Shown piece by piece: positions 1 to 51,596 of a stretch of DNA of 51,596 nucleotides. Position 1 is the first letter of the stretch; the number at the start of each line of letters is the position of its first letter. The DNA is from a virus (Duplodnaviria; Heunggongvirae; Uroviricota; Caudoviricetes): the IMG/VR virus record IMGVR_UViG_2718218098_000003. One strand, written 5' to 3'. The translations under genes were made by a program, and so were the position numbers. The notes under the pieces were generated by a model. That model was given only the letters and a program-made list of their open reading frames with translations, was not told where the DNA came from and did no database searches.

Positions 1-342
1 ATGATGAAAAAAAGTATTCTGACGTTTCTGTTACTCACCAGTTCTGCAGCGGCGCTGGCTGCACCGCAGGTGATTACCGTCAGTCGTTTTGAAGTGGGTA
101 AAGACAAATGGGCGTTTAATCGCGAAGAGGTGATGCTGACTTGCAGACCGGGTAATGCTTTGTATGTCATTAACCCAAGTACCCTCGTGCAGTATCCTTT
201 AAACGATATCGCACAAAAGGAAGTTGCCAGTGGGAAGACTAAAGCCCAACCCATTTCGGTGATTCAGATTGATGATCCTAACAATCCCGGCGAAAAAATG
301 AGTCTGGCACCGTTTATAGAACGAGCTGAAAAACTCTGTTAA
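1..342 (+). CDS. yebY: Host periplasmic DUF2511-family protein (YebY-like)
   Basis: 113-aa ORF with N-terminal signal peptide ([22 protein letters not shown]); lies outside the att repeat; name recalled from the K-12 pphA-sdsR-yebY neighbourhood. Confidence 0.6.
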
Positions 343-373
343 TTACCTAAAATAGCCTTTTGATTTCCAATAA

Positions 374-414
374 AAAAACCGCCTCAGTTCTTTCACCAGA
401 ACGGGCGGTTTTTA
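374..414. terminator. Bidirectional intrinsic terminator (hairpin accgcc...gggcggt flanked by A-run and T-run)
   Basis: aaaaaaaccgcctcagttctttcaccagaacgggcggttttt; T-tract on both strands; closes yebY (plus) and a minus-strand antisense sRNA. Confidence 0.6.
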
Positions 415-603
415 ACATTTCAGCTGATGACCACCACGCTTTTTATTGACCATTTTGCACGCAAACTGGAAAACCTGGCGTCGTCATCTATTCTTAAAGG
501 GCAAGGCAACTAAGCCTGCATTAATGCCAACTTTTAGCGCACGGCTCTCTCCCAAGAGCCATTTCCCTGGACCGAATACAGGAATCGTATTCGGTCTTTT
601 TTT
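375..603 (-). ncRNA. ryeA: RyeA (SraC) antisense sRNA, 3' portion; 5' end probably displaced by the prophage
   Basis: Minus-strand terminator at 374-414 and full complementarity to sdsR; extent inferred from recalled K-12 locus, not seen directly. Confidence 0.3.
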
Positions 604-604
604 A
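501..604 (+). ncRNA. sdsR: Small RNA SdsR (RyeB)
   Basis: Sequence gcaaggcaactaagcctgcattaatgccaacttttagcgcacggctctctcccaagagcc...accgaatacaggaatcgtattcggtcttttttt matches recalled SdsR; ends in an intrinsic terminator that coincides with the att core. Confidence 0.7.
578..603. repeat. attL core (direct repeat with 50504-50530)
   Basis: acaggaatcgtattcggtcttttttt versus acaggaatcgtgttcggtctcttttta at right end; adjacent to int. Confidence 0.6.
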
Positions 605-734
605 ATTGTATTTAAAATCAATTAGTTGCAAACGTCTCCCCGAAATTACTCGAAATTTACTCGAATTTCTGTATTCCGGTCTTTTTTGATTATATCACAA
701 CCAAAACACATTTAACAATCCATTTACGTTAAAA

Positions 735-1811
735 TCAGAGCAGTAAGTACGTTTTTTCTCTCTCATCAAGATACATTTTTGTTGTCTTCTCCGATGTGTG
801 GCCAAGTAGACGTTGAGCAAATTCTTCCCCACATGTTTCTTTGTACAATCGTCCAGCCAGGCTTCTGATCTCGTGAAAAGTTGGTGGGTTTTCACTGAAC
901 TGGATACCTGTTAATTTTCTGGCTGCGACAAATTTCTTTGTCAGGCCGTCCGGGTGAATGCTGCCGTCAGGGCTGTTTTTTCTAATCCCGGCACTGATTA
1001 GATAATCCCCCCTACTTACCATGCGGCACTGTTCAACTACTGTACCAAGTCGTAAACCAGCGACAGGAAGGCTGAGTGACAGGGGGATAGCAATCATCAT
1101 TCCTGTCTTAATTTGCCTGATGTGGAGACGATCATCATAAATCTCACTGAACCGCATATTTGTTATGTCTTCGCGACGTTGTCCTGTTACAAGGGCTAAG
1201 TCCATAGCTAATGGGAACCATGTCGGAAGTTGATCTGCTGCCTCCCTGATGCAGTTGTATGTCTTTAGTTTCAGCCGTTCTCTTGTAACTACTATTTTCG
1301 GTGCTCTTGTTGGCGTTACTGGATTTTGAGATATACGTCCTTCAACAATGGCCTCGCGGAACATATCAGATAACACAGAACGCATTGATCCTGCCATCGT
1401 GTTTTTCCCTCCTTCAATCCACAAATCAAGAAACTCGGCAATATGGCGAGTGGTTATTTCTGTCAGTAAAACTCCTCCTAATTTTTCTTTTATTGTCTCC
1501 AGTTGATTTACCCGAATTTTATAAGTATTTCTGGACACTTTTCTCCTTATAAGAATCGTTTTGTAACGTTCAATCCAGTCTGCCATAGTAAATGAGTCGA
1601 ACCCTTTTAGTTTTTCAATTAAGGCAGCAGGAGAGTAGTTTTTGTATATATAATGATTTGCTTCAATTGCCTGCGCTACTGCATCTCTTCTTGAAATTTT
1701 ACCTAGTGTAAATTCTTCTTTCGTCAGAGGGTTGCGCCAGTAATATGCTTTGTCCCTCCTTCGATATGTTAAGTTTTTAGGCAAATTGGGATCGTATTTT
1801 TTCCGCTGCAT
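735..1811 (-). CDS. int: Tyrosine site-specific integrase (lambda Int family)
   Basis: 358 aa; C-terminal catalytic region with R...HxxR...Y (LLGHTSEKTTKMYL); adjacent to att core and overlapping xis. Confidence 0.9.
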   Translation of the reverse strand: MQRKKYDPNLPKNLTYRRRDKAYYWRNPLTKEEFTLGKISRRDAVAQAIEANHYIYKNYSPAALIEKLKGFDSFTMADWIERYKTILIRRKVSRNTYKIRVNQLETIKEKLGGVLLTEITTRHIAEFLDLWIEGGKNTMAGSMRSVLSDMFREAIVEGRISQNPVTPTRAPKIVVTRERLKLKTYNCIREAADQLPTWFPLAMDLALVTGQRREDITNMRFSEIYDDRLHIRQIKTGMMIAIPLSLSLPVAGLRLGTVVEQCRMVSRGDYLISAGIRKNSPDGSIHPDGLTKKFVAARKLTGIQFSENPPTFHEIRSLAGRLYKETCGEEFAQRLLGHTSEKTTKMYLDEREKTYLLL

Positions 1812-2064
1812 GTTTTAACTTCTCCAGTAACGGACTGTCTCTCCCTTGTCGCCCATTAGGCTGATGGTGTGTTATATCGGTATCAACCTTATTTGGGTTG
1901 ATATAGAAAGCTTCCGGAACCACCCTGTAACTCCTCCCGTGTAGTTCAGGTGCAGGATAAATGTTTCCATTCCTTGCCCATCGTCTCAGCGTTGATATTG
2001 ATGGTGGGTTATCCGGATATCTGAGTTTTCCCCACGTTTTGAGTGTCACAAGATTCATTGCCAT
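1777..2064 (-). CDS. xis: Excisionase (Xis-like); start may be the second ATG at 2058
   Basis: Small basic protein LVTLKTWGKLRYPDNPPSISTLRRWARNGNIYPAPELHGRSYRV, overlaps int start as in lambda. Confidence 0.7.
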   Translation of the reverse strand: MAMNLVTLKTWGKLRYPDNPPSISTLRRWARNGNIYPAPELHGRSYRVVPEAFYINPNKVDTDITHHQPNGRQGRDSPLLEKLKHAAEKIRSQFA

Positions 2065-2164
2065 ACCTCTTACGATATGACCGCCAGTAAATATACAGAA
2101 TACTGGCGGGTGTGGTTGATTTTTAATAATCAGCTATGAAGTTCTAATTTGTATATAATGCAAC

Positions 2165-2425
2165 TCACGAGGACAGAAGTTTCTCGCAATTAAAATTTAT
2201 CAGCTTTACTTTCTGCTCTCTGGACACGCCTGCTTCTTTTTTCCCTGAGAGCATTTTTTCGCATTCTGATTTCGTTAATTTAGATTTTGAATATCTTGTC
2301 CAGTTAGTAGGAGTGCCACCTTCTTTTTCAATAGTGGCAGTTATTTTATACATGAACACCTCCATTATTATTTCCAGTAGTTCGTTTATTCCATCTTTCG
2401 AGTGCTTCTTTTTCACTTCCACCAT
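2165..2425 (-). CDS. Hypothetical protein (early-left operon)
   Basis: 86-aa ORF between xis and lar-like gene; no recognisable motif; start uncertain. Confidence 0.4.
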   Translation of the reverse strand: MVEVKKKHSKDGINELLEIIMEVFMYKITATIEKEGGTPTNWTRYSKSKLTKSECEKMLSGKKEAGVSREQKVKLINFNCEKLLSS

Positions 2426-2552
2426 AGCCAGTTCGGGATTCGCATCCGTTGCATTTTGCCCGGTAATATCCTGAAATTGCTTTCACCGTAACAGATGGAC
2501 AACCACAAAACGGACATGGTTTAACATCGTCATATCTCATAATTTTTGTCAT
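2346..2552 (-). CDS. Lar-family restriction alleviation protein
   Basis: MTKIMRYDDVKPCPFCGCPSVTV...CNGCESR...ERWNKR; Cys-pair zinc-ribbon pattern typical of Lar; start taken at internal ATG 2552. Confidence 0.6.
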   Translation of the reverse strand: MTKIMRYDDVKPCPFCGCPSVTVKAISGYYRAKCNGCESRTGYGGSEKEALERWNKRTTGNNNGGVHV

Positions 2553-2596
2553 AAAAACTGTCTCACGTTGGCGGTGCATTACACCGCCAGGCTGAA

Positions 2597-3406
2597 TTAT
2601 TCTTCTGAATTATCGATTACACTGTATTCCCCGGTTAATACAGAGGAGTCTGCCGGATCGATTGTCAGTGGTTCCTTTTCATCCATTGATACTGCACGCT
2701 GGATTTCAATTGAGACAGGCAGGTATTTAAACAGGCGACGAATAGCCGTTTTTTTTGCCATTTCTTCCCAGTGAGTTACCCATGGCCCGTTATTACCAGC
2801 CTTACTCTGGCTGCGCACCAGTTCAATCTGTTTGCGCGTCATAACTTCAAACTGAGTCCCTCCGTCTTTCAGTCTTGCGACAGCATAGACGTGGGTCACT
2901 GGTGCATCTTCGTTTTCTCCCGGGCGGTGTATTAACTTTTCATCAAGGCCAAATTCAAAACTAAACTCGTCACCTTCACGGACAACACGGGCTGACAGGC
3001 TGGCGATTTGACCAGAACGGCGAGCCAGATCAATCATGCCGCGATAACCAATGATTAGCTGAACGTTCTTTTTACCGCTCTTTTCGTTTTTATTACCAAA
3101 AGGCAGTAAATATGCGTGGCCGAGGGCGCTACCTGGCTCAAGGCCGAGCTGTGAACACTGAACGATCGCACTGACAAAACTCATGGTGTCACAGTTTCCT
3201 AGCGCCGGAACCTTACGAATTTCTGTGGTGGCGATACGTATCATTCGTTCAGCCGTCATATGGCGTGGGAGAGCTGCTGCCAGTTGCTCTTTCATTGATG
3301 GCTGATTAATAAAGCTGATCACGTCGTTATTTTTTACTGCTGCTGGTGCACGGTTTCCCTGGGTTTTTTGCAGATCGGCTTTTGCGATAGGTGGTTGCTT
3401 AGTCAT
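2597..3406 (-). CDS. recT: Recombinase RecT (single-strand annealing protein)
   Basis: 269-aa product from [28 protein letters not shown]... matches recalled Rac RecT; SD aaggag upstream; overlaps recE end. Confidence 0.92.
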
Positions 3407-6032
3407 TTGCATACTCCTTAGCCCAGCGGGGCAGTGATAACGTTTTAATAGCTGGCCATTCATCGGTATTCAGGCAGTCAGCCAGGGTCCTCAGATTGCG
3501 GTGATATTCCTGCTGGCCTGCCAGTTTTGCTTCTTCGCCCATCATGAAAATCTCAACCGGGTAACGTCCGCATTCAACAGTTGTGCTGGCAACCAGAAAA
3601 ACGAAAGTTGGCAGCACGCCAAACTGTGCTTCATAACCGTCACTGTAGAATGCATCCTGAACGTGATAGCGGTAGTCGTAATAAGCCGTTTTGAATCGTT
3701 GAATATCCGCTGTGGTTTTCACGTCCATGATCCAGTGAAATTCAGGAATAATTTTGTCCGGACGGCACCGACACAAAATTCCTGTTTCCGGATCTTCCCA
3801 GTAAATTGATGATTCAGCGTGTCCGGCGCTTTCAACAAGCCATTGCCCCAGCGGCAAAGCCATAACGCTTTGATACATGAGTTCAATTTTCCGGCCTTCT
3901 TCCGCAGTGATAACCGTTTTTCCTGTGCTTGCGCATTCCATCAGAAACGCTTTCTCTTCTTCTTTTCCGGCGTTTGTACGGCGGTTAAATTCAGGTGCTA
4001 CGATAAAGCGGTTACTGAATTCTTCCGGTTCAAGTACCCGGCAGTGGAAAGCGGTTCCTAAATCGAGCGTTTTTGTCTTTGTGGTGTCCACGGGGGCATT
4101 TTTACGCCACAAATACAGTGCCGGAGTATCAGCAATGTCATCGAGCTGAGACTTACTGACACCGGGACCCGCGTGGTAATTCTCATTCGAAATTCCGTAA
4201 TAAATACCTGGCTCTATGTCTTCTACGATTACGGGATCTGCGACTTCGCCAGTTTCATCACTGCAATCGCGATGCGGATCGCTGCCAGCATTCTCATTGT
4301 GCGGATGTTCAGCGCCTTCCATTTCCTCCGGATCTTTTTCCTTAGCTTCAACCTGATTCTCTTCACCGAATGTTTCCTGGTATGTTGCGTCGCCCATCAC
4401 CGCACCACAGTCAGGGCAGTTATCCCCGCCAGTCTGACCGCAGGCATTGCAGACTATTTCCGGTTCCTGTTGCACTACTGGCTCAGGTTGTTTCGCATCC
4501 GGGCTGATTTTTTCCGTTTCTGGCTGGTTCTGGTACACAGAATCGCGAGTCTGGATCCCCTTAACCCATTTCGGATCGTTCGGGTCGCTAATCCCTTCAA
4601 CAAATTCTCCGCGAGAGGCAGCCAGTAATTTGTCTGCATCGACAGGATTTTTGGGCGGAATGTTTTTCCGGGCTTCATGGAGTTCTGCCCGCAGTTTCTG
4701 ATATTTCGCATCAACAGAATTTACCTGTGACTGAGCATCCAGCGACTGCGTGTCCTGATGATGTTCAGTTGCATCCGGTTCCACTGTTTCAGCCGTTGCC
4801 TGTTCATCTGCCATTGCGCAAGATGGTTGCAGTTTTTCTTCATCATCCTGTTTTTCTTCTTCTGTTACACGCTGCGGCATCGGGGCAGAGGAACGACCGC
4901 AGGCAATATCCACGATTTCTGGATCAGGGTTGGCATGATCAGTTTCAGTCAGTACTTTGTTCAGATATTCAGTGACGTGTGCGGGGATAACCTCGATCCC
5001 AATTGGTGCTTCTTTTACGGACGCAACCACGATGGCGCGGGAATAATCCAGCCCACCAGGCATGGTGATGAATTTGTCGCGGAAAACAGAAAAGGGTGGT
5101 TTATTTTCAGCGATAATTTCCTCGACACGTTTAGCGTGTGCCGGATGAAGGTTATAAATGTCCACGTCCATTGAACGAGCCAGTACGCCAGTGGCTACGT
5201 CGCGCGCCAGTGACGTCAGATCGTGAACGAAACCTTCGCCGCGATCGGTGAGGTTCCCGCCGCCAGCATTAGCGCCGGAAGCCGTGCGCGTGATGCGTGA
5301 AACACGATTTCCTTTCATCCACTCTTTTGTCAGCAGACCGCGATCGGTGTAGTCTGCGTCCAGGTATGCTTCGAAAAAAGCAGTCATCAGCCCCAGGCTT
5401 GAATTGCCTGGATTAGGGAAAACTCTGTCAGTATCACGCACCAGTTTGTGGAGATCGCGAATTTCCAGCGGGTCGAGCAGGCTGGTTTTGTGGGAAACAG
5501 CCAGGGCAGTAACAGCTGGTAGTTCTTCAGCTCGTGCAATGTGTAATGCCTGTAGTTCGTCGCGTGAAACGTGCGTTACCGGTTTTTCGCTGCCGTGTTG
5601 AGCAAGCCAGCGAATGGGCAGCTCCTGACCGGAAATCGGGAGTAGCATATTCTCCTCAATCTCCGTCATGTCTTCGCCATTAACATTGGTATTGTCAGTG
5701 CTGGCTGGTTTGTCCTGCGCAGAGGATGAGGGCGCGATAAATACCATTGTGATGCCATCTTCCCCGCCTTTTTCGTAACGGTTGCAGAATTCCGTATCAA
5801 ATACGCCTTCTGGTGGAAGGTCATCAACAACGGGCAAATTGACGCGAACAGGTTTTTTAAAGTCATCTTCATCGTAGCCAGCATCGTCAATCGCAACAGC
5901 ACCACGGGAGATGGCAATGGATAATTTTTTCGCTTCAGCCCAGTAGAAACCGCCTTTAATACCGAGACGTTTTCTTACTTTGTCATTTTTTGCTTCGTAA
6001 TACAGTGGGTAAACTTGTTTATCGGTGCTCAT
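3399..6032 (-). CDS. recE: Exodeoxyribonuclease VIII (RecE)
   Basis: 877-aa [39 protein letters not shown]... matches recalled RecE; immediately upstream of recT. Confidence 0.9.
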
Positions 6033-6130
6033 TGTTTTTTAACCTCAACTCAGATTAAAATTAATGCGAGTGATGAATAAATGTCCCAGGTTCTTCACTC
6101 AGGCCTGCACAGTGTGCAGGCTTTCTTTTT

Positions 6131-6406
6131 TCAGATTTCACCTTTTAATTTCATTGCAATCAGAGTTGCCAGAAATTCGGCTTTTTTTTCTGCGGGCAGA
6201 TTCTTTCCTATGTGCACCAGACACATTTTTTTAACACCATCGTTAAGTGTTTTAACGTTGCCTGATGGACCGTCGATATCAACCACAGTGAATGGGGTTT
6301 CTTTATTTTCTGTCTTAATCACGTAGCCAATACGCTTTCCTTCCAGGGTAACTTCGTGAACAATGTCATCAGTAGTAACAACAGTGGCTTCATAACTGGT
6401 AATCAT
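6131..6406 (-). CDS. racC: RacC protein
   Basis: MITSYEATVVTTDDIVHEVTLEGKRIGYVIKTENKETPF... 91 aa; SD aaggag; start at internal ATG of the 107-aa track ORF. Confidence 0.8.
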   Translation of the reverse strand: MITSYEATVVTTDDIVHEVTLEGKRIGYVIKTENKETPFTVVDIDGPSGNVKTLNDGVKKMCLVHIGKNLPAEKKAEFLATLIAMKLKGEI

Positions 6407-6480
6407 GTTTTTCTCCTTAATTAAGGTTGAGCGAATCCCTGCCATTGCTGGCATAAATTCAGTTTCGGATAGTCAGTTAA

Positions 6481-6651
6481 TTAAAGTTCGTGTGCCATCT
6501 GGTCTTTTTCGGCACAGATTTCACTACAATATTTTTTCATTTCCGTCGTTGGTATAACTCCACGCATGAAATGAAGTGGTCTTGTAATGATTTTGCTTTC
6601 TTCAATTTCTTTATTGCAAAGGTGATAAGCACATTTTATTTTCTTAGTCAT
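6481..6651 (-). CDS. Small Cys-rich protein (YdaE-like)
   Basis: 56-aa [59 protein letters not shown], below the 60-aa track cut-off; hand-translated; 1-nt overlap with kilR stop. Confidence 0.55.
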   Translation of the reverse strand: MTKKIKCAYHLCNKEIEESKIITRPLHFMRGVIPTTEMKKYCSEICAEKDQMAHEL

Positions 6652-6872
6652 TACCATGACTCCGCCTTTACAGGTAAACCATCACGACCGAGGAAGACTC
6701 TAATCATGCAGTCAGAAATGCATGTTTTTGTAGCCAGGCTACGAATATAAAGTTTTCGCTTTTTAATATTGTTTGCCGAGGCGATATATGTCCGACCTTT
6801 ATGAAGAACATAATCGCCAGGAGTCACGCACTGACGTGGTATTTCATCAGTTCCGAAGTGATGAGCAATCAT
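6651..6872 (-). CDS. kilR: Killing protein KilR (FtsZ inhibitor of Rac-type phages)
   Basis: [49 protein letters not shown]...; SD ggaga upstream of ATG 6872. Confidence 0.7.
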
Positions 6873-7401
6873 AATTATCTCCATTTTTACAAATGAATTT
6901 TGTCGATGCGGTGCCTGGTGCCTCCAGGTGACGTTAACCAGTTAACAATTAACGCCGGAATACAGGGACCCGCCTGCAAGTACCTACCCATAAGTATTGA
7001 TACGGAGAACAAATGGCCTTTTAACTGTTCCGCGTGCGCTTAGCCGCATTCACCGCATCACAAAATTCACTTTAAAAAGGGCGGACATCAGCCAGCAATG
7101 AAACTGATGCCGCCAAAAGGTAATCAACATGGGTTGTTGCAGCGGGGTTGTCACTTAAGCGTATGGTCAGCCTGACAACCCGGTGTTATCTCGAGGAAAG
7201 GATAGCCTCGCCATACTTACCGCCGCGCCATTTCGCGGATTGCCACAACCGGAAGCGCACGGTCGAAGAAATTTAACGACAAGCCTTCTAAGGGAAAAAC
7301 ACCTCCTCCGTGCGCTTTCGTGTTGTGCGCCTGTCTTTTTTTACCACTTCAGGCTCGGTGGTATACTGGAGTTCTCACACAACCAGTAATAAGGTATTCC
7401 G

Positions 7402-7596
7402 ATGGATAATAAAGACAAAGCCTGGCTACTTGCTTTAGCTTTCAGCATCAGATCGCAGCGAGAAACAACTCATCAAGAATTTTTCTCGGAAATCGAGAAT
7501 GCTGAGAATGAGTTTTTGTCACTACTCAATGAACGTGATGCTAAAAAAAGCGCCGATTCACTTAAGGCTTGGGCGAAACTAGGCTCTTCAAAATAA
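7402..7596 (+). CDS. Hypothetical protein (position of a superinfection-exclusion gene; possibly truncated)
   Basis: 64-aa ORF MDNKDKAWLLALAFSIRSQRETTHQEF...; no motif recognised. Confidence 0.3.
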   Translation: MDNKDKAWLLALAFSIRSQRETTHQEFFSEIENAENEFLSLLNERDAKKSADSLKAWAKLGSSK

Positions 7597-7780
7597 TTGC
7601 TTCTGTAGCGGCATGAACAACTGTTTTTGCCGCCTCTTCAACTTCCTTGTCTGGACGACCAGCCTTTACTTTTTCTGCAATGACCTCCAGCACAGTTGGA
7701 AGAACCTTGCTAATAAGCATGGCTGCCACATCTTTGCTGCACAATTGACCGTTAATAACAACCAGATCTTCACCAACCAT
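7562..7780 (-). CDS. Hypothetical small protein
   Basis: 72 aa from MVGEDLVVINGQLCSKDVAAMLISKVL...; SD aagggg upstream of ATG 7780. Confidence 0.45.
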   Translation of the reverse strand: MVGEDLVVINGQLCSKDVAAMLISKVLPTVLEVIAEKVKAGRPDKEVEEAAKTVVHAATEAIILKSLVSPKP

Positions 7781-8014
7781 CTTTTTTCCCCTTAACGCCG
7801 GGTGGCGGAACGTTTTATCTACTGCGCTTTGTATCAATCAACAACTGCCGTCATGTTCGTATGCCTCAGGCTGGCTACTTAGCCCTGTTCAGTGGCTGGA
7901 TAACTCGAGGTATTGTCCTGCCGTTCTCTGGTGGGGCGTTGTTTGGATATGCTTATTAAACACAATGCGTTTTCTTATGTCAACACGAAATGTGTTTTGT
8001 GGTGGATGTCATAT

Positions 8015-8041
8015 GATGATGGTACAAAAAAGCCCGCTGAT
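8015..8041 (-). terminator. Intrinsic terminator downstream of repressor gene
   Basis: Plus strand aaaaaagcccgctgatagcgggct; on minus strand hairpin followed by T-run. Confidence 0.6.
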
Positions 8042-8079
8042 AGCGGGCTGATTGGCATATTACTGTGATGGCAAGATCA

Positions 8080-8499
8080 TTACTCCGGTGGGGGATTATC
8101 TTTAAGCCTGCCTCTCAAATATTTTTCTACATACTCATCGATTTCTTTTAGCCGGACTTCAAATAGCTCAATCATTCGTTGTTGTTCTGAGCCCGGTAGC
8201 TGGTTAAACAACTCAAGAAGTTTTCGTTGGGATTCATTTAACCACAATTCAGAAGATTCCTGTTCTCCAAATAGGAGCTCAGGAGGAGATATGCCAAGTG
8301 CCTTTCCCAATACGACAGCGTCATGCACTCCAACATTTCTGCTGCCCGCCTCATAGTTACCTATACGCGATTGCGTCCATCCGCAGATTTCAGCAAGTTT
8401 TCCTTGAGATAAACCAAGCTTCTGCCTGCGCTCTTTAAGACGCATTGCAATTTTGTCATTGAGCCTACTAGCGGCAATTTTTTCGTTTTCTTTTTCCAT
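8080..8499 (-). CDS. Prophage repressor, HTH XRE family (RacR-like)
   Basis: 139 aa with HTH LGLSQGKLAEICGWTQSRIGNYEAG; divergent to cro-like gene across an 8500-8595 operator region. Confidence 0.75.
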   Translation of the reverse strand: MEKENEKIAASRLNDKIAMRLKERRQKLGLSQGKLAEICGWTQSRIGNYEAGSRNVGVHDAVVLGKALGISPPELLFGEQESSELWLNESQRKLLELFNQLPGSEQQRMIELFEVRLKEIDEYVEKYLRGRLKDNPPPE

Positions 8500-8595
8500 T
8501 GCATCCTTGTATCACGAATCGTGATTTACATAAAACACAAAACAGCTTGACCATATAACACAAGTTGTGTTTAAAATTGTCATCGGAGGTTTTCA

Positions 8596-8838
8596 ATGAA
8601 CAAAATTTCAACATATCGAAAACAGCTTGGGCTGTCTCAAAGACAACTTGCTGTTCAGTTAGGGTGGATACAAAGCCGACTGGCAAATTACGAAGCAAAT
8701 TTTCGTACCCCTGGACTAGAGGAGTGCAGAAAAATTGTTTCTACCCTTAATCGGCTTGGCGCTCATTGTGGACTTGACGATGTATTCCCCCCAGACGGTA
8801 AGCATAGCGAAAACAGCATAGGAGCGGTTGATTCATGA
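8596..8838 (+). CDS. Cro-like HTH regulator (YdaS-like)
   Basis: 80 aa, HTH LGLSQRQLAVQLGWIQSRLANYEAN; SD ggagg; divergent from repressor. Confidence 0.7.
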   Translation: MNKISTYRKQLGLSQRQLAVQLGWIQSRLANYEANFRTPGLEECRKIVSTLNRLGAHCGLDDVFPPDGKHSENSIGAVDS

Positions 8839-9257
8839 AAATCAGGCATGAGCACATCGAATCAGTGTTGTTAGCCCTGGCAGCCGAAAAAGGGCAGGCG
8901 TGGGTCGCTAACGCAATTACTGAAGAATATCTGCGCCAGGGGGGCGGCGAATTGCCCCTTGTACCAGGCAAGGACTGGAACAATCAGCAGAATATCTATC
9001 ACCGTTGGTTGAAAGGTGAAACGAAAGCGCAAAGGGAAAAAATTCAGAAACTGATCCCTGCGGTTCTGGCAATTCTTCCGCGCGAGCTGCGTCACCGACT
9101 CTGCATCTTCGATACCCTGGAACGCCGTGCATTACTGGCGGCGCAGGAAGCGTTGAGTACGGCAATTGATGCGCATGATGATGCAGTCCAGGCCGTTTAC
9201 CGGAAAGCACATTTCAGCGGTGGCGGGTCGCCCGGCGATTCTGTCGTAGTGCATTGA
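8835..9257 (+). CDS. YdaT-family protein
   Basis: 140-aa ORF translationally coupled to the cro-like gene; family name from recalled Rac gene order, not sequence-verified. Confidence 0.55.
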   Translation: MKIRHEHIESVLLALAAEKGQAWVANAITEEYLRQGGGELPLVPGKDWNNQQNIYHRWLKGETKAQREKIQKLIPAVLAILPRELRHRLCIFDTLERRALLAAQEALSTAIDAHDDAVQAVYRKAHFSGGGSPGDSVVVH

Positions 9258-9334
9258 TTGAAATTAATCGTGCCGGATTGTTTTGTTCGGTATCAGTTAA
9301 ATGTAACGCTGCGAGCGTTACAAGGTGAAAACAA

Positions 9335-10465
9335 ATGGCTTCAAACTGGATAAAGCTCGAGGTTATTACGCCGGATAAGCCGGAAATATTCAGGCTTGCT
9401 GAGATTCTGAATATTGATCCAGATGCCGCATTAGGGAAGGTTATTCGCTTCTGGGCATGGGCGGATCAACAAATGATAGACGGTAATGCAGATTGTAACG
9501 CTCGCGGCGTTACAAAAAGTGCAATAGATCGCATTACTTTTATGGCTGGTTTTGCTGATGCGTTAATTCAGGTTGGATGGCTGGTCGAAAATGACGGTGG
9601 GCTTTCTCTACCTAACTTTGAACGTCATAACGGGAAAAGCTCTAAAAAACGGGCGGTTACAAACGAGCGAGTTACAAAAATACGCGAACTGAAACGAAAA
9701 GGTAACGCTGCCAGCGTTACACAAAGGGATCAAAAAGCGTTACCAGAGGAAGAGGAAGAGGAAGATATAAATACTGATCTAACCCATCCCAAACCCTTCC
9801 CTTCCGGAAGGGAGTTCCGGGATTTTGTGGCGGGAGTGCTTGAGGGGAGATTATCTGGCGGTACTGCAGCGGAATTTTGTAATTCTGCGGTGGTTGCGTT
9901 GCAGGCTGCTGGCCTGGATGTCTGTCGTGAGTATCCGGTGCCAGAGCGTGGTGACGGTTGCGGAGGGCGGATTGATATCGTCGTGACTGACAGGAACGGT
10001 GTCCGGTGTGGGATCGAGCTTGACCGAAATTCTCCGCGACAGAAATCACTGCTCAAAATCGGTGCTGTTGAAACCGGGATATGTGTCTTGCGGCGCAGTG
10101 ATATCGCAAGGCACACCGAGCAGGGAATTCTGGTTATCGGTGGGGCTGTTCGCCAGAAAAAATTTGACCCGTTGTCAGTTGATCTGCCCGACTGGTTGCC
10201 AGAAACACTCTGGCATGAGTGGGTCCAGTTCAGGCAGGCATTGCGAAAACCGATTCGAACGGAGCAGGGCGCTAACGGGGCGATACGGGAGCTGGAAAAA
10301 TTCCGCCAGCAGGGTTTTACACCTGAGCAGGTGATTCGACACAGTATCGCCAATGAATACCAGGGCCTGTTCGCGCCGAAAGGTGTTCGGCCTGAGACGT
10401 TGCTCCGACAGGTTAACACCGTCTCGTTGCCGGACAGTGCGATCCCGCCAGGCTTCAGGGGGTAA
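9335..10465 (+). CDS. Phage replication initiator / replisome organiser with an extra central domain
   Basis: N-terminus WIKLEVITPDKPEIFRLAEILNIDPDAALGKVIRFWAWADQQ resembles replisome-organiser N-domain; followed by DnaC-like loader; central ~100 aa RIDIVVTD...GIELD looks nuclease-like. Confidence 0.6.
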   Translation: MASNWIKLEVITPDKPEIFRLAEILNIDPDAALGKVIRFWAWADQQMIDGNADCNARGVTKSAIDRITFMAGFADALIQVGWLVENDGGLSLPNFERHNGKSSKKRAVTNERVTKIRELKRKGNAASVTQRDQKALPEEEEEEDINTDLTHPKPFPSGREFRDFVAGVLEGRLSGGTAAEFCNSAVVALQAAGLDVCREYPVPERGDGCGGRIDIVVTDRNGVRCGIELDRNSPRQKSLLKIGAVETGICVLRRSDIARHTEQGILVIGGAVRQKKFDPLSVDLPDWLPETLWHEWVQFRQALRKPIRTEQGANGAIRELEKFRQQGFTPEQVIRHSIANEYQGLFAPKGVRPETLLRQVNTVSLPDSAIPPGFRG

Positions 10466-10471
10466 CAGACC

Positions 10472-11218
10472 ATGAAAAATATTGCGACAGGCGGCGTTCT
10501 GGAGCGTATCCGCAGACTGACCCCACCACATGTAACCGCCCCATTCAGAACGGTTGCGGAGTGGCGTGAGTGGCAACTTGCTGAAGGCCAGAAACGTTGC
10601 GAGGAGATCAACCGCCTGAATCGTCAGTTGCGGGTGGAAAAAATTCTGAATCGCTCTGGCATCCAGCCGTTGCACCGTAAATGCTCGTTTGCGAATTACC
10701 AGGTGCTGAACGACGGCCAGCGATACGCGTTAAGCCAGGCGAAATCCATTGCCGATGAACTGATGACCGGGTGTACAAATTTTGCGTTCAGCGGAAAACC
10801 TGGTACCGGGAAGAATCACTTAGCGGCAGCTATCGGGAATCGCCTGCTGAAAGACGGTCAGACAGTGATTGTGGTTACCGTGGCTGATGTTATGAGCGCC
10901 CTGCACGCCAGCTATGACGACGGGCAGTCAGGCGAAAAATTTTTGCGGGAGCTGTGCGAAGTGGATCTGCTGGTTCTTGATGAAATTGGCATTCAGCGCG
11001 AGACGAAAAACGAGCAGGTGGTGCTGCACCAGATTGTTGATCGCCGGACAGCGTCGATGCGCAGCGTGGGGATGCTGACAAACCTGAACTATGAGGCCAT
11101 GAAAACATTGCTCGGCGAGCGGATTATGGATCGCATGACCATGAACGGCGGGCGATGGGTGAATTTTAACTGGGAGAGCTGGCGTTCGAATGTTGGTCAG
11201 CCAGGAATTGAGAAGTAA
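10472..11218 (+). CDS. DnaC-like helicase loader (IstB-like AAA+ ATPase)
   Basis: Walker [16 protein letters not shown], Walker [10 protein letters not shown]. Confidence 0.85.
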
Positions 11219-11240
11219 TTTTTACCGGGAGGAAATTTTA

Positions 11241-12002
11241 ATGGAGACTGTTTTTGACGCACTGAAAGCAATGGGAAAAGCCACATCCATAGAACTTGCT
11301 GCGCGACTTGATATCAGTCGTGAAGAAGTGCTGAACGAACTATGGGAACTGAAAAAGGCTGGTTTTGTTGATAAAAGCGTATACACCTGGCGTGTGGCCG
11401 ATAACAACGTTCAGCAGGAACATCCAGTGCCGGAAGAACAGCCGGAAGAAATCGCCACGGCAACAGTAGCGAAAATCTCAGAGTGCGATTTAACCGCGAC
11501 GATTGAACAACGCGGACCACAAACGGCGGATGAACTGGCTACGCTGTTCGGTACCACATCCCGCAAAGTGGCTTCAACGCTGGCAATGGCAATCAGCAAA
11601 GGTCGTCTGATTCGTGTTAATCAGAACGGTAAATTTCGTTACTGCATGCCGGGCGGTAATTTACCAGCAGAGCCGAAAGCGGCATCGGTAGCGGAAACTG
11701 ATGGTAAAGCCTTTCCTCAGCCTGCATGTGTTGCGTTACCAGTACAGGACGCGGCAACACAGGAAGAAATTAAAACAGAAACTGTGACGGACATTGTGCA
11801 GTCGTTGCCATCGTTTACTGAAACGCGAGCGGATGACCTGGTTTTACCATCGCTGCATATGGCAAACCGCGAACTGCGTCGGGCGAAAAATCATGTCCAG
11901 AAGTGGGAGCGAGTCTGCGCCGCGCTGCGGGAGCTGAACAAGCACCGGGATATTGTTCGACAGATTTTCGATTCCTCCAGTCGTATTGTGTCGGAAAAGT
12001 GA
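11241..12002 (+). CDS. Hypothetical protein, probable winged-helix domains
   Basis: 254 aa from [43 protein letters not shown]; SD ggagg. Confidence 0.5.
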
Positions 12003-12017
12003 TTGCCGGAGGCACCT

Positions 12018-12440
12018 ATGGCAAAAGTATTTACACCAGAAGAGCGGGAAAAAATTAAAGGGCAGGTTGTTGAACTTGTACGTCTGAGCGGTCGCGAGAC
12101 GTTACGGGCTCTGGAGGCTAAAACCGGTGCATCAAGGTATTACATAAGCACTCTCGCCAGAGAACTGGTCGCCAGTGGTGATGTTTACAATTCAGGCTAC
12201 GGATTATTCCCGTCTGAGCAGGCGCGTAAAGACTGGCAAAACGCCCGCAAAAAACTATCAAGGGCAAAGGTGAAGAAACCGGTTGTGGTTGATCCTGACC
12301 TTATCTGGTCATTACCAGACGGAGAAATACGTCGTTACAACAGACGACAGAACATAATCTGTCGCGAGTGCCGGAATAGTGAAGTTATGCAGCGTGTACT
12401 GGCTTTCTATCAGGGGAATTTTCAGGAGGCGGCGCAGTGA
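12018..12440 (+). CDS. Hypothetical protein
   Basis: 140 aa from MAKVFTPEEREKIK...; SD ggagg before ATG 12018. Confidence 0.45.
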   Translation: MAKVFTPEEREKIKGQVVELVRLSGRETLRALEAKTGASRYYISTLARELVASGDVYNSGYGLFPSEQARKDWQNARKKLSRAKVKKPVVVDPDLIWSLPDGEIRRYNRRQNIICRECRNSEVMQRVLAFYQGNFQEAAQ

Positions 12441-12637
12441 GCAGGATTGACTACCAGGAATTGGCTGCTGCTAACGCTTTCCTGGCGGATGTGCGGGCGG
12501 GGGCGTTTAACGACCTTTGCGCGGCGTTTGTCAGGCACGCAAAAGTTGCAGGGCTGGATGATGGCGATACCGTAACGCTTAAGGAAGCGACAGATACGCT
12601 GCTGCATTGTGCGGAACAGCTTCGTATATCTGAATAA
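12437..12637 (+). CDS. Hypothetical small protein
   Basis: 66 aa, GTG start overlapping preceding stop (GTGA). Confidence 0.4.
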   Translation: MSRIDYQELAAANAFLADVRAGAFNDLCAAFVRHAKVAGLDDGDTVTLKEATDTLLHCAEQLRISE

Positions 12638-12801
12638 TTAAATTTAGCACTGTAAATAAAATTTAATCCTTAACCGGAGGAATTTCTGCACCCTCAGAAC
12701 AGCAGGAGACCACCCGAAAGGGTGGTAATAAAAATGGCAGAACTAACTAAAGAATGGTTGCAACAAACAATTACTGATATTCAGATCAATTGAGGTGAGA
12801 A

Positions 12802-12972
12802 ATGCGGATGGAAAATTGTTTATTGCCGTATCTGGTGCGGTTTGGGGCGTCGTCATTAACAGTTATTCCACATGTCATGATGGCTGACAATATTATCCCG
12901 GCACCAAAGCGCCATACCGGTATTGCAGCGGCGCGACGTGCAGCAAAGAAACGCAGGAGAGCAAAACGATGA
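12802..12972 (+). CDS. Hypothetical small basic protein
   Basis: 56-aa ORF hand-translated (MRMENCLLPYLVRFGASSLTV...AAKKRRRAKR), SD gaggtgag; stop overlaps next start (ATGA). Confidence 0.25.
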   Translation: MRMENCLLPYLVRFGASSLTVIPHVMMADNIIPAPKRHTGIAAARRAAKKRRRAKR

Positions 12973-13157
12973 AAAACCGTAAAGCAAAGATTCTGTTAGC
13001 TCGCAGAAACGGTGTTGGGGTCTGGCGATGGTTGAGGATTAGTAACAGACGAGTGAGGTTGACGGGGTGTTGCGGGGTGATGGGTCACAGCTGTTGCAAA
13101 AAGCCCAGCGCGGCGCAAAACCGCTGGAAAAACCACTTGCGCACTAAAGGAGAGTGA
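12969..13157 (+). CDS. Hypothetical small Cys-rich basic protein
   Basis: 62 aa; translationally coupled on both sides. Confidence 0.25.
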   Translation: MKNRKAKILLARRNGVGVWRWLRISNRRVRLTGCCGVMGHSCCKKPSAAQNRWKNHLRTKGE

Positions 13158-13158
13158 T

Positions 13159-13416
13159 GTGCCTACATTATTCAGAAAAGAATACCCGCGAAGAAGCAGG
13201 ACAATAGAAATCATGTTTCTCATTCTGTTTATCGTGTTGATGATACCGATATCCCCGCTAATTTTTATCTGGGCAATCGGGAAAATAATTGAGCCAGTTA
13301 TTGAATTGTATAACGACGTGGTATGGGCGTCGTTCAACACACTGCACAATAAAATTAATCCGTATAAGGAGAATGAGATGAACGCATCCCCCAACATTAA
13401 ATCCGGAGCACAGTGA
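13159..13416 (+). CDS. Hypothetical small membrane protein
   Basis: 85 aa with one hydrophobic helix IMFLILFIVLMIPISPLIFIWAIG; SD aaggagag; 3' part may belong to the IS left end. Confidence 0.3.
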   Translation: MPTLFRKEYPRRSRTIEIMFLILFIVLMIPISPLIFIWAIGKIIEPVIELYNDVVWASFNTLHNKINPYKENEMNASPNIKSGAQ

Positions 13417-13520
13417 TGAATAAAGGGGGAAATCAGAGAGGTGTGGAGCCTCGCAGATTTCCGGCATCATTGTGCCCAATACGGGATGCATAAAGTTCCC
13501 TCAGACTGGAGACTCCACAA

Positions 13521-14541
13521 ATGAAATATACACCGGTTGGCGTTGATATCGCAAAACATCTGATTCAGGTTCACTTCATTGATGAGAACACAGGTGAAGT
13601 GGTGGATAAGCAACTTCGTGGCAGAGATTTTCTTGAATATTTCAGCAACCGGGAACCCTGCCTGATTGGTATGGAGGCCTGTGGAGGCTCTCAGCACTGG
13701 GCACGGGAGCTGACAAAGCTGGGGCATAACGTCCGCTTGTTACAGGCCCGCTTCGTTAAGGCATTCGTCATGGGAAACAAGAACGACGTGATGGATGCCC
13801 GGGCTATCTGGATGGCGGTTCAGCAGCCCGGTAAAGAAATTGCCGTCAAAACAGAAGAACAGCAGTCGGTACTGGTTCTGCACCGTACCCGCATGCAACT
13901 GGTGAAGTTCCGGACCGCACAAATTAACGCCCTACACGGGACGTTACTGGAGTTTGGTGAAACCATCCACAAAGGTCGGGCAGCAATGGAGCGGGAGTTC
14001 CCTGAAGCACTGGAACGAATGAAAGAGAGACTGCCACCGTATCTCATCACGGTACTGGAAAACCAGTATAAGCGGGTTGAATGAGCTGGACTCCCTGATA
14101 GAAGACATCGAAAAACAGCTTGCCAGCGTGGCGAAACAGAATGAGACCTGTAAGCGGTTGCTGGATATTCCTGGTGTTGGGCCACTTATTGCGACGGCAG
14201 CGGTGGCCACCATGGGGGAAGCATCAGCGTTTAAATCAGGGCGAGAGTTCGCGGCTTATGTTGGTCTGGTGCCCAAACAGACTGGCTCAGGAGGGAAAAT
14301 TCGCCTGCTGGGGATAAGCAAACGTGGTGATACATATCTGCGAACCCTGTTTATTCATGGCGCAAGGGCGGCAGCATTACTGACTAAAGAACCTGGTCCG
14401 TGGATAACCGAACTGAAAAAACGTCGTCCAGCCAGTGTGGCTATCGTCGCCATGGCAAACAAGCTGGCACGAACAGTATGGGCGATAGCTGCCCATGACC
14501 GTAAGTATGACAGGAACCATGTCAGTATCAGACCATATTAA
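13521..14541 (+). pseudogene. IS110-family recombinase/transposase, interrupted by a +1 frameshift near 14075-14080
   Basis: ORFs 13521-14084 and 14077-14541 together read as one ~340-aa protein (...LENQYKRV / NELDSLIEDIEK...); single extra base in cgggttgaatgag. Confidence 0.65.
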
Positions 14542-14788
14542 TCGCTGATACCGATAAATAATGAACTCTTAACAAAAGGGTGAATGCTGAAAGGTTGCTC
14601 TGGCGGCCCGAGTGATGACAACGACAGGTAAGACCGTGACCTGATAAACCTGAATAACAGCCGGGATATAAAGTCCGTAAGGAGAATAAGGCTCAGGTCA
14701 GCGAATCTCATAGTGGCCCGCAGCTCTGGCTGCAATAAGGCCGGATACAGAGCTGCAACTAATCGTCGATGTCAGAACAACGGATGCC
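14542..14788 (+). ncRNA. Candidate IS-associated structured non-coding RNA (possible bridge-type guide RNA); may instead lie in 13300-13520
   Basis: 247 bp non-coding directly after the recombinase with an 8-bp stem gcagctctg...cagagctgc (14720-14756) and other complementarity; inference only. Confidence 0.25.
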
Positions 14789-15340
14789 TTGCAAACGGGG
14801 ATGCGTTCATACAGAACTGTTATGACCACTATTACCAGAGAAAACGCGGAGATTAAATCATTCATCACTGGTTTCCTGAGCGACCCGGCGCACGATATTC
14901 AATCTTCAGACAGCTTGCTTGCCAATGTGTTTCGTATCGCACTGGCGTCACTGGAAGCAGAGCCAGTGGCGTGGAAGGCAACCTTCACGCAAATTGACAA
15001 TGAATATAATACGTTCACTGCTCTGTATTCTGACAAAGCAGAAGTCGAACGGTGGGTGCGATTGCATGAAATAGGTGACTTTCGGGCAGAAATAACACCG
15101 CTTTACGCAGCGCCGTCAGCGCCGGTCGCTCCAGATGGTTGGATAAGCTGTAGTGAGCGAATGCCAAAAGATGGTCAGCACGTAATTATTTTATGTGATG
15201 GCGCATTCGTTCTTTATGCGCAATATCGGGACGGTGAGTTTTTTGATGTCGTCCGCAATGGTGAGGAATTCTTCGAAACGCAGAGCCGCAATGTAACCCA
15301 CTGGATGCTGCTACCGGAGCCGCCGCAGGAGGTGAACTGA
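14789..15340 (+). CDS. DUF551-type phage protein
   Basis: 183 aa; C-terminal WISCSERMPKDGQHVIIL...THWMLLPEPP pattern; start uncertain. Confidence 0.5.
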   Translation: MQTGMRSYRTVMTTITRENAEIKSFITGFLSDPAHDIQSSDSLLANVFRIALASLEAEPVAWKATFTQIDNEYNTFTALYSDKAEVERWVRLHEIGDFRAEITPLYAAPSAPVAPDGWISCSERMPKDGQHVIILCDGAFVLYAQYRDGEFFDVVRNGEEFFETQSRNVTHWMLLPEPPQEVN

Positions 15341-15732
15341 TGAATGAAGGCGACAATGTTATCACCCTGGTACAGCCAAAATCAGAGGAGGAAGGACTCC
15401 TCAACGTTGTGATAACCGACAGAAAAAGCGGCGAGCAAAAATGCTGTCAGCATATCCGTACAACAATTTCAGAAGTGAATCGTACGATTACCTGTAACCG
15501 ATGCGGATTGGCTTTAGATCCGTTCGAGCTTGTTCTCGACCGTGCGAGAAACGGTGAAAACATCGTGACTGAGATTAAATCACTCTATGCAAAGCGGGAT
15601 GCTCTTCGTGAAGCTGTGGCAAAACTTGAACGTGAAGAGAAAAATGCCAAAGCCCGGTTACGAGCAGCCAGGACAGCAATACTGTATGCGGAAAATGACC
15701 TTAAAAATATTGAGCAGGAGGTGAATCGATGA
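15340..15732 (+). CDS. Hypothetical protein with Cys cluster and C-terminal coiled coil
   Basis: 130 aa; CCQH...CNRCG followed by a coiled-coil-like C-terminus. Confidence 0.45.
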   Translation: MNEGDNVITLVQPKSEEEGLLNVVITDRKSGEQKCCQHIRTTISEVNRTITCNRCGLALDPFELVLDRARNGENIVTEIKSLYAKRDALREAVAKLEREEKNAKARLRAARTAILYAENDLKNIEQEVNR

Positions 15733-15812
15733 CCTGGCCTGAAGCATTCACAACGGTAGGAATTGCGATGGCGGTGGCGCTGGTGGTGTATTCGATTTGC
15801 CGTTGGAGATAA
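15729..15812 (+). CDS. Possible 27-aa membrane peptide
   Basis: MTWPEAFTTVGIAMAVALVVYSICRWR hand-translated; ATGA overlap with preceding stop. Confidence 0.25.
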   Translation: MTWPEAFTTVGIAMAVALVVYSICRWR

Positions 15813-15899
15813 AAACGGTTTGCGGGAAAAGGAGAGTTAAGTAGAATTGCTGCGGGTGCTTGAGGCTATCTGCCTCAGGCATGAACACCAACGGCAGAT

Positions 15900-15990
15900 A
15901 GAGAAAAGCCCCAGTTAACATTACGCGTCTTGCAGGACGCTTAACATTAATCTGAGGCCCAATCTATGTCTCACAAATGTAGGTTAGCCT
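15900..15990 (-). ncRNA. Candidate Sok-type antisense RNA region (not delimited)
   Basis: Placement inferred from hok/sok architecture; no promoter or terminator resolved. Confidence 0.2.
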
Positions 15991-16022
15991 CTTACGTGCC
16001 GAAAGGCAAGGAGAAGCAGGCT

Positions 16023-16178
16023 ATGAAGCAGCAAAAGGCGATGTTAATCGCCCTGATCGTCATCTGTTTAACCGTCATAGTGACGGCACTGGTAACGAGG
16101 AAAGACCTCTGCGAGGTACGAATCCGAACCGGCCAGACGGAGGTCGCTGTCTTCACAGCTTACGAACCTGAGGAGTAA
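16023..16178 (+). CDS. hok: Hok/Gef-family type I toxin (HokD/RelF-like)
   Basis: 51-aa MKQQKAMLIALIVICLTVIVTALVTRKDLCEVRIRTGQTEVAVFTAYEPEE; SD aaggag; in-frame upstream extension from 15966 (mok-like). Confidence 0.85.
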   Translation: MKQQKAMLIALIVICLTVIVTALVTRKDLCEVRIRTGQTEVAVFTAYEPEE

Positions 16179-16248
16179 GAGACCGGGCGGGAGAGTAATC
16201 TCCCGCCACCTCTGATATGTCAGGCATCCTCAACGCACCCGCACTTAA

Positions 16249-16268
16249 CCCGCTTCGGCGGGTTTTTT
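16249..16268 (+). terminator. Intrinsic terminator after hok (cccgcttcggcggg + T6)
   Basis: aacccgcttcggcgggtttttt; same 22-nt sequence recurs at 17087-17108. Confidence 0.7.
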
Positions 16269-16386
16269 CACGTACTGTGGTTGTGAATACGATTGGTATT
16301 AGGCTATGCTAACAACATTAGCCTGACTAATTTTGTATTGACTTAATTTTTGTTAAAGAACAGGACGGAGAAGTAAGGGTACACCA

Positions 16387-16566
16387 ATGAGCTACGCACT
16401 AAAAAAACACCCGCGATTGACTATTCCCCCTCGCGATAAAAGCGTTGTGGCAGCTCCGCGCCCGGCTATCGATGAAAATTGCACTCATCGTGAGCAGGTG
16501 AAAAATGCTTTCGATTTCGGTTTTTCTCGTTACGAGAAGGCAATGGAAGATCTTTCAAAAGTGTAA
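16387..16566 (+). CDS. Putative antitoxin partner of Doc-family toxin
   Basis: 59-aa ORF hand-translated (MSYALKKHPRLTIPPRDK...), 18 nt upstream of the doc-like gene; no family motif recognised. Confidence 0.35.
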   Translation: MSYALKKHPRLTIPPRDKSVVAAPRPAIDENCTHREQVKNAFDFGFSRYEKAMEDLSKV

Positions 16567-16584
16567 TGATGGGTATTGTGCTCT

Positions 16585-17070
16585 ATGGCTGAGATTGTTG
16601 AAGGAGTGCACTACCTTTCGGTTGATGATCTTACTGAAATTAATCGCCTTTTAATTGAGCTTCAAACACCAGATGAACCTGTTGGTGTGCTGAGTGTTGA
16701 TAATTTAAGTTCTTCTCAGTCTCGTCCCAGTATGGTTCGATGGTATGAGCAAACCAACGACATGTTTGTACTGGCATCGGTATTGATTGAAAGTCTGATT
16801 CAGAATCATCCATTTGCCAATGCAAACAAGCGCACAGCAATGATGGCTGGTGCGGTTTTTTTATTGTTAAATGGATACGAATTAACCGCACCAGGCGATG
16901 AAGTTGTGGAGATGGCTGAGGGGCTGGCCTGTAAAATTTATACACGAGAAGAGCTTGAAAATTGGTTGTGTTATTGGTCTCGTGCGTATGACAGTCGGGA
17001 ATTATGTAAAACAGGCGCAACTATTGTTTTGTATGAAACTATCAAGCTTAAAATAGAACAGCAAAACTAA
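16585..17070 (+). CDS. Doc/Fic-family toxin (Doc-like kinase)
   Basis: Motif HPFANANKRTA fits the Doc variant HxFx(D/N)(A/G)NKR of the Fic signature; 161 aa. Confidence 0.7.
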   Translation: MAEIVEGVHYLSVDDLTEINRLLIELQTPDEPVGVLSVDNLSSSQSRPSMVRWYEQTNDMFVLASVLIESLIQNHPFANANKRTAMMAGAVFLLLNGYELTAPGDEVVEMAEGLACKIYTREELENWLCYWSRAYDSRELCKTGATIVLYETIKLKIEQQN

Positions 17071-17088
17071 AGATGCTTCTAATGAAAA

Positions 17089-17108
17089 CCCGCTTCGGCG
17101 GGTTTTTT
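17089..17108 (+). terminator. Intrinsic terminator after doc-like gene
   Basis: cccgcttcggcgggtttttt. Confidence 0.7.
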
Positions 17109-17293
17109 GTTGCGTGCTGAATACGCAGTGTGAAAAATAACCATATATTTGATTATATACACAACAAAAAATAAAAGTCATTGCACCTGCACATTAAATA
17201 ATCAAATATACGACGTGAAATAAATATTTTTCAGATTAATATTTTTGTCTCTATGTGGATATAACCGTTTGTACTTATAAACCTGGAGGCATC

Positions 17294-17506
17294 GTGGAAA
17301 AAATAAAGAAACTATTTAGTAGCAAATATGCAGTCATACGTCGTGATGACCTGTCAGTTATAGTCGAAATGGATTACTTCCCTGAAACCAAAAAATCAAT
17401 GATGTATCGTAATGGTCGAAAGGCAATTTTTTTACCGATGAGGGTAAGTGACATTATGGGAAATGATAAACTGCTGGATGAATTGCGAGTCAGAGCATCC
17501 TGTTAG
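17294..17506 (+). CDS. Hypothetical small protein
   Basis: GTG start after SD ggagg; 70 aa; weak. Confidence 0.3.
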   Translation: MEKIKKLFSSKYAVIRRDDLSVIVEMDYFPETKKSMMYRNGRKAIFLPMRVSDIMGNDKLLDELRVRASC

Positions 17507-17577
17507 TATTGGCATTAATTCTGGTATACTACATAACGGGCTGAACACCCATTCTACTGCGCCAGCGGAGAACTACG

Positions 17578-18177
17578 ATGGCGCATATACAACTGGTCAA
17601 ACAAACCTCTTCCGGATTACTTCTCCCGGCGACGCCGGAGAGTTGCGATTTTTTGCATCAAATAAAAATAGGCGAGTGGATACACGCAGACTTTAAGCGT
17701 GTGCGTAACTACGCATTCCACAAGCGTTTTTTCAAACTCCTGCAACTGGGATTCGATTACTGGACTCCGGTCGGTGGGGCGATCACGCCTCGCGAACGAA
17801 AACTGGTGTCCGGTTTCGTTGATTACCTGTGCGAATCAGTTGGTCGGGAACACACGCCAGCCCTGAGTGATGCCGCAGAGCAATACCTTAACACCGTTGC
17901 GACTCGTAGAACCCGGGATACGGCGTTGCTAAAGTCGTTTGAGGCTTTCCGCGAGTGGGTAACCATTCAGGCCGGATTTTACACCGAGCATATTTATCCG
18001 GACGGTAGCCGTGGGCGTCGGGCAAAATCCATCGCTTTTGCGAATATGGACGAAGTCGAGTTTCAGCAGGTTTATAAATCTGTACTGAATGTGCTGTGGA
18101 ACTGGATTCTGTTCCGTAAATTCTCCTCTCAGGAGGAAGTTGAAAATGTGGCCGCACAACTACTGGAGTTTGCGTAA
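17578..18177 (+). CDS. Nin-region phage protein (YbcN/DUF1367-like, tentative)
   Basis: 199 aa, SD ggagaa; position upstream of the YbcO-like gene as in DLP12-type nin regions. Confidence 0.45.
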   Translation: MAHIQLVKQTSSGLLLPATPESCDFLHQIKIGEWIHADFKRVRNYAFHKRFFKLLQLGFDYWTPVGGAITPRERKLVSGFVDYLCESVGREHTPALSDAAEQYLNTVATRRTRDTALLKSFEAFREWVTIQAGFYTEHIYPDGSRGRRAKSIAFANMDEVEFQQVYKSVLNVLWNWILFRKFSSQEEVENVAAQLLEFA

Positions 18178-18467
18178 TGGTGAATTTACGTAAAGCGGCT
18201 AAAGGCCAGATGTGCCAGATCAGAATCCCTGGCTACTGCAATCACAATCCCGAAACCTCTGTGCTGGCGCATTACAGGCTGGCGGGGACGTGCGGAACAG
18301 CGACAAAACCACACGATATGCAGGCGGCGATAGCCTGTAGCTCATGCCACGATCTAATCGACGGGCGGGTAAAAACCAGCGATTACACCAAAGAAGAATT
18401 GCGCCTGATGCATGCTGAAGGGGTTTTTCGCACACAAGAAATCTGGAGAAAGGAAGGTCATTTATGA
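18177..18467 (+). CDS. YbcO-like putative nuclease (DUF1364), Cys-rich
   Basis: 96 aa, CQIRIPGYCNHNPETSVLAHY...CSSCHDLIDG. Confidence 0.55.
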   Translation: MVNLRKAAKGQMCQIRIPGYCNHNPETSVLAHYRLAGTCGTATKPHDMQAAIACSSCHDLIDGRVKTSDYTKEELRLMHAEGVFRTQEIWRKEGHL

Positions 18468-19006
18468 TTTACCCAACGAATACAGGAAAAAGCGGAGAAC
18501 ACCTTCGCCTCACCACGCTGGAAAGTGTCTGGATTCAGGGAAAACTACGTATGTGGGGGCGCTGGTCGTATATTGGCGGTGGCAGGTCAGGGAATATGTT
18601 CAATCAGTTGTTGGCATCCAAAAAACTGACGAAAACAGCCATTAATGAAGCCTTGCGCAGAATGAAAAAAGCGGGAATAGAGAAAGCTGAGCTGGAAGCG
18701 TTTTTGCGAGAGATGATCAACGGCAAGCAAAAGAGCTGGCTGGCGCATTGTACTGATGCAGAGGCGTTATGTATTGATCGAGTCATAAGTGAGGTGCTGG
18801 CAGAGCATCCAGGATTGATTTGCATTCTCCGGCAATGCTATGAAGGGCGGGGGATGACTAAGCGCAAAATGGCTGAATTGCTAAATGATGCACACCCAGA
18901 GTGGTGTTTTAGCACATGCGAAAAGCGAATTGCTAATTGGTTGGCCGTTGCTGAGTATGCGCTATACATTCCTATGCGAGAATCATTCGCTCAAAAAACG
19001 GCTTGA
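18464..19006 (+). CDS. Late-gene antiterminator Q (phage 82/933W-type family)
   Basis: 180 aa with RMWGRWSYIGGG near the N-terminus (WGxW motif recalled from Q proteins); located immediately upstream of the tRNA cluster and lysis genes. Confidence 0.55.
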   Translation: MIYPTNTGKSGEHLRLTTLESVWIQGKLRMWGRWSYIGGGRSGNMFNQLLASKKLTKTAINEALRRMKKAGIEKAELEAFLREMINGKQKSWLAHCTDAEALCIDRVISEVLAEHPGLICILRQCYEGRGMTKRKMAELLNDAHPEWCFSTCEKRIANWLAVAEYALYIPMRESFAQKTA

Positions 19007-19090
19007 TTTTTTACGCATAAACTGCTTCAATTCCGGTACGCTTCGCAAAGCTGTATCGCGAGGCGAACCAAGCGCATGAACTTTACCAGA

Positions 19091-19113
19091 ACCCGCCATT
19101 GAGCGGGTTTTTG
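19091..19113 (+). terminator. Intrinsic terminator downstream of Q (candidate tR')
   Basis: acccgccattgagcgggttttt. Confidence 0.45.
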
Positions 19114-19194
19114 CGCCACTTATCTCGGATAAACACGGTGAATGCGCTGGTGGAGGAGGTAAGGGTAATTTTTTACCAGTGGATTTTTGAACGC

Positions 19195-19223
19195 TTGCAA
19201 CATTGATTTCGTAACGTTATTAT
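19195..19223 (+). promoter_or_regulatory. Sigma-70-like promoter upstream of the tRNA cluster
   Basis: -35 ttgcaa, 17-bp spacer, -10 tattat, ~10 bp before first tRNA. Confidence 0.5.
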
Positions 19224-19232
19224 CCTGCGCTC

Positions 19233-19307
19233 GGCCCTTTAGCTCAGTGGTGAGAGCGAGCGACTCATAATCGCCAGGTCGCTGGTTCAAATCCAGCAAG
19301 GGCCACC
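19233..19307 (+). tRNA. tRNA-Ile (anticodon CAU, lysidine-type; ileX/ileZ-like)
   Basis: Cloverleaf read by hand; anticodon loop ctCATaa; close to recalled E. coli ileX. Confidence 0.8.
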
Positions 19308-19309
19308 TG

Positions 19310-19386
19310 TCGTCACTAGCTCACCTGGAAAGAGCATCAACCTTCTAAGTTGAGCGTACGAGGTTCGAGTCCTCGGTGGCGGTCCA
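19310..19386 (+). tRNA. tRNA-Arg (anticodon UCU)
   Basis: Anticodon loop ctTCTaa, T-loop ttcgagt, CCA encoded. Confidence 0.65.
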
Positions 19387-19388
19387 GT

Positions 19389-19464
<76 letters not shown>

Positions 19465-19467
19465 TAT

Positions 19468-19542
<75 letters not shown>

Positions 19543-20313
19543 GCATTTGAAACAAGCCTTATTGTATTGCGGCACTGGCGCATTTTTTTATTACGTGGGA
19601 GCAGGTTGTTTTGAAAAAGCATTCTGTTCTCTGGCTATGATTTGAGGCCGGGTGTAGCCTCAGTGCTGATTTTTTACGGCAGCAGAATGGTGCATTATCG
19701 GTGGAGATTTTGTATTTCCTGGCAGGGGCGGTGATGCATCATTTTGGTGTTGTAAAAGCACCGCAGAGGCGTTCCTCAGGGCGAGGGTGGTTTAAATAGT
19801 CGGTTTAGCGGGAAACCACAGTATCCATACAGCACGGAATACTTCGGGAGATACCCGACGCCTCGGTTTACTATAATAAAGACGAAGCATCCTTTGTATT
19901 GACAAACCGCCTGCTTAGACGGTTCTTTTTTGGCTGGTTTATTGTATGCCAAATCATTATTGAAAGGACTGTATTAATAACAAAATCCGAAATAATATGC
20001 CTGCATATTGTTAGTTTTCTTATGCTTTTTGTATATTGCTGCACCGCAGCCCCCCCTGCAACGAAAGTTGTATGATGAATAATTTTTATTTTTTCCTTTT
20101 CCAGTCATCTGAGGATGCTGGCTTCTTTTAGCTCCGGCCCGACAATACGGGGATATCACGTCAGGGGATGAAGGAATTAATTGCGTTGCCGGGGAAGCAT
20201 CGTCAGCTTTTTTAAGATAACTCCTGTGTGTTATGTGCATAAATGCTACAAACTCCACATTTTATGTGGTTGGGAGTTGCCGGGCGCGCAGTGAGTTTGC
20301 TAAGAAAACTCCT

Positions 20314-20415
20314 GCATGGTGAATCCCCCTGTGCGGTGGGGTGATACCATTAACTTTTTTGTCGCCGACAGGTATCACGAACGTTTTGTTCACCGGGAGG
20401 CACCCGGCACCATGC
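20314..20415 (+). other. Structured repeat element copy A (conserved 5' and 3' boxes, variable internal helix)
   Basis: gcatggtgaatccccctgtgcggtgggg...gtgatacc/ggtatcac...caccgggaggcacccggcaccatgc. Confidence 0.6.
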
Positions 20416-20580
20416 ACTTCAATAGATTCTCTCCACATTATTGATATTCTTTCAGAATATCCCACACAGACTTTGTGTAAATGTTAACGAATGTGCGTTT
20501 TATTTGATCTAATCCGCTGTTTGAGCGTTCAAAACAACGGTATATGTAATCCTTTACTATATGACATATTGTGAGGAAAA

Positions 20581-21009
20581 ATGGGTTTTCGTAGCGCATC
20601 AACTCTTACGTTGATTGCTGGTGGGATTATTGTCGGATGCACTGATGCTGTGTCGACAAATTATTACGACCGGGCATCATATTACTCCGATAAATCAACA
20701 GAGACACAGTATGTGAGTTCATCTGAACGTACTACTGATGTTAGTGAAGATATCCGTCAGTATGCCCATCAAATCAAGAACGCCATCGAAAAACAGTTCG
20801 GGGATGCGAGTAAGTATTCAGGAAAAGAGTGTACGCTTAGCATGCATATGGCCCCGAATGGCCTTCTACTGGAGGTTAAAAGAGAAAGTGGAGACCTCGA
20901 TTTATGTCGTGAAGCGATGAATGCGATAAAGAATGCTGATATACCAGCGCCGCCGTCTCCGGAAGTATATAAAGTATTTCACAATGGAGTGCTGGATTTT
21001 AAACCGTGA
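20581..21009 (+). CDS. Lipoprotein with TolA C-terminal (domain III)-like domain
   Basis: 142 aa; lipobox IIVGC after MGFRSASTLTLIAGG; C-terminus YAHQIKNAIEKQFGDASKYSGKECTL...EVYKVFHNGVLDFKP resembles recalled TolA C-terminus; SD gagga. Confidence 0.65.
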   Translation: MGFRSASTLTLIAGGIIVGCTDAVSTNYYDRASYYSDKSTETQYVSSSERTTDVSEDIRQYAHQIKNAIEKQFGDASKYSGKECTLSMHMAPNGLLLEVKRESGDLDLCREAMNAIKNADIPAPPSPEVYKVFHNGVLDFKP

Positions 21010-21207
21010 TTCTACATCTTTGCAGTAAACAATAATCATAATTGCATGTTTTTTCTGTGGTGGGGTATTTGGCTTCTGTTGCCTGCGATGTATTGTGGAG
21101 CTGGTATCAGCCTGCAGAAAATGCACACAGGTGTGAAGTGTTAAATTCCACACAACTCAGAACGCAGAATGTTGTCCTGCTTGCGGGGAGTTTGTTAAAA
21201 GAGTACT

Positions 21208-21329
21208 GCATGGTGAATCCTCATGAGCGGAGGGGCATAATGACAGATGTTTGGTCGCGTTATCGTATAGGCAAGTTGCGGATTCTGTCTGGTCATTGCA
21301 GAATTCACCGGGAGGCACCCGGCACCATG
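21208..21329 (+). other. Structured repeat element copy B
   Basis: gcatggtgaatcctcatgagcggagggg...aatgac/gtcatt...caccgggaggcacccggcaccatg. Confidence 0.6.
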
Positions 21330-21460
21330 TATTTTCAATATTTTATTGATTATTCTCTTTTTCGGAATACTCTGGTTATGTTTTCCTGTAACTGATAATT
21401 AAATCACATTTTGTGTAAATGTATATTGTCTGAACGGGATAAGTTCAGTATCTTCTGAAT

Positions 21461-21584
21461 GTATGGCGAATCCCCCTGTGCGGCGGGGCGTACTGATTTA
21501 AGTAGTCATCCAAGAATGCAGCTGAATGAAAACGCGCTCCATATTAATCAGTGGTGGAGCACCGGGAGGCACCCGGCGCCATAC
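21461..21584 (+). other. Structured repeat element copy C (compensatory changes in closing helix)
   Basis: gtatggcgaatccccctgtgcggcgggg...actgatt/aatcagt...caccgggaggcacccggcgccatac. Confidence 0.6.
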
Positions 21585-21610
21585 CGATGATGAAAATAAA
21601 TGCGTCCATC

Positions 21611-21636
21611 AGCCCCTCTCCGGAGGGGCTTTTTTA
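21611..21636 (+). terminator. Intrinsic terminator
   Basis: agcccctctccggaggggcttttt. Confidence 0.65.
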
Positions 21637-21641
21637 TGGGC

Positions 21642-21672
21642 AAAAAAAGCCCGCTACGAATGGTAACGGGCT
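21642..21672 (-). terminator. Minus-strand intrinsic terminator (back-to-back with 21611-21636)
   Basis: Plus strand aaaaaaagcccgctacgaatggtaacgggct. Confidence 0.45.
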
Positions 21673-21817
21673 GCACAAAATAACAAAATGTGAAGTATTC
21701 TAATCAGCCGCTGAATAATACCCGACAGTAATTAATCTGTGCAACGGCGCTTTTTCCCGCCTTGCAGGCACCGACTCTCTCATTTGATTTAACGCATTAT
21801 CCCGTCCGGGAGGGTTC

Positions 21818-22399
21818 ATGACATTTAAATATTATGATGTGGTTTCGGCCAGAACAACTGATGAATTAAAGCGGAAACTGAACGAAAAAATCCGTGAAGG
21901 ATGGCAGCCTTATGAAACAATATCTGTTTCATCTGTGAGTGGTACTGAAGACATATATCATCAGCCAGTTGCTGCTGAGGGGGAGGTGAGTACGCCGGTG
22001 ATACGTCCTGATGCAGGTGATGATTCATCTGTGGCTGTCTCCGGATCGCCTGATTATTACTACGTGGTGGTACTGGCGGGGCAGTCAAATGGCATGACCT
22101 ATGGTGAAGGGCTTCCGTTACCGGATTCATTTGACCGCCCGGACCCACGGATTAAGCAACTGGCACGCCGCAGCACGGTCACGCCAGGCGGTACGACGTG
22201 TAAATACAATGACATCATTCCGGCAGACCACTGCCTGCATGATGTGCAGGACATGAGCGGGATAAACCACCCGAAAGCTGACCTGAACAAGGGGCAGTAT
22301 GGTTGTGTGAGTCAGGGGCTGCATATTGCCAAAAAACTGCTGCCTTATATCCCGCAGAATGCCGGGATACTTCTGGTGCCCTGTTGCCGTGGCGGCTGA
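21818..22399 (+). pseudogene. Truncated nanS-p-type sialate O-acetylesterase (N-terminal part only)
   Basis: 193 aa; VVVLAGQSNGMTYGEGLPLP is the start of an SGNH/SASA esterase domain; full-length relatives recalled as >600 aa; SD ggagg. Confidence 0.55.
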
Positions 22400-22475
22400 A
22401 AAAATCAGTGCCGGTCAGTCAGCAGAGCCAAAGTCCACGTCCCTCCCGTAATCACATCTCACAGCGAGAAAAACC

Positions 22476-22781
22476 ATGACAGAAATGAAAAAACTGGTCA
22501 CTGCTGATGCAGTGAGATCTGCGCTGCGCACTGAAGAAGTCCGCGGGACGCTGAAAGCATCTATCCGTAAAACGTTTGAGGCTCAGATTGATGCTGATGT
22601 GGAAGCGATTCTGGATGAGCTTACCGGACCTGCTGAGGGGGCATCTGCGCCACAGGCAGGGGATGGTGAGAATACGGCAGATTCTCCGGTGGAAAACAGC
22701 AGCGAACAACCTGAGGCACAACCCGGTGGTGAGGAACAAGCAAATGATGTTCTGCAGCCGGAACCAGCAACCATGTTGTGA
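22476..22781 (+). CDS. Hypothetical acidic protein upstream of holin
   Basis: 101-aa ORF, acidic Pro/Glu-rich C-terminus. Confidence 0.4.
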   Translation: MTEMKKLVTADAVRSALRTEEVRGTLKASIRKTFEAQIDADVEAILDELTGPAEGASAPQAGDGENTADSPVENSSEQPEAQPGGEEQANDVLQPEPATML

Positions 22782-22858
22782 TACATGACGCACAGGCCAC
22801 CAGCATATCGCGGTGGTCTTTTGTTATCGTGCACTTCCGGTGAACGGGAGGCGGAGAT

Positions 22859-23074
22859 ATGTACCAGATGGAAAAAATCACAACAGGTGTGTCATACACC
22901 ACGTCTGCGGTGGGGACGGGATACTGGTTTCTGCAGTTGCTGGACAGGGTATCCCCGTCTCAGTGGGCGGCAATAGGCGTGCTGGGGAGTCTGCTGTTTG
23001 GTCTGCTGACATACCTGACGAACCTGTATTTCAAAATTAAAGAAGACCGACGCAAGGCGGCGCGGGGAGAGTAG
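22859..23074 (+). CDS. S: Pinholin (phage 21 S-type holin), dual start at 22859 and 22868
   Basis: [71 protein letters not shown] resembles recalled S21. Confidence 0.8.
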
Positions 23075-23077
23075 GTG

Positions 23078-23629
23078 ATGAAAAAACAATACGAACTGGT
23101 TGTTAAAGGGATAAATAATTACGGGGATAAGGTTACTGTTACTGTGAAGCCGGAAGGTGACGGGCAAGCGTCGCTGTTGTCGCAATATGTGGTGATTGAT
23201 CTTGATCGTGTTGAAGGTGCCCCGCTGGAGTGTTACGAAGCTGAGGCGAAAAAGCAGGCGAAGCAGTTTTTCATGGATGTAGCTGCCGGGTTATGTGGAG
23301 GGGATGAGCAGTCGCCGGAAAAGCGCCCCATAATTTTAGAGGCGCAGAATGTGTGGATAACCTACAGAGGAAAACTACCGGGAAGAATTACTGGTTCTCT
23401 GAAGACGCCACCGACGGCATTGCGGTCAGAAAAAGATGATATTGAATCGCTCATTGAAAAACTGGAGGGCAGCGTCGCTGATCTGAATAAAAAATTGTCG
23501 GTGCTGATTCCTTCTGAAGATGAAAAAAAACGCCGCGATGAGCAGTTTGCGGCGTTTTACGATTATTGCATTGAAGTTACTCGCAGGAATTTTGTGAAGA
23601 TCTTTGAGGAGGGTAAATCTCTTCAGTAA
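23078..23629 (+). CDS. Hypothetical protein inserted between holin and endolysin
   Basis: 184 aa; start abuts holin stop; no motif recognised. Confidence 0.45.
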   Translation: MKKQYELVVKGINNYGDKVTVTVKPEGDGQASLLSQYVVIDLDRVEGAPLECYEAEAKKQAKQFFMDVAAGLCGGDEQSPEKRPIILEAQNVWITYRGKLPGRITGSLKTPPTALRSEKDDIESLIEKLEGSVADLNKKLSVLIPSEDEKKRRDEQFAAFYDYCIEVTRRNFVKIFEEGKSLQ

Positions 23630-23837
23630 GCTTAATGGCGGACGCTGCAATTAATTCAGGAAGGTCCGCAAGGCCATCTGTCAGTGGATATGATGAAAAA
23701 TCGGCGGCAGTTCTGTTAAGAAGCGCTTTAACTAATTCCTTTTCCTTTTCCGGCAACAAGTTGATTAGAGCTACGACTGCTTGCCTGAGTGCGATTAAAT
23801 CAGCAAAAGTTTGTTTTGGTAGATTTGTGTAATCCAT
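23577..23837 (-). CDS. Hypothetical small protein, convergent with and overlapping 23078-23629
   Basis: 86 aa from MDYTNLPKQTFADLIALRQ...; SD agaggtg upstream of ATG 23837. Confidence 0.4.
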   Translation of the reverse strand: MDYTNLPKQTFADLIALRQAVVALINLLPEKEKELVKALLNRTAADFSSYPLTDGLADLPELIAASAIKLTEEIYPPQRSSQNSCE

Positions 23838-23951
23838 AGTCACCTCTGTGTTTATCAGATTGACATCCTCCTCCCGCCAGTGCCCATCACTGGCGAGGTA
23901 AGATTTAACATATCCGGGGGATTTGAAGCCGATAAATCCTGATAAATATCC

Positions 23952-24485
23952 ATGAACGTAAAAATCAGATACAGCCTGTCAGCTGCCGTTCTGGCGCTGA
24001 TTGCCGCCAGTGCTCCTGCCCCCGACATTCTCGATCAGTTTCTGGATGAAAAAGAGGGGAATCACACCACTGCATACCGCGATGGCTCCGGCATATGGAC
24101 CATCTGTCGGGGAGCAACGATGGTGGACGGTAAACCTGTTATTCCGGGAATGAAACTGTCGAAGGAAAAATGCGCCCAGGTTAACGCCATTGAGCGTGAT
24201 AAGGCGCTGGCATGGGTGGAGCGCAATATTAAAGTGCCACTGACCGAACCACAGAAAGCGGGTATAGCGTCATTTTGTCCCTATAACATTGGCCCCGGTA
24301 AGTGTCTCCCGTCGACGTTTTATAAGCGGCTTAATGCCGGTGATCGTAAGGGGGCATGCGAGGCGATTCGCTGGTGGATAAAAGATGGTGGGCGCGATTG
24401 CCGCATACGTTCAAATAACTGCTATGGACAGGTTATTCGTCGTGACCAGGAAAGCGCATTAGCCTGTTGGGGGATAGATCAGTGA
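23952..24485 (+). CDS. R: SAR endolysin (T4-lysozyme-type, signal-anchor-release)
   Basis: 177 aa; N-terminal SAR helix [18 protein letters not shown]; lysozyme core resembles recalled R21. Confidence 0.8.
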
Positions 24486-24949
24486 GCAGAGTCGCCGCGA
24501 TTATTTATGCTCTGGTTATCTGCATCATCGTCTGTCTGTTATGGGTGGTTAATCATTACCGTGATAACGCCATCGCCTACAAAGAACAGCGTGATAAAAA
24601 AGTCAGTGAGCTGAAGCAGGCGACCGCCACCATTACTGACATGCAGCAACGCCAGCGTGCTGCTGATGTACTCGATGCTAAATACACGAAGGAGTTGGCT
24701 GATGCGAAAGCTGAAAATGATGCTCTTCGGCGCAAGCTTGATAATGGTGGTCGGGTGCTCGTCAAAGGAAAATGCTCTGTGCCATCCTCAGCCGAAACCT
24801 CCAGCGCCTCCGGCATGGGCAATGATGCCACCGTCGAACTCTCTCCAGTTGCTGGACGAAACGTTCTCGGTATCCGGGACGGAATCATCAGAGACCAGAC
24901 AGCACTGAGAACGCTTCAGGAATATATCAGGACGCAATGCCTTCGATGA
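24482..24949 (+). CDS. Rz: i-spanin Rz
   Basis: GTG start overlapping endolysin stop; N-terminal [21 protein letters not shown] then coiled coil. Confidence 0.75.
24702..24908 (+). CDS. Rz1: o-spanin Rz1 (lipoprotein, embedded in Rz in +1 frame)
   Basis: [22 protein letters not shown] lipobox; Pro-rich [11 protein letters not shown]; SD ggag. Confidence 0.75.
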
Positions 24950-25130
24950 TAGCGATAATTTTACTCATCATCCTTCACATCTGGCTCTGTAGACAGGGTG
25001 TTGATCACTTCTGGAGTGAATCCAGATTAAACATCTCATTGCTGATGCTTGAAGTTGAGCATCTGGCGCGCGGTAAGGGGCTGCGTTGAGATAAGAGCCA
25101 GTCATTACAAATACCAGGATTTAGCCTCGT

Positions 25131-25156
25131 ATTCGCGGGGCTTTTTATTGCCATTA
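25131..25156 (+). terminator. Candidate terminator after lysis cassette
   Basis: agccactccctacagagtggcttt; weak T-tract. Confidence 0.3.
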
Positions 25157-26320
25157 CAAAAGCCACTCCCTACAGAGTGGCTTTGATAATGGCTTATACC
25201 CTACACGGGATAACTTAACTGATATCCCTTTTAACGGATAAAGGTATTCAAGCCTGACACATCATGCGCTGTATCGTCGTCGTATTCCCGTATTAACAGA
25301 GACCGTAGCCCGACGGGGAACTCCTTCTGCGCGAGTGTGCGGTAATAATCAAAAACGATGCGCACCGGGTTTTAGTGTGCTGACGGACGCAGGTTTACCC
25401 TCATAGTCGCTTTTCCGGTGCGATGGTGGAAGAAACCGGAATAATGAATTGTGAATGCAAAATGTGGTTTCTTACTGAGTAATACTGGCAGTGTTTTCTG
25501 TTTACATCCAGAACATATTTAAAGATGCCTGCACGGGAAAGAGTAAAGTGGCTCCGGAAGAAGGGTATGTTTCCGGATAAATGTTTTTTTATAACCAGTT
25601 TTGTCCAGATATTATTTGACCTGTGGTTTATATAAGCAGATCTTTTTTGGGGCTGTACCGTGATCATACTTTGATTATGTGTGGTAAACCTTATATTCCC
25701 TGTTGACAGAAAGTAAAAACAATGCGAGATGCCATTTTTATTAAGGTAATCAGTAACGGAAATAATATCATTATCGTGTGATGAAATAAGCAACGATATA
25801 ACAGAGGTTAGCCGACTATTCTCTGTGGAAACACAATCTGGTGGTGATAAATCTGAATGAGTTATGTAAAAATTGAACATGTAAAAAGATGGTGTTTAAC
25901 TGAAGGTATAGTACTGCTGGAAAATAATAAACTGAAAAGTGAATGTCTATTAGTTATTTCCGCATGGTAAATCAGAGGTATTGTTTTCTTGCTAATTTAT
26001 TAAAGTGATAAGTCTTATCTTGATTTTAGATATAAACTTTTATCAGGCCTTATCAACTTACATCTTCAGTATTGGAGGCAGTGCCAGTTACGTAAGGACG
26101 CAATGCCTGGTATTTAAGCGAAGTGATCTACTGAATAAATAATATTCCTCGCGCTTCTTAATGTTGCCGTGTTCCTGTGCCAAAAAAGCCAGATGTGCAC
26201 TATGCCTCAATATTGAGCGTGTACGTCGTAATGCACGGGATGGCCGCTATAAGCTGATTGGTTGATGAATTTAGGCCCGCTCTGGCTGGCGGGTCCTTTC
26301 CGGCGATCCGGCAGGTTACG

Positions 26321-26332
26321 GGGCGGCGACCT
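26321..26332. other. cosN cohesive-end site (lambda-type)
   Basis: gggcggcgacctcgcgcgttttcgctatttatgaaaattttccgg matches recalled lambda left-end sequence. Confidence 0.8.
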
Positions 26333-26508
26333 CGCGCGTTTTCGCTATTTATGAAAATTTTCCGGGGAAAATCATGTCGGTACTTCTCGAACATAACTAT
26401 TTGTTTTTTCTAATATCGAATCCGTAAAAGGTCCGACATGAAAACGCCTGAAAAAGTCATTTTCGGGCACTCTCATGTCGGCCCCTGTATTTGCTATGAG
26501 ACTATTTC

Positions 26509-27057
26509 ATGAAGGTTAATAAAAAGAAGCTTGCCGAAATTTTCAACGTGGATCCGCGGACGATTGAACGCTGGCAGTCTCAGGGGCTTACTTGTGTCTC
26601 CGGAGGTGGTAAGGGCGTTGAATCTGTATTTGATACCGCCATGGCAATTCAGTGGTATGCGCAGAGGGAAGCTGATATCGAAAATGAAAAGCTCCGGAAA
26701 GAACTGGAAGATTTGCGGGCGGCTGCAGAATCAGACTTACAACCGGGCACCATTGACTATGAGCGCTACCGGCTCACAAAAGCGCAGGCAGATGCGCAGG
26801 AACTGAAAAATGCCCGTGAAGACGGAGTAGTGCTGGAAACTGAATTGTTTACCTTCATTCTGCAACGTGTGGCACAGGAAATTTCGGGGATACTTGTGCG
26901 TGTGCCGTTGACGTTACAGCGTAAATATCCGGACATTTCACCATCACACCTTGATGTGGTGAAAACTGAAATCGCGAAAGCCTCCAATGTTGCAGCTAAA
27001 GCCGGTAAAAACGTGGGCGGGTGGATCGATGATTTCAGACGCGCAGAAGGCAGCTAA
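26509..27057 (+). CDS. nu1: Terminase small subunit Nu1
   Basis: [26 protein letters not shown]... HTH; directly after cos. Confidence 0.9.
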
Positions 27058-28957
27058 TGCAGCCGGTGCGATAGCTACAGGGCTTTTATCTCTCAATATT
27101 CCGGTTCCACTGACAACAGTTCAGTGGGCTGATCAACATTATTATCTGCCGAAAGAATCTTCATATACACCCGGGAAATGGGAAACACTGCCGTTTCAGG
27201 TTGCCATTATGAACAGCATGGGAAATGACCGGATTCGCACCATTAATCTGATTAAATCGGCGCGCGTAGGTTATACCAAAATGCTGTTAGGGGTGGAGGC
27301 CTATTTTATTGAGCATAAATCCCGTAACAGTCTGCTTTTTCAGCCAACAGATTCTGCCGCAGAGGATTTCATGAAATCTCATGTCGAGCCAACGATAAGG
27401 GATGTTCCTGCATTGCTGGAGCTGGCTCCATGGTTCGGAAGAAAACACCGCGATAATACGCTCACCCTGAAGCGTTTTTCCTCCGGCGTGGGTTTCTGGT
27501 GTCTGGGTGGCGCGGCAGCAAAAAATTACCGTGAAAAATCCGTGGATGTGGTCTGTTATGACGAACTCTCCTCGTTTGAACCGGATGTGGAAAAAGAAGG
27601 TTCGCCAACACTGCTTGGCGATAAACGTATTGAAGGTTCGGTATGGCCTAAATCCATACGCGGCTCAACGCCAAAAATTAAAGGCTCCTGTCAGATTGAA
27701 AAAGCCGCGAATGAATCAGCGCATTTCATGCGGTTTTATGTTCCTTGTCCTCATTGTGGGGAGATCCAGTATCTGAAGTTTGGTGATGATGCGACGCCGT
27801 TTGGCCTGAAATGGGAGAAGGGTAAACCAGAAACGGTGTATTACCTGTGTGAGCATAATGGCTGTGTGATCCGTCAGTCGGAACTTTACCAGACTGACGG
27901 GCGCTGGATTTGTGACAATACAGGAATGTGGACACGTGACGGCCTGATATTTTACAGCGCGGGTGATGAGGAGATGCCGCCACCGCGCTCCATCACTTTC
28001 CACATCTGGACGGCCTATAGCCCGTTCACCACCTGGATGCAGATTGTCTACGACTGGCTGGATGCGCTGAAAGATCCCAACGGCCTGAAAACCTTTGTGA
28101 ACACCACGCTGGGCGAGACCTGGGAAGAGGCTGTGGGCGAAAAACTCGATCACCAGGTGCTGATGGATAAGGTTGTGCGTTACACGGCGGCGGTGCCTGC
28201 CCGGGTGGTTTATCTGACGGCGGGCATTGACTCGCAGCGAAACCGTTTTGAGATGTATGTCTGGGGATGGGCTTCGGGAGAAGAAGCCTTTCTGGTGGAT
28301 AAAATCATCATTATGGGGCGTCCGGATGAGGAAGAGACGCTGTTACGTGTGGATGCGGCGATCAACAAAAAATATCGCCATGATGACGGTACCGAAATGA
28401 CTATTTCCCGTGTCTGCTGGGACACCGGGGGGATCGATGGCGAAATCGTCTACCAGAGGTCAAAAAAACACGGTGTTTTCCGGGTGCTGCCGGTAAAAGG
28501 CGCATCTGTCTATGGCAAGCCGGTGATCACCATGCCAAAAACCCGCAATCAGCGGGGCGTGTATCTGTGTGAAGTGGGGACGGACACCGCAAAAGAAATT
28601 CTCTATGCCCGTATGAAAGCCGATCCCACGCCTGCGGATGAAGCCACGTCGTATGCCATCCGTTTTCCTGATGATCCGGAGATTTTTTCGCAGACAGAGG
28701 CGCAGCAACTGGTCGCGGAAGAGCTTGTGGAGAAGTGGGAAAAAGGAAAGATGCGCCTGCTGTGGGATAACAAAAAGCGGCGTAACGAAGCACTGGACTG
28801 CCTGGTTTATGCCTACGCAGCATTACGTGTGTCCGTGCAACGCTGGCAGCTTGATCTGGCTGTACTGGCAAAATCCCGGGAAGAAGAGACGACCCGGCCA
28901 ACCCTTGAAGAACTGGCAGCGAAGCTGTCCGGAGGAGTGAATGGTAACAGTCGCTGA
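27029..28957 (+). CDS. A: Terminase large subunit A
   Basis: 642 aa; lambda gpA-like throughout; start chosen at ATG 27029 overlapping nu1. Confidence 0.9.
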
Positions 28958-29144
28958 ACTGCAGGCGCTGCGTCAGGCGCGCCTTGATTTATTAACCGGT
29001 AAACGGGTGGTGTCGGTCCAGAAAGATGGTCGCAGAATTGAATATACGGCAGCCTCTCTGGATGCGCTTAATCGTGCTATCAATGATGCGGAGTCGGTAC
29101 TGGGGATAACCCGCCGCCGTCGTCCGCTGGGAGTGAGGTTATGA
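28941..29144 (+). CDS. W: Head-tail joining protein W
   Basis: 67 aa, KRVVSVQKDGRRIEYTAASLDAL. Confidence 0.8.
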   Translation: MVTVAELQALRQARLDLLTGKRVVSVQKDGRRIEYTAASLDALNRAINDAESVLGITRRRRPLGVRL

Positions 29145-30733
29145 AACGAACGCCAGTCCTGATTGATGTAAACGGCGTTCCGCTTCGTGAGAGTCTCAGC
29201 TACAACGGGGGCGGCGCAGGATTTGGCGGGCAAATGGCGGAGTGGTTGCCACCGGCGCAGGGTGCCGATGCGGCTCTGTTGCCTGCGTTGCGTCTGGGGA
29301 ATGCCCGCGCAGATGATCTGGTGCGCAATAACGGAATAGCGGCTAATGCGGTGGCCCTGCATAAGGATCACATTGTCGGGCATATGTTTCTGATCAGCTA
29401 CCGTCCGAACTGGCGCTGGCTGGGGATGCGGGAGACCGCAGCAAAAAGCTTTGTCGATGAGGTGGAGGCGGCCTGGTCGGAATACGCAGAAGGGATGTTT
29501 GGCGAGATCGATGTGGAAGGGAAACGCACATTTACGGAATTTATCCGTGAAGGTGTGGGCGTTCATGCGTTTAACGGTGAAATCTTTGTGCAGCCGGTCT
29601 GGGATACGGATACCACGCAGTTATTCCGTACACGTTTTAAAGCCGTGAGTCCTAAACGGGTGGACACGCCTGGACACGGTATGGGGAACCGTTTCCTGCG
29701 GGCCGGGGTGGAAGTCGATCGGCATGGACGGGCTGTTGCGTACCATATCTGTGAGGATGATTTTCCGTTCTATGGAAGTGGACGCTGGGAGCGGATCCCG
29801 CGTGAACTTCCCACCGGGCGTCCGGCCATGCTGCATATTTTCGAGCCGGTGGAGGACGGGCAGACCCGTGGAGCTAATCAGTTTTACAGCGTCATGGAAC
29901 GGCTGAAAATGCTCGATTCCCTGCAGACCACGCAGCTTCAGTCGGCCATAGTGAAGGCGATGTATGCAGCGACGATTGAAAGTGAACTCGATACCGAAAA
30001 GGCCTTTGAATATATCGCGGGTGCACCGCAGGGTCAGCAGGATAATCCGCTCATTAATATTCTGGAGAAGTTCACCCGCTGGTATGACACGAATAACGTG
30101 ACGCTGGGCGGTGTCAAAATTCCGCACCTTTTTCCCGGGGATGATCTGAAACTGCAGACTGCGCAGGATTCAGACAATGGATTTTCTGCGCTTGAACAGG
30201 CGCTGCTGCGGTATATCGCCGCCGGTCTTGGCGTTTCCTACGAACAGTTGTCCCGTGATTACTCGAAGGTCAGTTACTCAAGTGCCCGTGCTTCAGCCAA
30301 TGAGTCGTGGCGCTATTTTATGGGGCGACGAAAATTTATTGCGTCCCGGCTGGCCACGCAGATGTTTTCCTGCTGGCTGGAAGAGGCGCTTCTTCGGGGG
30401 ATTATTCGTCCGCCACGGGCGCGTTTTGATTTTTATCAGGCGCGTTCAGCCTGGTCACGGGCAGAGTGGATTGGCTCCGGAAGAATGGCCATTGACGGAC
30501 TCAAGGAGGTTCAGGAATCGGTGATGCGCATTGAGGCCGGACTGAGCACGTATGAGAAAGAGCTGGCACTGATGGGCGAGGATTATCAGGACATTTTCCG
30601 CCAGCAGGTCAGGGAATCTGCAGAGCGGCAAAAAGCCGGACTCTCACGCCCGGTGTGGATAGCGCAGGCGTATCAGCAGCAGATAGCGGAGAGTCGCAGA
30701 CCGGAAGAGGAGACAACACCACGTGAGACGTAA
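29141..30733 (+). CDS. B: Portal protein B
   Basis: 530 aa, lambda gpB-like; gene order. Confidence 0.85.
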   Translation: MKRTPVLIDVNGVPLRESLSYNGGGAGFGGQMAEWLPPAQGADAALLPALRLGNARADDLVRNNGIAANAVALHKDHIVGHMFLISYRPNWRWLGMRETAAKSFVDEVEAAWSEYAEGMFGEIDVEGKRTFTEFIREGVGVHAFNGEIFVQPVWDTDTTQLFRTRFKAVSPKRVDTPGHGMGNRFLRAGVEVDRHGRAVAYHICEDDFPFYGSGRWERIPRELPTGRPAMLHIFEPVEDGQTRGANQFYSVMERLKMLDSLQTTQLQSAIVKAMYAATIESELDTEKAFEYIAGAPQGQQDNPLINILEKFTRWYDTNNVTLGGVKIPHLFPGDDLKLQTAQDSDNGFSALEQALLRYIAAGLGVSYEQLSRDYSKVSYSSARASANESWRYFMGRRKFIASRLATQMFSCWLEEALLRGIIRPPRARFDFYQARSAWSRAEWIGSGRMAIDGLKEVQESVMRIEAGLSTYEKELALMGEDYQDIFRQQVRESAERQKAGLSRPVWIAQAYQQQIAESRRPEEETTPRET

Positions 30734-32228
30734 TCTTTCACACATTATTGCCGCAGCATTCAATGAACCGCTGCTTCTGGAGCCCGCCTATGCGCGGGTT
30801 TTCTTTTGCGCGCTCGGGCGCGAGATGGGGGCCGCAAGTCTTTCGGTACCGCAACAGCAGGTACAGCTTGATGCTCCCGGAATGCTGGCTGAAACGGACG
30901 AGTACATGGCCGGAGGTAAACGACCGGCCCGTGTTTACAGGGTGGTGAATGGTATTGCTGTACTGCCGGTGACAGGCACGCTGGTGCACCGGCTGGGGGG
31001 GATGCGGCCATTTTCCGGAATGACAGGTTATGACGGCATTGTCGCCTGTCTTCAGCAGGCAATGTCGGATACCCAGGTGCGGGGTGTACTGCTGGATATT
31101 GACAGTCCTGGTGGGCAGGCCGCCGGTGCGTTTGACTGCGCTGACATGATTTACCGCCTCCGGCAGCAGAAGCCTGTCTGGGCGCTGTGCAATGACACGG
31201 CCTGTTCTGCGGCAATGCTGCTGGCATCGGCCTGTTCCCGTCGGCTGATTACCCAGACATCCCGTATTGGCTCCATTGGCGTGATGATGAGCCATGTCAG
31301 CTATGCCGGTCATCTGGCGCAGGCCGGTGTGGATATCACGCTGATTTACTCAGGGGGGCACAAGGTGGATGGCAATCAGTTTGAATCCCTGCCGTCAGAG
31401 GTTCGTCAGGACATGCAGCAGCGCATTGATGCGGCGCGCCGGATGTTTGCTGAAAAAGTGGCGATGTATACCGGTTTATCTGTGGATACGGTTATGGGGA
31501 CAGAGGCCGCTGTTTTTGAAGGTCAGTCAGGTATTGAGGCCGGGCTGGCGGATGAATTAATCAATGCGTCGGATGCCATCAGCGTGATGGCCGCGACGCT
31601 GAACACACATGATACAGGAGGCACTATGCCGCAATTAACTGCAACGGAAGCCGTCGCGCAGGAGAACCAGCGAGTGATGGGGATCCTGACATGCCAGGAA
31701 GCGAAAGGACGTGAACAGCTTGCCTCGATGCTGGCAGGACAACAGGGCATGAGCGTTGAACAGGCCCGGGCGATTCTGGCCGCGGCGGCACCGCAGCAGC
31801 CGGTGGCATCCACGCAGAGTGAAGCCGATCGCATTATGGCGTGTGAAGAAGCGAACGGTCGTGAACAACTGGCGGCAACGCTGGCGACGATGCCGGAGAT
31901 GACGGTGGAAAAAGCCCGCCTGATCCTGGCTGCTTCACCGCAGGCGGATGCCGGACTATCACTCCGTGATCAAATCATGGCCCTGGATGAGGCGAAAGGG
32001 GCTGAGGCGCAGGCTGAAAAACTGGCGGCCTGCCCGGGGATGACCGTGGAGAATGCCCGGGCTGTACTGGCTGCTGCATCAGGTAAAGCTGAACCAGTCT
32101 CTGCCTCCACGATATCCATGTTTGAACGTTTCATGGCGAACCATTCACCGGCAGCGGTGCAGGGCGGCATGTCACAGACGTCAGCAGACGGTGATGCGGA
32201 CGTAAAAATGCTCATGGCCATGCCATAA
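30723..32228 (+). CDS. C: Head maturation protease C (S49 family) with nested scaffold (Nu3-like) C-terminal region
   Basis: 501 aa; S49 peptidase core; three ~45-aa repeats in C-terminal part. Confidence 0.8.
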   Translation: MRRNLSHIIAAAFNEPLLLEPAYARVFFCALGREMGAASLSVPQQQVQLDAPGMLAETDEYMAGGKRPARVYRVVNGIAVLPVTGTLVHRLGGMRPFSGMTGYDGIVACLQQAMSDTQVRGVLLDIDSPGGQAAGAFDCADMIYRLRQQKPVWALCNDTACSAAMLLASACSRRLITQTSRIGSIGVMMSHVSYAGHLAQAGVDITLIYSGGHKVDGNQFESLPSEVRQDMQQRIDAARRMFAEKVAMYTGLSVDTVMGTEAAVFEGQSGIEAGLADELINASDAISVMAATLNTHDTGGTMPQLTATEAVAQENQRVMGILTCQEAKGREQLASMLAGQQGMSVEQARAILAAAAPQQPVASTQSEADRIMACEEANGREQLAATLATMPEMTVEKARLILAASPQADAGLSLRDQIMALDEAKGAEAQAEKLAACPGMTVENARAVLAAASGKAEPVSASTISMFERFMANHSPAAVQGGMSQTSADGDADVKMLMAMP

Positions 32229-32264
32229 AGCCACTGCTGATCATCAATATGAGGTTTTAATAAT

Positions 32265-32612
32265 ATGGTAACGAAAACCATCACTGAACAGCGTGCGGAA
32301 GTACGTATTTTTGCCGGTAATGATCCGGCTCATACCGCCACAGGCAGCAGCGGGATTTCCTCGGCAACACAGGCACTGACCCCCCTGATGCTGGATGAGG
32401 CCACCGGGAAACTGGTGGTCTGGGACGGACAGAAAGCCGGTAGTGCGGTTGGCATACTGGTACTGCCGCTTGAAGGCACAGAGACGGCGCTGACGTATTA
32501 CAAGTCGGGGACCTTTGCGACGGAGGCAATTCACTGGCCTGAGAGTGTGGATGAACACAAAAAGGCCAACGCCTTTGCCGGCAGTGCCCTGAGTCACGCG
32601 GCGCTGCCGTAA
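32265..32612 (+). CDS. D: Head decoration protein D
   Basis: 115 aa, lambda gpD-like (GNDPAHTATG...TPLMLDEATGKLVVWDG). Confidence 0.85.
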   Translation: MVTKTITEQRAEVRIFAGNDPAHTATGSSGISSATQALTPLMLDEATGKLVVWDGQKAGSAVGILVLPLEGTETALTYYKSGTFATEAIHWPESVDEHKKANAFAGSALSHAALP

Positions 32613-32669
32613 CACGTTATCAGGCCACCGCGGTGGCCTGACTGATTTCTGAATGAAAGGAACTGATTT

Positions 32670-33698
32670 ATGGGATTGTTTACGACCCGCCAGTTACTCG
32701 GTTATACCGAACAAAAAGTTAAATTTCGTGCGCTGTTTCTGGAGCTGTTTTTCCGCCGTACGGTGAATTTCCATACCGAAGAGGTGATGCTGGACAAAAT
32801 TACCGGAAAAACGCCGGTGGCGGCCTATGTCTCCCCGGTTGTTGAAGGAAAAGTGCTGCGTCATCGTGGTGGTGAAACCCGCGTGTTACGTCCGGGCTAC
32901 GTCAAGCCGAAACACGAATTTAATTACCAGCAGGCGGTTGAACGTCTTCCCGGTGAAGATCCGGCTCAGTTGAACGACCCGGCCTACCGTCGTCTGCGTA
33001 TCATCACTGATAACCTCAAACAGGAAGAGCATGCCATTGTCCAGGTGGAAGAAATGCAGGCGGTAAATGCTGTGTTGTATGGCAAATACACCATGGAAGG
33101 AGACCAGTTCGAGAAAATTGAGGTCGATTTTGGCAGGTCGACGAAGAATAACATCACACAGGGTAGCGGTAAGGAATGGTCAAAACAGGATCGTGACACG
33201 TTCGATCCTACACATGATATTGACCTCTACTGCGACCAGGCCAGCGGCCTTGTGAATATTGCCATCATGGACGGTACCGTCTGGCGTCTGCTGAATGGTT
33301 TTAAGCTGTTTCGCGAAAAACTGGATACCCGTCGCGGTTCAAATTCACAACTCGAAACGGCAGTTAAAGATCTGGGCACAGTGGTGTCCTTCAAGGGGTA
33401 TTACGGCGATCTGGCCATTGTGGTGGCGAAAACCTCTTATGTGGCAGAGGACGGTACCGAAAAACGTTATCTGCCGGAGGGCACGCTGGTGCTGGGGAAT
33501 ACTGCTGCAGATGGGATCCGTTGTTACGGTGCCATTCAGGATGCGCAGGCGTTGTCGGAAGGTGTGGTGGCTTCTTCCCGTTACCCGAAACACTGGATGA
33601 CAGTGGGTGATCCCGCTCGTGAATTCACCATGACGCAGTCCGCGCCGCTGATGGTACTCCCTGATCCAGATGAGTTCGTGGTGGTACAGGTGAAATAA
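32670..33698 (+). CDS. E: Major capsid protein E
   Basis: 342 aa, lambda gpE-like. Confidence 0.9.
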   Translation: MGLFTTRQLLGYTEQKVKFRALFLELFFRRTVNFHTEEVMLDKITGKTPVAAYVSPVVEGKVLRHRGGETRVLRPGYVKPKHEFNYQQAVERLPGEDPAQLNDPAYRRLRIITDNLKQEEHAIVQVEEMQAVNAVLYGKYTMEGDQFEKIEVDFGRSTKNNITQGSGKEWSKQDRDTFDPTHDIDLYCDQASGLVNIAIMDGTVWRLLNGFKLFREKLDTRRGSNSQLETAVKDLGTVVSFKGYYGDLAIVVAKTSYVAEDGTEKRYLPEGTLVLGNTAADGIRCYGAIQDAQALSEGVVASSRYPKHWMTVGDPAREFTMTQSAPLMVLPDPDEFVVVQVK

Positions 33699-33750
33699 CA
33701 TATAACCGGGGGGGCGATATACCCCCTTTTTTATTCAACCGGAAACAGAT

Positions 33751-34131
33751 ATGGCAAAGAAAGACGAGAATCTGAAACGCCTGAAAGAACTATCAGAGTT
33801 GCTGGGACGTGAACCTGATATGTCAGGAAGTGCGGCAGATATTGCACAGCGTGTGGCAGAGCTGGAAGAGGAGCTTGGTGATGTGGATGGTACTGACAGC
33901 CAGGCAAGTGCGCTTACCGGGCAGGAAAATAACGAGGTGTCAGCGCAGCCGGATACCGTGACTGATACGGCTGATCTGGTCACGGTTGTGGCACTGGTGA
34001 CGCTGCATACTGATGCACTTCACGCCACGCGGGATGAGGCTGTGGCATTTGTGCTGCCGGGAACGGCGTTCCGTGTCTCTGCCGGTGTGGCAGCTGAAAT
34101 GACAGAGCGCGGCCTGGCCAGAATGCAATAA
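33751..34131 (+). CDS. FI: DNA packaging protein FI
   Basis: 126 aa, position and acidic character. Confidence 0.65.
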   Translation: MAKKDENLKRLKELSELLGREPDMSGSAADIAQRVAELEEELGDVDGTDSQASALTGQENNEVSAQPDTVTDTADLVTVVALVTLHTDALHATRDEAVAFVLPGTAFRVSAGVAAEMTERGLARMQ

Positions 34132-34142
34132 CGGGAGGCGCT

Positions 34143-34496
34143 GTGGCTGATTTCGATAACCTGTTCGATGCTGCCATTGCCCGCGCCGATGAAACGATAC
34201 GCGGGTACATGGGAACGTCAGCCACCATGACATCCGGTGAGCAGTCCGGCGCAGTAATACGTGGTGTTTTTGATGACCCTGAAAATATCAGCTATGCCGG
34301 ACAGGGCGTGCGCGTTGAAGGCTCCAGCCCGTCCCTGTTTGTCCGGACTGATGATGTGCGGCAACTGCGGCGTGGAGACACGCTGACCGTCGGCGAGGAA
34401 AATTTCTGGGTGGACCGGATTTCGCCTGATGACGGGGGCAGTTGTTATCTCTGGCTCAACCGGGGGCAACCACCTGCCGTTAACCGTCGCCGCTGA
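34143..34496 (+). CDS. FII: Head-tail joining protein FII
   Basis: 117 aa, MADFDNLFDAAIARADETIRGYMG lambda FII-like. Confidence 0.85.
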   Translation: MADFDNLFDAAIARADETIRGYMGTSATMTSGEQSGAVIRGVFDDPENISYAGQGVRVEGSSPSLFVRTDDVRQLRRGDTLTVGEENFWVDRISPDDGGSCYLWLNRGQPPAVNRRR

Positions 34497-34507
34497 CAGG
34501 GGGATGT

Positions 34508-35083
34508 ATGACCATAAAAGGCCTTGAGCAGGCCGCTGAAAACCTCAGTCGTATCAGTAAAACGGCGGTGCCAGCTGCTTCAGCAATGGCCATTAACCGC
34601 GTGGCCACAACGGCGATTAATCAGTCTTCGTCTCAGGTCGCCCGTGAAACCAGGGTGCCGAGAAAACTGGTTAAAGAGAGATCCAGACTGAAACGGGCGA
34701 CGGTCAGAAATCCGAATGCCAAAATTATCGTTAACCGCGGTGATTTGCCTGTTATTAAGCTGGGGATCAGGATGCTTGGTCATCGCCCGAACAGCATACT
34801 CAAAGCCGGTCAGCATCGTTATCAGCGGGCATTCATCCAGCGACTGAATAATGGGCGCTGGCATGTTATGCAACGTCTGCCAGAAGCCAGGTATGCGAAG
34901 GGCAATGACGATAAGGGAAGGAAAAAGCGTAATCGTCTTCCCATTCAGGTGGTGAAAATTCCGATGGCGGCTCCACTGAAACAGGCTTTTGATGAGAACG
35001 TTAACCGTATCCGACGCGAACGTCTGCCAAAAGAACTGAGCTATGCGCTGAAACAACAACTGAGGATTGTGATAAAGCGATGA
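34508..35083 (+). CDS. Z: Tail completion protein Z
   Basis: 191 aa, lambda gpZ-like. Confidence 0.8.
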   Translation: MTIKGLEQAAENLSRISKTAVPAASAMAINRVATTAINQSSSQVARETRVPRKLVKERSRLKRATVRNPNAKIIVNRGDLPVIKLGIRMLGHRPNSILKAGQHRYQRAFIQRLNNGRWHVMQRLPEARYAKGNDDKGRKKRNRLPIQVVKIPMAAPLKQAFDENVNRIRRERLPKELSYALKQQLRIVIKR

Positions 35084-35475
35084 AACATACTGATATCCGT
35101 GCTGCAGTGCTGGATGCACTCGAGCAGCATGAACACGGGGCGACGCTGTTTGATGGTCGCCCCGTTGTTTTTGACGAAGAGGATTTTCCTGCGATCGCGG
35201 TTTATCTGACGGATGCAGAGTATACCGGTGAAGAGCTGGATGCAGATACCTGGCGGGCCACACTGCATATTGAGGTGTTTTTACCGGCACAGGTACCGGA
35301 TTCAGAGCTGGATTCGTGGATGGAAAGCCGGATTTATCCGGTGATGAGCGATATCCCGGCACTGTCAGATTTGATCACCAGTATGGTGGCCAGCGGCTAT
35401 GACTACCGGCGCGACGATGATGCGGGCCTGTGGAGTTCAGCCGATCTGACTTATGTCATTACCTATGAAATGTGA
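35080..35475 (+). CDS. U: Tail terminator protein U
   Basis: 131 aa, lambda gpU-like. Confidence 0.85.
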
Positions 35476-35482
35476 GGACGCT

Positions 35483-36223
35483 ATGCCTGTACCAAATCCT
35501 GTAATGCCGGTGAAAGGTGCCGGGACCACCCTGTGGGTTTATAAGGGGAGCGGTGACCCTTATGCGAATCCGCTTTCAGACGTTGACTGGTCGCGTCTGG
35601 CAAAAGTTAAAGACCTGGCGCCCGGCGAACTGACCGCTGAGTCCTATGACGACAGTTATCTCGATGATGAAGATGCGGACTGGACCGCGACCGGGCAGGG
35701 GCAGAAATCCGCCGGAGATACCAGCTTCACGCTGGCGTGGATGCCCGGAGAGCAGGGTCAGCAGGCGCTGCTGGCATGGTTTAATGAAGGTGATACCCGT
35801 GCCTATAAAATCCGCTTCCCGAACGGCACGGTCGATGTGTTCCGTGGCTGGGTCAGCAGTATCGGTAAGGCGGTGACGGCGAAGGAAGTGATCACCCGCA
35901 CAGTGAAGGTCACCAATGTGGGCCGTCCGTCGATGGCTGAAGATCGCAGCACGGTAACAGCGGCAACCGGCATGACCGTGACGCCTGCCAGCACCTCGGT
36001 GGTGAAAGGGAAGAGCATCACGCTGACCGTGGCATTCCAGCCGGAGGGCGCAACCGACAAGAGCTTCCGTGCGGTGTCAGCGGATAAAACAAAAGCCACC
36101 GTGTCGGTCAGTGGTATGACCATTACCGTGAACGGCGTTGCTGCAGGTAAGGTCAACATTCCGGTCGTATCCGGTAATGGTGAACTTGCTGCGGTTGCAG
36201 AAATCACCGTCACCGACAGTTAA
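35483..36223 (+). CDS. V: Major tail protein V
   Basis: 246 aa from [22 protein letters not shown]; C-terminal Ig-like domain. Confidence 0.9.
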
Positions 36224-36238
36224 TCCGGAGAGTCAGCG

Positions 36239-36661
36239 ATGTTCCTGAAAACTGAATCATTTGAATATAACGGCGTAAGCGTCACGCTTTCTGAACTGTC
36301 AGCCCTGCAGCGTATTGAGCATCTCGCCCTGCTGAAACGACAGGCAGAACGGGCGGGAGGTGGCGATAACCTGCTGGTGAGCGTGGAAGATCTCGTCAGA
36401 ACCGGCGCTTTTCTGGTAGCGATGTCCCTGTGGCATAACCATCCGCAGAAGACAAAGATGCCGTCCATGGATGAAGCCGTTAAACAGATTGAGCAGGAAG
36501 TGCTTACCACCTGGCCCACAGAGGCAATTGCTCAGGCTGAAAATGTGGTAATGCGTCTGTCCGGTATGTCTGAGTTTGTTGTGAATAATGCTCCTGAGCA
36601 GACAGAAGACGCCGGGCCTGCAGAGCCTGTTTCTGCGGGAAAGTGTTCGACGGTGAGCTGA
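36239..36661 (+). CDS. G: Tail assembly chaperone G
   Basis: 140 aa, lambda gpG-like. Confidence 0.85.
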   Translation: MFLKTESFEYNGVSVTLSELSALQRIEHLALLKRQAERAGGGDNLLVSVEDLVRTGAFLVAMSLWHNHPQKTKMPSMDEAVKQIEQEVLTTWPTEAIAQAENVVMRLSGMSEFVVNNAPEQTEDAGPAEPVSAGKCSTVS

Positions 36662-37077
36662 GTTTTGCCCTGAAACTGGCGCGCGAGATGGGGCGACCCG
36701 ACTGGCGCGCCATGCTTGCCGGGATGTCATCCACGGAGTATGCCGACTGGCACCGCTTTTACAGCACCCATTATTTTCATGATGTTCTGCTGGATATGCA
36801 CTTTTCCGGGCTGACGTACACCGTGCTCAGCCTGTTTTTCAGCGATCCGGATCTGCATCCGCTGGATTTCAGTCTGCTGAACCGGCGTGAGGTTGATGAA
36901 GCGTCTGAAGATGATGTGCTGATGCAGAAAGCGGCAGGGCTTGCCGGAGGCGTCCGCTTTGATCCGGACGGGAATGAAATTATCCCCGCGACCCCGGATG
37001 TGGCGGATATGACGGAGGATGACGTAATGCTGATGACAGTATCAGAAGGGATCGCAGGAGGAGTCCGGTATGGCTGA
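36239..37077 (+). CDS. Tail assembly chaperone G-T fusion made by -1 programmed frameshift
   Basis: Slippery heptamer gggaaag at 36637-36643 near the end of G; T frame continues to 37077. Confidence 0.7.
36637..36643 (+). promoter_or_regulatory. -1 ribosomal frameshift slippery site (G GGA AAG)
   Basis: Heptamer seen in sequence at the G/T junction. Confidence 0.7.
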
Positions 37078-39649
37078 ACCGGTAGGCGATCTGGTCGTTG
37101 ATTTAAGTCTGGATGCGGCCAGATTTGACGAGCAGATGGCCAGAGTCAGGCGTCATTTTTCCGGTACGGAAAGTGATGCGAAAAAAACAGCGGCAGTCGT
37201 TGAACAGTCGATGAACCGACAGGCACTGGCTGCACAGAAAGCGGGGATTTCCGTCGGGCAGTATAAAGCCGCCATGCGTATGCTGCCTGCGCAGTTCACC
37301 GACGTGGCCACGCAGCTTGCAGGCGGGCAGAGTCCGTGGCTGATCCTGCTGCAACAGGGTGGTCAGGTGAAGGACTCCTTCGGCGGGATGATCCCCATGT
37401 TCCGGGGGCTTGCCGGTGCGATCACCCTGCCGATGGTCGGGGCCACCTCGCTGGCGGTGGCGACCGGTGCGCTGGCGTATGCCTGGTATCAGGGCAACTC
37501 AACCCTGTCCAGTTTCAATAAAACGCTGGTCCTTTCCGGTAATCAGGCAGGACTGACGGCAGAGCGTATGCTGGTCCTGTCAAGAGCCGGGCAGGCGGCA
37601 GGGCTGACGTTTAACCAGACCAGCGAGTCACTGACGGCGCTGGTTAATGCCGGTGTGCGTGGTGGTGAGCAGTTTGAGGCAATCAGCCAGAGTGTGGCGC
37701 GTTTCTCCTCTGCATCCGGCGTGGAAGTGGACAAGGTCGCTGAAGCCTTCGGGAAGCTGACCACAGACCCGACGTCAGGGCTGACAGCGATGGCACGTCA
37801 GTTCCATAACGTGACGGCGGAGCAGATTGCGTATGTTGCTCAGTTGCAGCGTTCCGGCGATGAAGCCGGGGCATTGCAGGCGGCGAACGAGGCCGCAACG
37901 AAAGGGTTTGATGACCAGACCCGCCGCCTGAAAGAGAACATGGGCACGCTGGAGACCTGGGCAGACAGGACAGCGCGGGCATTCAAATCCATGTGGGATT
38001 CGGTGCTGGATATTGGTCGTCCGGACACAGCCCAGGAAATGCTGGAGAAAGCAGAAAAGGCTTTTGATGAGGCGGACAAAAAATGGCAGTGGTATCAGAG
38101 CCGGAGCCACCGGCGCGGTAAAACCTCAGCATTTCTTGCCAATCTCCGGGGAGCATGGGAGGACAGAGCGAATGCGCAACTTGGGCTTTCAGCTGCCACG
38201 TTGCAGGCCGATCTTGAAAAGGCCAGAGAGATGGCAGCAAAGGACTGGGCCGACTCTGAGGCTTCACGGCTGAAATATACCGAAGAGGCGCAGAAGGCTT
38301 ACGAACGTCTGCAGACGCCGCTGGAGAAATATACCGCCCGTCAGGAAGAACTGAATAAGGCACTGAAAGACGGGAAAATCCTGCAGGCAGATTACAACAC
38401 GCTGATGGCGGCGGCGAAAAAGGACTATGAAGCGACGCTGAAAAAGCCGAAACAGTCCGGCGTGAAGGTGTCTGCGGGCGATCGTCAGGAAGACAGTGCT
38501 CATGCCGCCCTGCTGACGCTTCAGGCTGAACTCCGGACGCTGGAGAAGCATGCCGGAGCGAATGAGAAAATCAGCCAGCAGCGCCGGGATTTGTGGAAGG
38601 CGGAAAGTCAGTATGCGGTCCTGAAGGAGGCTGCACAACGTCGCCAGCTGTCTGCACAGGAGAAATCCCTGCTGGCGCATAAAGATGAGACGCTGGAGTA
38701 CAAACGCCAGCTGGCTGCACTTGGCGACAAGGTTACGTATCAGGAGCGCCTGAACGCGCTGGCGCAGCAGGCGGATAAATTTGCACAGCAGCAACGGGCA
38801 AAACGGGCCGCCATTGATGCGAAAAGCCGGGGGCTGACTGACCGGCAGGCAGAACGGGAAGCCACGGAACAGCGCCTGAAGGAACAGTATGGCGATAATC
38901 CGCTGGCGCTGAATAACGTCATGTCAGAGCAGAAAAAGACCTGGGCGGCTGAAGACCAGCTTCGCGGGAGCTGGATGGCAGGCCTGAAGTCCGGCTGGAG
39001 TGAGTGGGAAGAGAGCGCCACGGACAGTATGTCGCAGGTAAAAAGTGCAGCCACGCAGACCTTTGATGGTATTGCACAGAATATGGCGGCGATGCTGACC
39101 GGCAGTGAGCAGAACTGGCGCAGCTTCACCCGTTCCGTGCTGTCCATGATGACAGAAATTCTGCTTAAGCAGGCAATGGTGGGGATTGTCGGGAGTATCG
39201 GCAGCGCCATTGGCGGGGCTGTTGGTGGCGGCGCATCCGCGTCAGGCGGTACAGCCATTCAGGCCGCTGCGGCGAAATTCCATTTTGCAACCGGAGGATT
39301 TACGGGAACCGGCGGCAAATATGAGCCAGCGGGGATTGTTCACCGTGGTGAGTTTGTCTTCACGAAGGAGGCAACCAGCCGGATTGGTGTCGGCAACCTG
39401 TACCGCCTGATGCGGGGCTATGCGGAAGGTGGTTATGTGGGCGGTGCCGGAAGTCCGGCGCAGATGCGGCGGGCTGAAGGCATTAATTTTAATCAGAACA
39501 ATCACGTGGTGATTCAGAACGACGGTACGAATGGTCTGCCAGGTCCACAGATGATGAAGGCAGTGTATGACATGGCCCGCAAGGGTGCCCGTGATGAAAT
39601 CCAGGCACAGATGCGCGATGGTGGCCTGTTCTCCGGAGGTGGACGATGA
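37070..39649 (+). CDS. H: Tail tape measure protein H
   Basis: 859 aa, lambda gpH-like. Confidence 0.9.
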   Translation: MAEPVGDLVVDLSLDAARFDEQMARVRRHFSGTESDAKKTAAVVEQSMNRQALAAQKAGISVGQYKAAMRMLPAQFTDVATQLAGGQSPWLILLQQGGQVKDSFGGMIPMFRGLAGAITLPMVGATSLAVATGALAYAWYQGNSTLSSFNKTLVLSGNQAGLTAERMLVLSRAGQAAGLTFNQTSESLTALVNAGVRGGEQFEAISQSVARFSSASGVEVDKVAEAFGKLTTDPTSGLTAMARQFHNVTAEQIAYVAQLQRSGDEAGALQAANEAATKGFDDQTRRLKENMGTLETWADRTARAFKSMWDSVLDIGRPDTAQEMLEKAEKAFDEADKKWQWYQSRSHRRGKTSAFLANLRGAWEDRANAQLGLSAATLQADLEKAREMAAKDWADSEASRLKYTEEAQKAYERLQTPLEKYTARQEELNKALKDGKILQADYNTLMAAAKKDYEATLKKPKQSGVKVSAGDRQEDSAHAALLTLQAELRTLEKHAGANEKISQQRRDLWKAESQYAVLKEAAQRRQLSAQEKSLLAHKDETLEYKRQLAALGDKVTYQERLNALAQQADKFAQQQRAKRAAIDAKSRGLTDRQAEREATEQRLKEQYGDNPLALNNVMSEQKKTWAAEDQLRGSWMAGLKSGWSEWEESATDSMSQVKSAATQTFDGIAQNMAAMLTGSEQNWRSFTRSVLSMMTEILLKQAMVGIVGSIGSAIGGAVGGGASASGGTAIQAAAAKFHFATGGFTGTGGKYEPAGIVHRGEFVFTKEATSRIGVGNLYRLMRGYAEGGYVGGAGSPAQMRRAEGINFNQNNHVVIQNDGTNGLPGPQMMKAVYDMARKGARDEIQAQMRDGGLFSGGGR

Positions 39650-39975
39650 AAACCTTCCGCTGGAAAGTGAAACCCGGGATGGATGTGACATCGGCTCCTT
39701 CCGTCAGGGAGGTGCGCTTTGGTGATGGCTATTCCCAGCGAGCGCCTGCCGGGCTGAATGCCAACCTGAAAACGTACAGCGTGACGCTGTCTGTCTCCCG
39801 TGAGGAGGCCACGGCGCTGGAGTCGTTTCTGGCTGAGCACGGGGGCTGGAAGGCCTTTCTGTGGACGCCGCCTTATGGTTACAGGCAGATAAAGGTGACC
39901 TGCGCAAAATGGTCGTCGCGGGTCAGTATGCTGCGTGTTGAGTTCAGCGCAGAGTTTGAACAGGTGGTGAACTGA
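39646..39975 (+). CDS. M: Tail tip protein M
   Basis: 109 aa, lambda gpM-like. Confidence 0.85.
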   Translation: MKTFRWKVKPGMDVTSAPSVREVRFGDGYSQRAPAGLNANLKTYSVTLSVSREEATALESFLAEHGGWKAFLWTPPYGYRQIKVTCAKWSSRVSMLRVEFSAEFEQVVN

Positions 39976-40673
39976 TGCAGGATATCCGGCAGGAAACATT
40001 GAATGAATGCACCCGTGCGGAGCAGTCGGCCAGCGTGGTGCTCTGGGAAATCGACCTGACCGAGGTAGGCGGGGAACGCTACTTTTTCTGTAATGAGCAG
40101 AACGAAAAAGGTGAGCCGGTCACCTGGCAGGGGCGACAGTATCAGCCGTATCCCATTCAGGGGAGTGGTTTTGAACTGAATGGCAAAGGCACCAGTACGC
40201 GCCCCACACTGACGGTTTCTAACCTGTACGGTATGGTCACCGGGATGGCGGAAGATCTGCAGAGTCTGGTCGGCGGAACGGTGGTCCGGCGTAAGGTTTA
40301 CGCCCGTTTTCTGGATGCGGTGAACTTCGTCAACGGAAACAGTGACGCCGATCCGGAGCAGGAGGTGATCAGCCGCTGGCGCATCGAGCAGTGCAGCGAA
40401 CTGAGCGCGGTCAGTGCCTCCTTTGTGTTGTCCACGCCGACGGAAACGGATGGTGCTGTTTTTCCGGGGCGCATCATGCTGGCCAACACCTGCACCTGGA
40501 CCTATCGCGGTGATGAGTGCGGTTATAGCGGTCCGGCGGTCGCGGATGAATATGACCAGCCGACGTCCGATATCACGAAGGATAAATGCAGCAAATGCCT
40601 GAGCGGTTGTAAGTTCCGCAATAACGTCGGCAACTTTGGCGGCTTCCTTTCCATTAACAAACTTTCGCAGTAA
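39975..40673 (+). CDS. L: Tail tip protein L
   Basis: 232 aa, lambda gpL-like. Confidence 0.85.
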   Translation: MQDIRQETLNECTRAEQSASVVLWEIDLTEVGGERYFFCNEQNEKGEPVTWQGRQYQPYPIQGSGFELNGKGTSTRPTLTVSNLYGMVTGMAEDLQSLVGGTVVRRKVYARFLDAVNFVNGNSDADPEQEVISRWRIEQCSELSAVSASFVLSTPTETDGAVFPGRIMLANTCTWTYRGDECGYSGPAVADEYDQPTSDITKDKCSKCLSGCKFRNNVGNFGGFLSINKLSQ

Positions 40674-40678
40674 ATCCC

Positions 40679-41422
40679 ATGACACAGACAGAATCAGCGA
40701 TTCTGGCGCACGCCCGGCGATGTGCGCCAGCGGAGTCGTGCGGCTTCGTGGTAAGCACGCCGGAGGGGGAAAGATATTTCCCCTGCGTGAATATCTCCGG
40801 TGAGCCGGAGGCGTATTTCCGTATGTCGCCGGAAGACTGGCTGCAGGCAGAAATGCAGGGTGAGATTGTGGCGCTGGTCCACAGCCACCCCGGTGGTCTG
40901 CCCTGGCTGAGTGAGGCCGACCGGCGGCTGCAGGTACAGAGTGATTTGCCGTGGTGGCTGGTCTGCCGGGGGGCGATTCATAAATTCCGCTGTGTGCCGC
41001 ATCTCACCGGGCGGCGCTTTGAGCACGGGGTGACGGACTGTTACACGCTGTTCCGGGACGCTTACCATCTGGCGGGAATTGAGATGCCGGATTTTCATCG
41101 CGGGGATGACTGGTGGCGTCACGGCCAGAATCTCTATCTGGATAATCTGGAGGCCACAGGGCTGTATCAGGTGCCGTTGTCATCAGCACAACCGGGCGAT
41201 GTGCTGCTGTGCTGTTTTGGTTCATCGGTGCCGAATCATGCCGCCATTTACTGTGGTGACGGCGGGCTGCTGCACCATATTCCTGAACAACTGAGCAAAC
41301 GAGAGAGGTATACCGACAAATGGCAGCGACGCACACACTCCCTCTGGCGTCACCGGGCATGGCGCGCATCTGCCTTTACGGGGATTTACAACGATTTGGC
41401 CGCCGCATCGACCTTCGTGTGA
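40679..41422 (+). CDS. K: Tail tip assembly protein K (MPN/JAB + NlpC/P60-like)
   Basis: 247 aa; HSHPGG JAB-type motif; lambda gpK-like. Confidence 0.85.
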   Translation: MTQTESAILAHARRCAPAESCGFVVSTPEGERYFPCVNISGEPEAYFRMSPEDWLQAEMQGEIVALVHSHPGGLPWLSEADRRLQVQSDLPWWLVCRGAIHKFRCVPHLTGRRFEHGVTDCYTLFRDAYHLAGIEMPDFHRGDDWWRHGQNLYLDNLEATGLYQVPLSSAQPGDVLLCCFGSSVPNHAAIYCGDGGLLHHIPEQLSKRERYTDKWQRRTHSLWRHRAWRASAFTGIYNDLAAASTFV

Positions 41423-41992
41423 AAACGGGGGCTGAAGCTATCCGCGCACTGGCCACACAGCTCCCGGCGTTTCGTCAGAAACTGAGCAACGGCTGGTATC
41501 AGGTACGGATTGCCGGGCGGGACGTCAGCACGTCCGGGTTAACGGCGCAGTTACATGAGACTCTGCCTGATGGCGCTGTGATTCATATTGTTCCCAGAGT
41601 CGCCGGGGCCAAGTCAGGTGGCGTATTCCAGATTGTCCTGGGGGCTGCCGCCATTGCCGGATCATTCTTTACCGCCGGAGCCACCCTTGCAGCATGGGGG
41701 GGCAGCCATTGGGGCCGGTGGTATGACCGGCATCCTGTTTTCTCTCGGTGCCAGTATGGTGCTCGGTGGTGTGGCGCAGATGCTGGCACCGAAAGCCAGA
41801 ACTCCCCGTACACAGACAACGGATAACGGTAAGCAGAACACCTATTTCTCCTCACTGGATAACATGGTTGCCCAGGGCAATGTTCTGCCTGTTCTGTACG
41901 GGGAAATGCGCGTGGGGTCACGCGTGGTTTCTCAGGAGATCAGCACGGCAGACGAAGGGGACGGTGGTCAGGTTGTGGTGATTGGTCGCTGA
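41320..41992 (+). pseudogene. I: Tail assembly protein I, disrupted by +1 frameshift in a G7 tract (41696-41702)
   Basis: ORFs 41320-41826 and 41588-41992 join into one gpI-like protein if one G is removed. Confidence 0.6.
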
Positions 41993-42012
41993 TGCAAAAT
42001 GTTTTATGTGAA

Positions 42013-42035
42013 ACCGCCTGCGGGCGGTTTTGTCA
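42013..42035 (+). terminator. Weak hairpin between I and J
   Basis: aaaccgcctgcgggcggttttgtcattt. Confidence 0.3.
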
Positions 42036-42052
42036 TTTATGGAGCGTGAGGA

Positions 42053-45000
42053 ATGGGTAAAGGAAGCAGTAAGGGGCATACCCCGCGCGAAGCGAAGGAC
42101 AACCTGAAGTCCACGCAGTTGCTGAGTGTGATCGATGCCATCAGCGAAGGGCCGGTTGAAGGTCCGGTGGATGGATTAAAAAGCGTGCTGCTGAACAGTA
42201 CGCCGGTGCTGGACACTGAGGGGAATACCAACATCTCCGGTGTCACGGTGGTGTTCCGTGCCGGTGAGCAGGAGCAGACACCGCCGGAGGGGTTTGAATC
42301 CTCCGGCTCCGAGACGGTGCTGGGTACGGAAGTGAAATATGACACGCCGATCACCCGCACCATCACGTCGGCAAACATCGACCGACTGCGCCTGACCTTT
42401 GGTGTGCAGGCACTGGTGGAAACCACCTCAAAGGGGGACCGGAATCCGTCGGAAGTCCGCCTGCTGGTTCAGATACAACGTAACGGTGGCTGGGTGACGG
42501 AAAAAGACATCACCATTAAGGGCAAAACCACCTCACAGTATCTGGCCTCGGTGGTGGTGGGTAACCTGCCGCCGCGCCCGTTTAATATCCGGATGCGCAG
42601 GCTGACGCCGGACAGCACCACAGACCAGCTGCAGAACAAAACGCTCTGGTCGTCATACACCGAAATCATCGATGTGAAACAGTGCCACCCGAACACGGCA
42701 CTGGTCGGCGTACAGGTGGATTCGGAGCAGTTCGGCAGCCAGCAGGTGAGCCGCACTTACCATTTCCGTGGGCGTATTCTGCAGGTGCCGTCGAACTATA
42801 ACCCGCAGACACGGCAATACAGCGGTATCTGGGACGGCACCCTCAAACCGGCATACAGCGACAACCCGGCCTGGTGTCTGTGGGATATGCTGACCCACCC
42901 GCGCTACGGCATGGGGAAACGTCTTGGTGCGGCAGATGTGGATAAATGGGCGCTGTATGTCATCGGCCAGTATAGTGACCAGTCAGTGCCGGACGGCTTT
43001 GGTGGCACGGAGCCGCGCATCACCTGTAATGCGTGGCTGACCACACAGCGCAAGGCGTGGGATGTTCTCAGTGATTTCTGCTCGGCGATGCGCTGTATGC
43101 CGGTATGGAACGGGCAGACGCTGACGTTCGTGCAGGACCGGCCGTCGGATAAGGTGTGGACCTATAACCGCAGTAATGTGGTGATGCCGGAGGATGGCGC
43201 GCCGTTCCGCTACAGCTTCAGCGCCCTGAAGGACCGCCATAATGCCGTTGAGGTGAACTGGATTGACCCGGATAACGGCTGGCAGACGGCGACAGAGCTT
43301 GTGGAGGACACGCAGGCCATTGCCCGTTACGGTCGTAACGTCACGAAGATGGATGCCTTTGGCTGTACCAGCCGGGGGCAGGCGCACCGCGCCGGGCTGT
43401 GGCTGATTAAAACGGAGCTGCTGGAAACGCAGACCGTGGACTTCAGCGTGGGTGCCGAAGGGCTTCGCCATGTACCGGGCGATGTCATTGAAATCTGCGA
43501 TGATGACTATGCCGGTATCAGCACCGGTGGTCGCGTGCTGGCGGTGAACAGCCAGACCCGGACGCTGACGCTCGACCGTGAAATCACGCTGCCATCCTCC
43601 GGCACCACGCTGATAAGCCTGGTTGACGGAAATGGCAATCCGGTCAGCGTGGAGGTTCAGTCCGTCACCGACGGCGTGAAGGTGAAAGTGAGCCGGGTTC
43701 CTGACGGCGTTGCTGAATACAGCGTGTGGGGGCTGAAGCTGCCGACGCTGCGCCAGCGCCTGTTCCGCTGCGTGAGTATCCGTGAGAACGACGACGGCAC
43801 GTATGCCATCACCGCCGTGCAGCATGTACCGGAAAAAGAGGCCATCGTGGATAACGGGGCGCACTTTGACGGCGACCAGAGCGGCACGGTGAATGGTGTC
43901 ACGCCGCCAGCGGTGCAGCACCTGACTGCCGAAGTCACCGCAGACAGCGGGGAATATCAGGTGCTGGCCCGCTGGGACACGCCGAAGGTGGTGAAGGGCG
44001 TGAGCTTCCTGCTTCGCCTGACCGTGGCAGCGGATGACGGCAGTGAGCGGCTGGTCAGCACGGCCCGGACGACGGAAACCACATACCGCTTCAGGCAGCT
44101 GGCGCTGGGGCGTTACATGCTGACGGTCCGGGCGGTAAATGCGTGGGGGCTGCAGGGCGATCCGGCATCGGTATCGTTCCGGATTGCCGCACCGGCAGTG
44201 CCGTCGCGGATTGAGCTGACGCCGGGCTATTTTCAGATAACCGCCACGCCGCATCTTGCCGTTTATGACCCGACGGTACAGTTTGAGTTCTGGTTCTCGG
44301 AAACGCGGATTACCGATATCAGGCAGGTAGAAACCACAGCCCGCTATCTTGGTACGGCGCTATACTGGATAGCCGCCAGTATCAATATCAAACCGGGCCA
44401 TGATTATTACTTTTATATCCGCAGTGTGAACACCGTTGGCAAATCGGCATTCGTGGAGGCCGTCGGTCGGGCGAGCGATGATGCGGAAGGTTACCTGGAT
44501 TTTTTCAAAGGCAAGATAACCGAATCCCATCTCGCCAAGGAGCTGCTGGAAAAAGTTGATCTGACGGAGGATAACGCCAGCAGACTGGAGCAGTTTTCGA
44601 AAGCGTGGAAGGACGCTAACGATAAATGGAATGCGATGTGGGGCGTCAAAATTGAGCAGACCAAAGACGGCAAACATTATGTCGCGGGTATTGGCCTCAG
44701 CATGGAGGACACGGAGGAAGGCAAGCTGAGCCAGTTTCTGGTTGCCGCTAACCGTATCGCGTTTATTGACCCGGCAAACGGGAATGAAACGCCGATGTTT
44801 GTGGCGCAGGGCAACCAGATATTCATGAACGACGTGTTCCTGAAGCGCCTGACAGCCCCCGCCATTACCAGCGGTGGCAGTCCTCCGGTATTTTCCCTGA
44901 CATCAGACGGAAAGCTGACCGCTAAAAATGCGGATATCAGTGGTAGTGTGAATGCGAACTCAGGAACGCTCAACAATGTCACGATTAACCAGAACTGTAC

Positions 45001-45466
45001 GATTAAGGGCATGCTGGAGGCGACCCAGGTCAGAGGGGATTTCGTTAAAGCTGTATCAAAAGCCTTCCCGAAAAAAGTCGGTACGTGGGGTAACACGGAA
45101 ACACCAGACGGTACGGTTACAGTCACCATCAGCGATGATCATAACTTTGACCGCCAGATTATTATTCCGCCCATTATTTTTAACGGTATAGCGTATGACG
45201 ATCCGGGGAGCGGAAATAACCCGGGAGGCACGCGATACACGGGTTATGGTTTTGAAGTTCGCAAAAACGGCGTATTAATCGCATCCAGAGAAACTAAAGG
45301 GGCCATTCCCGGTAGTTACAGTGCAGTTATTGATATGCCTAGTGGTGGTGGTAGCGTCACTCTGGAGTTTAAGATTTTCCAGAAAGGCAATCAGGGGGCA
45401 GGCAATATCACCGACTGTACGGTGATTGTGACCAAAAAAGCGGCTTCCGGCATCAGTATTCGTTGA
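42053..45466 (+). CDS. J: Host specificity / central tail fibre protein J
   Basis: 1137 aa, lambda gpJ-like over full length. Confidence 0.9.
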
Positions 45467-45488
45467 AATATTTATAACCCCAATAAAT

Positions 45489-45512
45489 GGCGTCAGGAAT
45501 GACGCCTTTTTT
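45489..45512 (+). terminator. Intrinsic terminator after J
   Basis: ggcgtcaggaatgacgcc + tttttt. Confidence 0.6.
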
Positions 45513-45536
45513 ATTGCAGAAAAGCGAGAGGTAATT

Positions 45537-46136
45537 ATGCGTAAAGTTTGTGCCGCCATTTTGTCCGCAGCCATTTGTCTGGCCGTATCCGGTGCGCCTG
45601 CATGGGCGTCTGAACATCAGTCCACGCTGAGCGCGGGGTATCTTCATGCCCGGACCAACGTTCCCGGCAGTGATGATCTGAACGGGATTAACGTGAAATA
45701 CCGTTATGAGTTTACGGATACGCTGGGGCTGGTGACGTCATTCAGCTATGCAGGAGACAAGAATCGCCAGCTGACCCATTACAGCGATACCCGCTGGCAT
45801 GAAGATTCCGTTCGTAACCGCTGGTTCAGCGTAATGGCGGGGCCGTCTGTGCGCGTGAATGAATGGTTCAGCGCGTATGCGATGGCGGGTGTGGCTTACA
45901 GCCGTGTGTCGACTTTCTCCGGGGATTATCTCCGCGTAACTGACAACAAGGGGAAAACGCACGACGTGCTGACCGGAAGTGATGACGGTCGCCACAGCAA
46001 CACGTCTCTGGCGTGGGGAGCTGGCGTGCAGTTTAACCCGACCGAATCCGTGGCCATTGATATTGCTTATGAAGGCTCCGGCAGTGGCGACTGGCGCACT
46101 GACGGTTTCATCGTGGGTGTCGGTTATAAGTTCTGA
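45537..46136 (+). CDS. lom: Outer-membrane protein Lom (Ail/Lom family)
   Basis: 199 aa, signal peptide, C-terminal AYEGSGSGDWRTDGFIVGVGYKF. Confidence 0.85.
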   Translation: MRKVCAAILSAAICLAVSGAPAWASEHQSTLSAGYLHARTNVPGSDDLNGINVKYRYEFTDTLGLVTSFSYAGDKNRQLTHYSDTRWHEDSVRNRWFSVMAGPSVRVNEWFSAYAMAGVAYSRVSTFSGDYLRVTDNKGKTHDVLTGSDDGRHSNTSLAWGAGVQFNPTESVAIDIAYEGSGSGDWRTDGFIVGVGYKF

Positions 46137-46162
46137 TTAGCCAGGTAACACAGTGTTATGAC

Positions 46163-46189
46163 AGCCCGCCGGTTCAGGCGGGCTTTTTT
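46163..46189 (+). terminator. Intrinsic terminator after lom
   Basis: agcccgccggttcaggcgggctttttt. Confidence 0.65.
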
Positions 46190-46200
46190 GTGGGGTGAAT

Positions 46201-47370
46201 ATGGCAGTAAAGATTTCAGGTGTACTGAAAGACGGTACAGGAAAAGCGGTGCCGGGATGTGTCATCCGGCTGAAGGCAAAACGGACCAGTGCCACAGTGA
46301 TAGTGCATACCGTGGCCTCCTGTGAACCCGGTGATGCCGGTCGCTACAGTATGTCAGTGGAGCCGGGGAATTACAGCGTCATTCTGCAGACAGAAGGGTA
46401 TCCGCCGGTGTATGCCGGAGAGATAACCGTCAGTGAAAAATCCCGTGCAGGGACGCTGAATGAGTTTTTGCTGAATGAAGAAACGGCGGCGGAATATCCC
46501 AGAGCACTGGCAGAGCTGGAGGCCGTTGCTGCAGAAATCCTTGAACGGGCACGCGGGAGTGAATCCCGTGCGGAAGAAGCAGCCCGACGGGCAGAAAATG
46601 CACGGGGGCCGAAGGGGGACAAAGGGAATACGGGACCGCAGGGGCAGCCAGGACCGAAAGGTGACCGGGGTGAGACCGGCCCCAGAGGGGAGCGGGGCAT
46701 GACAGGTGCACAGGGTGTACCGGGACCCAGGGGTGAGCGGGGCGAAAAAGGGGAAAAAGGTGACCCCGGCGGCCCGCAGGGTCCCCGGGGGGACACCGGT
46801 CCGGCGGGGCCACAGGGACCCAGAGGTGATACCGGAGAGCGGGGAGTACCAGGACCTCAGGGGCCGAAAGGCGACGCAGGGCCAAAGGGTGAGCCTGGTC
46901 CGAAAGGCGACACAGGTCCGAAGGGTGAACGGGGACCAAAAGGCGACACAGGTCCGAAGGGTGAACAGGGGCTGAAAGGCGACACCGGTCCGGCAGGGCC
47001 ACGTGGTCCCAGAGGTGATACGGGACCCGCGGGTCCACGTGGGCCAGCTGGCAGTGATAATGCTTACAGCAGGGCAGAGTCGGATGCCCGCTACCGTAAT
47101 ACCGGCGAGGGAGGGATTAATGGCTGGGAGCGGGATACGGCTACAGGGATTATGAGACAGTGGGGTGTGTTTGCCGTTGCAGGTCGTTACGGTAACCAGT
47201 GTCGTTTTCCTGTTCCGTTTCCTCAGGGACCGTGGAATATCCAGCTGACAGTAAAGGACGATTTATCAGCAACCGTGCCGTGCGTGATGAGTATGACAGA
47301 CAGCGGGTTTACCGTTGGCACCATAAATGAATGGTTTGGTGAGGTTTACTGGTATGCAACAGGATGTTAA
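46201..47370 (+). CDS. stf: Side tail fibre protein with collagen-like Gly-X-Y repeats
   Basis: N-terminus [20 protein letters not shown] (stf-type); ~160 aa of GxY triplets ([26 protein letters not shown]...). Confidence 0.8.
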
Positions 47371-47380
47371 AGGAGAGAAC

Positions 47381-47920
47381 ATGGGTAAATATATTTACTC
47401 ACCATCACGTAACCTGTTTTATCCGGTTGCACTGAAGGCGGTTTATGAACACGCCGGTCGCTGGCCGGAGGATGGCAGGGTGGTGGCTGATGAGGTGTAC
47501 CGTGAACAGACGGATGTGGTGACAGGAGAAAATGAAACAGCGGAGATTGCCCGTGAACGCAAGCTGGCAGAAATCAGCCGCTGGCGTGATGAACAGGAGA
47601 ATGCGGGGGTGATATTTGAGTGGCATGGGCACCGCTGGGATGGTGGTAAGGCTGCCCGCAGCCGTCTGTCTCCGGTTACAGCCGTGGCACAGTCGGGAGC
47701 ACTTCCTGAAGGTTTTTTCTGGACGGATGTGGATAACCGGGATGTGAGACTGACGGCGGAAGAACTGGTACAACTGGATGGCGCAATGCTGCAGGCAATG
47801 GTGATGCGGGGTTTTAAAATTCATGAGCGTCAGCGGCAGATGAAAGAGGCTGTTGAGCGTCTGACGGTGACAGAGGAAATTAACCGGTTTGTTGTCGGAT
47901 GGGAGGGAGATGATGAGTAA
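47381..47920 (+). CDS. tfa: Tail fibre assembly protein
   Basis: 179 aa, SD aggag; position after stf. Confidence 0.65.
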   Translation: MGKYIYSPSRNLFYPVALKAVYEHAGRWPEDGRVVADEVYREQTDVVTGENETAEIARERKLAEISRWRDEQENAGVIFEWHGHRWDGGKAARSRLSPVTAVAQSGALPEGFFWTDVDNRDVRLTAEELVQLDGAMLQAMVMRGFKIHERQRQMKEAVERLTVTEEINRFVVGWEGDDE

Positions 47921-48296
47921 ATTTACCACGCCCGCAGTACTGGAGATGCTCGGTGATTACCGCTGGCGGCTGGTTGAACCTTTTGAGTTCTGGCAGACAG
48001 AGCGTCCGGATGATGTGATATATGTACCGGAGGGGTACGTGACAGACCTTGCGAGCGTACCACGTATTCTGTGGTCCGTATTTCCGCCACACGGGCGTTA
48101 TGCCAAAGCGGCGATAATACATGACTGGCTGTACGACAATGCGCTCCGGACAAAGCGCGAAGCGGACAAGATATTTCTCGACGCGATGTGTGTTCTGGGT
48201 GTTCCCCGCTGGCGCAGGGTGCTGATGTATGCTGCCGTCAGGCTGTTTGGTCGGGGTAATTACGGAGAGGTACGGTATAAGCCACTGGAGAAATGA
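47910..48296 (+). CDS. DUF1353-type phage protein
   Basis: 128 aa; family name from memory of similar tail-fibre-adjacent proteins, not verified. Confidence 0.45.
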   Translation: MMSKFTTPAVLEMLGDYRWRLVEPFEFWQTERPDDVIYVPEGYVTDLASVPRILWSVFPPHGRYAKAAIIHDWLYDNALRTKREADKIFLDAMCVLGVPRWRRVLMYAAVRLFGRGNYGEVRYKPLEK

Positions 48297-48298
48297 AT

Positions 48299-48327
48299 AA
48301 AAAAAGCCCCCGCACGATGAACGGGGG
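48299..48327 (-). terminator. Minus-strand intrinsic terminator H1
   Basis: Plus strand aaaaaaagcccccgcacgatgaacggggg. Confidence 0.5.
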
Positions 48328-48417
48328 ATCGCAAAAACACGCCTTTAGGTGATTTATGAGTATACACTCCGGAAAGGGATACTACTGATTCCAAATAAAT
48401 AAAGCAATTAACGGAAT

Positions 48418-48544
48418 GTGAATTATTTAACTGAAACCGAGAAAAGGTTTTTATTTTAAATGTATATTATGATGAGCTAAAAATTAGCATGGTAATTAAA
48501 AGTTTGTAATATTTATAAATGCAATGAAAAGGAGTTGGTTTCGG
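48418..48544. repeat. AT-rich ~130-bp repeat, copy 1
   Basis: gtgaattatttaactgaaaccgagaaaagg...agcatggtaatta...aaaaggagttggtttcgg; ~80% identical to copy 3. Confidence 0.6.
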
Positions 48545-48578
48545 GGAACATCCGCCACGCTGGTATTATACCAGGGCA

Positions 48579-48764
48579 GCGATAATACATGACTGGCTGT
48601 ATGACAATGCGCTGAGGACAAAAGCGGAGGCAGACCGGATATTTCGAGACGCAATGAAGGTCCCGGGTATTCCCCGCTGGCGCAGGATATTGATGTATGC
48701 TGCCATCAGGCTGTTCGGTCGGGGTAATTATGGAGAGGTACGGTATAAGCCACTGGTGAATTGA
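48579..48764 (+). pseudogene. 3' fragment of a second DUF1353-type gene (no start codon)
   Basis: Translates AIIHDWLYDNALRTKAEADRIFRDAMKVPGIPRWRRILMYAAIRLFGRGNYGEVRYKPLVN, about 85% identical to the C-terminus of 47910-48296. Confidence 0.6.
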
Positions 48765-48765
48765 A

Positions 48766-48798
48766 TAAAAAAAGCCCCTGCACGGTGGTGAACAGGGG
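48766..48798 (-). terminator. Minus-strand intrinsic terminator H2
   Basis: Plus strand aaaaaaagcccctgcacggtggtgaacagggg. Confidence 0.5.
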
Positions 48799-48886
48799 TG
48801 CTAATAAAATTACTCTGTAATAACTGCATCTTATAAGGTAAACATCGTTATAGTATAAGGTATGTATAAAAAAAGCAATCGGCATA

Positions 48887-49015
48887 GTGTGAGTTATTTA
48901 AATGAAAATGAGAGATGACTTTAATTTGAATTGAATAATATAGCCGACTAAGAATTAGTCTTTCAATTAAAATGTTGCAATGTTTTTTAATGCAAAAAAG
49001 AACTGGTTTCGGTAA
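48887..49015. repeat. AT-rich ~130-bp repeat, copy 2 (more diverged)
   Basis: gtgtgagttatttaaatgaaaatgag...aactggtttcgg. Confidence 0.5.
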
Positions 49016-49033
49016 GCATCAGGAGAAAAAGGT

Positions 49034-49066
49034 AAAAAAAAGCCCCGCACAGAAAAAAAGAGGGGC
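49034..49066 (-). terminator. Minus-strand intrinsic terminator H3
   Basis: Plus strand aaaaaaaagccccgcacagaaaaaaagaggggc. Confidence 0.45.
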
Positions 49067-49146
49067 TGAGTCAAAATTATTCTGAAATTAATAAGGATAG
49101 TTCGCAAATTATATTACTGAATCTGAGTGAGCAGAGCAATTGTATG

Positions 49147-49277
49147 AGTGTGAATTATTTAACTGGAATCGAGAAAGGATTTTAATTTTAATTACATATT
49201 ATGACGAGCTACCAATTAGCATGGTAATTAATGATGCATGGCATTTTTAAATGCAATAAAAAGGAGTTGGCTCTATG
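49147..49277. repeat. AT-rich ~130-bp repeat, copy 3
   Basis: gtgtgaattatttaactggaatcgagaaagg...agcatggtaatta...aaaaggagttggctctatgg. Confidence 0.6.
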
Positions 49278-49294
49278 GAATGTCAGGAGAAAAA

Positions 49295-49326
49295 TAAAAA
49301 AAGCCCCGTGCAGACTGCACGGGGGG
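49295..49326 (-). terminator. Minus-strand intrinsic terminator H4
   Basis: Plus strand aaaaaaagccccgtgcagactgcacgggggg. Confidence 0.5.
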
Positions 49327-49706
49327 TCAAAAGAAGGCTTGCCCTATGCTATAGGAAGATTGTTGTAGTTTGTCCATGAAGATACAGGGGCAATATTACT
49401 AAAGGTCATGTTAAGAGGCAATCCAAAGAATGAAATTTTATGCCAGGTATGCTCCATGATAATTTAAGTTAAATTAATAAGGTAATTAATATGTTGATAA
49501 TCAATTTAAGACAAAAAAACCATGCAGCAAACGTACTGCATGGGATATCAAATGTAAGAGAGTAGTAATGTAGCGAAAAGATAATACAGGTATTTACAGA
49601 AAAATAAAACAAAGTGAATGCAACGTAGATTAATTAAATGATTTTTTCATCTTTTAACAATAAGAAGGGTGGCGACAGGCTACTGTGAAGTTGAGTGTGT
49701 CCGGAT

Positions 49707-49735
49707 AAAAAAATCCCCGTCAGCCTGCACGGGGA
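49707..49735 (-). terminator. Minus-strand intrinsic terminator H5
   Basis: Plus strand aaaaaaatccccgtcagcctgcacgggga. Confidence 0.45.
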
Positions 49736-49936
49736 TGAAAGTATCAGAAGTTACACCATTTTTTATTATTTATGGAGGTTACCACAAAGCATGTTACTTA
49801 ATGTTTTTTGAGAAGGCAATCACCTGTTCGAAAAAAATAACCTGAGCGCAGGAAATACATGCGAGAGTTATAAATGTCTGACTTCTTTATTTTAATTGAA
49901 ATAATTTGAAGTGAATTTATTAGGTAAATGTCAGCT

Positions 49937-49975
49937 AAAAAAAAAGCCCCATACAGATATGCTCAGTGTATGGGG
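49937..49975 (-). terminator. Minus-strand intrinsic terminator H6
   Basis: Plus strand aaaaaaaaagccccatacagatatgctcagtgtatgggg. Confidence 0.45.
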
Positions 49976-50503
49976 AAATCGGATTATAGAATCAAAAAAG
50001 AGGTTGTGATTTTGACGTATGAATAATACTGAAATTTTTTCACGGAAGAAAGCAAAATCTTCGTAGCGTGGAATGCAAGAAATATTATAAGTGCACAGCA
50101 GTATTCAGGATTAATAAGAATCTCTCGCGTTGGGGCACTTGCCATGCCTGAATTCAGATTGCTAATAATTCACCAGTACTGCCATAAATCGTAAAAAGAA
50201 CCGCAGACACGTCGCATACAGGAACGTGCCACGGCTGGCTGATGGACGTTCGATAGCGCGAGTTTGAATGAAAATCAGCCGGAGGTGATTTTACATAATT
50301 GTTGCGGAATCATTCAATATAGGGATTGCTTATTTCTGCCTGGATTGGTCTGAAATAGTCCCGAAATTTTCTCTAAAAAACTCGAAAAAAATGGTAACTA
50401 ATTGAATGCATTAATATGCAATGGTACGTGTTTGGGATTAAAAGATGAGCGTAATTTTGCTTAACACATTAATTTAAAAAGGGTTTCTTGTTTGTTGACG
50501 AAA

Positions 50504-50530
50504 ACAGGAATCGTGTTCGGTCTCTTTTTA
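50504..50530. repeat. attR core (direct repeat with 578-603)
   Basis: acaggaatcgtgttcggtctcttttta. Confidence 0.6.
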
Positions 50531-50663
50531 TCTGTTAAAAGCCAGAAGCATTTCCTTCGCTGACTTTATAGTCAACCATAACACACACTCTACTGTCTGA
50601 GTCCAGCGTTTTTTAACATTCTTGTTAAGATTATGTGATCTTTAGCGCGGGAGGAAAATATTG

Positions 50664-51320
50664 ATGAAACAGCCTGCGCCCGTTTATCAGAGAATTGCGG
50701 GTCATCAATGGCGACATATCTGGCTTTCTGGCGATATACACGGTTGTCTTGAGCAGTTGCGCCGCAAATTATGGCATTGTCGTTTTGATCCGTGGCGAGA
50801 TTTACTTATCTCAGTAGGAGACGTTATCGATCGTGGGCCGCAAAGTTTACGTTGTCTGCAGTTACTGGAACAACATTGGGTTTGTGCGGTAAGAGGCAAT
50901 CATGAACAGATGGCGATGGATGCGCTGGCATCCCAGCAGATGTCTTTGTGGTTGATGAATGGCGGCGACTGGTTTATTGCGCTGGCAGATAATCAACAGA
51001 AACAAGCGAAAACGGCGCTGGAAAAATGTCAGCATTTGCCCTTTATTCTTGAAGTACACAGTCGTACCGGCAAACATGTTATTGCTCATGCCGATTATCC
51101 AGATGATGTTTATGAATGGCAAAAGGACGTTGATTTGCATCAGGTCTTGTGGAGCCGCTCGCGATTAGGTGAACGCCAAAAAGGGCAGGGAATTACAGGT
51201 GCTGATCATTTCTGGTTTGGTCATACACCGTTGCGACATCGCGTGGATATTGGCAACCTGCATTATATTGATACCGGTGCTGTCTTTGGGGGCGAACTGA
51301 CTCTTGTGCAATTGCAATAA
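50664..51320 (+). CDS. pphA: Serine/threonine protein phosphatase 1 (host)
   Basis: Metallophosphatase motifs GDIHG, GDVIDRG, GNHE; 218 aa; matches recalled PphA; SD gggagg. Confidence 0.8.
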   Translation: MKQPAPVYQRIAGHQWRHIWLSGDIHGCLEQLRRKLWHCRFDPWRDLLISVGDVIDRGPQSLRCLQLLEQHWVCAVRGNHEQMAMDALASQQMSLWLMNGGDWFIALADNQQKQAKTALEKCQHLPFILEVHSRTGKHVIAHADYPDDVYEWQKDVDLHQVLWSRSRLGERQKGQGITGADHFWFGHTPLRHRVDIGNLHYIDTGAVFGGELTLVQLQ

Positions 51321-51596
51321 TTAAAAATCACCATACTCCTGTGCTGGTCGCCAGAAACCATCTATAAAATCCTCAATCGGAAAACAACCGCCATGGCGGA
51401 TCCGTTGATCGCTCATAGAATAAAGACACTGCTGTTCCGTGTTGTAGACATCCACAACAATATCTTCACAACCGCCATCCAGGTAGCAAACAAAAAGTAC
51501 CAGCGCGAACATTTCATCCCCGAAGTGTGGTGCCGTACCGTTAAGTTTAGGAGAGATTTTACAACGGGGGAATAACCAGGACAAATAACCCGCCAT
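51321..51596 (-). CDS. Host hypothetical protein, convergent with pphA; start at or beyond window edge
   Basis: 91-aa ORF running to the last base of the window. Confidence 0.4.
   Translation of the reverse strand: MAGYLSWLFPRCKISPKLNGTAPHFGDEMFALVLFVCYLDGGCEDIVVDVYNTEQQCLYSMSDQRIRHGGCFPIEDFIDGFWRPAQEYGDF

Follow-up and report, generated by a model that had tools for sequence, protein, structure and literature searches.

A predicted array of leftward small RNA cassettes between the tail-fibre module and attR of an E. coli lambdoid prophage

Introduction

What is carried by a stretch of prophage DNA that is crowded with strong terminators pointing in one direction, and in which the RefSeq annotation records a DUF1353 pseudogene alone? 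The question is raised by positions 48297-49975 of the IMG/VR virus record IMGVR_UViG_2718218098_000003 (Caudoviricetes), whose whole length of 51,596 nucleotides is referred to here as the window. A sequence-only reading had offered two explanations for this region, namely repeated promoter–gene–terminator moron units whose genes have been deleted, or a row of leftward-transcribed small RNA genes.

Among lambdoid phages, morons, as conceived by Juhala and Hendrix, are autonomous promoter–payload–terminator units located between conserved modules (as cited in PMC4104026). The prophage sRNAs EcOnc01-03 of EHEC (AgvB, AsxR), for which Hfq binding and expression were shown by Tree et al. 2014, offer a precedent: they are the products of short genes that occupy such sites and run convergently to the late operon, and their 3' part is conserved while their 5' part varies (PMC4104026). 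The Pas sRNAs and STnc100 of EPEC and EHEC are accessory, vary among strains in copy number and sequence, and are spread by phage recombination (bioRxiv 10.64898/2026.05.13.724894). Known prophage sRNAs rewire host regulation, and those described lie near the Q/lysis genes, singly or in pairs.

Organization of the region

The region reads as five paralogous promoter–body–terminator cassettes and two further terminator units, T5 and T7, which stand outside the five-cassette frame (Table 1). Promoter blocks and terminators resemble each other between units (pairwise identity 0.72 versus 0.59 in shuffled sequence, and 0.74 versus 0.53, respectively), whereas the similarity among the bodies does not exceed that of shuffled sequence (0.53 versus 0.51), and the units are therefore considered paralogous cassettes. 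Their common frame would consist of an AT-rich upstream block, a sigma70-type promoter, a variable body, a U-rich stretch, a GC-rich hairpin and a tail of 7-8 U. The GC content falls from approximately 0.53 in the tail genes to 0.29-0.37 in the array, and the units combine a predicted promoter and terminator of their own with a site between conserved modules and an atypical composition, as is characteristic of morons.

Table 1. Coordinates of the features discussed in the text (positions in the window; promoter-like sites, sR1-sR4 and sR6 are predictions)
Feature	Position	Strand	Details
attL core	578-597		inside the SdsR terminator
int	1811-735	-	
STnc100, three copies	20284-21641		Rfam
Intact DUF1353 gene	47913-48296	+	RefSeq, on the identical M19 locus; last gene of the tail-fibre module; array starts at its stop codon
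Array	48297-49975	-	minus-strand units between DUF1353 gene and attR
sR1, ~75 nt	48298-48372	-	unique 5' body; U-rich stretch GUGUUUUUGCGAU; hairpin 48327-48307; 7 U
Terminator, cassette 1	48327-48298	-	
Promoter-like site, cassette 1	48379-48409	-	AATTGCTT-N17-TAGTAT; -35 TTGCTT, 17-nt spacer; PWM rank 12
AT-rich repeat copy 1	48379-48552	-	promoter/upstream block; second in-register site TTACCA-18-CATAAT, 48495-48466
DUF1353 3' fragment, start-less	48552-48764	+	RefSeq pseudogene, N-terminus missing
sR2, ~78 nt	48766-48843	-	hairpin 48798-48775; 7 U
Terminator, cassette 2	48798-48766	-	
Promoter-like site, cassette 2	48880-48850	-	GATTGCTT-N17-TACTAT
AT-rich repeat copy 2	48850-49020	-	cassette 2 promoter-like site; upstream site TTGAAA-18-TATATT, 48966-48937
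sR3, ~71 nt	49034-49104	-	weaker terminator: 6-bp GC stem, 13-nt loop, 8 U
Terminator, cassette 3	~49067-49034	-	
Promoter-like site, cassette 3	49141-49111	-	AATTGCTC-N17-TAATAT
AT-rich repeat copy 3	49111-49284	-	cassette 3 promoter-like site; upstream site TTACCA-18-CATAAT, 49227-49198
sR4, ~91 nt	49296-49386	-	hairpin 49325-49304
Terminator, cassette 4	49325-49295	-	
Promoter-like site, cassette 4	49393-49423	-	GATTGCCT-N17-TAATAT; PWM rank 4
Terminator T5	49543-49512	-	unit five; 10-bp stem of different sequence; 7 U; z = -3.96
sR6, ~79 nt	49706-49784	-	has ACCUCC; hairpin 49736-49713
Terminator, cassette 6	49736-49705	-	
Promoter-like site, cassette 6	49791-49821	-	GATTGCCT-N17-TAACAT; PWM rank 2
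Terminator T7	49975-49938	-	z = -3.44
attR core	50504-50523		ACAGGAATCGTGTTCGGTCT; pairs with attL core

Seven strong intrinsic terminators were found within 1.7 kb, all of them on the minus strand and none on the plus strand. The direction given in the sequence-only reading was thus borne out, while its count of six omitted T5, the only one of the seven that departs from the form of an A-run followed by (G/T)CCCC...GGGG. Read on the plus strand, the run precedes the hairpins and does not follow them. The stems comprise 6-10 bp, with hairpin energies of -10 to -17 kcal/mol and U tails of 7-9. The remaining approximately 48 kb of the window contain 13 minus-strand terminator candidates, mostly weaker, and a program scan returned 5 terminator-like sites compared with 1.9 expected from shuffles.

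Three AT-rich repeats, which had been read as interleaved elements of about 130 bp, are indeed present; they measure approximately 172 bp each (65-79% identity) and are better described as the promoter/upstream blocks of cassettes than as separate elements. They belong to units of approximately 264 bp that include the terminator, and their ungapped homology stops exactly at the edge of the -10 hexamer (48379/48850/49111). Tandem Repeats Finder (TRF) reported a 468-bp period, present twice, over 48083-49012. The SD-like aaggag that was said to end each repeat occurs in copies 1 and 3, while copy 2 has aagaac at this place and aggag 20 nt further on. The motif lies upstream of the minus-strand promoter-like sites, and as a plus-strand gene signal it was rejected, since it is followed by neither a conserved start codon nor a conserved ORF; it is probably incidental. 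A 34-aa plus-strand ORF that follows repeat copy 3 was likewise discarded, as neither the other copies nor the E62 lineage possess it.

Sigma70-like sites upstream of five terminators

The motif RATTGCYY-N17-TAVYAT occurs five times in the 51.6-kb window, always on the minus strand, compared with 0.02 occurrences expected, a count that is descriptive and not a test because the pattern was derived from the same five sites. All five cassettes thus have a TTGCYY hexamer, a 17-nt spacer and a TAnnAT hexamer, with spacers of unconserved sequence, in keeping with sigma70 hexamers that resemble TTGACA and TATAAT and stand 16-18 nt apart, and the -10 element ends 44-67 nt upstream of the terminator hairpin. 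In a sigma70 position weight matrix (PWM) scan of 48200-50400 the five predicted promoters rank 2, 4 and 10-12, and 20 of the 25 top sites are on the minus strand. A generic promoter scan found 10 sites versus 8.6 expected from shuffles, with no enrichment in this AT-rich DNA, and the promoter calls therefore rest on positional conservation and strand bias. Plus-strand promoter candidates showed no conservation between the repeat copies. A promoter search in the T5 unit gave no convincing site. A CRP half-site was considered for promoters 1-3, upstream of which TGTGA is found, and was rejected, its centre being approximately 52 nt from the inferred start, which is not a standard activating position.

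Predicted RNAs

With the start placed 7 nt past the -10 hexamer, the predicted products are RNAs of 71-91 nt with cassette-specific bodies of approximately 45-65 nt. Their 5' ends are ambiguous because of the second in-register promoter-like site upstream, which would yield RNAs of approximately 160 nt rather than approximately 75 nt. In the predicted folds the 5' bodies are largely unpaired and are followed by the terminator; sR1-sR4 and sR6 have unremarkable fold z-scores, from -0.7 to -1.9. Immediately upstream of the hairpins, 5-7 of 12 nt are U (background 0.37). This U-rich stretch and the U tails match the sequence anatomy of an Hfq-binding module, in which the tail has about 7 U or more. 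A free variable 5' region joined to a terminator module would correspond to the anatomy of Hfq-type base-pairing sRNAs.

An Rfam scan of 46000-51596 (E <= 1) returned no family at the gathering threshold and only sub-threshold matches to terminators, including NsiR1 (22 bits versus a threshold of 39, covering only the terminator at 49706-49753) and anti-hemB (19 bits). Elsewhere in the window Rfam identified RalA, sok, STnc100 (three times), SdsR and RyeA.

No coding signal was found. The earlier statement that the region holds no ORF of 60 aa or more was confirmed, the longest in 48297-49975 being 59 and 58 aa, both of which run through terminators. None of the seven units contained an ORF of at least 12 aa that has an SD-like motif and ends ahead of the terminator, and no ORF was common to the paralogous units or to the lineages compared. 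A 53-aa ORF near T7 (50145-49984) was rejected, as it is frameshifted in three relatives.

A target search within the rest of the prophage yielded no significant partner, complementarity being at most 11 nt. Long matches in E. coli genomes were confined to the 13 carriers of the array and to DUF1353 homologues, and in phage collections the bodies matched at chance level only (E 2-6). A role for sR4 as a GcvB mimic was considered in view of its ACAACAA, which resembles that of AgvB-type mimics, and was dismissed, the duplex energies with GcvB or SdsR being no better than those of shuffles.

Distribution and divergence of the array

The array sequence is rare: among 5,426 complete E. coli genomes, 13 carry it, and most of these come from rodents. 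It is carried at 96% identity by the transferable phage Nef. No homologues were found in 50,697 phage records or in IMG/VR, GTDB species representatives gave 3 chance matches in unrelated phyla, and a metagenome scan revealed only three true relatives (L013, L018 and L020).

Conservation was assessed across two diverged lineages. In the E62/L013 lineage, which is 14% diverged in a mosaic manner, the promoter hexamers are kept except for two non-critical -10 positions. The 31-nt promoter-like site of cassette 3 is unchanged while its flanks vary, the hexamers of cassette 6 are identical, and the -10 element of cassette 4 reads TAGCAT in E62, with T1, A2, A5 and T6 retained. Terminator stems are kept through compensatory changes, as in sR4, where GTGC/GCAC is replaced in E62 by GCGC/GCGC. 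The bodies differ by many substitutions and by many indels whose lengths are not multiples of three. E62 has also retained the segment beside T5 (49545-49612).

Among relatives that share the tail module, this position is taken by a single cassette in E62, by several cassettes in others, or by different cargo, for instance nleC, which in STEC phages with the same att site occupies the position of the array as a moron. After the DUF1353 gene of other prophages, 8 same-direction terminators were found in 1.4 kb in L024, 7 in L027 and 9 in L031, with none on the other strand. These three arrays are unrelated in sequence to that of the window and alike in architecture; neither blastn nor an nhmmer profile of the window cassettes detected remote homology between the families, and Rfam found only sub-threshold terminator look-alikes in the L024 array. 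Their cassettes measure 108-126 bp, and some cassettes are common to L024 and L027, where they are arranged differently. Of 30 inter-terminator segments in the four arrays, 23 have a higher best promoter score on the sense strand (Wilcoxon p = 9e-5), and the distance of the best site to the hairpin is usually 35-85 nt. Several other DUF1353 prophages lack an array.

A duplicated, start-less DUF1353 fragment had been noted within the array. The duplication is real (48551-48787 versus 48083-48319, 84% identity), and its true start lies approximately 27 nt further left than had been given. The fragment is an apparent remnant of the recombination event by which a cassette was gained, and a comparable internal fragment is present in the unrelated L027 array. 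The array probably grew by recombination between related phages, with the 3' end of DUF1353 and the conserved frames supplying the homology.

The attachment site and terminator T7

The attR core gives the actual right boundary of the prophage. SdsR/RyeA is located at 463-607, at the attL side, and a partial RyeA-like match was found at 50430-50533. Between 50523 and 49975 the minus strand is free of terminators, and T7 is the first leftward terminator reached from attR/attP. In phage lambda, the tI/sib terminator, embedded in an extended RNase III-sensitive structure, is located in the b region, just past attP on the path of the int transcript, and stops leftward transcription. T7, in a comparable place, may play the part of tI for int/pL transcripts once the phage is circular, although approximately 530 bp separate it from the att core and approximately 200 bp separate the two in lambda. 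A second candidate role for T7 would be to end a transcript of approximately 340 nt from a promoter-like site at 50317-50288.

Weighing of the explanations

The leftward small RNA array proposed in the sequence-only reading fits these observations best, as same-strand promoter-like sites lie 44-67 nt ahead of five terminators, and the same packing recurs in unrelated prophage arrays. The promoter–terminator distance is too short for a gene and right for RNAs of 71-91 nt. The alternative of gene-deleted morons has become less likely, both because the 108-126 bp cassettes of the other arrays never had room for a gene and in view of the uniform promoter–terminator spacing, which is kept in a 14%-diverged lineage despite non-triplet indels. 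We therefore propose, with moderate confidence, that 48297-49975 is an array of independently transcribed, minus-strand, non-coding cassettes of the nature of sRNA morons. Such cassettes would be expressed from the prophage and act in trans on the mRNAs of the host or of competing phages, and read-through of the late operon in the lytic cycle would be antisense to every cassette.

A rival explanation regards the whole region as non-functional debris, in which recombination joints and decayed morons have collected at an exchangeable right end, the terminators being remnants of leftward genes and the promoter-like hexamers reflecting AT-richness and the shared ancestry of the repeats. The DUF1353 pseudogene fragment within the array, the decaying 53-aa ORF beside T7, the mosaic divergence, the rarity and patchiness of the sequence, the generic promoter scan that does not exceed shuffles, and the presence of a real moron, nleC, at the same position and att site in STEC phages all speak for this explanation. 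It accounts poorly, however, for a promoter–terminator spacing that is uniform in five paralogues and three unrelated array families, for the sense-strand bias of promoter scores, for compensatory changes that preserve the stems, for a homology that breaks exactly at the -10 edge and for cassettes too small to have lost a gene, and we regard it as rather unlikely. Retained stems and a single direction would equally be expected if the hairpins themselves were functional, as a multiple stop for leftward transcription with mere spacers in between, which would halt pL/pI-int transcripts across attP or host transcripts entering at attR and so spare the tail operon from antisense transcription. T7 as the first stop past attP, and the equivalent leftward terminator of lambda, agree with such a barrier; the lambda model, however, covers at most one of the seven hairpins. 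One or two terminators would suffice, yet 7-9 are kept, and the conserved, correctly spaced promoter on the same strand before each terminator is left unexplained and would itself create the transcription to be stopped. Since L024 and Nef, moreover, have additional genes between the array and attR, a barrier function appears improbable.

Tandem units of approximately 150-470 bp with terminators also resemble type I toxin–antitoxin arrays, of which ldr, ibs/sib and zor/orz are known tandem loci, and a few short ORFs are present; each unit might accordingly code for a tiny peptide, perhaps accompanied by an antisense RNA. In such loci every repeat has a hydrophobic toxin ORF of about 18-60 aa with a ribosome-binding site, and an antisense RNA that overlaps it or lies next to it. 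We regard this explanation as very improbable, given the lack in every unit of a suitably placed ORF, of any ORF shared by paralogous units and of a hydrophobic peptide signature, together with the non-triplet indels between lineages.

Relation to known systems and significance

If the sRNA reading is adopted, the cassettes resemble EcOnc01-03 in occupying a moron site of a lambdoid prophage, in being convergent with the late operon, and in forming related groups of short genes with Rho-independent terminators. EcOnc01-03, however, lie just downstream of PR'/stx, singly or paired, and are 51-60 nt long, whereas the present cassettes follow the tail-fibre module near attR in arrays of 5-9, and have a predicted length of 71-91 nt. 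They have no Rfam match to AgvB (RF02702), AsxR (RF02703), Esr41 (RF02676) or STnc100 (RF02076). With the Pas sRNAs and STnc100 they would share the status of prophage-borne accessory sRNAs, and the prophage studied here itself has three STnc100 copies; PasA, PasC, PasD and STnc100, however, are situated by the Q/lysis genes and PasB within the structural operon, and none has been described after the tail-fibre genes or as a dense cassette array. The atypical GC content and the nleC gene at the same position in STEC phages recall morons, but the units have a non-coding payload of approximately 50 nt where a moron would have a protein gene, and they are multiplied on a shared promoter/terminator frame.

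Tandem paralogous sRNA genes include the NsiR1 repeats of Nostoc, LhrC1-5 of Listeria and Qrr1-5 of Vibrio. As predicted for the present array, these genes are in head-to-tail tandem, and every gene has a separate promoter and terminator; they are chromosomal and have conserved bodies, whereas the cassettes are phage-borne, with unrelated bodies and only the promoter/terminator frames conserved. A literature search for post-tail-fibre sRNA arrays found no description, and the predicted phage-borne sRNA gene array has probably not been described before. If the cassettes are expressed, a phage would bring in 5-9 regulatory RNA genes with a shared frame, unrelated bodies and a fast turnover between strains, which would add a new layer to lysogenic conversion.

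It may tentatively be proposed, as a more doubtful extension, that dense, hypervariable sRNA-cassette arrays are a general right-end module of the E. coli lambdoid prophage clade with a DUF4376-DUF1353 tail-fibre end, serving to reprogram the lysogen or to hinder rival phages. Constant promoter/terminator frames would then hold interchangeable seed bodies, and cassettes would be gained, lost and shuffled by recombination. Nef is an active temperate phage that was transferred within days in the mouse gut, and its K-12 lysogens grow faster, an advantage observed in gut-derived media and left unexplained (PMC6731689); cassette RNAs might contribute to it. Several IMG/VR viral contigs were observed to stop directly at the DUF1353 gene.

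Location and organization of the array

The region 48297-49975 is best read, on its sequence, as an array of small RNA (sRNA) morons. The window represents a complete lambdoid prophage, identical in sequence to that of mouse isolates M6-M19, inserted at the E. coli sdsR/ryeA small-RNA locus. The array lies between the DUF1353 gene (47913-48296), the last of the tail module, and attR, a stretch known to lambda biologists as the b region, where RefSeq annotates only a DUF1353 pseudogene. GC content falls to 0.29-0.37 in the array region.

Features of the prophage and its cassette array (window positions)
Feature	Position	Strand	Remark
SdsR + RyeA	463-607		
Integrase gene	1811-735	minus	
att core	578-597 and 50504-50523		ACAGGAATCGTrTTCGGTCT
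RalA	2169-2347	plus	Rfam; Rac-type type I antitoxin RNA
sok	15854-16028	plus	Rfam
Four tRNAs (Met, Arg, Thr, Gly)	19233-19542	plus	Rfam; cluster
STnc100, three copies	20284-20457, 21179-21383, 21434-21641	plus	Rfam; near late promoter region
Promoter-like pattern RATTGCYY-N17-TAVYAT	48409-48379, 48880-48850, 49141-49111, 49423-49393, 49821-49791	minus	
Intrinsic terminators T1-T4	48327-48298, 48798-48766, ~49067-49034, 49325-49295	minus	
Intrinsic terminators T5-T7	49543-49512, 49736-49705, 49975-49938	minus	
AT-rich repeats	48379-48552, 48850-49020, 49111-49284		~172 bp each; 65-79% identity
Predicted RNAs sR1, sR2, sR3	48372-48298, 48843-48766, 49104-49034	minus	71-91 nt
Predicted RNAs sR4, sR6	49386-49296, 49784-49706	minus	71-91 nt
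pphA, yebW, yebV	from 50661 onward		host genes

Alignment of the units on the minus strand revealed two short blocks common to five of them, RATTGCYY and TAVYAT, separated by exactly 17 non-conserved bases, which are predicted to serve as -35 (TTGCYY) and -10 (TAnnAT) hexamers set at the optimal distance. Within the window the combined pattern is confined to five sites, all of them on the minus strand (0.02 expected), a count that is descriptive and not a test because the pattern was derived from those very sites. At each of them the -10 end is 44-67 nt from the downstream terminator hairpin. When 48200-50400 was scanned with a simple sigma70 weight matrix, these sites ranked 2, 4 and 10-12, and 20 of the 25 top-scoring sites were on the minus strand. 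Ungapped homology of the repeats stops at 48379, 48850 and 49111, the exact downstream edge of the -10 hexamer. Identity among cassettes reaches 0.72 in the promoter blocks (shuffled, 0.59) and 0.74 in the terminators (shuffled, 0.53), compared with 0.53 in the -10-to-hairpin segments (0.51 for shuffles), and the unit is thus a conserved promoter frame, an unrelated body of ~45-65 nt and a terminator frame that is again conserved. No clear promoter was seen for T5. Units 1-3 have another promoter-like site (TTACCA-18-CATAAT or a variant of it), in register and ~85 nt further upstream, that could give rise to ~160-nt isoforms, which makes the 5' ends of the predicted RNAs uncertain.

Every element listed in the sequence-only reading is present, although several required revision. 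The terminators do point leftward, but there are seven rather than six, since T5, whose stem differs, had been left out. The terminator scan found no plus-strand terminator in the array stretch, and the other ~48 kb of the window contain only 13 minus-strand candidates, mostly weaker. The three AT-rich repeats exist but exceed the ~130 bp ascribed to them, and form part of ~264-bp units that include the terminator; TRF reports a 468-bp period in two copies where the gene fragment sits within the unit. That duplicated fragment spans 48552-48764, its left edge having been placed at 48579; it lacks a start codon and matches the 3' half of the DUF1353 gene at 84% identity. The plus-strand SD-like aaggag motifs are visible but are not followed by a conserved start codon, and the claim that the stretch lacks an ORF of at least 60 aa agrees with the ORF list.

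Carriers and divergence

The array is rare. Among 5,426 complete E. coli genomes it has 13 carriers, almost all of them isolated from rodents, and three metagenome contigs also contain it. Searches of phage records, IMG/VR and GTDB species representatives returned no copy. Homology among carriers stops at 50297, where the integrase-specific att-arm starts. One carrier is Nef, the phage studied by Frazao et al., which is integrated at ssrA in the evolved K-12 strain IGC_EcoliInv_1.1 (L021, NZ_CP054665, 4001-6001). It shares the array at ~96-98% identity (L021; L002), and behind its array come, in order, a hypothetical gene, a Panacea-domain gene, a DinI gene and ssrA. Nef, which comes from the Gordo-lab mouse-gut evolution experiments, is active and spreads within days in the mouse gut; its lysogens have a growth advantage, seen with intestinal medium, mannose and gluconate, that is left unexplained (PMC6731689).

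The E62 lineage (L013, 86% identity) carries a single cassette of the 1-3 type right behind the DUF1353 gene, followed by units 4-7, from which it follows that the window reached its three-cassette state by accretion; the DUF1353 fragment marks a junction. When the two lineages are compared, the promoter hexamers are intact except at two non-critical -10 positions, the T4 stem changes from GTGC/GCAC to GCGC/GCGC, and about a quarter of the positions differ in bodies 4 and 6. The T1 and T2 stems differ by a C-G to T-A change.

Unrelated sequence of the same layout and position is present in some other prophages whose DUF1353 gene is only 75-90% related. The E. coli O126:H45 MIN10 prophage beside zinT (L024 1577-2966) has eight same-direction terminators in the 1.4 kb after the gene, spaced at 110-270 bp, with good hexamers ahead of several. 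Of the IMG/VR contigs, L027 (4370-6000) has seven and L031 (4364-6200) has nine, and neither has any on the opposite strand. In 23 of the 30 inter-terminator segments of the four arrays, it was the terminator's strand that gave the higher best sigma70 score (Wilcoxon p = 9e-5), and the top site was mostly 35-85 nt ahead of the hairpin. Some cassettes measure only 108-126 bp, which is enough for a promoter plus a short transcript and nothing more. L024 and L027 have cassettes in common in different order, and L027 contains its own internal DUF1353 3' fragment. L025 1-800 belongs with L024, L027 and L031 as unrelated sequence of the same architecture after a DUF1353 gene, the group having 7-9 intrinsic terminators in one direction, usually each with a promoter-like site ahead of it on the sense strand. 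No sequence relationship was detectable among the three array families. The architecture appears to be general across prophages, although not universal, as several DUF1353 prophages hold other cargo or nothing at this position.

Predicted RNAs and alternative explanations

The predicted RNAs fold into a mostly open 5' part, a U-rich stretch, a terminator hairpin and 7-8 U, a modelled layout that matches the anatomy known from Hfq-type sRNAs. ORFs of at least 12 aa with an SD-like motif and a stop ahead of the terminator are absent from every unit, no ORF is common to the paralogous units (ORF list, unit alignment), and the E62 lineage differs from the window by many indels of 1, 4, 5 or 6 nt. 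The units thus appear to be non-coding. A minus-strand ORF of 53 aa (50145-49984), hydrophobic in its centre, ends just before T7; the M19 and E62 lineages keep it intact, but it is frameshifted in three relatives (L002, L018, L020) and is therefore probably decaying or spurious. Rfam gave no match in either array scanned (the window's and that of L024), while Rfam did find RalA, sok and three STnc100 copies elsewhere in this prophage above gathering scores. RNA target searches for the cassette RNAs returned nothing above chance. The unit 2/terminator 3 junction (48976-49061) shows weak similarity (73-75%, E 0.5-6) to an unannotated chromosomal site at ~0.45-0.5 Mb in a few dozen E. coli genomes, probably a chance match of AT-rich, terminator-like sequences.

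The earlier reading had offered either deleted morons or a leftward sRNA array, and it is the latter that the evidence favours. That the region is debris of decayed morons is unlikely, since the spacing is uniform, the promoter scores are biased to one strand, stem changes are compensatory and the cassettes are compact. A pure terminator barrier is less probable still, as it would explain neither the promoter ahead of each terminator nor the need for 7-9 stops. Micro-ORFs or type I toxin-antitoxin loci are very improbable after the failed ORF test.

As sRNA morons, the cassettes would be autonomous leftward units transcribed from the prophage and insulated by their terminators from one another and from the tail operon, and their variable single-stranded 5' parts might pair with host or phage RNAs. 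We infer transcription, RNA ends, Hfq dependence and targets from sequence. The cassettes are convergent with the late operon and their hairpins are not terminators for plus-strand transcription, and late read-through in the lytic phase would consequently be antisense to every cassette RNA; it may silence these RNAs or undergo processing together with them. A further role of T7 may be to stop transcripts that cross attP, in the manner of lambda tI.

Closest in kind are the sRNAs that Tree et al. described from EHEC prophages (PMC4104026), which are likewise short, occupy moron sites convergent with late genes and combine a conserved 3' with a variable 5' part. The Pas/STnc100 sRNAs (bioRxiv 10.64898/2026.05.13.724894) are also close in kind. 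Both groups differ in lying near Q/PR'/lysis genes, singly or in pairs, a location at which this prophage has three STnc100 copies of its own. Literature searches turned up no account of sRNA arrays placed after the tail-fibre module.

Attachment site and flanking genes

The att core falls in the terminator of the bidirectional SdsR/RyeA sRNA locus. At attR the prophage brings a diverged partial copy of this terminator region (50430-50533), so that on one side phage DNA rebuilds the host sRNA 3' end. The final ~300 bp ahead of attR (50143-50450) recur at 86% identity in STEC prophages that also occupy the sdsR/pphA site (L022, NZ_CP018237, 1803-2789), and were found in most of the 238 genomes with a match; in these phages the type III effector gene nleC replaces the cassette array. 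The tail-fibre N-terminal-domain protein (46195-47370, plus strand) has a long collagen-like Gly-X-Y repeat region, which raises GC locally to a peak of 0.69 and makes the AT skew strong.
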